Source: Terriglobia bacterium | GTDB taxonomy: Bacteria; Acidobacteriota; Terriglobia; Acidiferrales; UBA7541 | Length of the DNA stretch: 64,000 nucleotides | NCBI GenBank assembly: GCA_963695545.1 | Contig: OY968796.1 | Location: 1,728,001-1,792,000, forward strand | Direction of reading: 5' to 3' | Part shown: positions 1 to 64,000 of the stretch, in pieces | Layout: every line of letters starts with the position of its first letter | Numbering within the stretch: the stretch's first letter is position 1 | Position numbers and translations under genes: made by a program | Notes under the pieces: generated by a model | Database searches by the model: none | Seen by the model: only the letters and a program-made list of their open reading frames with translations | Told to the model about the DNA's origin: nothing

Positions 1-118
1 CCCCCAATCGCGGGCATCTTCTCGGGCAACGCGGAATACTTGCGGAGCGCAGCGGCTCCGTTGTCAGCCCCATGGGGGAATGCTAGGCTAACCAACTGCT
101 TTGCGCGGCGCACATGCC

Positions 119-2488
119 ATGAGCGGCACCACGAAATTTTTCAAGCACGCGGCGGCGTTGGCTCTGCTCGTTTTCTGCGCCGCGGTCGCGCGCGCTGAGG
201 CGTCGCAGGTCCGCGTGGTCACCGGCGACCAGGTCGTGCAGCTCCAGGCCGACCAGCAGCGCCGATCCGGCAATGTTTTCATCGCCGATGGTCACGTGGA
301 GATCGATTACGGCGACGTGGTTCTGCACGCCGATCACGCCGAGTACAACTCCGACACCTACGTGGTCACCGCCACTGGCCACGTGGTCCTCGACCAGGAA
401 ACTCAACACGTCGAATCCGATCGCGGCACCTACAACCTGAAAACCGCCGTCGGCCATTTTGAAAACGTCCACGGCTCGGTGCACATTGAGCGCCGCCCGA
501 GTAACAACATTCTGATCACGCCGAATCCGCTGGTGTTTCAAGCCGACACTGTCGATCGCCTTGACGAGCGCACCTACGTGCTCCACCGCGCCTGGATCAC
601 CGTGTGCGCGCCCGATCGCCCGGTCTGGAAATTTTTTGCCGCGCAAGCCACGCTTCACGTGGATGATAAAGTCGTCCTGGTCAACGCCAATTTCCGATTG
701 TTTCGCGTGCCGCTGATTTATTTGCCCTACGCCACCGCGCCCGCCGGAGTGAAAAATCGCCAGTCCGGTTTCCTGATTCCCACCGTCGGCAACAGTTCCA
801 TCAAAGGCTTCGAGTTCGGCGACGCCTATTACTGGGCGCCCAACGATTGGTCGGATCTCACCGCCGCCGCCGAACTTCTCAGCCTGCGCGGCTGGCAGCA
901 GAACGTCGAATTCCGCGCGCGCCCCGCCGGCGACGTTTCGCTCACCGCCACGTATTTCGGCGTCGTCGATCGCGAAGGCCAGGGCGGCCACAAACTCAGC
1001 ATCTCCTTTAACGCGCAGCTCGCGCACGGCTGGCACGTGGTCACCGATATCAACACCCTGAGTTCGCTCACGTTTCAACTCGTTTTCGCGCCCACCTTCG
1101 GCGAGGCCGTCGTTTCCGAAGTCCCCACCAGCGTCTTCGTCACCAATAATTCCGGCGGCTTCAGCTTCAACGTCGCCGCCAACGACTACAAGGATTTTCT
1201 CAGCGTGCCCAGCACCAACTATCCTCTTGAGCCGCAGACCTCCATCGATCTGCGCAGCGCGCCCGAAGCCCGCTTTTCCTCGGTCGATCGCGCGCCCTGG
1301 CGGAACTGGCCGATTTATTTCGGCTTTGACGCTTTCGGCGGCGCGGCCGGCCGCAGCGATTCCTGCACGCCCACTTCGACGGGCCCCGGGGGCTGCGTAA
1401 CCTTCCCGAATTTTTCGTCGCCGGCCATGGTCCAGCGCGATATGTTCTCTCCGCGCGTCACCGTGCCGCTGCGCTGGGGTCCGTGGCTCGGCCTCACCAC
1501 CAGCTACGCCGTGCGCCTGATGCGCTACGGCTCCCAGCAGACGGACGACGTTCTCCTCGGCCGCTCACTCCTCGAGACCACCGGCGAACTCGCCGTGAAT
1601 CTCCGTCCGCCCTCGTTCGAGCGCGTTTTCTCCACCGGCAACACCAAATGGAAGCACACCATTGAGCCCGACGTCACCTATCGCTATGTCAATGGCGTCG
1701 ACGATTTCCAGAACATCATCCGCTTCGATGAAGAAGACACCATCACGGACACAAGCGAAGTGGATTATTCCCTCACGCAGCGGCTCTATCGCAAAGTTGG
1801 CAACGCCCAAGCCGAAGATTTCATCACCTGGCGCCTCGAGGAAAAATATTATTTCGATCCCACTTTCGGCGGAGCGCTGGTTCCCGGCGCGCGCAATGTT
1901 TTTGCCGCGCTCGATTCGGTCACGCCGTTTGCCTTCGCCGATACGCCGCGCCGCTATTCCCCCGTCGTCAGTGATATCGTGGTCTCTCCCGGCGGCCCCT
2001 TCGACGCCGAGCTGCGCACCGATTACGATCCGCAGCAGGGCCGCTTCACCACCACCGGCCTCACCGTGAAGGCTCACCCCTACAAGCTGCTCACCGCCAC
2101 GCTCGCCGAATTCGCCATCCACAACGATCCCATCGCCTGCCTCGAAGACAACACGTCGTCCGGAGGTTCCGGCGATCCCGCGGAAACCTCCACGACGTGC
2201 TCTTTTCTCCAGCCTGCGGAAAATCAGTTGCGCATGCTCGTCGGCTATGGCGATTTAAATCGCCGCGGTTGGAACGCCTCCGTCGGCTATAGCTACGATT
2301 TCCGTTTGAATGAAGTGCAGGACGAGCTCGTGCAGCTCAGCTACAACGGTTCCTGCTGCGGCCTCTCCGTCGAGTACGCCCGCCTCGCTCTCGGCTCCCT
2401 GCGCACTGAAAATCAGTTCCGCGTGGCCCTGGTAATCGCCAACATCGGCACCTTCGGCAACCTCCGCCGCCAGGACAAAATCTACTAG
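119..2488 (+). CDS. lptD: LPS-assembly protein LptD (OstA N-domain plus beta-barrel)
   Basis: Signal peptide, OstA-like N-terminus, RQSGFLIP and YYWAP motifs, C-terminal YNGSCC..EY strand; about 790 aa; ATG at 119. Confidence 0.9.
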   Translation: MSGTTKFFKHAAALALLVFCAAVARAEASQVRVVTGDQVVQLQADQQRRSGNVFIADGHVEIDYGDVVLHADHAEYNSDTYVVTATGHVVLDQETQHVESDRGTYNLKTAVGHFENVHGSVHIERRPSNNILITPNPLVFQADTVDRLDERTYVLHRAWITVCAPDRPVWKFFAAQATLHVDDKVVLVNANFRLFRVPLIYLPYATAPAGVKNRQSGFLIPTVGNSSIKGFEFGDAYYWAPNDWSDLTAAAELLSLRGWQQNVEFRARPAGDVSLTATYFGVVDREGQGGHKLSISFNAQLAHGWHVVTDINTLSSLTFQLVFAPTFGEAVVSEVPTSVFVTNNSGGFSFNVAANDYKDFLSVPSTNYPLEPQTSIDLRSAPEARFSSVDRAPWRNWPIYFGFDAFGGAAGRSDSCTPTSTGPGGCVTFPNFSSPAMVQRDMFSPRVTVPLRWGPWLGLTTSYAVRLMRYGSQQTDDVLLGRSLLETTGELAVNLRPPSFERVFSTGNTKWKHTIEPDVTYRYVNGVDDFQNIIRFDEEDTITDTSEVDYSLTQRLYRKVGNAQAEDFITWRLEEKYYFDPTFGGALVPGARNVFAALDSVTPFAFADTPRRYSPVVSDIVVSPGGPFDAELRTDYDPQQGRFTTTGLTVKAHPYKLLTATLAEFAIHNDPIACLEDNTSSGGSGDPAETSTTCSFLQPAENQLRMLVGYGDLNRRGWNASVGYSYDFRLNEVQDELVQLSYNGSCCGLSVEYARLALGSLRTENQFRVALVIANIGTFGNLRRQDKIY

Positions 2489-2552
2489 CCCCGCGCGTTG
2501 GTCGATGCCTTTGGAGGGGCGGATATTGTCTCCGCCTTGGCCGTGCGAATTT

Positions 2553-2578
2553 GTAGCGGAGGCCTTCAGGCCTCCATC
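2553..2578 (+). repeat. GTAG-type REP-like palindrome, copy 1
   Basis: GTAGCGGAGGCCTTCAGGCCTCCATC (stem GGAGGCCT/AGGCCTCC); identical 26-mer at 45158-45183. Confidence 0.8.
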
Positions 2579-2621
2579 TTTGCGCTCTCGGATCGCAATC
2601 GCCGCTAACGCCCCCTCATTT

Positions 2622-2651
2622 CTCGCGACACGCCACTCGTCTCTCGCCACT
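2622..2651. repeat. Heptamer short tandem repeat
   Basis: CTCGCGA CACGCCA CTCGTCT CTCGCCA CT. Confidence 0.6.
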
Positions 2652-2662
2652 TTCCTAATGCC

Positions 2663-2746
2663 GTCATTCTGAGCGAAGTCCCGACGCCCGGCCTTTCTGT
2701 CCGCGCCGCGCGGACAGGTCGGGACGCAGTCGAAGAATCCCTCTTC
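2663..2746. repeat. Nested palindromic REP-like element
   Basis: GTCATTCTGAGCGAA...GTCGAAGAATCC frame; GTCCCGAC/GTCGGGAC stem enclosing CTGTCCGCG/CGCGGACAG stem. Confidence 0.65.
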
Positions 2747-2832
2747 GTCTTCGCACCCCGCCGCAATCCCCGTTAACCCTCCGCCCGCCTTGACCGTGCG
2801 AATTCGTGGCGCAGGTCTTTTGTGGAAACTGT

Positions 2833-3236
2833 TTCGAATACTTATTTATTACTTGACACTATAATTTAATTCTGCTATCCTTCCGCATGTTCGCCCGCAA
2901 TCCATTCGAATGGTTGCCCTCCCTGACTTTTCCCGGCCTCGCCCCAGCATTTGCGCGCATCCGTTTGCACCCGAAACCGCTTTCCTCGCCCCGACAAATC
3001 CTTGATTTTCAAAAACATCCGCACTCTTATGTCAAAAAGCGCCCCTCTAAAGCACCTATTTTCAGTCAATTGCAAAAGAGTGCGCATCTCATTGAAACTA
3101 TTAATTATCAAGTGCCCTGTTTTCACATTCATCCGCACTCTTTCCCTGCAAACCCTTTGATTACATCATTTTACACTTTTGGTACCGGGGGTGGATGGAG
3201 GGGTAACTCGAAGGTTAACGGCCAGACCGCCCTCCA
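2833..3236 (+). other. AT-rich promoter-bearing repeat element, copy A
   Basis: TTGACA(2853)-17 bp-TATCCT(2876) with TGn extension, ATG at 2887, CATCCGCACTCTT twice, G-rich end; similar architecture to 44884-45117. Confidence 0.6.
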
Positions 3237-3427
3237 GCGACCATCGCGAGCCCAATTAAGGCCGATGTCGCCAGGATGCGGGCGGCACATATCGCACGTC
3301 CGCGGCGCGACGCAACTTTCGCGCCGCCTGTGCGCGCCCGCCCTCTTGTGCGAGAATGACTTGTTTTGGCGCGCTGGCTGTGGCGAGTGGTTCGCCGCGG
3401 AGAATTTTCGGGGAGCACGTTCTCACC

Positions 3428-4333
3428 ATGCGAGTCTCGATTTTTGCGGCGCTGATCGCGGGACTGATTTCGTTCCTCTCGCCCTGCGTCCTGCCGCTTG
3501 TGCCGGGGTACATCTCGATGCTCTCGGGCATCGGCGTCGAGCAATTGCAACGCGGCGAAAAACCGCGCGGCAGTTTGCTCGCGTCGGCTGTGGCCTTCGT
3601 CGCCGGGTTTTCGCTGGTGTTCATCGGCTTCGGAGCCTCGGCCAGCGCGGTGGGCCAATTTCTGGTGCGCAACAAAGACGTTCTGGGTCCGGTGGCCGGC
3701 GTGCTGATTCTGATGTTCGGTCTGCACCTGATCGGCTGGTTGGGCAAGATCGATATCGGCGCGGGCCTGGCCATCGGCGGCACGCTTCTGGTGTGCGGCG
3801 CATTCCTGTACGGCCGGCACGGCACGGCAACGATTGGTCCCGGCGGCGTGATCGGCGGAATTCCGTTCGCCGCGCTCTCCATCATCTTTCTACTCGGTCC
3901 GCGGCTCGCCATTTGGCTCAATCGCGATGTGCATTTCCGCCAGCTTGGTTCGAGCGGCGAGCAATCCTCTTCAGCCGGACCGTTCGCCGGAGTCGCGAGC
4001 GGATTCCTGCTGGGCTTTGCCTTCGCGTTCGGCTGGACGCCGTGCATCGGTCCGATTTTGGCGAGCGTTCTGGCGATGGCCGCCGCCAGCCAAACGGTTG
4101 GCCGCGGAATTTTCCTTCTGGCCGTTTATTCCGCGGGCCTCGCGATTCCGTTTCTGGTTACGGCGCTGGCGCTCAACAGTTTTCTGCGTTTCTACCAGCG
4201 CTTTCGCCGCTATCTGCACGCCGTCGAAGTCTCGAGCGGCGCGCTGCTGCTCCTCGTGGGCGGCCTGATTTTCTTCGATCGCTTGACCTGGCTATCGGGT
4301 AAACTGAGCTTTCTGAATCGATTTGTGCGCTAA
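3428..4333 (+). CDS. ccdA: Cytochrome c biogenesis protein CcdA (DsbD transmembrane domain)
   Basis: [12 protein letters not shown] and [11 protein letters not shown]ys motifs, multiple TM helices. Confidence 0.9.
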
Positions 4334-4346
4334 GGACGCGCCCGCT

Positions 4347-4928
4347 ATGCGAAAAACAATCGTGGTACTCGTGATCGTCGTCGCGCTCGTCACCCTGACA
4401 GCCTGGGCGAACCGCAAATGGCCCGCGGACGACGCGCAGGCGGCCCAGCAGCAAATCGCGCCCGCCGATTCCGCGCCGATCGGTTCCGATGACGCCGCGC
4501 TGCAAACCTTGCAGCTCGTCGACGTCAATGGAAAGCCGGTGACGCTCTCCGATTATCGCGGCAAGGTGGTTCTGGTCGATTTCTGGGCCACCTGGTGCGA
4601 GCCATGCAAAATCGAAACTCCCTGGCTGATCGACTTCCAGCAGAAATACGGTTCGCGCGGCTTCGTGATACTCGGCGTGGCTATGGATGAAGAAGGCGCG
4701 AAAATTGTCGCGCCCTATGTCGCCAGCACGCAGTTCGACGTCAACGGCCAGAAAGAAACCATGAATTACCGCATCCTGCTCGGCACCGACGATATCGCCG
4801 ATAAATTCGGCGGCGTCGAAGGCTACCCGACCGGCATGCTGTTTACGCGTGACGGCCGGAAAGTCAAAACGCTGATCGGTCTCGAAGATTACGACGAGAT
4901 GGATAAGGACATTCAGAGCCTGCTGTAG
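4347..4928 (+). CDS. TlpA/ResA-family disulfide reductase
   Basis: N-terminal anchor, DFWATWCEPC, GYPT cis-Pro; directly downstream of ccdA. Confidence 0.9.
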   Translation: MRKTIVVLVIVVALVTLTAWANRKWPADDAQAAQQQIAPADSAPIGSDDAALQTLQLVDVNGKPVTLSDYRGKVVLVDFWATWCEPCKIETPWLIDFQQKYGSRGFVILGVAMDEEGAKIVAPYVASTQFDVNGQKETMNYRILLGTDDIADKFGGVEGYPTGMLFTRDGRKVKTLIGLEDYDEMDKDIQSLL

Positions 4929-5023
4929 TTGGGACTTGCTGTAGTTTGTTCGGGTCTGGCGCGCGCTCGGCAGATTGATTTGGGTCGGCCTGACGATCGT
5001 CGAATTTGTTTCGCCATGCAGCG

Positions 5024-6148
5024 CTAAAGAATTTCGGCCGCGAGCGACGCCACGCGCTCCGCAATCGCCAGCGCGGACGTGAGGCCCGGCGATTCGATGC
5101 CGATCAGTTGAATCATGCGCGGCACTTCCTGGTCCGGCGCGATCACGAAGTCGGCCATGCCGGGATCGCCCGGCGGCAAAAGCTTGGCGCGAATTCCCGA
5201 GTGCGCCAGGCGCAGATCGTTCACCGTGATTTCCGGCAGCAACGGTTTCGCGGCGCGGGCGAATTCTTCCACGGGATGCCGATTGCGCTCGTAATCGTTT
5301 TTGTCGTCGATGTAATCCGCCGTCGGCCCGACCCACAGCGCGCCCGAGGTCGTCTTGGTGAGATGCATGCCGAGCGTGACGCCGGCCTGATGCGGCACCG
5401 GATACACCAGCGCGCGCACCAGATCGGCTTTTTCGCGCACCACTTCGCAGTATTCGCCGCGCACCGGATAAATTCGGTAGCGGTGATTGCCGATGAGCGC
5501 GGCGACTTCGTCGGCGAACAATCCGGCGCAGTTGATGACGCAAAGCGCTTCGACGGTTTCTTCCGTGAGGTCGGGCGCTTCGCCGATCGCGATGTGCGCG
5601 CGAATCGCATCGGAGCCGGGCTCAAGCGCGGTGACCCGCGCGCGGGTCAGCAGGCTCGCGCCCCGCTCGGTGGCCTGGCGCGCGTACGCTTTGAGCAATT
5701 CTTCCGCGTTGAGGATGCCGGTCGAAGGCACTTCCAGCGCCGCGACGGCTTCGATGTTCGGTTCGATCGCGCGAATTCGCGCGCGATCGATCAGGCGCAG
5801 CCCTTCGACGCCGTTCGTGCGGCCGGTTTCGCCGAGCGCTTCAAGCGCCGGCATTTCGTGTTCACTCGAGGCCACCACGAGTTTGCCGCAGGCAACATGC
5901 GGCACGCCGTGCGCCACGCAAAATTCGTGCGAGAGGCGATTGCCGCGAACGCAAAGGCTGGCCTTGAGCGAGCCCGGCGTGTAGTAAATGCCGGAATGGA
6001 TCACGCCGCTGTTTCGCGTGCTCGCTCCGGCGCCGAGTCGCGGCGCGCTTTCGACAAGGAACACGTCGCTCCACCGAGCCGCGAGTTCTCGCGCCACGGC
6101 GCAGCCCACCACGCCGCCCCCGATGACGAGTGCGTTGACTTGATCCAT
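5024..6148 (-). CDS. FAD-dependent oxidoreductase, L-2-hydroxyglutarate oxidase (LhgO)-like
   Basis: GGGVVG, STRNSGVIHSGIYY, GIESPGLTS motifs. Confidence 0.85.
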   Translation of the reverse strand: MDQVNALVIGGGVVGCAVARELAARWSDVFLVESAPRLGAGASTRNSGVIHSGIYYTPGSLKASLCVRGNRLSHEFCVAHGVPHVACGKLVVASSEHEMPALEALGETGRTNGVEGLRLIDRARIRAIEPNIEAVAALEVPSTGILNAEELLKAYARQATERGASLLTRARVTALEPGSDAIRAHIAIGEAPDLTEETVEALCVINCAGLFADEVAALIGNHRYRIYPVRGEYCEVVREKADLVRALVYPVPHQAGVTLGMHLTKTTSGALWVGPTADYIDDKNDYERNRHPVEEFARAAKPLLPEITVNDLRLAHSGIRAKLLPPGDPGMADFVIAPDQEVPRMIQLIGIESPGLTSALAIAERVASLAAEIL

Positions 6149-6162
6149 GAAAAGTTCCGCGC

Positions 6163-6876
6163 TCAGCCCGGACCGAGCGGCAGAAAATATTGCGTGCCCT
6201 TGACTGGCTCCTGCAAGCGGCGCAGAAGCTGCTGCAAATCCTCGTTGCGATCAACGAAATCGATCTCGGAGGTATTCACGACGAGCAAATCGGAAGCGGA
6301 ATAGCGGAAGAAGAAATGCTCGTACGCGCGCACCACTTCTTCGATGTAGGAGCGCGAGATGCGTCCCTCCGACGGGGCGCGCTTTCGCGCGATGCGTTTC
6401 TGCAGGACTTCGGGCGTGGCCTGGAGATAAATCACCAGATCCGGCGCGCGCAATCCGGCGGTCACCATTGAGTAGTAGCGTTCGTAGAGTTGCAGATCGA
6501 CGTTGTCGAGATTGATGTAAGCGAAAATTTTGTCCTTCTCGAGCAGATAGTCCGCGACTACGGGGCCCGCGGGCGCATCGACCAGCGCGTCGCGCAGGCG
6601 CCGCTGCCGCTCCATCAAGAAATACATTTGCGCGCTAAACGCAGCGCCACCTTTTTCGCGGTAGAAATCGGCGAGGAAGGGATTGTCTTCGCAATCGAGA
6701 ATGCGCCGCGCGTGCATGCGATCGGCCAGAATCTGCGCCAGCGTAGACTTGCCCACGCGCAGCGGTCCTTCCACCGCGATGAAACGCGGCGCTTCAAACG
6801 CAGGCGGCTTCGCGGGCGTGGGCAGCTTTGGAAATCTCTGCAGTTTCGGCGGCGCGGGCTTCCGGGGACGCGGCAT
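6163..6876 (-). CDS. Deoxynucleoside kinase
   Basis: IAVEGPLRVGKST P-loop, PDLVIYLQA, QMYFL. Confidence 0.85.
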   Translation of the reverse strand: MPRPRKPAPPKLQRFPKLPTPAKPPAFEAPRFIAVEGPLRVGKSTLAQILADRMHARRILDCEDNPFLADFYREKGGAAFSAQMYFLMERQRRLRDALVDAPAGPVVADYLLEKDKIFAYINLDNVDLQLYERYYSMVTAGLRAPDLVIYLQATPEVLQKRIARKRAPSEGRISRSYIEEVVRAYEHFFFRYSASDLLVVNTSEIDFVDRNEDLQQLLRRLQEPVKGTQYFLPLGPG

Positions 6877-6965
6877 GTCCGGCGATTATAGCCCGAACGC
6901 CGCTCGCGCCGAATATCGACAAATCGAGCGGAGCAAATCGAGACGAGACGGACCGCTCCGCGCGA

Positions 6966-8633
6966 TCAACTCCCCGAGGCGCACCATTTTTTCCACGCCT
7001 CGCGATAGAACGTCTCGACGTTGCGCGCGAATCGCTGGGCGTCCATCAGAGGCGAAGCGCGCATGCGATCGCGCAGCGTGCGCCGATAGTTCTTCAAGCG
7101 CTCGTAATCGCCGGCCAACTCGGTGGCAATTGCGATGAACTGCTCCGGCGTCTTCGCGATCAGCTCGGGCACGCCGATTGTCGAAAGCAGACCGAGGCCG
7201 GCTCTACCCGCCGGAGTTTTGCCGACGAGGGTGACTACGGGAACGCCCATCCAAATCGCATCGCACGTTGTGGTGATGCCGTTATAGGGCAAAGGATCGA
7301 GGCAAATGTCGATGCGATCGTAGAGGCGCAAATAGTCGCGACGGGAGCAGCGCTCGAGAAATTCCAGGCGCGACGGATCGATCGCCCATTCTCCAAACCA
7401 ATTTGCGATTTGCTCGCGCTGTGCGGCGTCGAAGGTTTGCAGAATCAATCGGGAGCCGGGCGTGGCTCGCAGAACTTCGCCCCATAAATGCAAGAGCGGG
7501 CGATTCAGTTTGCAGGGATTGTTGAGCGAGCCGAAATGAATCGGCCCGCTCTGTTCAATGGGGCGCGGCGGAATTTCCGCGAGCGGATCGTAGGCGACCC
7601 AGCAATCGGGAAGTCGAATGGATTTCTCGGCGTAGTGGCGATCGGTTTCGCCGAGCGGGTCCATCCACGCGTCGGTGAAACGATAATCGATCGCGTGAAG
7701 GCCCGTGCCGCCGGGATACGCGAGCCATGTGACTTGAATTGGAGCTGGCTTGCGCGCGAATGTCAGCAAGCGATTGTCGGCCATGTGCATCGTGACGTCG
7801 ATCAGGATGTCGATGCCGTCGGCGCGGATATTCTCCGCCAGTTGTTCATCCGAGAGCGCGAGCACATCGTGCCAAACGTCGGCGGCGTTGCGAAATTCCG
7901 TGGTGATGGCATCGGGCCGGCGCACGGATGAATAGCAATGGATCTCGAATCGCTCGCGGTCGTGATTGCGCAGCAGGGGCAGCACGAAATAGCTTTCGGC
8001 GTGCGCGCGAAAGTCAGGCGAGACGTAACCGACGCGCAGTTTGCGGTCCGGCGAGCGCTCGTTCGCGTGGGCCTCGATAAATTCGGCTAGCGGCTCTGCG
8101 TGCACTTCGTTCCATTTGCGCAACGCGGCTGAGAGCGCGCCGGAATCGTAGTCTGGATGAAAATGCATCGCGTAAACGAGATTGCTACCGATCAGCGCGT
8201 GATCGGGTTTGCATTCGACGGCCTTCGCATAACACGCAATCGCTTCGGTAAGCTTGCCGCGATCTTTGAACAGATTCCCGAGATTGCTGTGAGCTTTGGC
8301 GAACGTGGGGCGCAGCGCGAGCGCCTTCGTGTACGCTGCGATGGCATCGTCGTGGCGACCGATTTCGCACAACACGTTGCCGAGATTATTGAAGGCTTCG
8401 GGATAATCGGCGCGCAGGTCGATGGCGCGGCGATATGCGGCGATGGCTTCGGTGGCGTATCCGGGGCCGCGGGCGTGGTACAAAGCGGTGCCGAGAGAGT
8501 TGTAAGCTTCGGGGAAAACTTCCTGCAACGCGATGGCCGTGCGAAACGCGGCGATCGCGTCGTTCGAGCGTCCGGCACGCAGGTGCTCGAGGCCCAATTC
8601 AAGCGCTTGCTGTGCGGAAGTTGTTGCGGTCAC
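6966..8633 (-). CDS. TPR-containing GT41 O-GlcNAc/O-fucose transferase (SPINDLY-like)
   Basis: TPR repeats (AFNNLGN, AHSNLGN), LRVGYVSPDF, PAPIQVTWLAYP, LDPLPYNGITTTCDAIWMGVPV; start uncertain (8633 or 8696). Confidence 0.85.
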   Translation of the reverse strand: MTATTSAQQALELGLEHLRAGRSNDAIAAFRTAIALQEVFPEAYNSLGTALYHARGPGYATEAIAAYRRAIDLRADYPEAFNNLGNVLCEIGRHDDAIAAYTKALALRPTFAKAHSNLGNLFKDRGKLTEAIACYAKAVECKPDHALIGSNLVYAMHFHPDYDSGALSAALRKWNEVHAEPLAEFIEAHANERSPDRKLRVGYVSPDFRAHAESYFVLPLLRNHDRERFEIHCYSSVRRPDAITTEFRNAADVWHDVLALSDEQLAENIRADGIDILIDVTMHMADNRLLTFARKPAPIQVTWLAYPGGTGLHAIDYRFTDAWMDPLGETDRHYAEKSIRLPDCWVAYDPLAEIPPRPIEQSGPIHFGSLNNPCKLNRPLLHLWGEVLRATPGSRLILQTFDAAQREQIANWFGEWAIDPSRLEFLERCSRRDYLRLYDRIDICLDPLPYNGITTTCDAIWMGVPVVTLVGKTPAGRAGLGLLSTIGVPELIAKTPEQFIAIATELAGDYERLKNYRRTLRDRMRASPLMDAQRFARNVETFYREAWKKWCASGS

Positions 8634-8880
8634 CGATCGGATTCCTGCACGAAGCGCGCGGCTTCGCGAAATTGTTGCGGCGGACGGGAGTCGCACGAAC
8701 TCTCCGCTGCCTTAATTTCCCGGCAGCGGGAGAAGAGAGGAAGTATGTCAAGTTGCTTCACGCCCTCCGCGAGATAAATGCTCACCGGGGTATTTTGGCA
8801 GAGAAATCCTCATGTTTGCGATGAATCGGGACACGGAACGACCGGGAAGGCCAAATGCGTGTTGCGAGTGCTTCGAGTTG

Positions 8881-9015
8881 CTACGGTTTATGGCGCTTGA
8901 AGAATTCGACTTGGCGAAGGCGCTTTTTTGCTTCTTCGCGCGTCTTGTATGGACCGCCGAGATTTTTTCCTTTGCTCGACAACACCTGGTAACCTTTCTT
9001 AACTTTTTTGATCAT
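8881..9015 (-). CDS. Small basic hypothetical protein (44 aa), absent from the ORF track
   Basis: MIKKVKKGYQVLSSKGKNLGGPYKTREEAKKRLRQVEFFKRHKP; GGGGAG RBS upstream of ATG. Confidence 0.75.
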   Translation of the reverse strand: MIKKVKKGYQVLSSKGKNLGGPYKTREEAKKRLRQVEFFKRHKP

Positions 9016-9248
9016 GATCGACTTTCTCCCCGGATTTCGATAGCCTCACCAACCGTGTGGCGGTTAAATATTCCGACGGCGCGCGCTTGCTGTTCCCAGG
9101 CTGACATATGAGGTCCTCAATCGCCTGGAAAGTATCACAACGGAAATTCATTCTCTACGCCGCAAAAGTCGATTCCCATCGTCGTCAAAATAGCATCTCA
9201 TGCGCTAGGATGTGCGATCCGATTTAGGGGTCGCTCTCCGAGGATTCT

Positions 9249-9899
9249 ATGAAACTTAGCGAATATCGAAAGAAGCGCCGCTTCAGCGTCACGCCGGAAC
9301 CTTCGGGCGCCGGAAATGTCGGGACAAAAGGAAAGGCGACGCTCGCCTACGTCGTGCAGAAGCACATGGCTACGCAGTTGCATTACGATTTCCGTTTGGA
9401 ATGGCGCGGGGTACTGCTCTCCTGGGCCGTGCCGAAGGGGCCATCGCTCGATCCGGCGGTGAAGCGCCTGGCGATGCAGACGGAAGATCACCCGATCGAC
9501 TACGCAAACTTCGAGGGGGTGATTCCCGCAGGTGAATACGGAGGCGGAACGGTGATGCTGTGGGATCGCGGAACCTGGGAACCGGAGAGCGACGATGTGG
9601 ATGCCGCGTTGAAAAAGGGAGACCTGAAGTTCACGCTGCACGGAAAAAAATTGCGAGGTTCGTGGGTCCTGGTTCGCACACGCGGATTTGGAAGTAAGCC
9701 CTCTCGGTCTGCGTGGCTGCTGATCAAGCATCGTGATCGGTATGCGAGCACTAAGGACGTCACTGCGGAAATGCCCCGCTCTGTTTCGAGCGGACGACTT
9801 CTCGCGGAGATCGCGCGAGCCGATGGAGACGATGTCGAAAAGGCCGCGAAGGGCGATCCGGCGGGCAACGGGCGGCGCAAATCTCGCCCAAAAGGGTAA
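9249..9899 (+). CDS. LigD 3'-phosphoesterase module (stand-alone)
   Basis: VVQKH..QLHYDFRLE, SWAVPKGP, EDHP.DY motifs. Confidence 0.92.
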   Translation: MKLSEYRKKRRFSVTPEPSGAGNVGTKGKATLAYVVQKHMATQLHYDFRLEWRGVLLSWAVPKGPSLDPAVKRLAMQTEDHPIDYANFEGVIPAGEYGGGTVMLWDRGTWEPESDDVDAALKKGDLKFTLHGKKLRGSWVLVRTRGFGSKPSRSAWLLIKHRDRYASTKDVTAEMPRSVSSGRLLAEIARADGDDVEKAAKGDPAGNGRRKSRPKG

Positions 9900-9925
9900 C
9901 GACGGCCTGCGAAAGAAGGGGCTGC

Positions 9926-10852
9926 ATGGCGACAAACAGGACTCCAATCCGCGTGCAGCCCATGCTGGCCACGCTCGTTTCCGAGCCATTCGACAAGCCT
10001 GGATGGGTCTATGAGGAGAAATACGACGGCATAAGGATCATTGCGTACAAAGAGCGGGATCAGGTGCGGTTGTTATCGAGGAATGGGAAAGACCGCACGG
10101 GGAGTTTTCCTCGAATCGCAGCGGCCATCAAGAATCTCAAGCCCATCAGACTTATCCTTGACGGCGAGGTTGTGGTATTCGACAAGAAAAAGATTTCGCG
10201 ATTCCAGTTGCTCCAACAGGGCAAAGGCGAACCGGTTTACGCCGTATTTGACTGCCTTTTTGAAAATGGCAAGGATTTGCGGGGTGAGCCACTGTCTGAA
10301 CGGCGCGCTGCGATGGAAAGTGCGATCGGCTCGAGCAAAACGCTGTTGCCATCTCATCAGCTTTCGACGAATGGCCTCAAAGCATTCCGCATTGCTCAGC
10401 GCCGGGGATATGAGGGACTGGTAGCAAAGGATTTTTCTTCTCCGTACGAGGAAACACGATCGCGCGACTGGCTGAAGGTAAAAGTTCATCAGGAAGATGA
10501 ATTCGTGATCGCGGGTTACACCAAGCCCGAGGGCGAACGCGAGCATTTTGGCGCTCTGCTGCTGGGAGCTTATGACAAAGGGAAGCTGCGTTACGTGGGC
10601 AAAGTGGGAACGGGATTCGATCGGAAGACGCTTGCTGCGCTCTATAAAAAATTCCAACCGTTCGTGACATCAAAATCCGCGCTTGTTGATCCTCCCAGGG
10701 AAAAAGACGCGGTATTTGTTTCGGCGCGATTCATCGCACAAATTTCGTTCCAGGAATGGACAGCGGACAACAAACTGCGCCAGCCGGTTTTCCTGGGCTT
10801 GCGCGACGACAAGCTCGCTCAAGAAGTGCGTTTGCCAGAGGTGCGCGCGTGA
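9926..10852 (+). CDS. ATP-dependent DNA ligase, LigD/LigC ligase module
   Basis: EEKYDG adenylation motif, EGLVAK, WLKVK, LRQPVFLGLRDDK. Confidence 0.92.
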   Translation: MATNRTPIRVQPMLATLVSEPFDKPGWVYEEKYDGIRIIAYKERDQVRLLSRNGKDRTGSFPRIAAAIKNLKPIRLILDGEVVVFDKKKISRFQLLQQGKGEPVYAVFDCLFENGKDLRGEPLSERRAAMESAIGSSKTLLPSHQLSTNGLKAFRIAQRRGYEGLVAKDFSSPYEETRSRDWLKVKVHQEDEFVIAGYTKPEGEREHFGALLLGAYDKGKLRYVGKVGTGFDRKTLAALYKKFQPFVTSKSALVDPPREKDAVFVSARFIAQISFQEWTADNKLRQPVFLGLRDDKLAQEVRLPEVRA

Positions 10853-11775
10853 AGGCGAACCGGAGTACGAAGGCGGAACGACCTGCGTCCACTAAATTGC
10901 CGATCGCCGTGTCGAATCCCGACAAAGTTTTTTGGCCTGCTGAGGGTTATACGAAGCTCGATTTGGTTGAATACTACGACGCGATCTTTCTAAAGCTCTC
11001 GCCGTACGTGAAGGATCGCATTCTGACGCTCGAACGCTGCCCCGACGGGATGCGAGGCGAGTGTTTTTATCAAAAGCAGATACCAAAAGGCATGCCTGCC
11101 GGGACGCCGACCAAACGGATCGTGCACGCAACGACGGCGCGCAAGTTCACTGACTACGTGGTGGGCGGTTCGTTGATTACGCAACTCACGCTGGCTAACC
11201 TGGGCTGCATCGCCGTGCACGTAATGGCCAGCCGCGCGAGCGCGCCGCGAAAGCCGGACTGGGTGTGCTTGGACATCGACCCCGGATCTGGAAAGTTCTC
11301 GGAGGCCGCTCGCGCAGGGTTGCACGTGAAAGAGGGCTTGGACATTTTGAAATTGACGTGCTACGCGAAGACTTCGGGTAGCCGCGGCATGCATGTGCTG
11401 GTTCCGATACGACGCGGACCGGATGCGGACGAGGTGCTCAGATTCGCGGAATCGTTTGTGGCGCGCGTGGCGGCTGCGCATCCGAGTGAATTGACTGTGG
11501 AGCATTCGGTCGAAGCGCGGCGCGGGCGCGTCTACTTGGATCCGTTTCGGAATGGTTTTGGACAAACCGTTGTGGCGCCATACTCGGTGCGCAGGCGCGA
11601 GAAGGCTCCGGTTTCAACTCCGCTCGAATGGTCGGACGTGAAATCTACACTGCTCCCCACGGCATTCAATATTGGAAACTTCACAGAGCGGACTCGGCGC
11701 GCCGATCCGTGGAGCGATTTCTTTCGGAATCGCCAGTCGCTGACCGCGGCGACCAAATCGCTTAGCAAACTGTGA
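10849..11775 (+). CDS. LigD polymerase module (archaeo-eukaryotic primase fold)
   Basis: SNPDKV, RCPDG, FYQK, LDIDP, KTSGSRGMH, VAPYSVR; GTG overlaps ligase stop (GTGA). Confidence 0.92.
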   Translation: MKANRSTKAERPASTKLPIAVSNPDKVFWPAEGYTKLDLVEYYDAIFLKLSPYVKDRILTLERCPDGMRGECFYQKQIPKGMPAGTPTKRIVHATTARKFTDYVVGGSLITQLTLANLGCIAVHVMASRASAPRKPDWVCLDIDPGSGKFSEAARAGLHVKEGLDILKLTCYAKTSGSRGMHVLVPIRRGPDADEVLRFAESFVARVAAAHPSELTVEHSVEARRGRVYLDPFRNGFGQTVVAPYSVRRREKAPVSTPLEWSDVKSTLLPTAFNIGNFTERTRRADPWSDFFRNRQSLTAATKSLSKL

Positions 11776-11809
11776 GTGCTGGCGCGGATACCTGGGATCG
11801 GTTCGCCAT

Positions 11810-11834
11810 CGCCGATCAGAATAAGTGATCGGCG
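11810..11834. terminator. Hairpin between convergent ligD cluster and tRNA-Ser
   Basis: CGCCGATCA/TGATCGGCG 9-bp stem. Confidence 0.5.
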
Positions 11835-11886
11835 CCAAATTTGGCTTTTCGCGCGAAATTCGAGAGAGAGAAAACGCAGAACCGGA

Positions 11887-11976
11887 TGGCGGAGGGGGAG
11901 GGATTCGAACCCTCGAGGCCCTTTCGAGCCTGGCGGTTTTCAAGACCGCTGCCTTCAACCGCTCGGCCACCCCTCC
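11887..11976 (-). tRNA. tRNA-Ser (anticodon TGA)
   Basis: GGAGGGG/CCCCTCC acceptor stem, CTTGAAA loop, long variable arm, GTTCGAATC, encoded CCA; 90 nt. Confidence 0.97.
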
Positions 11977-12102
11977 GCGAGGTAGTGTACAGGCCGGGCG
12001 CGCGGGGCCGCAATCGCGCGGCGTCGCGCGAATGCTCGGTGCGCACGGCAACGCGGGCGCGACGCCGGCGCGGATTGATACGAGGTTTCTGACGCTGGGT
12101 TT

Positions 12103-12471
12103 TTAGTTCGGTTGGGTCGGCACGGAATCGGGCTTCGCGGGCCAATCCTGGGGAACGAAATCCACGCCCCAGAAATGGGGCGACGGTGAGAGAAATTCAA
12201 CGCCGACGCGCTGGCCCTTGTCCACGGAATCGCCGAGATAAACGACGCGGCACTCCTGCTCCTCTTGCGTGAACGGGTTGGTGAGCACCACGAGGGCATC
12301 CATGGCGATTTCCTGATCGAGATAAACCAGGCCGCCATGCGCGTTGATGACGATGGTTTCACAAGCGGTGCGAAAACGCCGCCCGGTGAGGTTTTTCCCG
12401 GAGGCCACCACGCGCACGCGCATGAAGATCCGCGTGCTGCGCCGGTCAGCCGAAGTGGAGGTTGCGCTCAT
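12103..12471 (-). CDS. PilZ-like domain protein
   Basis: RRSTR (RxxxR), degenerate VINAHGG second motif, CRVV...VGVEF beta pattern. Confidence 0.65.
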   Translation of the reverse strand: MSATSTSADRRSTRIFMRVRVVASGKNLTGRRFRTACETIVINAHGGLVYLDQEIAMDALVVLTNPFTQEEQECRVVYLGDSVDKGQRVGVEFLSPSPHFWGVDFVPQDWPAKPDSVPTQPN

Positions 12472-12615
12472 GCAACTCCATGCTGCGGCAGGCTTCTCTG
12501 GGCGTCAACAACGCAACCCCCGCGGAGTTCCTGCTAGAAACCTGTCCCCGGGAACAGCGCGGCGCGCCGATTCCGCCACGCAGGAAAGGCGGCGCGAGGT
12601 GTGCGCCACCGATGT

Positions 12616-13089
12616 TTATTCTTTTTCGTACGCTCGGTTCAAGGTGTCGATATCGATCTTCACCATTTTAAGCACGGCTTTCATGACTCGTTGCGATCTT
12701 GCGGGATCTTTGTCTTGAAGCAGCTTGGGCAAGATTGTGGGAACCACTTGCCATGACAGGCCATATTTGTCCGTCAGCCAGCCGCACTGCACTTCCTTGC
12801 CGCCGGCGGAAAGCTTGTTCCAGAAATAGTCCAATTCGTCTTGGGTCTCGCAGCTCACGACGAACGATATGGCCGGCGAGAAAGTGAAGTGTGGACCGCC
12901 GTTGAGGGCGATAAAATCCTGTCCATCGAGCTCGAACGCCACGGTCATCACCGCGCCTTTGGGCCCTGGCCCCGTTTCTCCATATCGAGTGACAGCCTTA
13001 ACCTTCGAGTTCTTGAAGATAGAGACATAAAGGGCCACGGCTTCCTCGGCATTGCCGTCGAACCACAGAAACGGTGTGATTTTTTGCAT
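12616..13089 (-). CDS. VOC/PhnB-like (3-demethylubiquinone-9 3-methyltransferase family) protein
   Basis: MQKITPFLWFD, LNGGPHF, CGWLTDKYGLSWQ. Confidence 0.9.
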   Translation of the reverse strand: MQKITPFLWFDGNAEEAVALYVSIFKNSKVKAVTRYGETGPGPKGAVMTVAFELDGQDFIALNGGPHFTFSPAISFVVSCETQDELDYFWNKLSAGGKEVQCGWLTDKYGLSWQVVPTILPKLLQDKDPARSQRVMKAVLKMVKIDIDTLNRAYEKE

Positions 13090-13158
13090 GGCTCTCTCCC
13101 TTCCGATGATTTGGACAATCGATCCCTTCGCGCAATGCCGCCCGTGCTCGGGGCCGCA

Positions 13159-13809
13159 TTACCTTCGGGCGTGCCGCAACTCCTTGGCGCTGCGTGGAAT
13201 GAAGAGGAACTCGAGATACCGGTGCAGGTGATCCAAGCAGTCGGCAGCGACGCTTGGTCCGTTCTTGGCTTTGGCGAGAATGAACGCGCCCTGAATGACT
13301 GCTTGCGTGTAGAGAGCAAGGCTTTGGGCGCTCCATTGCGCATCGATGCGGTAGTCGCGCATGGCTTCGGCGATATCCGCTTCTACCATTGCGGCGTGCT
13401 CGTTGAGGCAGCTGTTGCAGGCTTCGCGGATGGCGGGATGGGTCTCGAAGGTTTCCTGCACCATGGTGCCGAGCAGGCAGGTGAATTCAGGCAATTCACC
13501 CTGCAGGATCGCCTTGCGAAACTCGACGTAGGCCAAGAGCCGATCTACGGGGTCGGCCAAGGCGCGGTAGGGCGCCGTGGAGAACAAGGAGTCTGCCATC
13601 GAGGCAAAGTATCCGGCTGCCGAGAGAGCTAGCTCTTCCTTGCTGGCGAAGTAATGGAAGAACGCGCCTTTGGTGACGCCGGCACGCTGGCAGATATCGT
13701 CAACGGTGGTGGCGGAATAGCCTTTGGTGCGAATCACGGTCAGTGCGGAGTCGAGGATTCTAACTTTGGCATCGCTGTGGGGCTTGGCGTGGAGAGCCTG
13801 CGGTGGCAT
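13159..13809 (-). CDS. TetR-family regulator (NemR-like)
   Basis: HTH GYSATTVDDIC..AGVTKGAFFHYF; CLLGT motif; GGAGG RBS. Confidence 0.9.
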   Translation of the reverse strand: MPPQALHAKPHSDAKVRILDSALTVIRTKGYSATTVDDICQRAGVTKGAFFHYFASKEELALSAAGYFASMADSLFSTAPYRALADPVDRLLAYVEFRKAILQGELPEFTCLLGTMVQETFETHPAIREACNSCLNEHAAMVEADIAEAMRDYRIDAQWSAQSLALYTQAVIQGAFILAKAKNGPSVAADCLDHLHRYLEFLFIPRSAKELRHARR

Positions 13810-13827
13810 AATGGACCTCCCGGTTGG

Positions 13828-13856
13828 TACATACCAACTAGCCGGTATGTTGTCAA
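13828..13856 (-). promoter_or_regulatory. tetR promoter with overlapping palindromic operator
   Basis: Minus-strand TTGACA-17 bp-TATGTA; ACATACC-N8-GGTATGT dyad at 13829-13850. Confidence 0.75.
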
Positions 13857-14056
13857 GAGCTTTCCCTGTGTGTAGATCGATTCCGCGAACAGCGGTTTCG
13901 CCGCGATGCCCGATGGGCGGTAGGTCTCCTAGGATCGCAACGCTCGATCCAGTGCGCTCCGTTGAGAGAGCGCCGGCCATCCCGCCTTCGTGATAGCGGG
14001 CAAAGTGTAGCGCGGGATTCGTGGTATAAATCGGGGCGATTTATTTTGGAGCACGA

Positions 14057-15424
14057 ATGAGCCTCTTTGACTACATCGAAAGCAAGCGCCAAGAGCATTT
14101 GAACGACCTGTACGAATTGCTGCGCATCCCGAGCGTTAGCGCCCAGAGCCAGCACAAGCCGGACATTGAGCGGGCGGCGCAGTGGGTTGCGGAGCGTCTT
14201 CGGCGCGTGGGCCTGGATTCGGTGGAGATTCTGGCGACGAAGATGCATCCGCTGGTTTACGGCGAATCTTTGCACGCTCCGGGCAAGCCCACGGTTTTGC
14301 TCTACGGCCACTACGACGTGCAGCCTGCGGATCCGCTGAATTTGTGGACCTCGCCGCCATTTGAGCCGACGGTGCGCGACGGCAATTTGTTCGGCCGCGG
14401 CACGGCCGACGATAAGGGGCAAGTGCACATTCACATCCGCGCGCTCGATGCGCTGCGCCAGGTGACGGGGAAGCTGCCGATCAATATCAAAGTGCTAATC
14501 GAGGGCGAAGAAGAAGTAGGCAGCGAAAATTTGTGGGACTTCGTGCAGGCGAATAAGACGCGGCTGCGCGCGGATGCGCTGATCGTTTCGGACACTTCGA
14601 TGCTGGCGCGCGGCGTGCCGTCGATCACATATGGGTTGAGGGGACTCAATTATTATCAGATCGAATTGACCGGGCCGGCGCAGGATGTGCACTCCGGCGT
14701 GTTCGGCGGCGCGATTCCGAATCCGCTGCAGGTGCTGACGGAACTGTTCGCGAAATTGCACGACAAGAATTTTCGCGTGGCCATCCCCGGATTCTACGAT
14801 CGGGTGGCGACGGTTTCGCGCGCTGAGCGCAAAGCGCTGAACGCTTTGCCTTGGAAAGAAAAGGAATTTCGCAAAACGGTTGGGGCGCCCGGCTTATCCG
14901 GCGAGAAAGGCTATACGATCATCGAGCGGCTGTGGTGCCGGCCGACGCTGGAATTGAACGGAATTTGGGGCGGTTACATCGGGGAAGGCGCGAAGACCGT
15001 GATCCCCTCGAAAGCCTACGCAAAATTTTCAACGCGCTTGGTGCCGCGGCAGGAACCGAAAGAGATCGCGCGGCTTGTCGAACGCCAGATTCGGCGCCTC
15101 TTGCCGAAAACCGTTCACTGCAAATTTGAAACACTGAGCATGGGCAAGCCGTGGGTGGCCGCGTACACGCACCCTTATTTTCAGGTGGCGCGGGAGGCGC
15201 TGGAGAAGGGTTTTCGGAAGCGCGCGGTGTTCATCCGCGAGGGCGGCTCGATTCCGTTTGTGACGCAGATGCACGACACGTTTAAAGTGCCTTGCATTCT
15301 GCTGGGATTCGGCCTGCCGGATGAAAACGCACATGCGCCGGACGAGCACATCGCGCTTGAAAATTATTTCGGCGGGATCAAGGCCGTGGCTTCGCTATAC
15401 GAAGGCCTGGGCAACTTGAAATAA
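14057..15424 (+). CDS. M20-family dipeptidase (ArgE/DapE-like)
   Basis: YGHYDVQP, GRGTADDKG, EGEEE, GGSIP, HAPDE. Confidence 0.92.
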   Translation: MSLFDYIESKRQEHLNDLYELLRIPSVSAQSQHKPDIERAAQWVAERLRRVGLDSVEILATKMHPLVYGESLHAPGKPTVLLYGHYDVQPADPLNLWTSPPFEPTVRDGNLFGRGTADDKGQVHIHIRALDALRQVTGKLPINIKVLIEGEEEVGSENLWDFVQANKTRLRADALIVSDTSMLARGVPSITYGLRGLNYYQIELTGPAQDVHSGVFGGAIPNPLQVLTELFAKLHDKNFRVAIPGFYDRVATVSRAERKALNALPWKEKEFRKTVGAPGLSGEKGYTIIERLWCRPTLELNGIWGGYIGEGAKTVIPSKAYAKFSTRLVPRQEPKEIARLVERQIRRLLPKTVHCKFETLSMGKPWVAAYTHPYFQVAREALEKGFRKRAVFIREGGSIPFVTQMHDTFKVPCILLGFGLPDENAHAPDEHIALENYFGGIKAVASLYEGLGNLK

Positions 15425-15431
15425 TTCTTCG

Positions 15432-16142
15432 TCAGTTCGCGGAAAGCTGCACTAATTTTCCGCGCGCGTACTCGGCGAGAGCCGTGTTCGCGTCAGCGAT
15501 GACGCCGAGCGCCTCGGCCACACGCTCGAGATCCGCAGCCGGCACCGCAAAGTACATTTCGCTTTCGCCGATTCCCGTGTACACACGATTTCCGATGCAG
15601 CCCAGGCTCGCGACGGTGCCCTTTTGGAGCGCCGCGGGAAGCGCCATGCAGGTGGGCCGTCCGAGGACGGGAAGCGAAGCGCCCGAGCCGGCGCGCGTGG
15701 CCGCCTCGTTTAGCAGCATGGCAGACGATGCGGGGCAGATGAAGAGCACGACGCTCGGCGTGACGGGCGTGCGTCCAAGCGGAGCGTAGACGATCGACGC
15801 GGGCGTTTTAGCGAGCGTGGGGATGCCACCGACTTCTTCGGGGCGGATGTATCCCAACTCAAACATCATGTTCATTACTTTCTCGGCGTCTTTCGCGCGA
15901 TCCGCGGGCAGCGGGAGACTGTGCGTGTGACTGCCGATGGGGCAGTTGTAGTGATCCGCCGCGACGGTTGAGAACACGCGTCCGTCGGCGGCAAGGCGCC
16001 AGAAACTGCAGCCAGCCGGAGAGTTTCCGGTGAAAGGCTCGACGCCCGCCGGTGCTGAGTCCAGAAACGCGACGGCCACGGGCCGGCGTTTCAATTGCAG
16101 GCGTGCGGTGAAACCCTTCTCAAGCGCTTCCCAATTTGGCAT
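15432..16142 (-). CDS. DUF169-family protein
   Basis: RPVAV, GCSFW, NCPIG, SLGCIGNR Cys motifs. Confidence 0.75.
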   Translation of the reverse strand: MPNWEALEKGFTARLQLKRRPVAVAFLDSAPAGVEPFTGNSPAGCSFWRLAADGRVFSTVAADHYNCPIGSHTHSLPLPADRAKDAEKVMNMMFELGYIRPEEVGGIPTLAKTPASIVYAPLGRTPVTPSVVLFICPASSAMLLNEAATRAGSGASLPVLGRPTCMALPAALQKGTVASLGCIGNRVYTGIGESEMYFAVPAADLERVAEALGVIADANTALAEYARGKLVQLSAN

Positions 16143-16313
16143 GGAGCCATCCTCTCGGATTAGTTCGAGCAGGCGAACATTATAGTCACAGCGGAGCCTG
16201 CCGTCGAAGAACTAAAGATGCCGCGCAGGGAAGCAAGAAGCGATCGAGCGCGCGTCCTACAGGACGACTCTCCGCGAAGCCGCATTTTATCTGGGTTTTT
16301 TGAATGTTTTTGC

Positions 16314-16342
16314 TTGCCTTCGAGGAATGAGGCCGCTATAGT
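16314..16342 (+). promoter_or_regulatory. sigma70-type promoter of HU gene
   Basis: TTGCCT-17 bp-TATAGT. Confidence 0.6.
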
Positions 16343-16419
16343 GCTCGCCGAACAGAGGCCCCACGTTTACCGGGCCTGCAACACACCCCCACACCAAGAA
16401 AAAAGGAGATCGAGATTCA

Positions 16420-16713
16420 ATGGCAGCAAAACCGTTGAGCAAGTCCAAGATCGTAGGTTATCTTGCGGAGAAAACCGGCACGTCGCGCAAGTCCGTGACC
16501 ACTTTTTTTGAGGAATTGTTCAAGCTGGCCGTCAAAGAATGCAAGGGCGGCGCTGGCAAATTCGTCATTCCGAATATCGGGCGCGCGGTGAAGGCGCATC
16601 GGAAGGCGCGCATGGGACGGAATCCGCAAACCGGTGAGGCTATCAAGATCAAGGCCAAGACGGTTGTCCGGCTACGCGCGGCGAAGGCGTTCAAGGACGC
16701 GGTTCTGAGCTAG
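16420..16713 (+). CDS. hup: HU-family DNA-binding protein
   Basis: RKARMGRNPQTGEAIKI arm motif; AGGAG RBS. Confidence 0.93.
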   Translation: MAAKPLSKSKIVGYLAEKTGTSRKSVTTFFEELFKLAVKECKGGAGKFVIPNIGRAVKAHRKARMGRNPQTGEAIKIKAKTVVRLRAAKAFKDAVLS

Positions 16714-16803
16714 TCGTACCTCGGGCACCGGCCTGGCAATTGCAGTTCGCGTTTGCGCGCCGCGCGGAGTTATCGCCGCCCGGGCGCTCAAAAGTTTCGA
16801 CGG

Positions 16804-16844
16804 CCCTCAGGCGACCACCAGCTGCCGCCTGAGGGTTTTCTTTT
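16804..16844 (+). terminator. Rho-independent terminator
   Basis: CCCTCAGGCG/CGCCTGAGGG stem followed by TTTTCTTTT. Confidence 0.8.
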
Positions 16845-16853
16845 CGGCCGCGC

Positions 16854-18248
16854 ATGCGGATGTGGAGGAAACAATTGCTTCGGCCGCCGACGCCTCAAGA
16901 CCCACAATTCTCGGGCCTGCAGACCGATCTCTACGAGCTGACCATGGCGGCCGGCTACCGAAAAGCCGGCTTCGACGCGCGAGCCACGTTTGAATTGTTT
17001 GTACGCGGGCTGCCGGCGCGGCGGAATTTTCTGGTGGCGGCGGGACTGGCGCAGGCGCTGACATATCTCGAGCGCATCAATTTCACGGACGATCAAATCG
17101 GGTATCTTCGCCGCCATCCGGTTTTTGCCGGGATCGACGACGACTTTTTCGATTTTCTCGCGAACTTTCGTTTCAGCGGCGACGTGTGGGCCGTTCCCGA
17201 AGGCACGGTGATTTTTCCGGACGAGCCGATTCTTCGCGTGACGGCACCGATCGCCGAAGCGCAGATTGTCGAAACGTATCTTCTTTCCGCGATTCATTTC
17301 CAAACATTGATCGCGAGCAAAGCAGCGCGGGTGGTGACTGCGGCGCAAGGGTGCCGCGTGGTGGAATTCGGCACGCGGCGCGCGCACGGCCCCGAAGCCG
17401 GCGTGCTGGCCGCGCGGGCCGCGTTCATCGGCGGATGCCGCGGGACATCGAACGTGGCGGCGGGCTATCGCTTCGGGATTCCGACATTCGGCACGCAGGC
17501 ACACTCATGGATCATGGCTTTTGAAGATGAGAAGGAAGCGTTCGGGCGGTTTCTGGATATCTTTCCGAAAAACGCGGTGCTGCTGCTGGACACTTACGAC
17601 GTGCACGCGGCGCTGGAGACGATTCTCGCGATGGGGCGAAAGCCGCGCGGCGTGCGTCTCGATAGTGGCGACGTCGCGGCGCAAAGCGTGTGGATTCGCC
17701 GGCGGCTCGATGGGGCGGGCTGGAGCGACGTGGAGATCTTCGCATCGGGCGATCTGGACGAAGATCGCATCGAAGCCGTGCTGGCCGCGGGGGCGCGCTT
17801 GAACTCGTTCGGCGTGGGAACGGCACTGGCGACTTCGATCGACGCGCCGGCGCTGAGCGTGATCTACAAATTGGTAGAGCTCGAAACCGGCGGCACGGTG
17901 CGCGAGGCGGCTAAGTTCAGCGCGGCCAAGGTCACGTATCCGGGGAAGAAGCAAGTCTTCCGGCGCTCCGATGCGCGCGGCAAATTCTCCGAAGACGTGA
18001 TCGCGCTCGAAGGCGAAAAAGTTCCCGGCGCAGAGCCGCTGCTCGAGCCGGTGTTGCGAGCCGGGCGTTTAATCGCGCCGGCGACTGAACTCGCGGCGGC
18101 GCAGCAGCGTTGCCTTGAACAAGTAGCGCGATTGCCAGATGCGGTGCGCGGTTTGGCGCCGTGCCCCGCGTATCCTGTGCGTCACAGCGAGCGCCTGGTG
18201 GAATTGCTGGACGAAGTGCGGCGGAGGGTGGAGCGCGCCGCGCGCTAG
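16854..18248 (+). CDS. pncB: Nicotinate phosphoribosyltransferase
   Basis: TDLYELTM, EFGTRRAH, GTQAHS, LLDTYD, GVRLDSGD; start approximate. Confidence 0.93.
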   Translation: MRMWRKQLLRPPTPQDPQFSGLQTDLYELTMAAGYRKAGFDARATFELFVRGLPARRNFLVAAGLAQALTYLERINFTDDQIGYLRRHPVFAGIDDDFFDFLANFRFSGDVWAVPEGTVIFPDEPILRVTAPIAEAQIVETYLLSAIHFQTLIASKAARVVTAAQGCRVVEFGTRRAHGPEAGVLAARAAFIGGCRGTSNVAAGYRFGIPTFGTQAHSWIMAFEDEKEAFGRFLDIFPKNAVLLLDTYDVHAALETILAMGRKPRGVRLDSGDVAAQSVWIRRRLDGAGWSDVEIFASGDLDEDRIEAVLAAGARLNSFGVGTALATSIDAPALSVIYKLVELETGGTVREAAKFSAAKVTYPGKKQVFRRSDARGKFSEDVIALEGEKVPGAEPLLEPVLRAGRLIAPATELAAAQQRCLEQVARLPDAVRGLAPCPAYPVRHSERLVELLDEVRRRVERAAR

Positions 18249-18324
18249 ATGCGCGGATGATCGACGCGAATCTCCGCTCCCAATCAAGAATCTCCGCGCC
18301 CAAATAAACAATCGAATAGAGGAA

Positions 18325-18960
18325 ATGGTTTCGCGCAAATTCATCTTCTGGGATGTGGACACGCAGGCAGATTTTGTTTTGCCCGGAGGAAAACTATACG
18401 TGCCGGGCGCGGAAAAACTTCTGCCGAATATGGAGTTGCTGGCCGGCGCGGCGCGCGAAGGGCGCGTGTTTTTGGTCTCGAGCGGCGACGCGCACACGCC
18501 CGAGGATCCGGAACTTCGCGAGTGGCCGCCGCATTGCATGCGCGGAACACCGGGCGCTGCGATTGTGCCGCAGACGCTGACGCAACATTATTTTGTGGTG
18601 CCGAATCGACCGGCGGCCGCGCTGCCGGCGGATCTAGGCCGCTATCAGCAGGCCATTCTCGAAAAGCAAACGCTGAATGTTTTCGACAATCCGAACATGG
18701 ACGCGGTGCTCGCGCGCCTTAACGAGTTGACCGACGCCGATGCGGAATTCGTCGTATTCGGCGTGGTCACGGAATACTGCGTGAAGTTCGCGGCGAAGGG
18801 ATTGCTTGAGCGCGGGCGCCGCGTGGCGATCGTGACGGACGCGATCGAGGCGCTAAAACCGGAAGACGGGCGTCGCACGCTTGCGGAACTCACCGCTCTA
18901 GGCGCGCGGTTGATCACGACGCGCGATGCGCTCGCGTTGCTCGACAAGACTCCGCAGTGA
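18325..18960 (+). CDS. pncA: Nicotinamidase (isochorismatase family)
   Basis: DVDTQADF, D.H, WPPHC, GVVTEYCV; adjacent to pncB. Confidence 0.85.
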   Translation: MVSRKFIFWDVDTQADFVLPGGKLYVPGAEKLLPNMELLAGAAREGRVFLVSSGDAHTPEDPELREWPPHCMRGTPGAAIVPQTLTQHYFVVPNRPAAALPADLGRYQQAILEKQTLNVFDNPNMDAVLARLNELTDADAEFVVFGVVTEYCVKFAAKGLLERGRRVAIVTDAIEALKPEDGRRTLAELTALGARLITTRDALALLDKTPQ

Positions 18961-18993
18961 ACCGCCGCGACGCGTAATTCGATTTGCAATCGA

Positions 18994-19755
18994 CTAAGGC
19001 GCGAGAGTTTTTGTGAAAAAAGCGAGCGTGCGATTCCAGGCGTCCGCGGCGTCGTCGGGACGGTAATGATCGGCGTCGGCGGGATCGTCGAATCCGTCGC
19101 TTGCGCCGGGATACGCTTTCAGATCCGATGATTCGCCGGCGGCCTGCATAGCGCTTTGAAACGCGCCCAGCGCCGCCGCAGGAATTCCGCGGTCGTCCGC
19201 ACCGAAATTGCCTAATACCGGCGCACGAATGCGCGCGATGTCGGATCGGTCGGTGGGCAACGCGCTGTCGTTCACGACGCACGCGGCGAGATTTGATTCG
19301 TGAATCGCGAGTTGCAGCGTGTACCAGCCGCCCATATTCCAACCGATCGCGCCGATTCTTGTCTTGCGCACATCTGGCCGCGCGGCAAGATACGTGAATG
19401 CAGCTTCGAGATCGCGCAGCGCACGATCATCCGGCAGGCCGCGCATCAGTTCGTGCGCGTCTTCGGTATCGCGCGCGATTTGGCCGCGATAGAGGTCCAC
19501 GGCGAGCACGAGGTAGCCGCGCGCGGCGAGCTTGCGCGCTTGATCCTTCGTCCAATCGTTCAGTCCGTGATCTCCGTGAACGACGATGATCGCCGGGCGG
19601 CGGCCGAGTTTGGCTGGCAACGCAAGAAAGCCGCGAACAGTCTCCTGGCCGCTTGGGTAGGAGACGATTTGCGTACGTACGGTCGCCGCAGGCACAGGTG
19701 CGGCCACGAGCGCGAGGGAAATTCCAAACGCCACGATTCTGGCGAGTGCGCCCAT
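18994..19755 (-). CDS. Dienelactone-hydrolase-fold protein with substituted catalytic residues
   Basis: Paralog of upstream gene; GWNMGG instead of GWCMGG, ASDGF instead of AGHAF; signal peptide. Confidence 0.8.
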   Translation of the reverse strand: MGALARIVAFGISLALVAAPVPAATVRTQIVSYPSGQETVRGFLALPAKLGRRPAIIVVHGDHGLNDWTKDQARKLAARGYLVLAVDLYRGQIARDTEDAHELMRGLPDDRALRDLEAAFTYLAARPDVRKTRIGAIGWNMGGWYTLQLAIHESNLAACVVNDSALPTDRSDIARIRAPVLGNFGADDRGIPAAALGAFQSAMQAAGESSDLKAYPGASDGFDDPADADHYRPDDAADAWNRTLAFFTKTLAP

Positions 19756-19771
19756 CGAAATTTTGGCGTCG

Positions 19772-20548
19772 CTACGGCTTGAGCTTCGCGGCAAAAAAGG
19801 CATCGATGCGATTCCAGGCGTCGGCCGCGGCTTCCGGGCGATATCCCGCTGTGTTATTTGGATTCTCGAAGGCGTGGCCCGCGCCGTCGTATTCTTTCGG
19901 ATCGAACGATACGTGCGCCGCCTGGGCCGCTTGCTGGAATTCCTGAACGGCGGCCGGCGTAATTCCCATATCTTCGGCTCCAAAATTGCCGAGGATCGGC
20001 GCGTGAATGGCGGCGATGTCGGCGGGATCGGTCGGCGGGGCGCCGTAATTCACAACGCAAGCCGCGAGCGTGGGCTCGTGGATCGCCACTTGAAACGAAT
20101 ACGTGCCGCCCATGCACCAGCCGACTGAGCCGATCCGGGCCGGGTCCACGTCAGGGCGCGCGGCGAGATAAGAGAACGCGGCCTCGAGATCGCGCACGGC
20201 GCGGTCTTTCGGCAAAGCGCGCATCAATTCTTGCGCGTCGCCGGGCGTGGTGGCGACGCCGCCGCGATAAAGATCGACGGCCAGCGCGACGTAGCCTTGG
20301 TTGGCGAATTTTTGCGCGTTCTGCTTGATCCAATCGTTCAATCCCCAATATTCGTGAATCACGATGATGGCCGGATGGCGGCCTCCGGAAGCGGGCAGCG
20401 CAAGAAAAGCTTTCACGGTCTCGTCGCCGCTTTGATACTGGACGATTTGAGATGTCGGCACCGGCGCTGCCAGCAGCACGCCAATGCTTGCGAGAACTAC
20501 CAGCGCTATAAGCGCGCGCGACCTCGGCGATTGCATGATGTGCATCAT
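19772..20548 (-). CDS. Secreted dienelactone hydrolase family protein
   Basis: HEYWG, GWCMGG, GAED, GAGHAF triad motifs; signal peptide. Confidence 0.9.
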   Translation of the reverse strand: MMHIMQSPRSRALIALVVLASIGVLLAAPVPTSQIVQYQSGDETVKAFLALPASGGRHPAIIVIHEYWGLNDWIKQNAQKFANQGYVALAVDLYRGGVATTPGDAQELMRALPKDRAVRDLEAAFSYLAARPDVDPARIGSVGWCMGGTYSFQVAIHEPTLAACVVNYGAPPTDPADIAAIHAPILGNFGAEDMGITPAAVQEFQQAAQAAHVSFDPKEYDGAGHAFENPNNTAGYRPEAAADAWNRIDAFFAAKLKP

Positions 20549-20630
20549 GATCGTTTCTCCTGTGCGGGAATCCGGGCCGGGCGTTCCGGTTCTGGCACGG
20601 TCGGAATTCTATCTCGACGGAGGCGCGCTG

Positions 20631-21908
20631 TCATTTGGTCGTCGCCGTTGCCGCACCAGGGCGCGCGACGATGTTGTAAATCCAGAGCAGCAGCGTGGTA
20701 GCCAGGCCAATGGCCGCGAAAACCCACCACACGCGTTGCGGCTGGTGCGCGACCTCACCGAAATAATGCACCAGGCGTCCGCCCATGGCTCCAGCGATCA
20801 CGAAGCCGATGGCGATGGGCAAGAACGCAAAGCCCATATACGTGCCTTGCTGACCGGGCGGCGCGAGGCGCGAGATATATTCGTAGAAGCGCGCGGCCTG
20901 AATGGTCTCGCCGATGGCGACAACAATTAGAGTTGCCACGGCCGCGGCCACACTCGCGTGCGATGCGAGGATCAACCACGCCGCTCCTGAGATGAGCACG
21001 CCCAGCGCCATCGCCGGAAACGCCGGAATCCAGCGCGTCAAATACGTCATCGGCACTTGCAAGCAAATCACGGTCAGCGCGTCGGTGGCCAGAATGCGCT
21101 CGACGTTGGCGTGGGCATTGACGTAGGAATGTAAATAGAGAGGAAGCGCGATGTACTGCTGCCAGAACGCAATCCAGAACCCGGAAAAGATCAGCAGGAA
21201 CGCGAGAATCCTAAAATTGCTGATGATGCTCCAGAAATTCCGGAAGACCGCGCCAAGATTCGCCGTGCGACTCTCACTCGCGGCCTCAGGATCCTTGAAA
21301 AAAAAGACCACCAGAAAAACCATCAGAAAAACAGCCAGTGCCGCGAAGCGGAAGACTGACGGAATGCCCCAGTGTTCATGGACCACCGACGCGACAAGCG
21401 GCCCTAGCGCGCCGCCGATGTTCACGAGTGTGTAGTAAATCGAATAGCCGATCGAGCGAACATTTTCTTTCGACGCGCGCGCCGTCGTGCCGACTACGGA
21501 TGGCTTCACGATTGCCGGACCCAGCGCCGGGACCAGTAGAACGAGCAGCACCAGCCGTTCGAGTGGCATGGCGTGGGCCACGGGGGCCATCCACGGCGAT
21601 CCGAGCGAGCCGAGGAGAAAATAGCCGATGGAGAGGACCAGATACGCGAGCGAGAGCGCGCGGCGGAAACCGATAGCATCAGCGAGCGCGCCGCCGAGGA
21701 TTGGCAGGAACCACACGATCCCGCCGAAATATCCGATCAGGTCGCCGGTTTGCGCGTCGCTGAAGCGCAGCGTTTCGTGCAAATAAATCGCGAGAACCGC
21801 CTGCACGCCGTAGTAGGCCAGGCGTTCGAATAATTCGGAGACGTTTGCGACCCAAAAGGCCGGCGCGAATCCTTCGCGAATTTCACGAATGCGTTGACTG
21901 GCGCTCAC
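20631..21908 (-). CDS. MFS/POT-family peptide transporter
   Basis: ELFERLAYYG (ExxER motif), YSIYYTLVNIGG, about 12 TM; GTG start after GGGAG. Confidence 0.85.
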   Translation of the reverse strand: MSASQRIREIREGFAPAFWVANVSELFERLAYYGVQAVLAIYLHETLRFSDAQTGDLIGYFGGIVWFLPILGGALADAIGFRRALSLAYLVLSIGYFLLGSLGSPWMAPVAHAMPLERLVLLVLLVPALGPAIVKPSVVGTTARASKENVRSIGYSIYYTLVNIGGALGPLVASVVHEHWGIPSVFRFAALAVFLMVFLVVFFFKDPEAASESRTANLGAVFRNFWSIISNFRILAFLLIFSGFWIAFWQQYIALPLYLHSYVNAHANVERILATDALTVICLQVPMTYLTRWIPAFPAMALGVLISGAAWLILASHASVAAAVATLIVVAIGETIQAARFYEYISRLAPPGQQGTYMGFAFLPIAIGFVIAGAMGGRLVHYFGEVAHQPQRVWWVFAAIGLATTLLLWIYNIVARPGAATATTK

Positions 21909-22108
21909 GCCGCTCTCCCTTGCCGAAAATGCGCGCTTGCCGTGCGCGGCACGGCCGCGATTGTAGCGCGCCGGCATCGCGCGCGGCGAGCGCCGTGGCT
22001 TGCGGAGATCGCTCATCCATCGCGGCGGCGTGGTCGAACGCGCACGATCCGCCGTTGCACCCTGCGCATCTCGCCTATAGAATTCGGCGCATCACTGGAG
22101 GAATCGCC

Positions 22109-23143
22109 GTGACTGAGTCCGCTCGAGCAAAAATTCCAGCAGTGCCGCCACATGTCCAGTTGATCCAGATGGCCAGCGCGCATTGGGTTCCGCGCCTTCT
22201 GAATGTGGCTGCGCAATTGAATCTGGCGGATCACCTGGCTCGCGGGCCCAGGACTGCCGACGACCTCGCTCAATCAACCGCAACACATGCACCGTCGCTT
22301 TACCGCCTAATGAGGACGCTCGCGAGTATCGGAGTATTTACGGAGGATGCGGCGCACCGCTTTTCACTGACGCCGCTGGGCGAGGCGCTCAAGAGCGACG
22401 CACCGGGCTCGGCGCGAGCGACGATCCTGACATTGGCGGGCGGCCACCAGATGCGCGCCGCGGACGAACTGCTCTATTCAGTGCAGACCGGGAAAACCGG
22501 ATTCGAGAAAGCATTTGGCATGCCCATATTTGACTGGTTTGCGAAAAACCAGGATCAAGCATCGCTTTTCAGCGAGACCATGGTAGGCGTTCACGGACAA
22601 GAACCCGCTGCCGTCGCCGCGGCTTACGACTTTTCTGAATTTGCGACGGTCATCGACGTGGGCGGCGCGACCGGCAATCTTCTCTGCGCGATTCTCGGGC
22701 AGCATCGCGCGCCTCGCGGCGTGCTCTTCGATATGCCGCATGTGGTTCGCGATGCGCCGGCGCTGATTGAATCTCGCGGAGTGGCCGACCGCGTTGCGAT
22801 CGAAACCGGAAGTTTCTTCCAGCACGTCCCCGGCGGCGGCGACGCGTATCTGCTTTCGCACATCATCCACGATTGGAGCGAGGAACAGTGCCTGACCATC
22901 CTCGGCAATTGTCGCCGCGCGATGAAACCCACCAGCCGATTGCTGATCGTCGAGACAGTGATTCCCGCCGGTGACGCGCCGCACGCCAGCAAAATGTTCG
23001 ACATCGTCATGCTTGTCGTGCCGGGCGGACAGGAACGCTCTGAGGCAGAGTATCGCGATTTGCTGGGCAAAGCGGGGTTCCGGCTGAATCGTGTGGTGCC
23101 GACCGAATCGGTGGTGAGCGTCGTCGAGGCTTTCCCCGCTTGA
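22109..23143 (+). CDS. SAM-dependent O-methyltransferase (dimerisation plus Methyltransf_2)
   Basis: DVGGATG, GSFF, IIHDW, GGQERS; GGAGG RBS. Confidence 0.9.
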   Translation: MTESARAKIPAVPPHVQLIQMASAHWVPRLLNVAAQLNLADHLARGPRTADDLAQSTATHAPSLYRLMRTLASIGVFTEDAAHRFSLTPLGEALKSDAPGSARATILTLAGGHQMRAADELLYSVQTGKTGFEKAFGMPIFDWFAKNQDQASLFSETMVGVHGQEPAAVAAAYDFSEFATVIDVGGATGNLLCAILGQHRAPRGVLFDMPHVVRDAPALIESRGVADRVAIETGSFFQHVPGGGDAYLLSHIIHDWSEEQCLTILGNCRRAMKPTSRLLIVETVIPAGDAPHASKMFDIVMLVVPGGQERSEAEYRDLLGKAGFRLNRVVPTESVVSVVEAFPA

Positions 23144-23276
23144 TGTGAATTGAACAATTCCTGATCAACGCGCTCACCGGAAGCTGACTCACTCATTGGC
23201 GCGCACTTCGCGCATTCTCCGTGTGCTACGATTTTGTAGGCGCTCGCCGGCAGCGTGCGCAGCGGGAGGCATTTCG

Positions 23277-24482
23277 ATGAGTGCCGAAAATCGACCTCAG
23301 CTTTCCTTTTTGCGCGAACAGCTCGCGGAGATCGAAGCGAAGGGCTTGCATTCGCGGCAGCGCGTACTCGATGGCGAGCAACTGCCGCTCGCCGATTTCG
23401 ACGGCAAGGAAGTGATCAACCTCAGCTCGAACAATTATCTGGGTCTCGCGACGCACAAGGCGCTGCGGCGCGCGGCGATTGACGCGATCCGGCGCTGGGG
23501 CGTCGGCGCGGGAGCGGTGCGGCCGATCGCGGGCACGATGCGGCTGCACGTGGAGCTGGAAGAGCAGATCGCGCGCTTCAAGGGTACGGCAGCATGCGTT
23601 GTTTTCCAATCGGGCTTCACGGCCAACGCGGGGACGGTGGCCGCGCTTCTTGGCAAGGACGATCTGATCATTTCCGACGAGCTGAACCACGCTTCGATCA
23701 TCGATGGTTGCCGGCTCTCGAAAGCCGCGATTCAGGTTTACAAACACACTGATGTTGCCGACTGCGAGCGCGTCTGCCGCGAAACGTCCGCGCGCGCCGG
23801 GCGAAAATTGCTGATCACCGACGGCGTGTTCTCGATGGATGGAGACGTCGCGCCGCTGCCCGCGCTGTGCGATCTGGCGGAAAAATACAATTGCATCATG
23901 ATGGTGGACGACGCGCATGCTTCCGGCGTGTTCGGCCGCAATGGACGCGGGACGGTGGATCACTTCGGGTGCCACGGCCGCGTGGATATCGAGGTCGGCA
24001 CGCTCAGCAAGGCAGTCGGCGCGATGGGCGGCTACGTGTGCGGATCGGCCGACCTGATCGATTTTCTTCGCCAGCGCGCGCGGCCGTTTTTATTTTCGAC
24101 CGGGCATCCGCCGTCGGTCGTGGCCACGTGCCAGGCGGCGTTCACGCTGCTGGATTCAGCGGAAGGCGAGCGTCTGATTCGGAAATTGTGGTCGAATACG
24201 AAATTTTTTCAGCGGCGCTTGCGCAAGCTGGGTTTCTCGACGGGCAAAACGCAATCGCCAATCACGCCGATTCACGTGGGCGAGGCGGCCAAGGCGCAGG
24301 AATTTTCGCGGAAGCTTTACGATGCCGGTGTTTTCATTTCCGCGGTCGGGTATCCGACTGTTCCCGAAGGCAAGGCGCGCCTGCGAGCCATAGTGACGGC
24401 CACGCACAAACGAGCCGATCTCGAGCGGGCGACGGAAATACTGGCGGAAGTTGGCCGGGGTCTCGGGATCGTCACGAACTGA
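23277..24482 (+). CDS. Glycine C-acetyltransferase / 8-amino-7-oxononanoate synthase (PLP class II)
   Basis: SSNNYLGL, LNHASIIDG, DGVFSMDG, VDDAH, GTLSKA. Confidence 0.9.
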   Translation: MSAENRPQLSFLREQLAEIEAKGLHSRQRVLDGEQLPLADFDGKEVINLSSNNYLGLATHKALRRAAIDAIRRWGVGAGAVRPIAGTMRLHVELEEQIARFKGTAACVVFQSGFTANAGTVAALLGKDDLIISDELNHASIIDGCRLSKAAIQVYKHTDVADCERVCRETSARAGRKLLITDGVFSMDGDVAPLPALCDLAEKYNCIMMVDDAHASGVFGRNGRGTVDHFGCHGRVDIEVGTLSKAVGAMGGYVCGSADLIDFLRQRARPFLFSTGHPPSVVATCQAAFTLLDSAEGERLIRKLWSNTKFFQRRLRKLGFSTGKTQSPITPIHVGEAAKAQEFSRKLYDAGVFISAVGYPTVPEGKARLRAIVTATHKRADLERATEILAEVGRGLGIVTN

Positions 24483-24571
24483 ATTCTGCGAGCAGTTTTT
24501 ACCAGGACGTCACTTTTTACCCCGCCCGGCTGCGGCCCAGTTCCACTCAAGGAAGCTCCTAAGGCATCCTA

Positions 24572-24606
24572 AATCAATAACTTAAGTTTTTGGAATGCCA
24601 ATTGCG
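24572..24606 (+). promoter_or_regulatory. IHF site plus sigma54 (-24/-12) promoter
   Basis: AATCAATAACTTA matches WATCAANNNNTTR; TGGAATGCCAATTGCG has GG-N10-GC spacing. Confidence 0.65.
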
Positions 24607-24711
24607 AATCGATACTAAGAAGTCCCGAGGAAGTACGCATTTCCGCAGTTTTGCCGATACGCGGGCATTCGCGCCGGAGGCATCTAAATCGAACAGGGAG
24701 GTTTTCATAGC

Positions 24712-25635
24712 ATGCGAAAAATTCATCTATTGCTGATGGCAGGAATATTTCTCGCCGCGAATGCGTCGGCCCAAGTGTCTGGCAGCGCACAGGCGGGCGC
24801 GCAGTCGGATACGAATTCTTCCACGAGCGTAGGCCGCTCGAGCGTGAACACTGCGACGAGCACGCAAGCGTCGGGCTCGGCTTCCGCGCAAGCCAGCGCC
24901 GGACAAAACAATCTCGAGAGCGGCACGACGTTTCATTCCCGGCTGACGAACTCGCTCGACGCGAAAAGATGCAAGCCGGGCGACAAAGTCGAAGCGCGCA
25001 CAACCGAAGACGTGAAGCAGGACGGCCGCGTTGTGCTGGCGAAGGGCACGCTGATTGAAGGTCACGTGACGCAAGTGCAGGCGCGATCGAAGCAAGATTC
25101 GCAATCAACGATGGGCATCGCCTTCGACCGCGCGGTCCTGCGTGACGGCGAGGCGATACCGCTTCGCGTCGGAATTCAAGCGCTGGCCGAAAGCGAGGCC
25201 GCTGCGCAATCGTCCGTAGGCGAAGATGCGGACATGATGTCCGCGCCGAATATGGGCGGCGGTGCAAGTGCCGCGGCGCACTCTGGTGGCGGATTGGTTG
25301 GAGGGGTAGGGCATGCAACGAGCGGCGCGGTGGGTGGCGCGGCAAGCATGGCGGGAAATGCTACGGGCGCCGTCGGCGGCGTTGCTGGAGATGCGGGTGG
25401 GACCGTCGGATCGACGGTGGGCGGCGCGACGCGCACAACTGCGGACGTGGGCGGCTTTGATGCGGCGGGTCGGCTGACGTCGGAAAGCCAAGGAGTCTTC
25501 GGCCTCCAGGGTCTGCAACTCGCCACTACGGTGGCGAGCAACACGGAAGGCTCGCTGATCGTTTCGTCAACTCGCAACGTTCGTTTGGAAAGCGGAACGC
25601 AGATTCTGCTGCGCGCCACGGGTCAAGCCGAATAG
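24712..25635 (+). CDS. Secreted Gly/Ala/Ser-rich protein with TrbI/VirB10-like beta domain
   Basis: Signal peptide; LESGT..SLDAK..KPGD..KGT.I.GHV pattern; GGA/VGG low-complexity insert. Confidence 0.7.
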   Translation: MRKIHLLLMAGIFLAANASAQVSGSAQAGAQSDTNSSTSVGRSSVNTATSTQASGSASAQASAGQNNLESGTTFHSRLTNSLDAKRCKPGDKVEARTTEDVKQDGRVVLAKGTLIEGHVTQVQARSKQDSQSTMGIAFDRAVLRDGEAIPLRVGIQALAESEAAAQSSVGEDADMMSAPNMGGGASAAAHSGGGLVGGVGHATSGAVGGAASMAGNATGAVGGVAGDAGGTVGSTVGGATRTTADVGGFDAAGRLTSESQGVFGLQGLQLATTVASNTEGSLIVSSTRNVRLESGTQILLRATGQAE

Positions 25636-25657
25636 CCTTTCCTGGCAATCTTCTATT

Positions 25658-25702
25658 GGCGGGCGGCGCCGATCGTCTCGCGGGCGCCGCCCGCCTGTAT
25701 TT
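25658..25702 (+). terminator. Probable terminator hairpin
   Basis: 13-bp stem GGCGGGCGGCGCC/GGCGCCGCCCGCC, weak T tail. Confidence 0.6.
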
Positions 25703-25817
25703 CCCGCTGTTTCTTATTCATCCCGTCCGTAGGTACAGGGAGAACTCTTTGCTCAACCTCGCCTCACTCGGAGATTTTGCGGGCGGTCCATTGTGCTAGT
25801 TTGATGGACAGGGCGAA

Positions 25818-27233
25818 ATGCGAAAATTACGAATTCATTGGTTGTTGATTCTCGGGCTCAGCGCCGCTCTCGTGGGTTGCAGCGGCCATTCGAGCGGCAT
25901 GTTCGGAACCGTGGGCCCGCCGTCCGGAGCGCCGGTCGCTTTGCTGATGACCGATTCGCCGCCCGCGGGCGTGACGCCGATGTCGTTTGAAGTGACGCTT
26001 GCGAGCGCGAAGCTCGAGCCGGGCGATGTTTCGTTGCTAACGGGTCCGGCGACGGCTGAAATCACCCGATTGCAGACTGAGACAATTTCGCTTTCGACGA
26101 CCTACGTCAATCCTGCGAGCTACACTTCGCTGGTTCTCACGTATCTAAATCCGACGCTGACGTTTGAAAACAATACGGGCGCCACGATCACTGCCGGGGG
26201 AATCGCTTGCACGGCGGGTTCGGTGTGCACCGTTTCGCCCGCGGCGACGAACCAGACCACCACGCTGGCGTTTCCGAGCGCGTTCGCCGCAAGCACGAGT
26301 TCGCCGCAGGCTGTGCTGGTCGATCTGAACCTGGCAAATCTTTTTTCGAGCGCGCTCGCGGCGGATTTCAGCGCAGGCTCGAGTGTCTCCGTGGTTGCGC
26401 CGTCGTCGCCGGGCCTGCCGGTGGACACGATCGAGGATTTCGTCGGCGAGATTCAGGCCGAGAGCACGGCGAATTCCACGATCACGCTCGGGAATTCGAT
26501 GAGCTCGGTGGTGGCTACGGTGAACTCAAGTACATTGTACCACGATTTCCCCACGACCGCGTGCGCGACTCCCTCGTTCGCGTGTCTCGCGGACAATCAA
26601 ATTCTCTCGGCCGATCTTTTCGTAGAGCCTAGCGGCACGCTGGTCGCGGAAAACCTTTGGTTCAAGGACGCCGATTCCAGCGACATCGAAGTCGAGGGCG
26701 TGATCACGTCGATCAATATTCCCGCGCAGGAGTTCAGCTACGTGGTGCTGATTGAATCGTCGCCCGTGCTGAATCTCAGCATCGGCAACGTCGCCACCGT
26801 GCATTGGAACGTGCCCGCGATCACAACCACGTTTGCGCCTGACGATATGGGAGTGGATACGACCGGTCAGCTTTTCGCGATACCTTCGGACCTGATGGTG
26901 GGCCAGGAAGTTTCCGTGCGCCGGAATTCGACCTCCGCCGGAACCTCCATCAATGCGGATCGTGTTCTACTGCGCGGCTCGCGCATCACGGCCACGGTCA
27001 CAGGTCCCATCGCATATCCGAACATGACCATCGGTGACTTGCCGTCGTTATTCGGCGCGGCGGGCACGTCGCAGATCGTCGTGACGGTTTCAACCACGGG
27101 CGGCACAGAGTACGCGGGGAACGCAAACGTGTTCACCACGATTCCTCTCAACGGCAGCGTTTCCGTGCGCGGCCAACTCTTTCCCAATGGCGGCACGCCG
27201 GCGTTGCTGGCTTCCAAGATCGTATTGAACTGA
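25818..27233 (+). CDS. Lipoprotein, DUF4382/DUF5666-like domains
   Basis: Lipobox LVGC; MTDSPP motif; repeated EG.I..I beta modules. Confidence 0.7.
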   Translation: MRKLRIHWLLILGLSAALVGCSGHSSGMFGTVGPPSGAPVALLMTDSPPAGVTPMSFEVTLASAKLEPGDVSLLTGPATAEITRLQTETISLSTTYVNPASYTSLVLTYLNPTLTFENNTGATITAGGIACTAGSVCTVSPAATNQTTTLAFPSAFAASTSSPQAVLVDLNLANLFSSALAADFSAGSSVSVVAPSSPGLPVDTIEDFVGEIQAESTANSTITLGNSMSSVVATVNSSTLYHDFPTTACATPSFACLADNQILSADLFVEPSGTLVAENLWFKDADSSDIEVEGVITSINIPAQEFSYVVLIESSPVLNLSIGNVATVHWNVPAITTTFAPDDMGVDTTGQLFAIPSDLMVGQEVSVRRNSTSAGTSINADRVLLRGSRITATVTGPIAYPNMTIGDLPSLFGAAGTSQIVVTVSTTGGTEYAGNANVFTTIPLNGSVSVRGQLFPNGGTPALLASKIVLN

Positions 27234-27265
27234 CGGCGCAGCAACGTGCCGCGCCTCGTCGGCCA

Positions 27266-28894
27266 TCAGGCCGCGGCGACGGCGGGAACCACCGGCCGGC
27301 GCGATTGATCGTGAATCGCGAGCAGGATCGCTCCGATACCCCACATCACGACCGCGAGGCCCACCAGTCCTCCTAGAAACGGCACCAGCCTGACCGCGTC
27401 GATGATCAACAGGCCCAGCGCGAAGCGGCCGAATTGTGAACCGTTGCCGGGAGTAGCGGCCGGCATGATCGTTTCGCCGAGCCACGCGGCGACGAAAATC
27501 TGCGCCGAATAAGCGATTGGGAAATAGAGCACCGCCGCCGCGAGCCCTGCGCCGACGCCAAGCACCGCAAGCACGATCCCAGCAACCACGAGAAAGATCC
27601 AGATGATGGTCGTCAACGCGCCGATGCCCAGCGACACGGGCCAGCGGCGAGCCGCGCGGACCCCGGCGTCAAAAAAGCCCGGCAAAATCGACATCAGCAA
27701 CAATCCAACCAACAGCGCCGCGCCATAGCGAAGAACCGCATGCAAGAATGTGAGCCCGGAAGCCTGGCGGTGCTCCCTGCGGCGTTGTTCAAAGTGCACA
27801 GGACTCAGCAAGTGCGCCCCGTCTGCGACGTCGGGCGGCTCCGCTCCCGCGAAATTGACCGGGCCATTGAGCACGGCCGTCGAGCCGATCGAGAGATGGT
27901 CGCCGAGCAGTTTCGTTTCGCCGCCGACGGAGCCTTCGATTTCGGTGTGCTTATCGACCACCGCGAGAATGCCGCGTCCCAAGTGGCCATCGAACAACGC
28001 ATCGCCCGCAGCGCACGTGAGGCTGCCGCCGATTTTCGAGTCCGTACCGAGATCCACGCTCTGCGCGACGATGCTGACATTTTTGCCGACCGAGCCATCC
28101 AGTGTGAGCGTGTTCATGGCGCCGCGAATGTTGTCGTCCACCGTGCCTTCCACGCGCAGATATTGAGCGAAGCCGATGATGTCGCCGGTCACATGGCCAT
28201 TTACCGTGACGCTCTGCGCGAAAACGATCAAATCGCCGTCCACCGTGCCGTCGATTTCCACGCGTTCTCCGCTGACGATCAAGTCGTCGTGAATCACCTG
28301 ATCCTTTTCGAGCGTGTAGTCCTGAGCCTTCCGGTGAATCTCGGTGGCTCCCGCCGGCGCCGGCATGCCGGCGATCAGCGCGATCACGCCGATCATCGCG
28401 GCCACGACGGCGCCGCGGCGCAATCGCAGCGGCACAAGAGAAAACGCGAAAACTCCCAGCGCTACGAGCGTTCCTGTCTGCACGGTATCGATCATTGAAT
28501 TCCACCCTTTCCAGAAGGCGCCGTTGAATACCAGCGCCGCGAGCACATTGGTTCCGCCAAAACCTGCCTGAGAGATGTTTTCCCACAACGGCGCGATCAA
28601 GCCCGCCCACAATGTATAAGCCGCCGCGGCGCCCAGGCCAAACGAGAGCGGCCACGCCCAGCGCGCCGGCGAAGGCCGATCGAACTCTGCGAGACGCGCC
28701 GGCAGCATTTCGTCGATCTCGGTGAACGCGCGCGTTAGCACCAGCGATTCCTGGCCGAGCGCGCGCAGCATCGCGCCGCAGGATTCGCAGGTGGCGGCGT
28801 GCGCGCGCAATTCTTGCGCGCGCGCCGCGTCGAGTTCGCCTTCGAGATACAGCAAACACGTCATCTCGTCGAAATGTTTGATTGGCTCGATCAT
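27266..28894 (-). CDS. Zinc anti-sigma factor fused to bactofilin-like beta-helix and membrane domain
   Basis: N-terminal HAATCESC (HxxxCxxC); repeats V.IDG.V.GD; C-terminal TM helices; coupled to ECF sigma. Confidence 0.8.
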   Translation of the reverse strand: MIEPIKHFDEMTCLLYLEGELDAARAQELRAHAATCESCGAMLRALGQESLVLTRAFTEIDEMLPARLAEFDRPSPARWAWPLSFGLGAAAAYTLWAGLIAPLWENISQAGFGGTNVLAALVFNGAFWKGWNSMIDTVQTGTLVALGVFAFSLVPLRLRRGAVVAAMIGVIALIAGMPAPAGATEIHRKAQDYTLEKDQVIHDDLIVSGERVEIDGTVDGDLIVFAQSVTVNGHVTGDIIGFAQYLRVEGTVDDNIRGAMNTLTLDGSVGKNVSIVAQSVDLGTDSKIGGSLTCAAGDALFDGHLGRGILAVVDKHTEIEGSVGGETKLLGDHLSIGSTAVLNGPVNFAGAEPPDVADGAHLLSPVHFEQRRREHRQASGLTFLHAVLRYGAALLVGLLLMSILPGFFDAGVRAARRWPVSLGIGALTTIIWIFLVVAGIVLAVLGVGAGLAAAVLYFPIAYSAQIFVAAWLGETIMPAATPGNGSQFGRFALGLLIIDAVRLVPFLGGLVGLAVVMWGIGAILLAIHDQSRRPVVPAVAAA

Positions 28895-29502
28895 GAGTTT
28901 CCTCGGGAAATTTCGCTGTGTGAAGCGCCTTGCATCGCTTCGCGCAATTGATGGCGCGCTCGCAGCAGCACCACGCCCACAAACGATCGCTGCACGCCGA
29001 GCGTATCGGCGATCTCGTGGTAATCCATTTCGGCGTAATAGCGCAGCACCAGCGCCATGCGCGCCCGCGCGGGCAACGTCTTGAGCGCCTTACGAACTTG
29101 CTCGCCGCTGCGCTCGGTGATCAACTGTTCGAACTGGCCCGGATCGGGATGCTCGAGCGGCATCACGTCGACGTCGCCGGTTTCGCGGTCCTGGCGCAAT
29201 TTGCGGCGGCGCAGTTGATCCCAACAATGATTCGCGGCCACGCGATACAGCCAAGCCGAAAACGACCGCTCCGCATCGTATTGTCCGAGTTTGTCGCGCA
29301 GCTTCAAGAAAATCTCCATGGTGGCATCTTCGGCGTCCTCGCGTGTGGGCAGGGCGCGCCGGCAAAAACGGAAAATCGCCGGCGCGTAGTGGCGATAAAC
29401 CTCGCCCCAGGCTTCGCTATCGCCGCGCCGCGCCCTCGCGATAATCTCGGTCGGCTCCGCCACTGCGGCCGGGGCGCCTGTGGGTCTAGTGGCTTCCACC
29501 AT
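28891..29502 (-). CDS. ECF sigma-70 factor (SigW/RpoE-like)
   Basis: DAEDATMEIF, FSAWLYRVAANHC, region 4 YHEIADTLG. Confidence 0.9.
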   Translation of the reverse strand: MVEATRPTGAPAAVAEPTEIIARARRGDSEAWGEVYRHYAPAIFRFCRRALPTREDAEDATMEIFLKLRDKLGQYDAERSFSAWLYRVAANHCWDQLRRRKLRQDRETGDVDVMPLEHPDPGQFEQLITERSGEQVRKALKTLPARARMALVLRYYAEMDYHEIADTLGVQRSFVGVVLLRARHQLREAMQGASHSEISRGNS

Positions 29503-29506
29503 CTTA

Positions 29507-29534
29507 TATACGCACCCCGCGGAGGAAAATTTCA
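29507..29534 (-). promoter_or_regulatory. ECF-type autoregulatory promoter, leaderless
   Basis: TGAAAT-16 bp-CGTATA, ending 4 nt before the ATG; no RBS. Confidence 0.65.
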
Positions 29535-29641
29535 CGCATCGCGCCGGCCAGGCTCCCCGGGGGGCCGGCTCGCACGCCACGCCGTCCTCGGGCCGGCGTC
29601 GGTGCGCCGAATGCCCGGGTGGGGTACAGTGTAAGACTCCC

Positions 29642-31084
29642 ATGAGCCAATCGTTACCTAGCGTCGTAATTCTCGGTCGGCCGAACGTTGGCAAATCGCG
29701 CCTGTTCAACCGCCTCACCGGCACGCGCCGCTCGATCGTCACCGACGAGCCGGGCATCACGCGCGACCGCATCCACGGCACGGCGAATTGGCAAGGCCGC
29801 TCGTTCGAGGTCGTCGACACCGGCGGCCTTGTGCCGGATGAGACGGCCGCGATCCCGCGCGAAGTGATGCGCCAGGCGAAGGTGGCCATCGACAGCGCCA
29901 CGGTCCTTGTGCTGGTGGTGGATGCGCGCGCGGGTCTTCTGCCGCTGGACGCCGAGCTTGCGCGTCTCGCGCGCTCTACCGGCAAGCCGCTGGTGATCGC
30001 CGCGAACAAAGTGGACACGCTGTCGCAGGAATCTCTCACGGCGCCGTTTTTCGCGCTCAGCCCGGACGTCTTCGGCGTCTCCGCCGAACATGGCACGGGT
30101 CTCGACGCTCTGCTCGACTACATCACGCGCGATTTTTCCGACGCGCCGGCCGAAGCCGCGGCGCACGAAGACATCCAGGTCGCGATCATCGGCCGGCCCA
30201 ACGTCGGCAAATCGACGCTGCTGAACCAGCTCACCGGCACGGATCGCTCGATCGTTTCGCCCGAGCCCGGCACCACGCGCGACGCGGTCGACGCCGTGGT
30301 CGATCGCAGCGGCCATCGCTATCACTTCGTGGACACGGCCGGCATCCGCCGCAAAAGCAAAACGCGCATGGTGGCGGAAAAAATGTCGGTGATGATGGCG
30401 CGGCGGCATCTCGAGCAAGCCGATATCGCGCTGCTCGTCGCGGACGCCAGCATCGGCGTCACTGCGGGCGATCTCACGATCGCGGGTTACGCGCAGCAGT
30501 CCGGCCGCTCTGTGATCCTGGTGCTGAACAAATGGGACCTTGCCGTGGAAGCCGCGCGCGCCAAAGCGGCCGAAGTGAAAGCCACGCCCGAAAAAAAAGC
30601 GGCGCGAAATAAATCCGCGCGCAAATCGAGTTACGCGCGCGCCGCGGTCAAGCCGCCCGCGCCCGCGTTCAGTCCCGAAATTCTGGCGACCGAATACGAA
30701 GCGCTGGTGCGCGAGCGCTTTAAATTTCTCGACTACGCTCCGGTAGTTTTTCTCTCCGCGCTCACCGGGCAGCGCGTCGCGCCAATCTTCGAGTTGATGG
30801 ACCGCGTCGCCGAAGCGCGCCGCCGCCGCATTTCCACCGGCGAGCTGAATCGCTGGCTTAAGGAAACCGATCTCGATCGCGGCACCACTCCGTCGGCGCG
30901 CCGAGTGAAAATCTACTACATCACGCAAGCCTCCACCGCGCCGCCGGTCTTTGTGATTTTCACCAATCAGGCGAAGCGCCTGCACTTCAGCTTCGAGCGT
31001 TTTCTCGAGAATCGCCTACGCGAGAGTTTCGATTTTCTGGGCACGCCGATTCGCTTCCTGCAGCGCGTCAAGGAGCGGCGTTAG
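29642..31084 (+). CDS. der: Ribosome biogenesis GTPase Der (EngA)
   Basis: Two GRPNVGKS, DTGG/DTAG, NKVD/NKWD domains plus KH-like C-terminus. Confidence 0.96.
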   Translation: MSQSLPSVVILGRPNVGKSRLFNRLTGTRRSIVTDEPGITRDRIHGTANWQGRSFEVVDTGGLVPDETAAIPREVMRQAKVAIDSATVLVLVVDARAGLLPLDAELARLARSTGKPLVIAANKVDTLSQESLTAPFFALSPDVFGVSAEHGTGLDALLDYITRDFSDAPAEAAAHEDIQVAIIGRPNVGKSTLLNQLTGTDRSIVSPEPGTTRDAVDAVVDRSGHRYHFVDTAGIRRKSKTRMVAEKMSVMMARRHLEQADIALLVADASIGVTAGDLTIAGYAQQSGRSVILVLNKWDLAVEAARAKAAEVKATPEKKAARNKSARKSSYARAAVKPPAPAFSPEILATEYEALVRERFKFLDYAPVVFLSALTGQRVAPIFELMDRVAEARRRRISTGELNRWLKETDLDRGTTPSARRVKIYYITQASTAPPVFVIFTNQAKRLHFSFERFLENRLRESFDFLGTPIRFLQRVKERR

Positions 31085-31160
31085 CGCGATCCACAGGCCG
31101 CGCCGGCCACGTGCCTCGCAGCGTTGACACCCGCCGAAATCGGCATAGGATAGGGTCAAA

Positions 31161-31556
31161 ATGATCGGCGCAAACGGCCAATCCGATTTACCAATTCCCG
31201 CCAAGAATTTTTTCCGCATTGGCGAGGTCAGCCGGCTCACGGCCACCAAAGCCTTCGTTCTGCGCTACTGGGAAACCGAATTTCCGATGCTCCAGCCGGT
31301 GAAAAGCCCCAAAGGCCACCGCCTGTATCGCCGGCAAGATATCGACACCGTCCTCGCGATCAAGCGTTTGCTCTACGACGAAGGTTTCACGATCGCGGGC
31401 GCGCGCCGCCACTTGCGCGAACAAAATGGAGCAGGCGCAAATGGTGAAAATGGCCACGCCGCCGAGCCCGAATCGCTGACCGCTCTCAATCGCAAAGCTT
31501 TGCTGGATTTGCGCGACGCTCTGCGCGCCTTCTTGACGCTTCTCGAAGGCGAGTGA
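31161..31556 (+). CDS. MerR-family HTH protein
   Basis: FRIGEVS..VLRYWETEF..GHRLY..LLYDEGFTIAGA. Confidence 0.9.
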   Translation: MIGANGQSDLPIPAKNFFRIGEVSRLTATKAFVLRYWETEFPMLQPVKSPKGHRLYRRQDIDTVLAIKRLLYDEGFTIAGARRHLREQNGAGANGENGHAAEPESLTALNRKALLDLRDALRAFLTLLEGE

Positions 31557-31608
31557 TACGCTCGGAATCGCCTGCGAGGTGCGTACTCTGCGCGCCGCGA
31601 GGACCGGT

Positions 31609-31685
31609 CGGGACGTAGCGCAGCCCGGTAGCGCGCACCCTTGGGGTGGGTGAGGCCGCTGGTTCGAATCCAGTCGTCCCGACCA
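31609..31685 (+). tRNA. tRNA-Pro (anticodon GGG)
   Basis: CGGGACG/CGTCCCG acceptor stem, CACCC-TTGGGGT-GGGTG anticodon arm, GTTCGAATC, CCA; 77 nt. Confidence 0.96.
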
Positions 31686-31850
31686 TTATTTTGCTGTTAT
31701 TTTTGCCGTGACGTCAGCTCCGGCCTGTGGTCTTCCGCTCGTCGCCTGCCCCAATCAATCATTCGCTTCGCGCGATTCCGAACGCGCAACACGCAAAGTT
31801 GACGGGACTCGCGCCGACGGCGATGATGGAAGTGTCCGTAAGAGGGTTCC

Positions 31851-32609
31851 GTGCCGAATATTTTGGTCACCAATGACGACGGAATTCACGCTGAAGGCCT
31901 GCGCGCGCTGGTCGCCGCGCTCGAGGGCCTCGGCACCGTCAGCGTCGTCGCGCCGCATATGGAACGCAGCGCGGCGGCGCAATCGCTGACGCTGCGCCAG
32001 CCGATCTTCTGGGAAAAAGTGGCCGAGCGCGAGTGGGCCGTCGAAGGCACGCCGGCCGATGCCATGGTGCTGGCGCTGCACAAGCTGCTGCCCGAGCGAC
32101 CGGACCTGGTGATTTCCGGCGTGAATCGCGGCGGCAACATGGGCGAAAACATTTTTTATTCCGGCACGGTCGGCGCGGCGATGGAAGCTTCCATCAATCG
32201 AATTCCTGCAATCGCTGTTTCGGTGGCGCATCGCGGCGATGGCTTTCGTTTTGAGGAAGCCGCGCGGTTCGCGCGCTCGCTTGCCGAGCTTGTGCTTCGC
32301 GAAGGATTGCCCGACGACGTGCTGTTGAACGTGAATGTGCCGCTGGAATGGAATGGCAGCGTGCGTTTCACGCGCCAATCGCGCAAAGTCACGCGCAATG
32401 TCTTGCAGGGTGGCGTCGATCCGCGCGGCCGGCATTATTTCTGGCTGAGCGAGCAGCTCTCTCCGGAAGGGATGGACCCGGCGAGCGATTACGCCGCGGT
32501 TTATGACGGCGCGGTCTCGATCACGCCGCTGCAACTCGAACGCACGCACGTCACCTCGCTCAATCATCTTTCGCACTGGGCCAAAGTCCTCGAACGCACC
32601 GCCCGCTAG
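31851..32609 (+). CDS. surE: 5'/3'-nucleotidase SurE
   Basis: ILVTNDDG, GTPAD, SGVNRG.N, YSGTVGAAME. Confidence 0.95.
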   Translation: MPNILVTNDDGIHAEGLRALVAALEGLGTVSVVAPHMERSAAAQSLTLRQPIFWEKVAEREWAVEGTPADAMVLALHKLLPERPDLVISGVNRGGNMGENIFYSGTVGAAMEASINRIPAIAVSVAHRGDGFRFEEAARFARSLAELVLREGLPDDVLLNVNVPLEWNGSVRFTRQSRKVTRNVLQGGVDPRGRHYFWLSEQLSPEGMDPASDYAAVYDGAVSITPLQLERTHVTSLNHLSHWAKVLERTAR

Positions 32610-32629
32610 CGCGCCGCGCACTCCTCGCC

Positions 32630-34723
32630 ATGGACGCTCGCCTCGATTCGTCGAAACCCGCGGTGGATTTGGGCCGTGAAATCACCGGCGATCTCGCCGC
32701 GGCCTGCGCGCGTGAGTGGCTGGTCACCAACGGCATCGGCGGTTACGCCGCGGGCACCGTTTCCGGCGTGTTGACGCGCCGCTATCACGGCCTGTTGGTC
32801 GCCGCGCTCAAGCCGCCCGTCGGCCGAACGCTTCTTGTCGCAAAGATCGGCGAAGCCGCGCGCGTGGCAGGCCAGGATTTTCCGCTGTCCACGAATCGCT
32901 GGCACGATGGCACCGTCGCCCCGCAGGGCTGGGCCGACATCGAAAGATTTCATCTCGATGGCACGATTCCGGTGTGGACGTTCGCGTTCGGCGACGGCAT
33001 TCGACTGGAAAAACGCATCTGGATGCGGCAAGGCGCAAACACCACCTGCGTGCTCTACAATCTGCGCGGCGCGAGCCAGGCGATCGAACTTACCCTCAAC
33101 GTGTTCGTGAATTATCGCGACCACCACGCGATCACTCACGCCGGCGATTGGCAAATGCGCGTCGAGCGGGTCGCGCGCGGATTGCGAGTCATTGCGTTCG
33201 ACGGAGCAACGCCGTTCTTTCTGCTGACCGACGCGCCCGCGCAGCCGGAGAACGATTGGTATTTCAATTTCGATCTCGCGCTTGAACGCGAGCGCGGCAT
33301 GGAAGATTCCGAGGATCACCTGCTGGCCGGATCGTTCCGCGCGACGGTTGAGCCTGGCGGCTCGCTCGCGTTCGTTGCATCCACCGATCCGGATGCGTCT
33401 CTCGATGCCGCGAGCGCTCTCGAAGAACAGCGCGCGCGCGAACGCTCGCTAATTTCTGCGTGGACCACGGCGCAGCGCGTGGCGGCCCAGACCGCCACGC
33501 GCGCTGCGGCGGTCGTGCGAACGTCCGCCGCAGAACGCGCGCACGCGGCGCGAGCGTCCGCGCCGGAGCCAACGCCGGCCTGGGTCCGGCAGTTCGTCCT
33601 CGCGGCGGACGCATTTCTTGTCGCGCGCCCATCGGCCGGCGAATCGGGTCCGTGCACGGCGATCGCGGGTTATCCGTGGTTTGCGGATTGGGGCCGCGAC
33701 ACCATGATCGCGCTTTCCGGCCTCGCTCTTACCACCGGCCGGCCGGAGATCGCCTGGGCCACATTGCGCGCGTACGCGCGTTACGTCGATGGCGGCATGT
33801 TGCCGAATACGTTTCCCGATGCCGGATCGCCGCCCGAATACAACACCGTGGATGCCGCGCTCTGGTATTTCGAGGCCGCGCGGCAAACCTTCGCCGCGAC
33901 GCACGACCTCGGCGCCTTGCGCCAACTGTTTCCGATCCTCGAAGAGATCGTGGCCGCGCACGTTCGCGGCACGCGCTTCGGAATTCGTATCGATCCCGCC
34001 GATGGCCTGCTGGCCGCGGGCGTGCCCGGCGTGCAACTCACTTGGATGGACGCGAAAATCGGCGATTGGGTGGTCACGCCGCGCATCGGCAAACCCATCG
34101 AAGTGAACGCGCTGTGGCTGAACGCGCTAATGACCTTGGCCGGATTCGCTCGCGCCTTGAAACGCGATCAAAAAACCTACGAGGCGCTCGCGCACAAGGC
34201 GCGCGCGGGATTTGCGCGCTTCTGGAATGCCGAGCGCGGATATTGTTTCGACGTGCTGGATGGTCCGGCGGGAAACGACGCAACGCTACGGCCGAATCAG
34301 GTTATCGCCGTATCGCTCCCGGTCTGCGCGCTTTCGCTCGCCAAACAGCGCGCCGTGGTGAACGTGTGCGAAAGCGAATTGCTGGCAGGTTTCGCGCTGC
34401 GCTCACTCGGTCCGTCCGAGCCGGGCTACCGCGGCCGCTACGTCGGTGCGCAGATCGAGCGCGACGCCGCCTATCACCAGGGCACGGCCTGGCCGTGGCT
34501 GCTTGGCCCGTTCGTGCTCGCGCATTTGCGGGTGCATCGTGATCCGGCCGCCGCGGCGACACTCCTCAATCCGATCGCGCGGCACATCAGCTCCTACGGC
34601 CTCGGCAGTGTGGCCGAAATCTGCGATGGCGACGCGCCATTTTCTCCACGCGGCTGTTTCGCGCAAGCCTGGAGCGTTGCCGAAATTCTGCGCGCGTGGT
34701 CCGCTGTGTCATTGGCGCGCTAA
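32630..34723 (+). CDS. Amylo-alpha-1,6-glucosidase (glycogen debranching enzyme, GH133-like)
   Basis: EWLVTNGIGGYA, AGYPWFADWGRDT, TWMDAK, YHQGTAW, QAWSVAE. Confidence 0.9.
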   Translation: MDARLDSSKPAVDLGREITGDLAAACAREWLVTNGIGGYAAGTVSGVLTRRYHGLLVAALKPPVGRTLLVAKIGEAARVAGQDFPLSTNRWHDGTVAPQGWADIERFHLDGTIPVWTFAFGDGIRLEKRIWMRQGANTTCVLYNLRGASQAIELTLNVFVNYRDHHAITHAGDWQMRVERVARGLRVIAFDGATPFFLLTDAPAQPENDWYFNFDLALERERGMEDSEDHLLAGSFRATVEPGGSLAFVASTDPDASLDAASALEEQRARERSLISAWTTAQRVAAQTATRAAAVVRTSAAERAHAARASAPEPTPAWVRQFVLAADAFLVARPSAGESGPCTAIAGYPWFADWGRDTMIALSGLALTTGRPEIAWATLRAYARYVDGGMLPNTFPDAGSPPEYNTVDAALWYFEAARQTFAATHDLGALRQLFPILEEIVAAHVRGTRFGIRIDPADGLLAAGVPGVQLTWMDAKIGDWVVTPRIGKPIEVNALWLNALMTLAGFARALKRDQKTYEALAHKARAGFARFWNAERGYCFDVLDGPAGNDATLRPNQVIAVSLPVCALSLAKQRAVVNVCESELLAGFALRSLGPSEPGYRGRYVGAQIERDAAYHQGTAWPWLLGPFVLAHLRVHRDPAAAATLLNPIARHISSYGLGSVAEICDGDAPFSPRGCFAQAWSVAEILRAWSAVSLAR

Positions 34724-35002
34724 GCGGGGATGCTCTGCAATGTTCTCGAGCCGAGATCGAAAACGATTTTCAATTCGCTCTCAACACATTGAGGGAGGCG
34801 TGGGGTGGAGGGGCCGTTCGCGCATCCTCGTACTTTTCGCGAACCGCCCCCTCGGGGGGAAGGGCGCATCTCGTAGCGGAGAACCGAATGCCCGGGTCCG
34901 TGAGCATTCATGTTCTGCCATGCATGGTACAAATTGCCCTCGAGGCGGCCAATCAGGTGAATGTTGTAATTCTCGCGGGAGCGTCGTTTACGAAAGTACG
35001 CG

Positions 35003-38000
35003 TTATTTCTCGGGAGATGTACGGCCTGCGTTCAGGCTGTCGAAATTCAGGATTGTGTTGAGCACCAGCGAATAGCTGCCCACAGTTTCGCCGCGATAAA
35101 TGGGATTTGTGGAAAACAGCACGATGTGGCCTTGCCCTTCTGGCACGTCGATCACGCTGGCATGTTCGGCGATTTCGTCGCCGTGATCGAGCAAGCCCGA
35201 GACGAGCAATTCGTCTTCATCGCCGTAGCGGAACACTACGCGCGGCCGCTCGGCGAGCGGGATCAGGTCAGGATTGTTGCGCGCGTCATCGGGCGTAACC
35301 GGCGGCGCTTCCCAGGGATTGAGCTTCGGCGCCGCCGTCGCCGCCGCGGATTGCCGGCCGGGATCGAAGTCGGAATCTCCGGAAGAAGCGCCGCCGCGGC
35401 CGGTGGCGCGCTCGCCAGCGGCAGATTCATCCGGCGCAGCGCCGCCCGCAAGATCGCTGATCGCGAAGATTGGGCCATTCGACGAATAAGCGGAAAGCGC
35501 GTCGTCGTATCCGTACGCGATCGGGCTCGCTTCATCTACCTTCAGCGTGCGCACCACGCTGCCTATCAAGCGCAACTTATCGGGCGGCGTCACGGAAACG
35601 CCGCGCGCAAGTCCGAGCGCGGTGGCGAAATTCGATGTGTCCTCCGCCGTCACCAGCACGCCGCCGCGCTCGACGAATTGCTCGAGGTGCGCGACGCCCG
35701 CCCAGCCCAGGCCGGGGCGCATGTCGTCGGTCGAATCCGGCACGCCGAGATTAGGCGTTTCGGGCGTCGCTTTCCACGGCAATGGATTGCCCCAGTCGCC
35801 GGGCATGCCGCGCACGATGGACATCGCGTCGCCACCCGTGTCGGCCGGGGGGAACAGGATCACGTCGTACTTCGCATTCAAATTATCGTCAGCGGCCGCG
35901 GTCTGCGTGCTGATGTAGTCGTACGGAATGCCCAGCGTGTCGAGCGCGAGCCGCCACCAGCCCTCGGTCATGGTGCGCTGCCAGGTATGCATCACGGCGA
36001 TGCGCGCCGCGCGCACCGGATGCGTCTTGACGTCGGGCGGCGTTAGTACGGCCGTGGCTTGAAGTCCAAGATCGGCGAGCGCGGCAGAAACGTCCTGCGC
36101 GGAAGCGCCGCCGCGAATGATGAACGAGCCGCGGTGGAACGTGCGCCCCGCAACATCGAAGGGTTCTTCGGCCGCGTCAATGGAAGCGTCGCGCAGACGG
36201 TAGCGCAGTGACGCGAGTGCCGGGTCCGCGTTGTCTTCGATCAGAAAGATTGTGCCCGCCCCGCTCGCGCCTGCGGGCGGGCGGATTTCGGTTGCGCGAT
36301 CCATCGGCGCGTCCAGAATTTTCGGATCGGCAACGCGCACGACCTCCACGTCGAACAGTTCGCCGAGCGTCCAGCCGGTGTCGTCCGAGGGATCGCGGCG
36401 CGGATCGGTCGGGCTCCAATATTGATAGTCGAGCAACGCATCGGCGACGCGCGAATAAGGCTGATCCATGCGCACGATGTAGCTGCCGGCGGGAAATTCG
36501 CGCGTGGCGGCGTCGGGCGCAGGTGTCGCGCTCGGCGCCGCGCCACTCGGCGAGCTCGCCGCGCCGCCAGACACGGCCGCGCCCGACGCCGCGGATTGCG
36601 CCGGCGCGGCGAGCGAGACGCTGAACGCTCCACGCGCGCGCGAAATTTCGCAGCCTTGCCGCATCAGAATCTGCAGCAGCCGCGCCTGGGAACCGGGCCG
36701 CGGGTCGTCGGCCGGAAAAACGTACGCGGCTGGCCCCTCGAGCGTGGGCTTTTCAACCGAGCGCTTCGATTTCAGGTAGTAGTTCTTCAAAAACAGCGCG
36801 CGATTTTCCTCAAAATAATGCAGTGTGGTCAGAAGCGCCGTCTCTTCGTAATTGTTGTTGTCGCGCTGCGACCACAGCGTTTTCGCGAGCGGCGGATCCT
36901 GGCGGTACCAGGTGCGATTGGTGTCCGCAGGTAAAAGCGTACGCTCGATCGTGTCCGCGCCATCGTTGCCGAATGTTTCATAGAGCCGGCTGATTCCGTT
37001 GTGCGTGGCCGCCAGAAACATCATGTACGCAGGCGACCAAGTGTCCAGGTCGCCGTGCGTGTAAACGCCGGGCATGCCGAACGCCGTCATGTCCGCCACA
37101 TTGCGCCAGCCGAGAAGTTCCCATTCGTTCGTCAAGATGGGATCCACCCACGCGTTGAACGGTCCGTCGCCTGCTGTGTCGTCGTAAAGATACGGATACG
37201 ACTCGTGCAGATCGTGCAGCACCTGCGCTTGCCAGCCGAGATACGTGGCCAGCACGTTCTGCGTCACCTTGAGCGTCAGCGTCATCCCGTCGCGATTGTT
37301 GTCATGTTCCACATACTTGCCCCAATAAATTGCCGGCGGCGAAAGTTGTCCCGGATGCGCCAGATGCCAGCGGTAAACATCCACCATGCGGTCGCGCCCA
37401 TCGACTTCCACCACCGGCGTGATCAGCGTGATCATGTGCTCGCGAATATCGCGGACGTAAGGGCTCTCGTCGACCGCCAGCCGATACCCCAATTCCATCA
37501 GCGCTGTCGGCGCGCCGGTCTCGCTCGAATGCAGTGAGCCGGTGATGTAGTAGACCGGCACGGATGCGCTCACCAGGCGATCCGCCGCGGCGTCGCCCAT
37601 CAACGTGACGTGCCCCGCAATCGTCACGCGCGGATCGCCGAGCTGCGCAAGGCGCGCGCGGTTTTCTTCGAGATGCGCCAGATTCTGTTCCGAGCTGATG
37701 GCCACCGCGATCATCTCGCGTCCTTCTTCACTGTGCCCAATTGAGACAACCTTCACGCGTGGGCTCGCCTTTTCGAGCATGCGCATATAGCGATTCACGT
37801 CCGCGCTGTATGGCAGGATTCCCGGAGCGCCGGCCACGTCTCCCAACACCGCCGCCGGCGTCGGCACGGTTGCGGACGCCGGCAAATAATCGACGAGCGG
37901 AGACGAGAAATACGGCTCTGTGGTGTAAGCGAGGATCTTCCGCGTATATTCCTGATCGATCGGCTGCGCAGGATCGCGCGCCGGGATCGAACTTTGTGCG

Positions 38001-38101
38001 GAAGTTGAACTCTGTACGAAAAGCGCAGGCGGTGCGATCGCGGCCAGCAGCACAACGAGCGCCAAGCGTCGCGCTTTCGGAGCGCCGCTCGTCGCGCTCA
38101 T
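35003..38101 (-). CDS. Secreted M14-family zinc carboxypeptidase-like protein
   Basis: Signal peptide, HSSE zinc motif, DNNRD, HDLHE. Confidence 0.85.
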   Translation of the reverse strand: MSATSGAPKARRLALVVLLAAIAPPALFVQSSTSAQSSIPARDPAQPIDQEYTRKILAYTTEPYFSSPLVDYLPASATVPTPAAVLGDVAGAPGILPYSADVNRYMRMLEKASPRVKVVSIGHSEEGREMIAVAISSEQNLAHLEENRARLAQLGDPRVTIAGHVTLMGDAAADRLVSASVPVYYITGSLHSSETGAPTALMELGYRLAVDESPYVRDIREHMITLITPVVEVDGRDRMVDVYRWHLAHPGQLSPPAIYWGKYVEHDNNRDGMTLTLKVTQNVLATYLGWQAQVLHDLHESYPYLYDDTAGDGPFNAWVDPILTNEWELLGWRNVADMTAFGMPGVYTHGDLDTWSPAYMMFLAATHNGISRLYETFGNDGADTIERTLLPADTNRTWYRQDPPLAKTLWSQRDNNNYEETALLTTLHYFEENRALFLKNYYLKSKRSVEKPTLEGPAAYVFPADDPRPGSQARLLQILMRQGCEISRARGAFSVSLAAPAQSAASGAAVSGGAASSPSGAAPSATPAPDAATREFPAGSYIVRMDQPYSRVADALLDYQYWSPTDPRRDPSDDTGWTLGELFDVEVVRVADPKILDAPMDRATEIRPPAGASGAGTIFLIEDNADPALASLRYRLRDASIDAAEEPFDVAGRTFHRGSFIIRGGASAQDVSAALADLGLQATAVLTPPDVKTHPVRAARIAVMHTWQRTMTEGWWRLALDTLGIPYDYISTQTAAADDNLNAKYDVILFPPADTGGDAMSIVRGMPGDWGNPLPWKATPETPNLGVPDSTDDMRPGLGWAGVAHLEQFVERGGVLVTAEDTSNFATALGLARGVSVTPPDKLRLIGSVVRTLKVDEASPIAYGYDDALSAYSSNGPIFAISDLAGGAAPDESAAGERATGRGGASSGDSDFDPGRQSAAATAAPKLNPWEAPPVTPDDARNNPDLIPLAERPRVVFRYGDEDELLVSGLLDHGDEIAEHASVIDVPEGQGHIVLFSTNPIYRGETVGSYSLVLNTILNFDSLNAGRTSPEK

Positions 38102-38139
38102 GCTGTTTCCGAGCTGTTGACTTCAATCTCTAACATGGT

Positions 38140-38664
38140 TTACTTCGAGGTATCCGAATCCGCGCTCGCCAGCGCCGATTTCGCCGCATCCGGCAGCGCA
38201 TTCGCGTTCGCGACCACTTCGCTCACCTGCCACAGCTCGGTCTCCGACAAAATCCCCTTGAACGATGGCATCCCCGTGAGCCGAATCCCGTTATCCACCT
38301 TCCAGTAGATTTCGCCGATTGGGTCGCCGCCGTGTTCGCCATGCCCGCCGAAAAATTGCGGCGGCGGAGGGTACATCGCCGACGGCATCGCGCCCTTCGG
38401 CTTGCCCGGCAGCCCGTGGCAACCCGCGCAATCCATTCCGTAGAGATACGCTCCCGAGACGAGGTTGGCCTCGTTCACCACCAGGGGAGACTCAGCCTGC
38501 GGTTGCCTCGCAATGTGCGCGTCCACCGCGCGGTCGCAGATCGAGCGCTCAAACGGCAACGGCTTGTCCGCCACGGCCACCGGCGCGAAGCCGAAAACGA
38601 GGTACGAAATAATCGCGGCCCCCGTCAGAATCACGCCCACCAAGATTCCAATCAAGAATTTCAT
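38140..38664 (-). CDS. Membrane-anchored monoheme cytochrome c
   Basis: CAGCH, NGIRLTGMPSF, N-terminal TM. Confidence 0.88.
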   Translation of the reverse strand: MKFLIGILVGVILTGAAIISYLVFGFAPVAVADKPLPFERSICDRAVDAHIARQPQAESPLVVNEANLVSGAYLYGMDCAGCHGLPGKPKGAMPSAMYPPPPQFFGGHGEHGGDPIGEIYWKVDNGIRLTGMPSFKGILSETELWQVSEVVANANALPDAAKSALASADSDTSK

Positions 38665-39118
38665 TCTCACCTCGCGCGCTATCCGCGGATCGTTCGCAGT
38701 GTACGGCAGAGCCGCGAGCCGCACAACAGCCCCCGCGCGCTCACGCGTCGCGCCTCCGCCCCATGCCCCAAATCGGGCAATGCCGCGGCTGCGCACCATC
38801 GCGCCCCAAGCCTGGCCGCCGCCGCGCCTCTCCCGGCCATTGCTTTTGCAGGACTTAACTGCGCTCCCGGCGTACTCACGCCCCGCCCCGGCACGGAAAC
38901 TCTTACGTCACCCACGCCTTCCCAAAAGGGCCTAGAGGTACTAAACTGTGCGACTCAGTAGGGGGCCCCGGGCACCTCCCGCCGACCGGCGGAGGGTGTG
39001 TTCATTGATCCTTTCCGGGCCTGTCGAGCATCTTAGTTTCTTTAGGGTTTGCTGTGGCTGTAGGGACCTCGGTTGCCATACCGAGTCCAAAACTAAGTAC
39101 AGTTGGAGCGCCAAGCGC

Positions 39119-40798
39119 ATGAGTGGTAAACCAATCGTACTGACTGCGTGCGATTCCGAATCCAACGAATATCTCCGAAGCACCTGGCGCCAAATGTTGC
39201 TGGCGACTTTGCCGGCGCGTTACGCGAAATATATCGGCACCAATTGGTCCGTAAAGAACGAAGTCGCGCCCGACGGCCGCGCTAAATACGTTCCGCACGG
39301 CCTGCGCGTCGTCGAATCGCTGCTGCTCAACGGCAACTTCACCGCCGACGATGTGGTCGTCTGCTACCCCGATCAGTTTGAGCAGTTCATCGGTGACGAT
39401 ACGCGCGTCGTCGGCGTGCACGCGCACAATCCGCTCGGCATCACCTTCGCCACCGACGTCTACGCCTATCTCTATGGCAGCACCATCGAGCCCATCAACG
39501 CCATGGAGTTCCGCCGCTTGATCGAGCATCCCGTGCTGCGCCGCCACAAGCCGCACCTAAAACTCATCGTCGGCGGCCCCGGCGCGTGGCAAATCGAAAA
39601 GAAAAATCTTCAGGACGCCTGGCAAGTCGATTGCCTCGTGCACGGCGAAGCCGAAGATCTGGTCGGCCCGCTGTTTGAATCCGCCTATCGCGGCGAGGAA
39701 ATTCCGCGCAGCCTCACCGGCAAAAGCCCGTCGCTCGATAAAATTCCGCGCATTCACCATCGCTCCACGTTCGGCGCCGTGGAAATCACGCGCGGCTGCG
39801 GACGCGGTTGCCAGTTCTGCAGCGTCGCGCTGCGCAAAGGCAAAAGCATTCCGCTCGCGCACATCCTGGACAACGTCCGCGTGCAAGTCGCCGAAGGCGC
39901 GGACACCATCCTGCTCACCACCGAGGATATTTTCCTCTACGAGCAGGGCCCGAAATTCAAAACCAACGTTCCCGCGCTCAAGCGCCTGCTCGATTCCGTC
40001 GCCGGCGTGCCCGGCGTGAAATACATCATGCTCACGCACGGCACTATCGCGCCCGCCGTCATCGAGCCTGAAGTGATCGCCGAACTTTCCGAAGTCGCCG
40101 TCGGCTACAGCGTGAATAAGCACGCCGATTCCACGCATCCGGATAAACGCTACGCCAATCTCTTCATCGGCCTTGAGACCGGCTCCACGCGCCTCTTCGA
40201 TCAGCACATGAAGGGCAAGGCCTATCCGTATCGCTCGCAGCAGTGGCCCGAAGTCGTGATGAAGGGCATGAACACGCTGAACAAGCACAATTGGTTCCCC
40301 TTCTGCACGTTCATTCTCGGCTTGCCCGGCGAGACGCGCCAGGACACGCGCGAATCGCTTGATCTGCTCTACGCGCTCAAAGGCTCAAAGTGGTGCGTGA
40401 TCCCCACGCTCTTCGTCCCGCTCGAGGAAACGCGCCTCGAGAAAAAAGCCGGCGCCAAGCTCGTCGAGCTCACCGACCTGCAGTGGGAATTTTTCTTCAC
40501 CTGCTGGCGCTACAATCTCGATTTCTATCATCGCGATCCGTCGCTGCGCTGGAAGTTCAGCCTCGGCATTCCGCTCTACTACTACATGCTCGGCCGCAAA
40601 CTTTTCGGCCGCGAAATGAAGTATCCGCTCTTGCGCCTGGGCCATTTCCCCGAATGGTTCCTGCGTCGCAAGCTCTATCTCGATTTCTCGAATGGCGACG
40701 AGGCCAAATATCACGTCCCCGAGCACGTCCCCGTGCCCGAGGATCGCATGCGCCCCGCCCTGCCTGACGTCGATGGCCACGGCCTGGTCGTTCTCTAG
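39119..40798 (+). CDS. Radical SAM protein with N-terminal B12-binding-like domain
   Basis: EITRGCGRGCQFC (CxxxCxxC), VGGPGAWQ, GLETGS, ILGLPGET. Confidence 0.85.
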   Translation: MSGKPIVLTACDSESNEYLRSTWRQMLLATLPARYAKYIGTNWSVKNEVAPDGRAKYVPHGLRVVESLLLNGNFTADDVVVCYPDQFEQFIGDDTRVVGVHAHNPLGITFATDVYAYLYGSTIEPINAMEFRRLIEHPVLRRHKPHLKLIVGGPGAWQIEKKNLQDAWQVDCLVHGEAEDLVGPLFESAYRGEEIPRSLTGKSPSLDKIPRIHHRSTFGAVEITRGCGRGCQFCSVALRKGKSIPLAHILDNVRVQVAEGADTILLTTEDIFLYEQGPKFKTNVPALKRLLDSVAGVPGVKYIMLTHGTIAPAVIEPEVIAELSEVAVGYSVNKHADSTHPDKRYANLFIGLETGSTRLFDQHMKGKAYPYRSQQWPEVVMKGMNTLNKHNWFPFCTFILGLPGETRQDTRESLDLLYALKGSKWCVIPTLFVPLEETRLEKKAGAKLVELTDLQWEFFFTCWRYNLDFYHRDPSLRWKFSLGIPLYYYMLGRKLFGREMKYPLLRLGHFPEWFLRRKLYLDFSNGDEAKYHVPEHVPVPEDRMRPALPDVDGHGLVVL

Positions 40799-41092
40799 GG
40801 ATTCGCGCCCGCATTTTTCCGTTGACGTTTGCAGTTGTAGGGACGGGGGTCGCCGCGGCGACCCTCCGCCCGCCTTTTTTCCGCCCGCAAAAAATCCACA
40901 CTCCCCGGCAGATTTTTCCGTACCCGCCATCCCCTATATCGCCCCTATCTTCCTGTCCCATAGCTACTTAGCCCAATGGCGCTTTGGAACAACAAATGCC
41001 CCCTTACGTCCCGAAAGGCACAGCAATGGAATCCAATTAGTCGTAACAATGAACCACACAACTACGCGGCCGCTACGGCCCGGGAGGAAATT

Positions 41093-41392
41093 ATGAACAT
41101 CACCAAACTTTGCAGCCGAGTGATTCTCACGACTGCATTGGCCGGCGGTCTGGCATTAGCCGTAGGAGCGCCGATCAACGCGGAACCCGACTATAGCAAC
41201 GCCTGTCATCAGCGCCTCGAAAACGATCGCGCCCGCATCGACCACGAAGCCGCGCGCCACGGCGAACACAGTCCACAGGTTGCCCATGCCGTTGACCGCA
41301 TGGATCAGGATCGTCAATGGTGCCGCGACCATCACTCCGATTGGGATCACACCCGCTTTGACGTCGGCATCTATTTCCGTCCAGGCCACTAA
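41093..41392 (+). CDS. Small secreted His/Asp/Arg-rich protein, paralog 1
   Basis: GGGAGG RBS, signal peptide, two Cys; close paralog at 41789. Confidence 0.85.
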   Translation: MNITKLCSRVILTTALAGGLALAVGAPINAEPDYSNACHQRLENDRARIDHEAARHGEHSPQVAHAVDRMDQDRQWCRDHHSDWDHTRFDVGIYFRPGH

Positions 41393-41438
41393 TTGAATCC
41401 GCGGAGCACGGGCGCTGGTTTCAGCCCGTTGCGAGAAA

Positions 41439-41476
41439 GGAGGCTGGTCCTGTCGGATCAGCCTCCTCTGTTTTTT
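41439..41476 (+). terminator. Rho-independent terminator
   Basis: GGAGGCTG/CAGCCTCC stem plus T tract. Confidence 0.75.
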
Positions 41477-41477
41477 C

Positions 41478-41640
41478 GTACCGCAGGCATCCTGCCTGCA
41501 TGCCTGTCGCATACGCCTTTCTGCGTCGCCTCGTTCCTTCACGCTGTCTTCCCGCCTGCCCGCCGCAGCCTTGGCGAAGGCGGGAACCCGGTCGCCCCGG
41601 GCGAACGACGGTGCCTGCCCGCCGTAGGAGGGAGTGATCT
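41478..41640. repeat. Cluster of REP-like palindromes
   Basis: GTACCGCAGGCATCCTGCCTGC; CCCGCCTGCCCGCCGCAGCCTTGGCGAAGGCGGG; second GCCTGCCCGCCG at about 41613. Confidence 0.6.
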
Positions 41641-41788
41641 GCTTTCGCGGTTCGCCGCAGTCCGCAAGGGAGGGTCTCCATTTCCGCATCGCGCTTCTCC
41701 GTAACTCTTCGCCTCGCGTCTGAATCAAATCAATCGTACGAAGCAGTCTTCCATTTTTGAGGCCGTTGTGCCCCAGGAGGATCTCACG

Positions 41789-42082
41789 ATGAAAAGCACC
41801 AAGCTTTTAAGCCGAATTCTCTTCACCACCGCGCTCGCCGGCGGATTGGCATTAGCTGTCGGAACTCCAATCAACGCGGAACCCGACTACAGTAACGCTT
41901 GTCATCAGCGTCTCCAGAACGACAAGGCCCGCATTGACCACGACGCCGCCCGCCACGGCAACGACAGTCCCCAGGTCCAGCACGACGTCGCCCGCATGGA
42001 CACCGACCGCCAATGGTGCCGCGATCACAAAGCCGATTGGGACCACAGCACCTTCGACATCGGCATCTACATACATAAATAG
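41789..42082 (+). CDS. Small secreted His/Asp/Arg-rich protein, paralog 2
   Basis: AGGAGG RBS; shares TTALAGGLALAVG and PINAEPDYSNACHQRL with paralog 1. Confidence 0.85.
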   Translation: MKSTKLLSRILFTTALAGGLALAVGTPINAEPDYSNACHQRLQNDKARIDHDAARHGNDSPQVQHDVARMDTDRQWCRDHKADWDHSTFDIGIYIHK

Positions 42083-42131
42083 CCGCCGCAGCTACGCCCA
42101 GCGCAGTTCCGAGCACAGTCGAGGGGCCCAT

Positions 42132-42268
42132 AAGGAGGCTGATTCCCAAAAATCAGCCTCCTTCGCTTTGGTAGCACAGGCACTCCTGCCAGGGTGCCGC
42201 TCGCAGTAGCCTGTGTAACTTTCTGTGGGTGCCGCACCCTTTGTCTTTAAGGGTGCGGTTTTTGACTT
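42132..42268. repeat. Terminator hairpin followed by REP-like palindromes
   Basis: AAGGAGGCTGATT/AATCAGCCTCCTT; GTAGCACAGGCACTCCTGCC; CCGCACCCTT/AAGGGTGCGG. Confidence 0.65.
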
Positions 42269-42377
42269 TGCTTTTCCCGGACGCCCCCGCACTCGCTCCG
42301 AACGGGCGAACGTGGGCCGCTGATCTTTGCCTATGTAGTGCCAGCCGTTCAGGCTGGCATCTTGTTTTCAGCTTGGC

Positions 42378-42566
42378 TTATCTCGAATGCAAACGAATCA
42401 CCGAAGGCTTTTCCCCGCCATCGAAGTGGCAACTCACCGCGTCCCGCACCATCTTCCTCAATTCCTCAAGGCTCTCCGCCTGCGTGAAAATGGCACATCC
42501 CAGCGCGCGCGCCTCGTACCCGCCCTCCGGCGATTCCTCCACTGCGAAGATGATTTCTTTTTGCGT
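42378..42566 (-). pseudogene. HicB-like antitoxin remnant
   Basis: (T)QKEIIFAVEESPEGGYEARALGCAIFTQAESLEELRKMVRDAVSCHF..IRLHSR; first codon ACG with an in-frame TGA four codons upstream; no hicA partner seen. Confidence 0.7.
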
Positions 42567-42768
42567 CGACCCGCATCAGCGTATCCGGGAACTCCCACGC
42601 CGGGACGTGCAACGGCCGGATTCCCATTTCGACGTTCCTCCGTGAAGTTCTCGACCCACTAAGTGGGCGCAGTTCCATCGGTCGCGTTTGGCCAGAGGAT
42701 TGCTAACGCAAGAGTTGATCAATCCGACTGTTTTGCGTTTAGAAGTATCGGAGTGATAAAGTCGCGGG

Positions 42769-43614
42769 GTGGCACGAAAACGCACTCAGCCCGCGTCCCA
42801 ACTGAGTCATGACGAAGAATACTTTGAGACATTGGCCGGAGCTCTCCGTGTATGCGCGAAATACAAACCGATGTTCGGCCAAGGAAGAGCCGGTGGCGGA
42901 ATGACGCTAGAGCAATTTCGTCAATTGTACGGGTCTGATCCGTTCTACAGCTGGATCGGCATGGATTCACCGATGATGTACGCCGCTCACAAGGCGGCGG
43001 GAGGTATGACCTCGATTTACAGGCAAGTCGGAATCGGAGCACAGTGGATTTTCAACAAGGTGTTGCAACACACGCTTGGACTGTCAGCAGAACAAGCAGC
43101 GTGGGTCTACGAAGTCCCAAAAACAGGCGTGGGAACCAGAAAGCTGTCACTTGACGGCAGGATTGAGGTCCGCGATATTGCGGACGTGAACGCAAAGCGA
43201 CGAGTCCAAAACTGGATCAACAGTGGACTGAAAAGGGTTCTCGTTGATCCAGCGGCCGCGAGCGCTCCCAAGATGGGCGCCGTGTTCGAAGTTCGTCAGG
43301 GATACAAGAGCAAGGACTCCAAACGTCAGAACGCCGACCTTGCCAACGCCGCCAGCGCCTACGTTGAAGGCTATATGCCGGTTGTCGTGTTACTCTCGAC
43401 CCAGATAGACGGGGACGTCGCAATGCGCTACACCGAGGCTCGTTGGCTGTTGTTGACGGGAACGAAAGCAGGAAGCACGGTCGAGAGCACATATGCCTTT
43501 TGCCGAGACGTTCTCGGCTACGATCTCGCGGCGTTCTTTGAGCGCAACTCCGCGCGCTTCAAAGGCGAGATTGAAAAGGTGCTGACAGCACTATTGAAAC
43601 CCGATGGCAAGTAG
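42769..43614 (+). CDS. Putative type II restriction endonuclease
   Basis: Overlaps MTase start; SLDGRI...FEVRQGYKSKD resembles a PD-(D/E)XK variant; atypical composition. Confidence 0.6.
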   Translation: MARKRTQPASQLSHDEEYFETLAGALRVCAKYKPMFGQGRAGGGMTLEQFRQLYGSDPFYSWIGMDSPMMYAAHKAAGGMTSIYRQVGIGAQWIFNKVLQHTLGLSAEQAAWVYEVPKTGVGTRKLSLDGRIEVRDIADVNAKRRVQNWINSGLKRVLVDPAAASAPKMGAVFEVRQGYKSKDSKRQNADLANAASAYVEGYMPVVVLLSTQIDGDVAMRYTEARWLLLTGTKAGSTVESTYAFCRDVLGYDLAAFFERNSARFKGEIEKVLTALLKPDGK

Positions 43615-44854
43615 AGCCTCAACCGCAGTCCAACGTCTCGATCACCTCACTCACCGGGGCAACACGAAGTACACCCGATACGGATGGCTGCGACTGACGC
43701 CCGCGTTCTCTATACATCTAATCCTTGATCTCGTAAGGTCCCTGCCGACCGATGCTCGCGTCCTTGATCCGTTCTGCGGAACGGGCACAACCGCGCTTGT
43801 ATGCGCAGAGGAAGGCGTGGACTGTGACACGGCCGACATCAATCCGTTCTTGCTGTGGCTGGCCTCCGCAAAGACTGCCAACTACTCCAGACAGGAAATC
43901 GAGGCCGCCAAGAACGGCGCAGAACAGATCACGGTGGCGCTGCGAAACCGAAACGGGAAAACGGCCTCTTGGTACCCTCCACTGTTTAACATCGAAAAGT
44001 GGTGGGACGGCCCGATTCTGGAACGACTAGGCAAGATCAGGTCGATGATCGAAGATCAAGCAACGCAGCTAGGCCCGCAGGCCACGACACTGCTCAAAGT
44101 TTCCTTTTGCCGAGTGGTGATCGAGCTAGCGAATGTGAGTTTCGGGCATCAGTCGATGTCTTTTAAGAAGCCGCAAACCCAGATGGTGCTGCAAATTTTG
44201 ACCGACGCGACCGAAACAGTCGCGGATAAATGGCTCGAGACCACAAACAGCATACTTCAGGCCGCTCAGACACACATCCAGACCAAGCCGAACTGTTTGC
44301 CCTGTGACGCACGGAGCTTGACCGACACTTTTGCGCGAGCGAGCTTTGATTGTGTCATCACCTCACCGCCGTACCCAAACAGAATGAGCTATATACGCGA
44401 ACTTCGTCCCTATATGTACTGGCTCGGTTATCTGTACGATGCGCGCCAAGCCGGCGAACTCGACTGGAAAGCAATCGGAGGGACCTGGGGTTGCGCGACA
44501 AGCAACCTCAATGCGTGGCAAGCACCTGAATCAGGAATCCCGTTCTCAGAATTCGGGTCAATCCTGGCCCGAATTTCCAAGTCGAGCGGGCTGCTTTCCC
44601 GTTATGTCCACAAGTATTTCTGCGACATGGCGGTTCACGTTCGAGAATTGTTCGAGGTTGTGAAGCCCGGCGGAACTGTGCACTACATCGTGGGCAACTC
44701 GAAATTCTACGACGTCTTGTTGCCGGTGGAGCAGATATTCACATGCCTGTTCGAGCATGCCGGATTCGTGGATGCAAACTACACCGTTGTCCGAAAACGA
44801 ACGTCGAAGAAAGAATTGTTTGAATACGACGTCACCGCGACAAAACCGCTCTGA
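43604..44854 (+). CDS. DNA amino-methyltransferase (probably N4-cytosine, alpha-type motif order)
   Basis: DPFCGTGTT (motif I) before TSPPY (motif IV), VGNS. Confidence 0.88.
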   Translation: MASRASTAVQRLDHLTHRGNTKYTRYGWLRLTPAFSIHLILDLVRSLPTDARVLDPFCGTGTTALVCAEEGVDCDTADINPFLLWLASAKTANYSRQEIEAAKNGAEQITVALRNRNGKTASWYPPLFNIEKWWDGPILERLGKIRSMIEDQATQLGPQATTLLKVSFCRVVIELANVSFGHQSMSFKKPQTQMVLQILTDATETVADKWLETTNSILQAAQTHIQTKPNCLPCDARSLTDTFARASFDCVITSPPYPNRMSYIRELRPYMYWLGYLYDARQAGELDWKAIGGTWGCATSNLNAWQAPESGIPFSEFGSILARISKSSGLLSRYVHKYFCDMAVHVRELFEVVKPGGTVHYIVGNSKFYDVLLPVEQIFTCLFEHAGFVDANYTVVRKRTSKKELFEYDVTATKPL

Positions 44855-44883
44855 CTGCGGGCGGGCCTTTTCCACCCCTCCTA

Positions 44884-45117
44884 TTCGAATAGCTCATTAA
44901 TTTACATTGACACACAAGTACAGTTCGTGCTAAGCTTCTGAATGTACGCCGAACACATCATCCGTTTTTTCGCCCCCAACCCTTCTAGAATCAATACTTC
45001 TGAAAAATCGCATTTTAAACCTTTTAGAATCACCAGTTCTGGCGCAAAGGACTTAAAGTCGTTCAGAATCAGCACTTCCAAAAAACACCCGGGGGGGAGG
45101 GGGGTACCCGCCCTCCA
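44884..45117 (+). other. AT-rich promoter-bearing repeat element, copy B
   Basis: TTGACA(44907)-18 bp-TAAGCT(44931), ATG at 44942, AGAATC cores at 44987/45026/45065 (39-bp period), CCCGGGGGGGAGGGGGGTACCC end. Confidence 0.65.
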
Positions 45118-45157
45118 TGTATCGGTTTTTTCGATCGTCGCCGCGGCGGTGGCTTTC

Positions 45158-45183
45158 GTAGCGGAGGCCTTCAGGCCTCCATC
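45158..45183 (+). repeat. GTAG-type REP-like palindrome, copy 2
   Basis: Identical to 2553-2578. Confidence 0.8.
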
Positions 45184-45223
45184 CTCGTGGAGTATTATGG
45201 CGCCGGGTGAAACCACAACTCCA

Positions 45224-47065
45224 ATGACAAAACTTAGAATCGCGCTCCTACTCACGCTTCTCGCCGTCGCATCGACTGCTTGCGTTACCGCGCGCGCGCA
45301 AAGCACTACGGCGCCGGCCGCGACGGCCTCCGCGCCGCCGAACGTCACGCCCCCAACGCCGGTTCCGGGGCCGTATACGCTTGGTCCGGATTCGCAGCGC
45401 CAACCCAACGTGCCGCAGGGCGTGGTGACGAAATATACTTGGAGCACCAGCCAAATTTATCCCGGCACCACGCGCGACTACTGGATCTACGTTCCCGCGC
45501 AATACACAGCGACAAAGCCGGCTTGCCTGATGGTTTTTCAGGATGGCGGCGGAATGGTCGGCGAGACCGGCGGCTGGCGCGTGCCCATCGTTTTCGACAA
45601 TCTGATCGCCAAGGGCGATATGCCGGTGACCATCGGCGTGTTCATCAATCCCGGCGTGCTCACGGCGCTGTCGCCAGAAGTTCAGCAGAATCGTTTCAAT
45701 CGCAGTTACGAGTACGACGCGCTCGGCGACCGCTACGCACGTTTCCTGAGCGAGGAAATTCTGCCGGAACTCGCGAAGCTCTATAACATCTCGACGGATC
45801 CGAACGACCGCGCCATTGCCGGCTCAAGCTCCGGCGGAATCGCCGCGTTCAATGCCGCATGGAATCGACCCGATCAATTTCATCGCGTGATGAGCTTTAT
45901 CGGCAGCTTCACCAATCTGCGCGGCGGCGACGCGCTCGCCACGCTGATCCGCAAGACCGAGCCCAAGCCGCTGCGCGTTTTTCTGCAGGATGGCAGCGCT
46001 GACCAAAACATCTACGCCGGCAGTTGGTACCTCGGCAATCAGCAGATTTTCACCGCGCTGCAATACGCGGGTTATGAAAGCACGTTCGTCGTGGGCACGG
46101 GCGGCCATAGCGGCGCGCAAGGTGGCGCAATCCTGCCCGATGCGTTGCGCTGGTTGTGGAAGGATTATCCGAAGCCGATCGCCACTCCCGCGCCCGCCAT
46201 GGGCGCTGAGGCTCCTGCGGCTTTCATCGATCCCGCCAGTGGATGGCAACTCGTCGGCGATGGATACAAATTCACCGATGGCGCCGCGGTCGATAAGCTC
46301 GGCAACGTTTATTTCACGGATCGCCCCAACAATCATATTTACAAAATCGATCTCGACGGCAAAGTCAGCATGTGGCGCGAGGACGGCGAAGGCGCAACCG
46401 GCATGGTCTTCGGCCCCGATGGCCGCATGTATCTCTGCGAGCCGGCGCGCCATCGCATCGTCACCATCGCGCCCGATGGCACGGAAACCGTGCTCGCCGA
46501 AGAGATCGACGATCCGAACGATCTCGCCGTGCTCGCGAACAACACCGCCTATTTCACCGATTCCAATAAACACAACGTGTGGTTCATCGACGCCAAAGGA
46601 AACAAGCGCGTCGTCTACTCCGGCACGGACACCTCGGGAATCAATTTCCCGAATGGCGTGCGCACCTCGCCCGACGAGTCCCTGCTGATGGTTTCGGACA
46701 CGCGCAATAAATGGGTTTGGTCGTTCCAGATCGAGGCGGATGGCTCGCTCACGAATGCCGAACCGTTTTATCGCCTCGAAACGCCCGACGACGATTCGCA
46801 AAGCGATGGCGACGGCATGACCGTCGATACGCTGGGATTTCTCTACGTCACCACGAAGCTCGGCGTGCAGATTTGCGATCAGCCCGGCCGCGTCGAGTTG
46901 ATTCTGAACAAGCCGTCAGACGGCTGGCTTGCGAGTATCGCCTTCGGCGGCCCGGACATGCAGTGGCTCTACGTCACCAACAAGGACAAGGTTTATCGGC
47001 GGCACATGGTGCGCACCGGCATTCCGTCCTGGGCCGTGCTGAAGCCGCCGACGCCGCATTTGTGA
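45224..47065 (+). CDS. Secreted fusion of Fes-like esterase and SMP-30/gluconolactonase beta-propeller
   Basis: Signal peptide; VFQDG, GSSSG nucleophile elbow; FPNGV, DGMTVD propeller motifs. Confidence 0.85.
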   Translation: MTKLRIALLLTLLAVASTACVTARAQSTTAPAATASAPPNVTPPTPVPGPYTLGPDSQRQPNVPQGVVTKYTWSTSQIYPGTTRDYWIYVPAQYTATKPACLMVFQDGGGMVGETGGWRVPIVFDNLIAKGDMPVTIGVFINPGVLTALSPEVQQNRFNRSYEYDALGDRYARFLSEEILPELAKLYNISTDPNDRAIAGSSSGGIAAFNAAWNRPDQFHRVMSFIGSFTNLRGGDALATLIRKTEPKPLRVFLQDGSADQNIYAGSWYLGNQQIFTALQYAGYESTFVVGTGGHSGAQGGAILPDALRWLWKDYPKPIATPAPAMGAEAPAAFIDPASGWQLVGDGYKFTDGAAVDKLGNVYFTDRPNNHIYKIDLDGKVSMWREDGEGATGMVFGPDGRMYLCEPARHRIVTIAPDGTETVLAEEIDDPNDLAVLANNTAYFTDSNKHNVWFIDAKGNKRVVYSGTDTSGINFPNGVRTSPDESLLMVSDTRNKWVWSFQIEADGSLTNAEPFYRLETPDDDSQSDGDGMTVDTLGFLYVTTKLGVQICDQPGRVELILNKPSDGWLASIAFGGPDMQWLYVTNKDKVYRRHMVRTGIPSWAVLKPPTPHL

Positions 47066-47077
47066 GTGCCAAAATTC

Positions 47078-48667
47078 TTAGGCTGCGGGTTTTGCGACGA
47101 TCGCCGGCGACTCAAGCGGCTCGCGTTTTCGCGCCGCGAGCCACGTCCACAGCGTGAGCCCGCTGCGCGCTTCGGCCCGCGCCGGAGCGATGATCGCCGT
47201 CGCGTAGCCCACGGCGAGCAGCACGACGTTGCCCACGACGCCGATCATGTATTCGTGCCACGTGAAGCGCGGCAGATGCAGTCGCGCCGCGACGCTCGCG
47301 CTCTCCGTCAGCGTCGCCCAGAGCGTGAAGACCAGGTTCGCGGCGATTCCGAGTTGTGCCGCGCGCGCCGTCGCTCTCGTGCTGAGGAACGCCAGCAGGA
47401 ACAGGCCCGCAAGCCCTCCTGCGACGACGGACATCACGCCGTAGTAGAGCGTGAGCGCCGTGCCGTGGCTGTGGATCAGCGTCCACGCCACCGCCAGCGC
47501 GGCGGCGCCCACGCCGAGCACCGCGACGCGCCCGACGCGCAGTTGGGCCGGGTCGCCGCTCGCCGGCCGCAGGAGGCGGTACCCGTCTTCGACGATGATC
47601 ATGGAAAGACAATTTAAATCCGACGCCAGCATGGCCATCGCCGCGCCGAACAGCGCCGCGAGAAAAAGTCCGGCAACGCCCGGAGGCAAATGCGTCGAGA
47701 AGAAGTACGGGAAAATCTGGTCGCCCTTCGTCACGTACGCGGGCAAGTGCTCGCCGGTGATCTGGAAGTACGACCACAGCAACGATCCGATCAGCATGAA
47801 CAGCGCCCACACTGGAATGCACAGCGCCGCGCCGAGCAGAATGCCGCGCAGCGCGGCGCGATCGGTCTTGGCGGAAAGATAGCGCTGCACCACCGATTGA
47901 TCGGCGGTGTATTTCTGGAGGTAGTACGACGTGCCGTAGAGCAGCAGCACCAGCATCGTCGGTGAGCGCAACGAGAGCGACGCGCTGCCAAGGCTTATCT
48001 TGTGCGCGTCCCACGCGACGCTGAGCGCGTGCGCTGGCCCGCCCGGCGGCAGAAAAAGTAGGTAGCCGACAGCAACCAGCCCGCCGCACGCCAGCAGAAT
48101 GGCTTGCAGCACGTCGGCCCAGATTACGGCTTCAAGCCCGCCGACCAAGGCGTACAACACGGCGACCACGCCGGCCAGCAGCAGAAGCGATTCGACGCGC
48201 CAACCCGTGATGCTGTTCACGGTGAGCGCGAGCAGATAAAAAACGAATCCCATCTTGGCGAGATGTCCGACGCCGAACATCAGCGCCGCGTAAACGCGCA
48301 CCGGTTTGCCGAAGCGGCTTCCGAAATACTCGAACGCGCTCATCCTCACCGCGTGGCGATAAAACGGCACGATCACAAATCCCGCGAGCAACGGGATAAG
48401 GAGAATCATCGCGCCCGGCATCATCAGCGACCAATCGCCTGCGAATGCCGATCCCGGATACGAGACGAACGTGAGGCTGGTGATAATCGTGGCGAGCAGC
48501 GAAATGCCCATCGCCCATCCGGGAATCGAGCGCCGCGCGACGAAGTAACTCTCCGTCGTGGTTTGCCGCCGCGAGAAGTACAGACCGAGCGCGAGCAACA
48601 CGACGAGGTACAAACCGATCACGGCGGGATTAATCCACGCCGCGCTGATCGACGCGGCGCTGCTCAT
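47078..48667 (-). CDS. Sodium:solute symporter (SSS family)
   Basis: YFVARR, GGLEAVIWADVLQ, DQSVVQRYLS; start 48667 (ATGA overlap) or 48799. Confidence 0.9.
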   Translation of the reverse strand: MSSAASISAAWINPAVIGLYLVVLLALGLYFSRRQTTTESYFVARRSIPGWAMGISLLATIITSLTFVSYPGSAFAGDWSLMMPGAMILLIPLLAGFVIVPFYRHAVRMSAFEYFGSRFGKPVRVYAALMFGVGHLAKMGFVFYLLALTVNSITGWRVESLLLLAGVVAVLYALVGGLEAVIWADVLQAILLACGGLVAVGYLLFLPPGGPAHALSVAWDAHKISLGSASLSLRSPTMLVLLLYGTSYYLQKYTADQSVVQRYLSAKTDRAALRGILLGAALCIPVWALFMLIGSLLWSYFQITGEHLPAYVTKGDQIFPYFFSTHLPPGVAGLFLAALFGAAMAMLASDLNCLSMIIVEDGYRLLRPASGDPAQLRVGRVAVLGVGAAALAVAWTLIHSHGTALTLYYGVMSVVAGGLAGLFLLAFLSTRATARAAQLGIAANLVFTLWATLTESASVAARLHLPRFTWHEYMIGVVGNVVLLAVGYATAIIAPARAEARSGLTLWTWLAARKREPLESPAIVAKPAA

Positions 48668-49770
48668 GTGATGGATGGCGTGGAACCGCTTGCGGATTGC
48701 GCCGAGCTGCTGGGAGATTGTGCCGATCCGCTGGGAGACTGTGGCGAGCCGCCGGGAGACGTCGGTGGCGTAATGGGAGATGGCGGCGGCGTGGCGCATC
48801 GCGTGCGCGCGCGGTTCTCCGCCATTTTCGCGGCCATGCGCATGGCGGCTTTCATGTTGCGCGCGTCGGCTTTGTTTTGTCCGGCGATGTCGAAGGCCGT
48901 GCCGTGATCGACGGAAGTTCGGATGATGGGGATGCCGACGGAAATATTCACGGTCTCTTCAAAATCGATCAGCTTCATCGGAATGTGTCCTTGATCGTGA
49001 TACATCGCGACGACCAGATCGTAGGCGCCGCGCGAAGCTTGCAGAAAAATCGTGTCGGGCGCGGCGGGACCGTCGCAGGGAATTCCAGACTCGCGCGCCT
49101 GGTGAATCGCGGGCGCAATGATTTGTTCATCTTCGGTGCCGAAAAGGCCGTGTTCGCCGGCGTGAGGATTAAGTCCGCACACAGCGATGCGGGGTTGCGC
49201 GAATCCGAGCAAACGCATGGCTTCGTGACCCGCTTTGATCGTGCGCACGATGCGCGGCGTATCCAGCTGAATGGCTTTGCGCAGCGGAACGTGCGTCGAG
49301 ACGTGCACGACGGCGAGACGCTGGTTGGCGAGAAGCATCCAGGACTCCGTGCAGCGGCACAGTTCGGCGATGTATTCGGTGTGCCCGGAAAATGATCGGC
49401 CGGAGAGTGTGACCGCTTCTTTGTTCAGCGGCGCAGTGACCATGGCATCCGCTTCTCCCGCGAGGCACATCTCGGTGGCCTTGCGCACATAGCGGACGGC
49501 CGCCGCGGCGCAGGCGGCGCTGAGGTGTCCGAAGCGCAGGCCCGATTTTTCGTGCAGCTCTTTGAGATCCAAGATGCGCGCGTGCAATTCTTGCGGTTTG
49601 ATTCCGCAGGTTTGACCGGTGCGATCAAGCACCCAGGCGTCGCCGACGACAATCCAGTTTGCGAGCGACGCGATTTCAGGATCGGCGAGCGCTTTGAGAG
49701 TGATTTCGGCGCCGACGCCGGCCGGATCGCCGATGGTGACAGCGATCGATTGTTTTTTCTCTTCCGTCAT
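48664..49770 (-). CDS. pdxA: PdxA/PdxA2 four-carbon acid-sugar 4-phosphate dehydrogenase
   Basis: GDPAGVGAE, GHTE, NPHAGE, MYHDQG, RTSVDHGTAFDIAG. Confidence 0.92.
   Translation of the reverse strand: MTEEKKQSIAVTIGDPAGVGAEITLKALADPEIASLANWIVVGDAWVLDRTGQTCGIKPQELHARILDLKELHEKSGLRFGHLSAACAAAAVRYVRKATEMCLAGEADAMVTAPLNKEAVTLSGRSFSGHTEYIAELCRCTESWMLLANQRLAVVHVSTHVPLRKAIQLDTPRIVRTIKAGHEAMRLLGFAQPRIAVCGLNPHAGEHGLFGTEDEQIIAPAIHQARESGIPCDGPAAPDTIFLQASRGAYDLVVAMYHDQGHIPMKLIDFEETVNISVGIPIIRTSVDHGTAFDIAGQNKADARNMKAAMRMAAKMAENRARTRCATPPPSPITPPTSPGGSPQSPSGSAQSPSSSAQSASGSTPSIT
48670..48795. repeat. 21-bp degenerate tandem repeat, about 6 units
   Basis: GGGAGA recurs at 48712, 48733, 48754, 48775. Confidence 0.8.
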
Positions 49771-49782
49771 GCTTCGCTCCCG

Positions 49783-51045
49783 CTACGCTGCGTCCGGCGC
49801 GATGGCACAGAGAATTTTCGCCGCATTCACCAGAGCCATTTCATCGCCGAAGCCGCCCGCTTTTGTGGCTACCGCCAATCGGTCGAGCAATCCGCCGCGA
49901 AGAATGCCGCGCGGAATGCCGGGCGACACTTCATCCTGAAGCTGGATCGCTGTGGCGCCGATCGCGTCGCACACAAGTTCGGCCGTGCTGCCACCGCTGA
50001 GGAAAGCCGCGGAGATTCCGCTGCGGTGCGCTTCGGCAATCAGCAGACGGATTCGCGCACGGTCGGCCGCCGACGCGTCGTAGAGCAGCAGCAACGCGTG
50101 GCGCATCTGCTGGATGATCTTCCTCACATCGCTGGGCGTAGCCGTCTTCGCATCGAGTGCGCTGGCCTGTCCGCTTTCTTCAAGGCGTTTCACTTGAAGC
50201 AGTGTGACGGGATGATCCGAGCCCACGCAAAAGAGGACGGGCGCTCGATGACCATCGGAGTTTCGCGCAGCGGGAGTTCCGATCTTTCCGGGACTCGTGA
50301 CGTGAGGCGAACCGCTGGAGTCGCGAGCAATGGCAAGAATTTGCGCCGCGTATTTCGCGAGACCGGCGGAGCCGACCCAAAGCGGCCGCGTCGGCAATTC
50401 ATGCAGGGCTTGCGCGATGCGCTCAAGATCCTGCTCGGTTTCGGAATCGCAAATAATGAATTCCGTGCCGGTCGCACGAAGCTGAAGTATGTCCTGTGCG
50501 ATTTTCCCTGGGCGTGCCGCGACGCCGGCAGAAAGCAGCGCGATTTTATCGAGACCTTGCTGCGAGAGCAGCTCGCGCACATCGATGGCTAAGGAGCCGG
50601 TGCAATCGCGAATGTGAAGCACGCCGCGAGCGACGCTGCGGCCTTGTGCAGGAAGTGCCGGCGCGAGCACGGCAAAGTCAAGGGCGGCGGCGCGCATCAT
50701 TGCTCGCGATTCGGAAACGATGTTGCCGCGCAGCGTGGAATCAATTTTCTTGAAGAGTATCGCGTTCGCTGCCGGCGCCATGGGCCGCGTGAGACGCTCG
50801 ACTTCTTCGGCAGCGGCTTCAGGCGATTGGTGGCGCGAGCGCGAGTTGGCGATGCGGATTTCGGCTTCGAGAGGCGGGTCGCTCGAGGCGAGTTCAACGA
50901 TGCTGTTGAGGCCGCGGAGCGCGAACTGCACGCCCGTGTCGCACGCGCCGGTGAGATCGTCGGCAATTACAACGGCGGCGGACGCTTGGCGCGCGGGAAG
51001 CGTTTCGAGTTCGTCGGTTGTTTTCATTTGGGGCGCGCGCATCAT
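49783..51045 (-). CDS. Four-carbon acid sugar kinase (DUF1537, OtnK/DtnK-like)
   Basis: IADDLTGACD, KKIDSTLRGN, SGGSTA, TKAGGFG; start 51045 or 51027. Confidence 0.9.
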   Translation of the reverse strand: MMRAPQMKTTDELETLPARQASAAVVIADDLTGACDTGVQFALRGLNSIVELASSDPPLEAEIRIANSRSRHQSPEAAAEEVERLTRPMAPAANAILFKKIDSTLRGNIVSESRAMMRAAALDFAVLAPALPAQGRSVARGVLHIRDCTGSLAIDVRELLSQQGLDKIALLSAGVAARPGKIAQDILQLRATGTEFIICDSETEQDLERIAQALHELPTRPLWVGSAGLAKYAAQILAIARDSSGSPHVTSPGKIGTPAARNSDGHRAPVLFCVGSDHPVTLLQVKRLEESGQASALDAKTATPSDVRKIIQQMRHALLLLYDASAADRARIRLLIAEAHRSGISAAFLSGGSTAELVCDAIGATAIQLQDEVSPGIPRGILRGGLLDRLAVATKAGGFGDEMALVNAAKILCAIAPDAA

Positions 51046-51114
51046 CGAAATTCCCACGGCGTATCTTTTCCGACTGCGACGCCGAAACTCAAGACGCAAC
51101 CGGCGACGCGCTGG

Positions 51115-52887
51115 TCACGCGGACGGCAACAAACCAGTGACGCGACCGAGCTGCGTTGCGTGCGCGATCAGGTTGCCGTCGGCGAATACGGAAAGACCCT
51201 GGCCCTTGCCGAATTTCTTGCCGGTCTCGTCCCACACGATGGTCAGCAAACGGCCGTGATACGGAACGCGATCGAGACAAAACCAATCCCAAGTGTTTGC
51301 GGGCAAGAGCGGATGAACCTCCACCGTCGCATCCGCGCGTGGGCGCAATCCCACGAGATCAGTAATCACGAGATCGGCGTAGGCGGAATGATTGTAGTGG
51401 TCGCCGCGGCCGTAAAAAACGCCCTCTTTTATTTTGCGCTCACGAGCGAGCCAATTGCCGGTGAAGGGATCGAGATTTTCGTCAATCCAGGGAATCACGC
51501 GGCCGTCGTCAAGGCGCAAGCGATGGCTGCGCGTGTAGATCAGAAAGGTTCTGAAATAATCTTGCGGCGAAATCGCCGGATGGAGATTGCTAGCCGGTGC
51601 GGTGTTCAGGAAGTTGCCGAGCGCCTTTAGCGTGATGGTTGTCGAGAACGGCCAGCTCGGACCATTCCACTGGCAATCGTCGCCATCAAACGCGATACGA
51701 AATCCCGGATTGCGCTGCTCGGCAGTTGTCGGGCCGTACGGCGCAAAGAAGGCTTGCGCGTCCATCAATGATTTCCACGCGGCTTCGTATCCGAAGCCCG
51801 CGGGAGGGAGACCGAAGAGCCAGGGCGAGAAACCGATTTCTTCGCGGACGTTCGCGAGTTTTCCGGATTCGAGGAGCGCCTCGAAGAATCGGTCGCGAGA
51901 GCTCCACAGATGTTCGCACACGAGTTGGCGCAAGCGCACCGCCTTGGCTTCGTACTGGTGCGCAACGTCGGGCTTTTCGGCAAGCGAGGCGATCGCGGCG
52001 ATGGCTTTGGCATTGCCGAACATGTAGCTATTGATCGAAGGGCGCGCGTTGTGAATCTTGCGGCCGCCGCTGATGGATTCTTCCATTCCATCGGCGACAT
52101 CGAATTGCCAGAACAGACCGCTCGGAAGCAATCGCTCCTGTTCCCAAGTTTTGTAATCGAGAATTAGCGCGTCGAGTTGCGAAAGCAAGAAATTCCGGTC
52201 GCCATTCACAAGCCAGCGATCGTAGACGGCGGCAGAGGTCCAGCCGCTGAATTGATGCAGCTTTGGGTGGATTCCGCCATTCGGGCCGCCGCGCAGCCAG
52301 AAATTGATGTGCTGGTCGATGTACTGCGAATCGTGCAGCCAGCGTCCTTCCGCGACATGATGGCCGAAGGCGCAGCTCAGCGCGTTGTATTCACCGGCGT
52401 GCTTCACGGGTTTCAGAAACTCAGTGATGATGAAGCCGACGGGAGTTTTTTCGATATGTTTCCGGTAGGCCCACCAACGATAGTAATAAGTTTGCTCGAC
52501 ATCGCCGTCCGGACACGCGAAGAATGGAATATTGGATTGCATCCAGTCCCAGGCAGCCGCATCCGGGATATACGTGACGACATTTTCCGGCAACATGGCG
52601 TTGAAAAACTCGACGTAGTAACGGAAGTCCGCGGGATCGAGAACGTACTGGGATTGAGGTTCGGCGGTTTGGCCGGCGGAGATTTCGCGCGCACCGGAGG
52701 AATGATCGCTCGAAATTCCGGGCACGAACGCCGAATGTACGCCACTGAAATTTGAGGCGCTAGCGTTTCGCGCGCCGAGGATAGCGGTGGCGCCGGCCGC
52801 GCCCAGCCACGCCAACACGGCTCTGCGAGAAGGGGCTCGCGTGGTCAATTTGGTCGATTCGTCGCTAAGCGCGTGGTGCGAATTCAT
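51115..52887 (-). CDS. Tat-exported six-hairpin glycoside hydrolase (MGH1/GH63- or GH142-like)
   Basis: SRRAVL Tat motif; YYYRWW, DGMEESISG, WNGPSWP, HYNHS. Confidence 0.7.
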   Translation of the reverse strand: MNSHHALSDESTKLTTRAPSRRAVLAWLGAAGATAILGARNASASNFSGVHSAFVPGISSDHSSGAREISAGQTAEPQSQYVLDPADFRYYVEFFNAMLPENVVTYIPDAAAWDWMQSNIPFFACPDGDVEQTYYYRWWAYRKHIEKTPVGFIITEFLKPVKHAGEYNALSCAFGHHVAEGRWLHDSQYIDQHINFWLRGGPNGGIHPKLHQFSGWTSAAVYDRWLVNGDRNFLLSQLDALILDYKTWEQERLLPSGLFWQFDVADGMEESISGGRKIHNARPSINSYMFGNAKAIAAIASLAEKPDVAHQYEAKAVRLRQLVCEHLWSSRDRFFEALLESGKLANVREEIGFSPWLFGLPPAGFGYEAAWKSLMDAQAFFAPYGPTTAEQRNPGFRIAFDGDDCQWNGPSWPFSTTITLKALGNFLNTAPASNLHPAISPQDYFRTFLIYTRSHRLRLDDGRVIPWIDENLDPFTGNWLARERKIKEGVFYGRGDHYNHSAYADLVITDLVGLRPRADATVEVHPLLPANTWDWFCLDRVPYHGRLLTIVWDETGKKFGKGQGLSVFADGNLIAHATQLGRVTGLLPSA

Positions 52888-53125
52888 GCTCGATTCCAAC
52901 AAGGTTCTATCACAATTTGAAAGGCCGACGCGACGGACTCGCGAGCGCAACTGCGAACGGCGATAATAAGGCGCAAAGCGGCCGCGTGACGATATAAAGA
53001 AACGCTGTCGACGAGCGAGAATCGAAAGCTCTAAACTTCTCTAAGTTACTGTGTAATAGGCTCTTGTGTCTGTGTGAGGCGTTTCCGCCCGCCTCGAGAT
53101 GCTTCGCCCGCCTATTTCGGCGGGT

Positions 53126-53160
53126 TCCCGTTTCATATTCGCGAATTCCGTTTCAGATTT
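53126..53160. promoter_or_regulatory. Candidate IclR operator in divergent promoter
   Basis: CCGTTTCATATT and CCGTTTCAGATT direct repeat 20 bp apart. Confidence 0.45.
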
Positions 53161-53237
53161 CCATTTTGCATTGATAGCGGTATACTCCCGTGGCTCCGAA
53201 GCTGCCCGCTACCGACTCCGAGGACGACGACTGACGC

Positions 53238-54083
53238 ATGGCTACCGCGACTCGCAGAAAACGACGCAGTCCACGAAACCAAGGGCCGGCCGCCGGTGAG
53301 AATAGAGAGGGGCGGCGTTATTTTTCGCGCGGCGTTGGCAGGGCGCTGGAGATCATTGAGCTGCTGACGCGCACGACCGGTCCGCTCGGCCTGAACGAAG
53401 TCGCCGCGCGAATCAACACCACCAAGAGCTCGGCGTTTCGCTTGCTGCGCACACTTGAAGCGCTGGACTACGTGACGCAAGCCGGCGACGGACAATACTT
53501 GATTCTGCCCGAGAACCGCGCCACGGTGCCGTCACGAATCGCGAATTCGCTGGTGCGCGTGGCGCGGGGCGCGATGAAGCGGCTGAACATGGAGTTTCAA
53601 GAGACGGTCAGTTTGGCGGTGTTGTTCACGAATCACATCGAAGTGGTGGAAGTCTTCGAGAGCCCGCAGCTGATCCGCATGGCCAACACGGTGGGGAAGA
53701 TCATTCCGCCGCATGCAAGTTCGATGGGTAAATCGATCACCGCGCTGCAGAACGACGAGATGCGCAACAAGCTCTTGCGGAGCTACGGATTTCCGCGGTT
53801 CACGCCCAACACGATTACCGACGAATTGGCCTTACGCGAAAATTTCGAGCAGATTCGCAGGCTGGGGCATGCGTTTGACGCGGAGGAAAGCACTCCCGAT
53901 GGATGTTGTTTTGGAGCGCCGCTGGTGATCGAGCCGCACGGGGCCATCGCGGCGATCAGTCTTTCGATGCCAAAGTCTCGAGTGCCGCAGGGCGCGGGCG
54001 CGGAAAAAATGGTGCAAGCGCTGCTGGAAGCGTCAAGCCAGATTGCGCACGATTTGGATCAGGCGATGCGACCGCGCCGTTAG
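53238..54083 (+). CDS. IclR-family regulator
   Basis: RALEIIELL, KSSAFRLLRTL HTH, HASSMGK, FTPNTIT, DAEE. Confidence 0.92.
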   Translation: MATATRRKRRSPRNQGPAAGENREGRRYFSRGVGRALEIIELLTRTTGPLGLNEVAARINTTKSSAFRLLRTLEALDYVTQAGDGQYLILPENRATVPSRIANSLVRVARGAMKRLNMEFQETVSLAVLFTNHIEVVEVFESPQLIRMANTVGKIIPPHASSMGKSITALQNDEMRNKLLRSYGFPRFTPNTITDELALRENFEQIRRLGHAFDAEESTPDGCCFGAPLVIEPHGAIAAISLSMPKSRVPQGAGAEKMVQALLEASSQIAHDLDQAMRPRR

Positions 54084-54187
54084 ACGACGGGCCGCGAATC
54101 GATCGGCAGTGACAACGGTGCGGGCCCTCTTCCAACCGCCAGTGATTGCCAAAGGCATCACGGACACGCAATGGGACGCGGCTAAAA

Positions 54188-55159
54188 ATGGAAAAGCGAT
54201 CATTGCCGCACACGGATTTGAGCGTTTCGCGCGTGGCGCTGGGCACGATGACGTTTGGCGCGCAAACCAACGAGAGCGCGGCGCGGAGCATGGTGGACGC
54301 GTGCCTGGATTTTGGCGTGAATTTTTTCGACACGGCGAACGTTTACAATCACGGGGCATCGGAAACAATTCTGGGGAACGCGCTGCGGGGGCGCCGAGAG
54401 CAAGCGGTGATCGCGACGAAAGTGCGCGGCAAGATGGGCGAAGCGGCCGACGAGAGCGGATTGTCGCGCGCCGCCATTCGCAAGGCGATCGAAGCGAGCT
54501 TGGAGCGGCTCGCGACCAACTACGTGGACATTTATTATCTCCACCAACCGGATTACGGCGTTTCGATCGAAGAGACGATCGCGGCGATGGACGAGATCGT
54601 CCGCGAAGGCAAAGTGCGCTACGTGGGCGTGTCGAATTACGCGGCGTGGCAAGTCGCCGAGATTCACTGCATTTGCAAAGATCACGGTTTTTCCGCTCCG
54701 CACATTTCCCAGCCGCTCTACAACCTGCTCGCGCGGGGAATCGAAGAGGAATTTTTGCCATTTTGCAAAAGTTTCGAGGTGGGCGTGATTCCATACAATC
54801 CGCTGGCGGGCGGCCTCTTGACCGGAAAGCAGCGCACCGCGGCGGGGCCGATGGCCGGCACGCGATTCGATAAGAATCAGATGTATTTGGATCGCTACTG
54901 GCACGCGGATTTCTTCGCGGCAGTGGCGGAGCTGGAAACAGTGGCGAGGGAAGCGGGCATCACGCTCGTAGAGCTGGCGCTTCGCTGGCTGCTGGCTCAA
55001 CCGCAGGTGGATTCGATTCTGCTCGGCGCTTCGCGCGTGGAACAGCTAGAGCAGAACCTTGCCGCATCGGCGGGGCCGGCGCTTGAGCCGGCGACGCTGC
55101 AGAAGTGCGACGCGGTGTGGAAGCGGCTGCGGGGCCTCACTCCGAAATACAATCGCTGA
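54188..55159 (+). CDS. Aldo/keto reductase
   Basis: LGTMTFG, FFDTANVY, IATK, YYLHQPD, YNPLAGGLLTGK. Confidence 0.93.
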   Translation: MEKRSLPHTDLSVSRVALGTMTFGAQTNESAARSMVDACLDFGVNFFDTANVYNHGASETILGNALRGRREQAVIATKVRGKMGEAADESGLSRAAIRKAIEASLERLATNYVDIYYLHQPDYGVSIEETIAAMDEIVREGKVRYVGVSNYAAWQVAEIHCICKDHGFSAPHISQPLYNLLARGIEEEFLPFCKSFEVGVIPYNPLAGGLLTGKQRTAAGPMAGTRFDKNQMYLDRYWHADFFAAVAELETVAREAGITLVELALRWLLAQPQVDSILLGASRVEQLEQNLAASAGPALEPATLQKCDAVWKRLRGLTPKYNR

Positions 55160-55182
55160 TTCGATCCGGCAGGGATTACTTC

Positions 55183-55242
55183 AAAAAAAACTGCGGAAAA
55201 GAAAACTGGGGTGCCCCTCCGCGTTCGGAGGAGCACCCCAGT
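55183..55242 (-). terminator. Rho-independent terminator of TonB receptor gene
   Basis: ACTGGGGTGC/GCACCCCAGT stem with minus-strand T tracts. Confidence 0.75.
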
Positions 55243-55267
55243 GGTTGGTTGTCTAGTTACGTCAAAA

Positions 55268-58200
55268 TTAGAACGAGAACCTCGCAGTAGCAAACACCGC
55301 GCGAGCGCCCGAGCTTATGGACGACGTATTGCTTCCGCTCGAGGCCAACGTGCCCGTGATCTGCCCGAAACTGCCGGGGTTGCCCACCGTGAGAGCGGTG
55401 GTAGATGACGGGTTGGCGAAGTGTGGCGTATTGGTGAGGCTGACGGCCTGTATTTCAATAAACAGTTTTATTTGCTCATGAATCGGGAACTCACGGCCGA
55501 GGCTCATATCCAGGTTGAAGAGGCCCGGTCCGCGGAATTCGTCACGGCCCGTATCGCCGAACACTGCGCCGCAGTTTCCAGCGACCGCGCCCGCCGCATT
55601 GCATGCGACCACAGAGTAGAAGTCGGCCGGGTTAAAGTACGTGCAAGCCGGGTTCGAGTTGGTGCAGGTCACGCCAGGCGGCGGACCGGGATTGTTGTAG
55701 AACTGGATGTTCGAGAGCATGTTGGCGGTTTGCGAGTTACCCGTAGAGTTCAAGGAGTTTGCGTTCCCGGACACGGTGAAGGGGAAGCCGCTGGCCTTGG
55801 TGAGAACCTCGCTTAACAGCCAGCCGCCCAAGATCTTGCCGCCGAAGCCGTGCTGCATCCATTCGCCGTCTTTGCCGAATGGGCTTGGCTCGGCGCCGTA
55901 GATTTCGAGGTTGTTGGTTTGATCGTATCCCGAGGTCGCCCGGTTGCGGTAAAAGTAGGCCGGTGCGGTGAAGAAGAACCCGGAATCGGCGTAGTTGGTG
56001 TTGGCGTTGTTTACCTCGTCGATGGTATGCGACCAGGTGTAGTTGACGCCGATAAATCCGCCGTGTCCGAGCTTGCGGGTCAACTCCGTCTGCATAGCGT
56101 TATAGTTGCTGCTTCCGCAGCCGCATTGTGAATTGATGGTGAGTCCAGCGGACGTCAATTGGGTTGGGAATGCCAGGTTCATCTGGCCATCTTGGCCCGC
56201 GCCTGGATTGGACCAATTTAGGTTGTAATAGGCCTGCTCGCGAATCCCGAGAGTACGTACATAGGCGATTTGAAAATTGAAGCCGGCTCCCAGATCGCGT
56301 TGCACGGTCAAGTTGTAGGACTCAATGTAACCACGGCGGTAGTCCAGCGGAACGGTCGTGGTGTTCGCGTTGGGAAGTGGAATCGAGCCCGAAGTGATGT
56401 TGAAAGTCGGCAGCGACGGTACGCCGAGCGGCAGGGCGAGCGTTCCGTTATACGGTCCATAGCTGCACGTGCTGGTATTCGTCACGCCGGTGCAGGTGAT
56501 GCCCGACCCTGATGCGGGAATCCCCATAAGTCCGGCGGGATTATACGTTGTAGGCGCGTTGCCTTGTACAAGAGCGTCGGATGGATAGGCGTCGCGCAGG
56601 TTCCGGAAGTTCGAGGGGTCAACGCTGATGCCGAAGCCCGCCCGGACCACCGTCTTTGGAGTCAAGCGATAGGCAAGACCGATGCGAGGAACGATCTGCG
56701 CGGGCGTCTTCACGCCGTCGCGGAGCGGAACGCTGCCGTTGCCGCCGATGATGACCTGGCCGGTTGCGGGGTTGAAGACGGGAATGCCTTCCTGATGGCC
56801 CTCATACGGGGCCTCCGTCATGAAGGGGTACCACTCCACGCGCGCACCGTAACTGACGGTCAGTTTCTGGGTCGCTTGCCAAGTATCCTGACCGTACCAG
56901 GAATACGTGGATTCGCGCTCGGTGTTGGGGATCAGCGTGTCGCTCGCTTTGCCGGTCTGGTCCGGCAAGCCGAGGAGGAAATCCGCAAAGGAGTTGTAGT
57001 CAGTGATGCCCGCGGACGTCCCATTAGAGGTCATGTTTCCATTGAAACCGAAGCCGCCGCGCCCTGTTTGGATGTTGCCGCCCTCGGGCTGGAAGTGATT
57101 GAGGCCCCAGTGGATCTGTTCGTAACCGAAGCGAATCGCGTGGGTGCTCTTCTGCCAACTGAAGTTGACGTCGCCGGTGTATTCATTGTCGCGGAAGAGA
57201 AACGGGTTGGCAGTGTTCGGGTCGCCCATGTTGGCAAAACCCGAAAGGGTGAAGGCCGGATATCCGGCTTGAAGCAACGTGCCGCCGTTTGCGCCGGGAA
57301 TGCCTTCCGCAATGCCGAAGTTATCGCCCGCGACGTTGTCGAGGTTCAACGCGCCGAGTTTTTGCCGCGTATATCCGAAGTTCCCGTCCATGATGAAGGA
57401 CGGGGTGAAGGCGTAGGTGCCGCCGAGACCGAGAACCTGAATCCTGGACAGCGAATTTCCCTGCTGGCCGCCATTGGTGGCGTTTCCGCCAGCCACGCCG
57501 AGAGCGGGCGGGTCAAGGATGTCGGCGAGAGAAATGCTATAGCGGCCGAAGATCGTGGATTTGCTGGTTGGGAGGTAGGTGAACTTGGAATCTATGTCGT
57601 CGACAGTGTAGTCGCCGTCGGCGTTGTTGACGTAATTGTAGGACAAGGCTGGATTAAACAGCGCAAACGGAGTCGCCGCCCCTTTGAGGACATTGAGGTA
57701 GCTGAGCGCTGCGGGACTGATTTGCGTGAGCGGAATGAAATTGTTGGCGAACTGGGTGCGGCCCGTTCCGTTGGCGGCTCCGGTCATGGGGTTATAGATC
57801 GCCACGGGAACGGTGGTGGACCCGCTGAGATAACTGGTTGGCAATTGGATGCCCTGAACGCCGCCGACGGTCGAGAGGGCGTACATGCTGGAGTCCGGAA
57901 TGAGCTGGTTCACGAACGCGTTTTGGCGCTGGGTGTTGCGTTCGTAATCGCCGAAGAAGAACAACTTGTTCTTGATGATCGGGCCGCCGACGTTTCCGGA
58001 GTACTGGTTGTTGATGGTCTTGCGGAGGGGGCCGCACTTATTGATCGAAACCGACACTACGCAGTTGGAGCCGTATTCATTAGGCTGGGTGAAGTAGTTC
58101 AGAGCCGTCATGTGCTGATCGTTGTGGCTGAAGAAGCCGCCACCGTGGAACTGGTTGGTGCCGGACTTGATGGTGACGTTAATGGCCGCGCCACCCGCCA

Positions 58201-58969
58201 TGCCCTGCTCGGCGTCAAAGGAATTGGTGACGATGTTTACGGTCTCGATCGAATCGGGAGGCGGAACGTACGCCAAGTTCGCCGGGAGCCATTCGTACAC
58301 GTCAGCCTGACCGTCGACCCTGGTCGTATTGGTCTGGGCGCTGACGCCGTTGACGAATGCAGTCATGGAGCGCTGCGGATTGCCCGCGGCCGAATTCGGT
58401 TCCTGCGGCGTTTCGAAACCGGGGACAATCTTGTACAGGCTTTGGAAATTGCGTCCCTCTGAGGAGGGTAACGGTAGGGTGCCAATTTCGGCTGAATTCA
58501 AGTCCGTGTGAATGTCGGCGCGATCGGTCTGTAACACGGGAGCTGTGGCGGCGACAGTGACGGTCTCGATCTTGCCGGCTACGGCGAGCACGGTGTCCGC
58601 GCGGAGCGTGTTGTTGGTCCTGACGACGAGGCCATCCTGAACCGAAGTGCCCAATCCTGTGGCCGTGACCGTGAGCTTGTAGGTGCCCGGCACAAGGTCG
58701 GTGAACTCAAAAACGCCGTGGTCGTCGGTCTTTTTGGTGCTGACGTCGCCGGTGCCGTCGTTCAACGCCTCGACTGTGGCATTGGGCACCACCGCGCCGG
58801 TTTGGTCGGTTACGTTACCGGTGAGGTCGCCATAGAGAACTTGCGCGCGTGCGGCGCTGGGAATCATACAGATGCACGCAAGCAGCAAAACTAATGCGTA
58901 GCCAATGGCCCGTCGTTCCTTTACGTTCTGGATTGCAGTCGCCCTACACGACAGAGTGTACTTCGACAT
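55268..58969 (-). CDS. TonB-dependent receptor, Oar-like, with carboxypeptidase-regulatory N-domain
   Basis: G.VTDQTGAVVP, KSGTNQFHG, GGPIIKNKLFFF, C-terminal ARFSF; 1233 aa. Confidence 0.92.
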   Translation of the reverse strand: MSKYTLSCRATAIQNVKERRAIGYALVLLLACICMIPSAARAQVLYGDLTGNVTDQTGAVVPNATVEALNDGTGDVSTKKTDDHGVFEFTDLVPGTYKLTVTATGLGTSVQDGLVVRTNNTLRADTVLAVAGKIETVTVAATAPVLQTDRADIHTDLNSAEIGTLPLPSSEGRNFQSLYKIVPGFETPQEPNSAAGNPQRSMTAFVNGVSAQTNTTRVDGQADVYEWLPANLAYVPPPDSIETVNIVTNSFDAEQGMAGGAAINVTIKSGTNQFHGGGFFSHNDQHMTALNYFTQPNEYGSNCVVSVSINKCGPLRKTINNQYSGNVGGPIIKNKLFFFGDYERNTQRQNAFVNQLIPDSSMYALSTVGGVQGIQLPTSYLSGSTTVPVAIYNPMTGAANGTGRTQFANNFIPLTQISPAALSYLNVLKGAATPFALFNPALSYNYVNNADGDYTVDDIDSKFTYLPTSKSTIFGRYSISLADILDPPALGVAGGNATNGGQQGNSLSRIQVLGLGGTYAFTPSFIMDGNFGYTRQKLGALNLDNVAGDNFGIAEGIPGANGGTLLQAGYPAFTLSGFANMGDPNTANPFLFRDNEYTGDVNFSWQKSTHAIRFGYEQIHWGLNHFQPEGGNIQTGRGGFGFNGNMTSNGTSAGITDYNSFADFLLGLPDQTGKASDTLIPNTERESTYSWYGQDTWQATQKLTVSYGARVEWYPFMTEAPYEGHQEGIPVFNPATGQVIIGGNGSVPLRDGVKTPAQIVPRIGLAYRLTPKTVVRAGFGISVDPSNFRNLRDAYPSDALVQGNAPTTYNPAGLMGIPASGSGITCTGVTNTSTCSYGPYNGTLALPLGVPSLPTFNITSGSIPLPNANTTTVPLDYRRGYIESYNLTVQRDLGAGFNFQIAYVRTLGIREQAYYNLNWSNPGAGQDGQMNLAFPTQLTSAGLTINSQCGCGSSNYNAMQTELTRKLGHGGFIGVNYTWSHTIDEVNNANTNYADSGFFFTAPAYFYRNRATSGYDQTNNLEIYGAEPSPFGKDGEWMQHGFGGKILGGWLLSEVLTKASGFPFTVSGNANSLNSTGNSQTANMLSNIQFYNNPGPPPGVTCTNSNPACTYFNPADFYSVVACNAAGAVAGNCGAVFGDTGRDEFRGPGLFNLDMSLGREFPIHEQIKLFIEIQAVSLTNTPHFANPSSTTALTVGNPGSFGQITGTLASSGSNTSSISSGARAVFATARFSF

Positions 58970-58996
58970 TTGCCGCCCCCTTTTATTTTTACCGAA

Positions 58997-60331
58997 TCAT
59001 CTGACTAAACTCGCCTGCCTAACCCCGTGGTCCCCGGAATTCCGTTGCCGCCCCGATGCGCGGGAGCGCGCGCGCGCGTTCTTGGTCCGGCTGAAGCCGC
59101 TGCCTTGCGCGTTCGGGGCGCCTTCTCGCTGCTGTGCTTCCTGCTCCGATTCGCCGCGCGCCGCTGAGCCAAAATTCTTCTTGAGGACCAAGGCGACGGT
59201 GCCGCGCAGACGGGCCATACTGGGATCGGAAGCGGGTCTGACGCGCGGCGGCTTTCCAACCAGAACGGCCGCAGCGACTTCCTTTTCGATCACCGGGCCG
59301 AGGCGCCTCCACAGGCGCGTGAATTCGCCGACGACCACAATCTCTTCCGGCGCCAATCCCGCAACGATCATGCGCATGCCGCGACCGATCGCGCGCGCCA
59401 TGGTATCGAGGGCCTTGAGCGCGAAGGCATCGCCGCCTTCCGCCAGCGCAAGCAAATCCTGAAAGCTGAAGTCCGCGGACGCGGATGCCGTGCTCGATTC
59501 GTGGTAATAGCGTACGGCGGCGCGCTGAGATGCGTAGACTTCCCAGCAGCCTCGGCCGCCGCAGGTGCAAAGCGGACCATTGGGATCAAGCGGCACGTGG
59601 CCGAATTCGCCCGACATCCCATTTAGGCCGCGCGCCAACTGTCCGTTCGTAAAGACGCCTGTGCCGACGCCTTCAGAGATCGTGACCACCACGAGGTCGC
59701 GGACGCTTTCGGCCTGGCCAAACCAGGCCTCCGCAAGAACGCACGCATTGGCGGCGTTTTCGAGTTCGACGCTCATTCCGGTGGCGCTTTCGATCGCGCC
59801 CTTGAAATCGAAAGCTCGCCACTTCAAGTTCGGAGCAAAAACGACGCGTTGCGTGGCTTCGTCGAATCGGCCTGGCAAGCTGATCCCGATGCCCTCGAAG
59901 ACCACACCGGGGTGCGCCTTCGCCAAACGAACAATCCTGCTCGAGAGATTTGCGGCCATAGCGCGCGGATCGGGCGCGGTCGGCAGCGTCTCGCGCGACA
60001 GAAAACGGCCATTGACGTCGGCCAAGGCCAGGGTGGTGGTGGCCGGGCGAAGGTCCACGATGACGATTGCCCGCTGATCATTCAATCGCAGGAACGTGGG
60101 CCGCCTTCCGCGCGGCAGACGTCCAGTGGGGCCGTAAACGACCCAACGTTCCTGGATGAGCTGCTCGGTGATCAGTGACACAGTGCTGCGCTGCAATCCG
60201 GTGATGCGCGCGATCTCGGCGCGGGAAATCGGCTGGCGCCGGCGAACCAAATTGAGCACGACGCCGCGATTGATATCGCGAGCGGTTTCGCTCGATGCCA
60301 CTTGCGTGTTGGTGAAATCAAGTCGCCGCAT
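58997..60331 (-). CDS. ROK-family repressor (XylR/NagC-like)
   Basis: ISRAEIARITGL HTH, GRRP, ENAANA, GEFGH..CTCGGRGCWE. Confidence 0.92.
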   Translation of the reverse strand: MRRLDFTNTQVASSETARDINRGVVLNLVRRRQPISRAEIARITGLQRSTVSLITEQLIQERWVVYGPTGRLPRGRRPTFLRLNDQRAIVIVDLRPATTTLALADVNGRFLSRETLPTAPDPRAMAANLSSRIVRLAKAHPGVVFEGIGISLPGRFDEATQRVVFAPNLKWRAFDFKGAIESATGMSVELENAANACVLAEAWFGQAESVRDLVVVTISEGVGTGVFTNGQLARGLNGMSGEFGHVPLDPNGPLCTCGGRGCWEVYASQRAAVRYYHESSTASASADFSFQDLLALAEGGDAFALKALDTMARAIGRGMRMIVAGLAPEEIVVVGEFTRLWRRLGPVIEKEVAAAVLVGKPPRVRPASDPSMARLRGTVALVLKKNFGSAARGESEQEAQQREGAPNAQGSGFSRTKNARARSRASGRQRNSGDHGVRQASLVR

Positions 60332-60462
60332 TTAATTCGCCACGAGAACTAAATCCTGGGGCCCGTTCGGGCGCCGTAAATCGCGTTCAAAAAAATTCAC
60401 CGCAGGGCCGAAAAACTTTGTTGCATCGCCGTCAAAACTTTTTCTGCGCACAACAATAAAAA

Positions 60463-60483
60463 CCCTTTACGTGTACGTGCACG
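60463..60483. promoter_or_regulatory. Shared operator-like motif, copy 1
   Basis: CCCTTTACGTGTACGTGCACG, identical at 63928-63948. Confidence 0.75.
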
Positions 60484-60524
60484 AGCGCGAGTTTGGAGCT
60501 GACGGCACACCCTTAAATTCGTGT

Positions 60525-60557
60525 TGCGAACTATATTCGCATTTCAGCGGTTGTCAA
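60525..60557 (-). promoter_or_regulatory. sigma70 promoter of ROK/TBDT operon with dyad over -10
   Basis: Minus-strand TTGACA-16 bp-TATAGT; TGCGAA-N5-TTCGCA at 60525-60541. Confidence 0.6.
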
Positions 60558-61328
60558 GCATATATTTCCCGGAACGGGCCTCAGAAGGTTACCCGCTGCC
60601 TATCCCGGCATTCCGTAATCATCTGGTGCGAAAAACCGGTGGAGCGCACCCGATGGAGCAAATTTCCAGTCACGGACCGGATACTCTTCAATCGAACGCC
60701 GCGGGCTGGGTTCATGCCCGGAGCAAGGTGCGCGTAGAGGAGCCAATCAGCATTGGCTTAACACCCCTCCCATTTTCCATATTGGCTGGCGTGTCGCGCA
60801 CGCATCAGGGCTTGGTGCTCGTCGGGGCCGCCGGGATCCCCTCTGACCCTATCGGCGGCGCAGATCGCGCCGTTGGCTCCAGCGGGCTGCCCCAAAGCCG
60901 CCTGACCAATATGCAGACGGACGCCCAACCGGGCGATGATCTTGGATTGGCGCGATTGCTTCCCACGTCCGATGATGGAAGGACGCACTGCGCCTGACGG
61001 GAGCGGGCGCGTTCTTAAAACGCGCAACGGCGAAGTGGCAGATATGTTGAACAAACGAAGCCAGTTCGGCCAAGTTGTGGAACTTATGAATTTGAGTCCT
61101 GCCACACTTCGAATTATTGTGCTCTATTGACGCTAAGGAACACGCTCGAGCCATGGTCGGAACGCGGGGCGTCGCTCGAGACCGCGCCTTCCGGTTTTCC
61201 ATAGCTCGCAGAGGCTTCGAAATACGCGTTGTGGTATTTCACGCGAGTTCCGTATTGGGACAAGTTGTCGGGGGGTACCACGCGGAATTCTGAGGTACGC
61301 CTCAGCAAGTACTCGATCGCGCGAGTGG

Positions 61329-63857
61329 CTATGGCTCTCGAGGAAAAATCTCGACGTAATCCAGCGGCGCGAGTTCCTGGCCGTCGGGAGTGCCTTCGAT
61401 CCGAATTTCGTCGCCGGGACGAAGCGCGAGGCCGGGAATGCGGCGCCGCGTGGAAGAATCCGCGTTGGGCTTGAGCGCGGGCAGATGCTCGTCCGCGAGC
61501 CATGTGTCCACGGTCTGATGGTTCACTGAGACGCGGAATTTAGATGCGCCGTTGGCTTGATCGAAATATTCAACGTCCAATTCGTACCAGCCGGGAGTGC
61601 CACTGAAGCGAAATTCCGCGACGCACGTCTTGGCTGGCGCGGCGCACTCCACCGCTCTTCCTCCGGAAGCCGCTTCGGGCGGCGTGACGTCGAATGGGAC
61701 GTAGCCATCGAGCTGCATCGATTCCGCTTCGATCCGATTGGGATAATGGCCGACGCGTCCGCGCGCGTCGGGTATTCCCGACTTCGCGAGGAACCAATTG
61801 CTAATCGCATCGCGCCAAACAATGGCGTGGCCGGCCTGGTATTCGAGGCGGGCGAGCACGGCCGCGTAGCGATCGTCGTCGACGCGGCCAGTGAGCGTCT
61901 TCCATTGCGAGACGAACGCCGCGGCGGCTGAGGCGCCGTCGTAATGCGAATCGTAAACGTGCTGGATCACCGTTTTCCCCGAGTGCAACACGTACGTGTA
62001 CGGCACGTGGTGAAAAAACAGGAGCAGGTTATCCGGGCAATCGGCGAGGGGTTCATACTTTTTTTGGACCGCGAGCGAATATTGGCCGATGAAGCCCGTG
62101 CCGGTAGCCATGGTGCGATCCATACCGATGCCTTGGTGATCCGCGCGAAGCCACTGGCCCCAGCCGTTGTTCTCCGCGGATTCGGGCGCGGGCCCATAAT
62201 GGGCGCCGAGAATGTTCGTGAGCGTACCGAGGCCGAGCGGTCCGGTATAGCCTTCGTAGACGCGCCAGGAACCGAGTTGCATTGCGGCGATCGTGCGCAC
62301 AACGAGCGGATCGTTGCCGAATGTGAGACGCGTCCATTCGTCGGCGATTGCGTTCGCGCTGAGATTCGGGTTCCAGGCCAGGCGGCCAAATCCGTATAAA
62401 TTCGCCATCGCAAGAACATAACCATCCCACGTTGGATCGAGACCGACATTCGAGACGCCGACGAATCCGCCCGTAGGTTGGCCAAATACTTTTCCAGACA
62501 CCAAAGCTTTGACCAGCGTGGCTTCCGCTCCGTCGGCACGCAGATCGAAATCCAGCACTTCCTTCCACATCGGAACCAGAAAACACAGGTGGCGTTCTTG
62601 GCCGGTATATTCCTGAACGATTTGGAGCTCGATCGCTTCGTTCGTCGTCTTCAATCCGCCGAACAGCGGGGAAACTGGCTCGCGCACCTGGAAATCGATG
62701 GGGCCGTTCTTGATTTGGACGATCACGTTGTCGTCGAACTGGCCGTCGAGCGGATGGAAAATATCGTAAGCGGCGCGGGCGCGATCGTTTTTCAGGTTGG
62801 TCCAATCGAGGTGATGATCGTAAACGAACGCGCGATAGAACAGGACGCCGCCGTGCGGTTTGAGCGCGCGGGCGATCACGTTGGCGGCGTCCGCGGGAGT
62901 GCGCCCGTATGCGGAGGGGCCGGGGCGGCCCTCGGAATCCGCTTTTACGACGAAGCCGCCGAAGTCGGGAATGAGTTTGTAGATCTGATCGGTTTTTGCG
63001 CGCCAAAATTCGGCGACCTTCGGATCGAGCGGGTCGAAGGTATCCAGACCGCCGACAACTTTGGGGCTGCTCACGTCGACGGAGATCGCAAGCTGCACAC
63101 CCCAGCGGCGGAATACGTCCGCGATGCGCGCGAGTTGCGGAAGGAAATCGTCGTGCAAGACGAGCGGGTTTGCGTTGACGTTGTTGACGGCGCAGCCGTT
63201 GATGCCGACCGAAGCGAGCAGGCGCGCGTATTCGTCAACGCGCGTGAGATCGGTTTGGACTGCGCCATTGTCGAAAAAAATCGAGCGGCCGCCGAAACCG
63301 TGCTCGATCGTGCCATTGAGATTGTCCCATTCGTTGACCCAACGCAGGGGGACGGCGGGCTGCTGAAGATCGTTGAGCGCCGAAACATTTTCGTTCTGCG
63401 CGATTTTGCTGAGGAAAGCGAACACGCCGTAGAGGACGCCGCGCTCGTCCGCGCCGGCGATGATCGTGCAGGCAAATCCGTGGACGCGGCCGATGGTGAG
63501 CAGGAAGCCGTCGCCGGTGAGTTTGGCGTTGAGCGCGAGCACGGGAGCGGCGGCGCGAATATCGGCGATCGTTCCGAGAACGAAAGCGTTTTCGGTGGGC
63601 CCGCCATTTTCGGCGCGGAGAGTTCTTCCGAGCATTCCCTTTACTCCTCGAATCAATTCGGTTTGCGCCGTGGCGAGCAGTGGGGAATCGCCGAGCACGG
63701 TCACTGTGGCGGGTAGCGAGTCGTATTTCGCGGCGTCGGTTGGGGCGAGCGGGGCGTAGCGGAGCCAGGCGTCTTCGCCTGTCTCGGCGTGCAGGCGCTG
63801 AACTACGCAGGCGAGAAGCAGGACTCCCAGAAATGTTATCTGGAGAAGGCGTTTCAA
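61329..63857 (-). CDS. aguA: Alpha-glucuronidase (GH67) with C-terminal beta-sandwich
   Basis: EWDNLNG, NNVNA, VKADSEG, KNGPIDFQVREP, QEYTGQ; signal peptide. Confidence 0.93.
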   Translation of the reverse strand: MKRLLQITFLGVLLLACVVQRLHAETGEDAWLRYAPLAPTDAAKYDSLPATVTVLGDSPLLATAQTELIRGVKGMLGRTLRAENGGPTENAFVLGTIADIRAAAPVLALNAKLTGDGFLLTIGRVHGFACTIIAGADERGVLYGVFAFLSKIAQNENVSALNDLQQPAVPLRWVNEWDNLNGTIEHGFGGRSIFFDNGAVQTDLTRVDEYARLLASVGINGCAVNNVNANPLVLHDDFLPQLARIADVFRRWGVQLAISVDVSSPKVVGGLDTFDPLDPKVAEFWRAKTDQIYKLIPDFGGFVVKADSEGRPGPSAYGRTPADAANVIARALKPHGGVLFYRAFVYDHHLDWTNLKNDRARAAYDIFHPLDGQFDDNVIVQIKNGPIDFQVREPVSPLFGGLKTTNEAIELQIVQEYTGQERHLCFLVPMWKEVLDFDLRADGAEATLVKALVSGKVFGQPTGGFVGVSNVGLDPTWDGYVLAMANLYGFGRLAWNPNLSANAIADEWTRLTFGNDPLVVRTIAAMQLGSWRVYEGYTGPLGLGTLTNILGAHYGPAPESAENNGWGQWLRADHQGIGMDRTMATGTGFIGQYSLAVQKKYEPLADCPDNLLLFFHHVPYTYVLHSGKTVIQHVYDSHYDGASAAAAFVSQWKTLTGRVDDDRYAAVLARLEYQAGHAIVWRDAISNWFLAKSGIPDARGRVGHYPNRIEAESMQLDGYVPFDVTPPEAASGGRAVECAAPAKTCVAEFRFSGTPGWYELDVEYFDQANGASKFRVSVNHQTVDTWLADEHLPALKPNADSSTRRRIPGLALRPGDEIRIEGTPDGQELAPLDYVEIFPREP

Positions 63858-63927
63858 GAATTCACTCCGAGCCTGAGAAGAGGTGTTGCGGCGCTTCTCA
63901 TACCACCCTCGCGCTCAATAATCAAAC

Positions 63928-63948
63928 CCCTTTACGTGTACGTGCACG
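63928..63948. promoter_or_regulatory. Shared operator-like motif, copy 2
   Basis: Identical to 60463-60483; just downstream of a minus-strand TACTAT -10 (63955-63960). Confidence 0.75.
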
Positions 63949-64000
63949 GAGCCTATAGTACGGCGGGTTCGCTCGCCAGCGGAGCGTTTGATTCGTAGGA

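Follow-up and report, generated by a model that had tools for sequence, protein, structure and literature searches.

The position and strand of a dispersed, promoter-bearing intergenic element predict an origin-like local flip of the GC skew in the genome that contains the window (by which we mean the whole stretch of 64,000 nucleotides analyzed here), a single 4.16-Mb contig with 60.6% GC whose proteins have relatives labelled Candidatus Acidiferrales / Terriglobia. The element family is undescribed, real and order-wide, and two of its copies, A and B, lie in the window. As the best explanation we propose that the elements are transcription-dependent secondary replication start zones, a reading of the genome sequences that we place a little short of an even chance. 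The initial annotation had interpreted the two blocks as a promoter-carrying mobile or regulatory repeat cassette. As a whole this interpretation is partly supported; a skew flip tied to element orientation, the evenness with which the elements are spaced and a zinc-finger gene accompanying some of them lay beyond its view.

Every feature listed by the annotation as shared by the two blocks was found in its place, and both frames are open from the ATG, for 471 codons in copy A and 707 codons in copy B. The features are:

2489..3320, no strand: stretch missing from the empty site of the congeners, with REP-like palindromes and copy A; edges approximate
2821..2828, + strand: putative DnaA-box-like motif TGTGGAAA of copy A, of the same type as motifs around dnaA of this genome
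2833..2840, + strand: TTCGAATA motif of copy A, a likely operator in view of the genome-wide concentration of ATTCGAAT/TATTCGAATA at elements; TTCGAA at 2833-2838, a second TTCGAA at 2905-2910
2853..2881, + strand: predicted sigma70-type promoter of copy A, with TTGACA (2853-2858), a 17-nt spacer and the extended -10 TGCTATCCT (2873-2881), followed by 5 nt and the ATG at 2887
2887..4302, + strand: predicted leaderless open frame of copy A; the part under selection appears to be the repeats and the G-run, and the peptide is unconserved
3006..3180, + strand: type-A AT-rich core of copy A, with inverted arms AAGAGTGCG (3076-3084) and CGCACTCTT (3134-3142), a further arm (3020-3028) and a site resembling the IHF consensus (3060-3071)
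3187..3205, + strand: G-run of copy A, the 3' end of the conserved element
3000..6000, no strand: origin-like GC-skew minimum 3' of copy A, at 3345 for all positions and at about 5500 for third positions
3346..3357, + strand: -10-like motif native to the dsbD-like gene, which the empty alleles of congeners G003 and G004 have as well
44869..44891, + strand: TTTCCAC and TATTCGAATA motifs of copy B; TTCGAA at 44884-44889
44907..44936, + strand: predicted sigma70-type promoter of copy B, with TTGACA (44907-44912), an 18-nt spacer and the extended -10 TGCTAAGCT (44928-44936); ATG at 44942
44942..45111, + strand: predicted leaderless frame of copy B across three type-B repeats AATCA-N4-TT (at 44989, 45028 and 45067) and the G-run (45091-45104), in frame and continuous with the downstream esterase/gluconolactonase gene to 47065
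48000..49000, no strand: origin-like GC-skew minimum 3' of copy B, at 48455

The sequence CCGCCCTCCA (3227-3236 in copy A, 45108-45117 in copy B), which had been taken for the common end of the element, occurs in only these two of 107 copies and is a coincidence. Copies A and B do belong to one family, but they are not close partners: they fall into distant subfamilies, B ranking 71st of 82 among the partners of A, and the closest relative of copy A lies 7 kb upstream, just beyond the window edge. REP-like palindromes of the GTAG and GTCATT types adjoin both copies (2553-2575, 2663-2739 and 45158-45180). A low-GC two-gene unit (42769-44854, + strand), which encodes an endonuclease-like ORF with no Pfam match and an N6/N4 methyltransferase, stops 30 nt short of copy B. 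The window also contains tandem paralogous genes for small secreted proteins with His/Asp-rich helices (40976-41392 and 41768-42082, + strand) and tRNA genes at 11890-11976 (- strand) and 31609-31682 (+ strand).

A search of the genome for the promoter module (TTCGAA, -35 and extended -10), which did not demand a start codon, identified 90 sites, and the same search of the reversed genome identified none. At 86 of the 90 sites a start codon (57 ATG and 29 GTG) follows the -10 at exactly 5 nt, while only 4 of 166 other near-consensus promoters have ATG or GTG there; the shared layout is not due to chance. Profiles of two core types added 23 loci (none in the reversed genome), giving 113 in total, and we put the number of copies in the genome at 107-113. 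For the skew analyses we used 107 copies, the 90 sites and 17 additional loci scoring at least 60 bits, and omitted six weaker ones. The 113 loci have a mean gap of 36.8 kb with a coefficient of variation of 0.59, compared to 0.98 for random positions, and such evenness was matched by none of 5000 random sets. The motif ATTCGAAT has 104 of its 124 genomic occurrences at elements, and TATTCGAATA 48 of 49. TTCGAA as such is strongly avoided genome-wide (564 occurrences versus 1861 expected), yet it is retained at the elements.

In 58 of 61 copies a distance of 57-58 nt separates the inverted arms of the type-A core, whose letters are invariant; type B has AATCA-N4-TT repeats. Matches to the IHF consensus number 32 in sense and 49 in antisense at the elements versus 9 in shuffled sequences. 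A G-run closes all copies, and in type A its ends are palindromic. The copies are old, the median best-hit identity being 76%. The type-A core has a folding z-score of -2.7, which arises from its arms being inverted and invariant; for type B the score is +0.18. With 0-1 double changes per core pair among the 61 copies, the arms give no support for an RNA stem, and their invariance without covariation fits protein sites on DNA. A structured form of the repeat RNA considered by the annotation is not supported as the main function, the type-A arms lacking compensatory changes and type B being unstructured. A known structured RNA family was rejected as well, as there were no covarying stems and a scan of the window at Rfam gathering thresholds returned two tRNAs only; the view that the element matches no described family holds in Rfam. 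A search of the openly accessible literature found no description of the element, and the passages of PMC5900883 (on acidobacterial prophages) consulted do not contain the term "GC skew".

The annotation had also regarded the family as dispersed and changing places, which is supported by the gap between lptD and dsbD: its length is 943 nt in the present genome and about 120-130 nt in four congeners. These lack copy A at the site and retain a -10-like motif before the downstream gene. In this respect the locus behaves like that of a MITE or a non-autonomous IS. Contigs from four sequencing runs of one study contained no joint cleanly deleting copy A. In the congener G004 a type-B core likewise precedes the gene found downstream of copy B. 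Terminal inverted repeats average 4.9 nt, with none of at least 10 nt in 83 copies, and flank repeats average 6.3 nt, the same as in mismatched pairs, although old copies could have lost target-site duplications; on these two features a MITE or non-autonomous IS was rejected. Local hopping in general was rejected: the nearest relative lies within 60 kb in three of 83 copies, with 2.2 expected by chance, copy A and its neighbor being the exception. Membership in the SOS (LexA) regulon was ruled out too, since the LexA box RTTC-N7-RTTC is found in 9 of 90 copies, versus 4-13 for other spacings, and is not enriched.

To describe the asymmetry around the elements, we oriented the GC skew by element strand. 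At third codon positions its value at -4 kb is -0.24; it changes sign near +4 kb, climbs to a peak of +0.15 at about +12 kb and has faded at a distance of 20-30 kb, and genes of either strand behave alike. Both window copies conform to this pattern. At four-fold degenerate sites the element model gains 0.46 in R2 (0.42 and 0.43 in held-out halves), a gain that did not exceed 0.055 in 300 random intergenic sets or 0.21 with randomized element strands, and the coefficient of the replichore (oriC-ter) term is 0.001. An element points at 75 of the 92 skew minima (34% for random positions) and away from three; 15 of the 92 remain with no element found after two more were accounted for. From minimum to minimum the skew follows an N-shaped ramp. 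The site-linked, origin-like strand asymmetry expected of any replication origin is thus present. One consequence is that origin and growth-rate estimates based on skew fail in this bacterial group.

Several other sources of the zigzag were rejected. The KOPS-like motif [AC]AGGGAA retains its ori-to-ter polarity in all four classes of local skew, which rules out inversions. Convergent gene junctions remote from elements have no origin-like flip. The orientation of the elements is independent of the replichore (53 versus 54) and therefore has no leading-strand bias. An origin of the oriC type was dismissed because there is no cluster of DnaA boxes and the flip is about 4 kb off the element: a strict DnaA box is absent from all elements, and a one-mismatch box occurs in 7 of 107, with at most one variant per copy. 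The dnaA-dnaN-gyrB-gyrA region is intact, and dnaA lies inside an unbroken stretch of negative skew with no flip there. As side observations, [AC]AGGGAA is polarized towards about 3.37 Mb like KOPS and is flat between 0.9 and 1.95 Mb, a search of the genome for the dif pattern found nothing, and the 23S (about 1.240 Mb, + strand) and 16S (1.601 Mb, - strand) rRNA genes, located by motif, are not linked but separated by 360 kb, each being oriented against forks from an origin at dnaA.

The same oriented-skew, orthologue and four-fold-site data would also be expected if some other element-directed, strand-asymmetric process, rather than regular replication starts, wrote the skew, such as nicking with strand displacement, oriT-like transfer or break-induced replication by some nuclease. 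Such a process, which we consider improbable with all its variants taken together, agrees with the palindromic ends of the type-A G-run, with the lack of gene co-orientation described below and with the concentration of atypical genes upstream of the elements (32% low-GC versus 15%). It would also fit the location of RAYT-like genes 1.4-4.4 kb away from elements and the REP-like repeats, which adjoin 25 of 107 elements compared to 28 of 595 other gaps. However, a nick at the G-run predicts a one-sided skew with its flip at the element, while the observed skew is two-sided and centered about 4 kb away, and no enzyme is linked to the element. The element itself is not a REP or REPIN with short GTAG/CGTC hairpins as its ends, given that such repeats are near only those 25 copies. 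By motif, the genome has three RAYT-like genes, at 1.199, 1.476 and 1.479 Mb.

A leaderless transcript, as proposed by the annotation, is predicted from the start codon 5 nt past the -10. The frame that begins there was analyzed in 83 of the 90 copies, leaving out seven with an unclear start or end. It contains 4 stops, versus 168 and 193 in the other two frames, and is open in 80 of 83 copies; without the end rule, all 90 copies give 19 stops versus 168 and 194, with 81 open. The type-A core is nevertheless read in frame 0 in 23 copies and in frame 1 in 31, and 13 copies switch frame between the arms. As reading frame and peptide are unconserved across copies, a small-protein family was rejected, and a peptide as the main function is not supported. 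The open start frame together with the differing core frames suggests selection for translatability and not for a peptide. The frame extends beyond the G-run, where a stop within 30 nt follows in 3.6% versus 20%, and it is open in all 20 copies whose next gene is antisense. With a C/G ratio of 1.95 in the element body the predicted RNA is C-rich, and the genome has a rho gene. We infer that a ribosome may be required to bring RNA polymerase across the element. Leaderless frames are also present in several copies from other genomes and mostly absent from the copies of genus g11.

The frame data bear on the idea that the elements are a mobile promoter cassette, that is, regulon-like portable promoters for downstream genes with a repeat RNA or peptide, which we regard as distinctly unlikely. 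It would account for the near-consensus promoter, the common operator-like motif and the empty sites in congeners. The next gene is co-oriented with the element in 79 of 107 cases, with about 59% expected from the gap classes, and the element frame joins that of the next gene in 12 of 83; gene-level counts, here as elsewhere in the analysis, are approximate because gene calls came from a home-made codon model. On the other hand, the frames kept open opposite antisense genes indicate that promoter supply is not the point, the core frames differ, covariation is absent, and neither spacing nor skew is explained. In the case of copy A, dsbD has its own -10-like motif here just as in the empty alleles, so the promoter supply suggested by the annotation is not upheld.

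Comparison with other genomes connects the skew to the elements rather than to the genes. For 136 orthologue pairs shared with the congener G001 the skew is uncorrelated between the two genomes (r 0.02); it tracks the elements of the gene's own genome (r 0.65) and not those of the other (-0.11 and 0.11). For lptD, the skew is -0.49 here and +0.18 in G001. An out-of-sample test in G001, where three elements are known in 400 kb, gave r 0.58 for 42 genes near elements. Skew minima are unconserved between genomes, as far as coarse mapping goes. Among loci anchored by the zinc-finger gene (33 found, 32 analyzed, 22 with both flanks, several per genome), the upstream skew is negative and the downstream skew higher in 21 of 22; at motif-anchored loci the downstream skew is higher in 20 of 26. 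The tracking of elements by orthologue skew and the 21 of 22 loci show that the element marks the asymmetry. From these sequence comparisons we consider it likely that the element also causes this asymmetry, which is heritable, affects both sides and has the sign that a bidirectional origin would give.

We give very little credence to a selfish, non-autonomous element that inserts in an oriented manner beside skew flips of other cause. Turnover between congeners, the 15 elementless minima and the zigzag of genome G017, which is equally strong with no element recognized in 200 kb, would be in its favor. It is contradicted by the lack of conservation of the minima, by the orthologue skew following each genome's own elements, by the absence of target duplications and terminal repeats, and by old copies that still keep promoter and frame. 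In G017, a genome without the zinc-finger gene, the minima are at 687 and 782 kb (C3, 600001-800000), and at 7 kb from the latter there is an AT-rich block that contains TATTCGAA and a G/C run. None of the candidate control genomes is a clean negative, since G001 carries elements, G017 has the zigzag and G016 a weaker one.

Four copies are accompanied by a gene of 140-170 codons, which starts 30-45 nt past the G-run and is preceded by a Shine-Dalgarno-like motif. Its product has the motif C-x9-C-x11-C-x2-H, and the structure model features a small finger, a helical hairpin and an extended tail. The protein matched nothing in Pfam, PHROGs or NCBIfam, and Foldseek returned nothing at E<=0.001 in PDB or BFVD. 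The Atlas lead, DUF5763, scored only 0.84; none of 2497 relatives has a family name, and three matches of the pattern in viral contigs yielded no confirmed case. The gene was found in 45 of 121 relatives, with 1-11 copies each, next to a G-run in 23 and a promoter in 22 of 32 loci. As it usually stands behind promoter, repeats and G-run, full and gene-less elements exist across the order.

This gene is central to a further explanation, which we rate as rather unlikely in its entirety: the elements would be pac-like packaging-start sites of a conserved single-copy GTA-like prophage, the zinc-finger protein its small-terminase adaptor, and scattered downstream cuts followed by repair synthesis or single-strand uptake by recipients would write the skew. 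The genome has one cluster (3.384-3.419 Mb) with terL, a portal-position gene, a capsid gene and an O-like initiator gene, in which no integrase was seen, and the capsid gene is found in 79 of 121 relatives, mostly as a single copy. The finger, hairpin and tail presumably constitute a small-terminase-like layout. A tail of this kind is present in 137 of 263 family members and is shared with a 92-aa cluster protein (hhalign 85%, 17 columns), which itself resembles phage clusters and DUF5681. The IHF-like sites would also suit packaging, as would the 37-kb mean spacing of the elements, which we take to be near a phage headful. Against this, the capsid gene is present in 24 of 45 genomes with the zinc-finger gene and 55 of 76 without it, that is, without co-occurrence (single queries, by which divergent forms may be missed); the 92-aa protein occurs in just 2 of 31 genomes; and the zinc-finger protein has no fold match to any terminase subunit, the best VIA Z being 6.4 for a helical pair. 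Moreover, for a skew twenty times as strong as the replichore signal the majority of substitutions would have to go through particles, and the frame kept in about 100 copies without the zinc-finger gene is left unexplained. Among the 10 genomes of the zinc-finger-anchored loci, 8 have the capsid gene, too few being without it for comparison. In our view the tail shared with the 92-aa protein tells more about ancestry than about current function; a phage small-terminase/packaging module is the likely ancestor of the element module.

The cluster (3384000-3419800; loci L016, L017 and L136), whose capsids are mostly 74-92% identical, has a strong promoter and then a terminator-like hairpin ahead of the structural genes and an IS3-like element between the portal-position and capsid genes. 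It is a candidate for an undescribed gene transfer agent.

Under our preferred reading, secondary replication start zones would extend 0-12 kb downstream of the elements, with DNA synthesis in both directions. The element promoter would fire; a leaderless ribosome would screen the C-rich RNA from Rho while RNA polymerase passes the repeats and the G-run; and the repeats would bind IHF-type benders and the zinc-finger protein, supplied in trans by the four full copies. At the transcript end downstream, an RNA-DNA hybrid or transcription-driven opening may load forks, which would travel about 20-30 kb in either direction and, in surviving lineages, do so with a frequency sufficient for their signal to exceed that of oriC about twenty-fold. 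Sign and size of the skew, the ramp shape and the even spacing fit forks from a zone downstream of the promoter, and the open frames (including those facing antisense genes), their continuation beyond the G-run and the C-rich RNA indicate that transcription itself matters. Other observations speak against start zones: there is no co-orientation of genes with the forks inferred locally (48% of 1652), the polarity of the KOPS-like motif continues to define a single ori and a single ter, and the dnaA region is intact. The elementless minima, the zigzag of G017, three loci without a flip in genome G100, the g11 copies mostly devoid of the leaderless frame and the absence of strict DnaA boxes do not fit either. 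The flip, 3-5 kb from the element, is unmarked by any motif among intergenic 7-mers, and the A/T skew undergoes a weak shift in the direction of that of G/C, in contrast to what simple C deamination would give. Priming by R-loops in particular is disfavored by the presence of genes for RNase HI, RecG and Rho and by translation, wherever the ribosome sits. Skew alone, as PMC3269012 states in the part used here, is no proof of origins. A broader version, possible although we lean against it, holds that in Acidiferrales the chromosome is copied largely from about 100 portable transcription-driven zones with oriC minor or organizing, that these zones, spaced like yeast origins, are set by a domesticated phage-derived element, and that the element RNA is translated only to sustain transcription.

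A single origin per bacterial chromosome is near dogma, and earlier proposals of multiple bacterial origins relied on skew plots without a defined sequence. Here skew switches are predicted by a defined element that relocates together with them from one species to another and is found again throughout an order of abundant soil bacteria, which makes the multi-origin question directly testable. Should the packaging explanation be true, we would be dealing with a gene transfer agent for which dedicated start sites tile the chromosome. Under both explanations, a frame kept open regardless of content is a clear natural example of translation as such being selected. It is also a warning to annotators, as the element frames give many spurious "hypothetical proteins".

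Among known systems, ColE1 RNA II and oriK, the R-loop-primed starts of constitutive stable DNA replication (cSDR) in E. coli, are similar to the proposed start zones in having an upstream promoter, transcription over a G-rich tract and initiation downstream along transcription. According to the passages of PMC5043065 and PMC4287441 consulted, RNA II is non-coding with a single start point 550 nt off, oriK sites are regarded as widespread and stochastic, and cSDR, which is observed in mutants, lacks a defined sequence. The element described here is, in contrast, defined, repeated and predicted to be translated, and in wild genomes it is associated with a broad zone kilobases away; the G-run is present and the RNA is predicted to be translated across it here, while it is non-coding in genus g11. 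The lambda origin is activated by transcription from pR, which must traverse the site (PMC5043065, same passages). An O-like initiator gene is present in our genome and transcription across the site is proposed; lambda, however, has one phage origin with iterons inside the O gene, while there are about 110 host-chromosome sites here, and inspection by eye found no element repeat in the O-like gene.

What gene transfer agents have in common with our genome is a cluster of prophage origin that is conserved, single-copy and equipped with an initiator gene, and, under the readings proposed here, an extra bidirectional origin or spaced packaging starts. In the parts of the sources used, the Bartonella BaGTA has run-off replication from one origin beside phage genes (PMC2697382), and the packaging peaks of the Dinoroseobacter GTA are regularly spaced, with no sequence element at the peaks in those passages (PMC5786225). 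The difference lies in about 110 defined sites that do not co-occur with the cluster. Mobile promoters, Correia, ERIC and REPIN-type repeats and MITEs (PMC3575422) are likewise intergenic, promoter-bearing, repeated and variably present between relatives; our element has no terminal inverted repeat or target duplication and differs from them in its open frame of varying phase, its even spacing and its effect on skew. Finally, multi-origin archaea and yeast and the skew-based bacterial proposals (PMC3269012, in the part seen) have in common with our genome many polarity switches, N-shaped ramps and regular spacing. Archaea have few origins with adjoining initiator genes, whereas ours is a GC-rich bacterium with an intact dnaA, and the bacterial proposals name no element, whereas here a repeated element predicts the switches.
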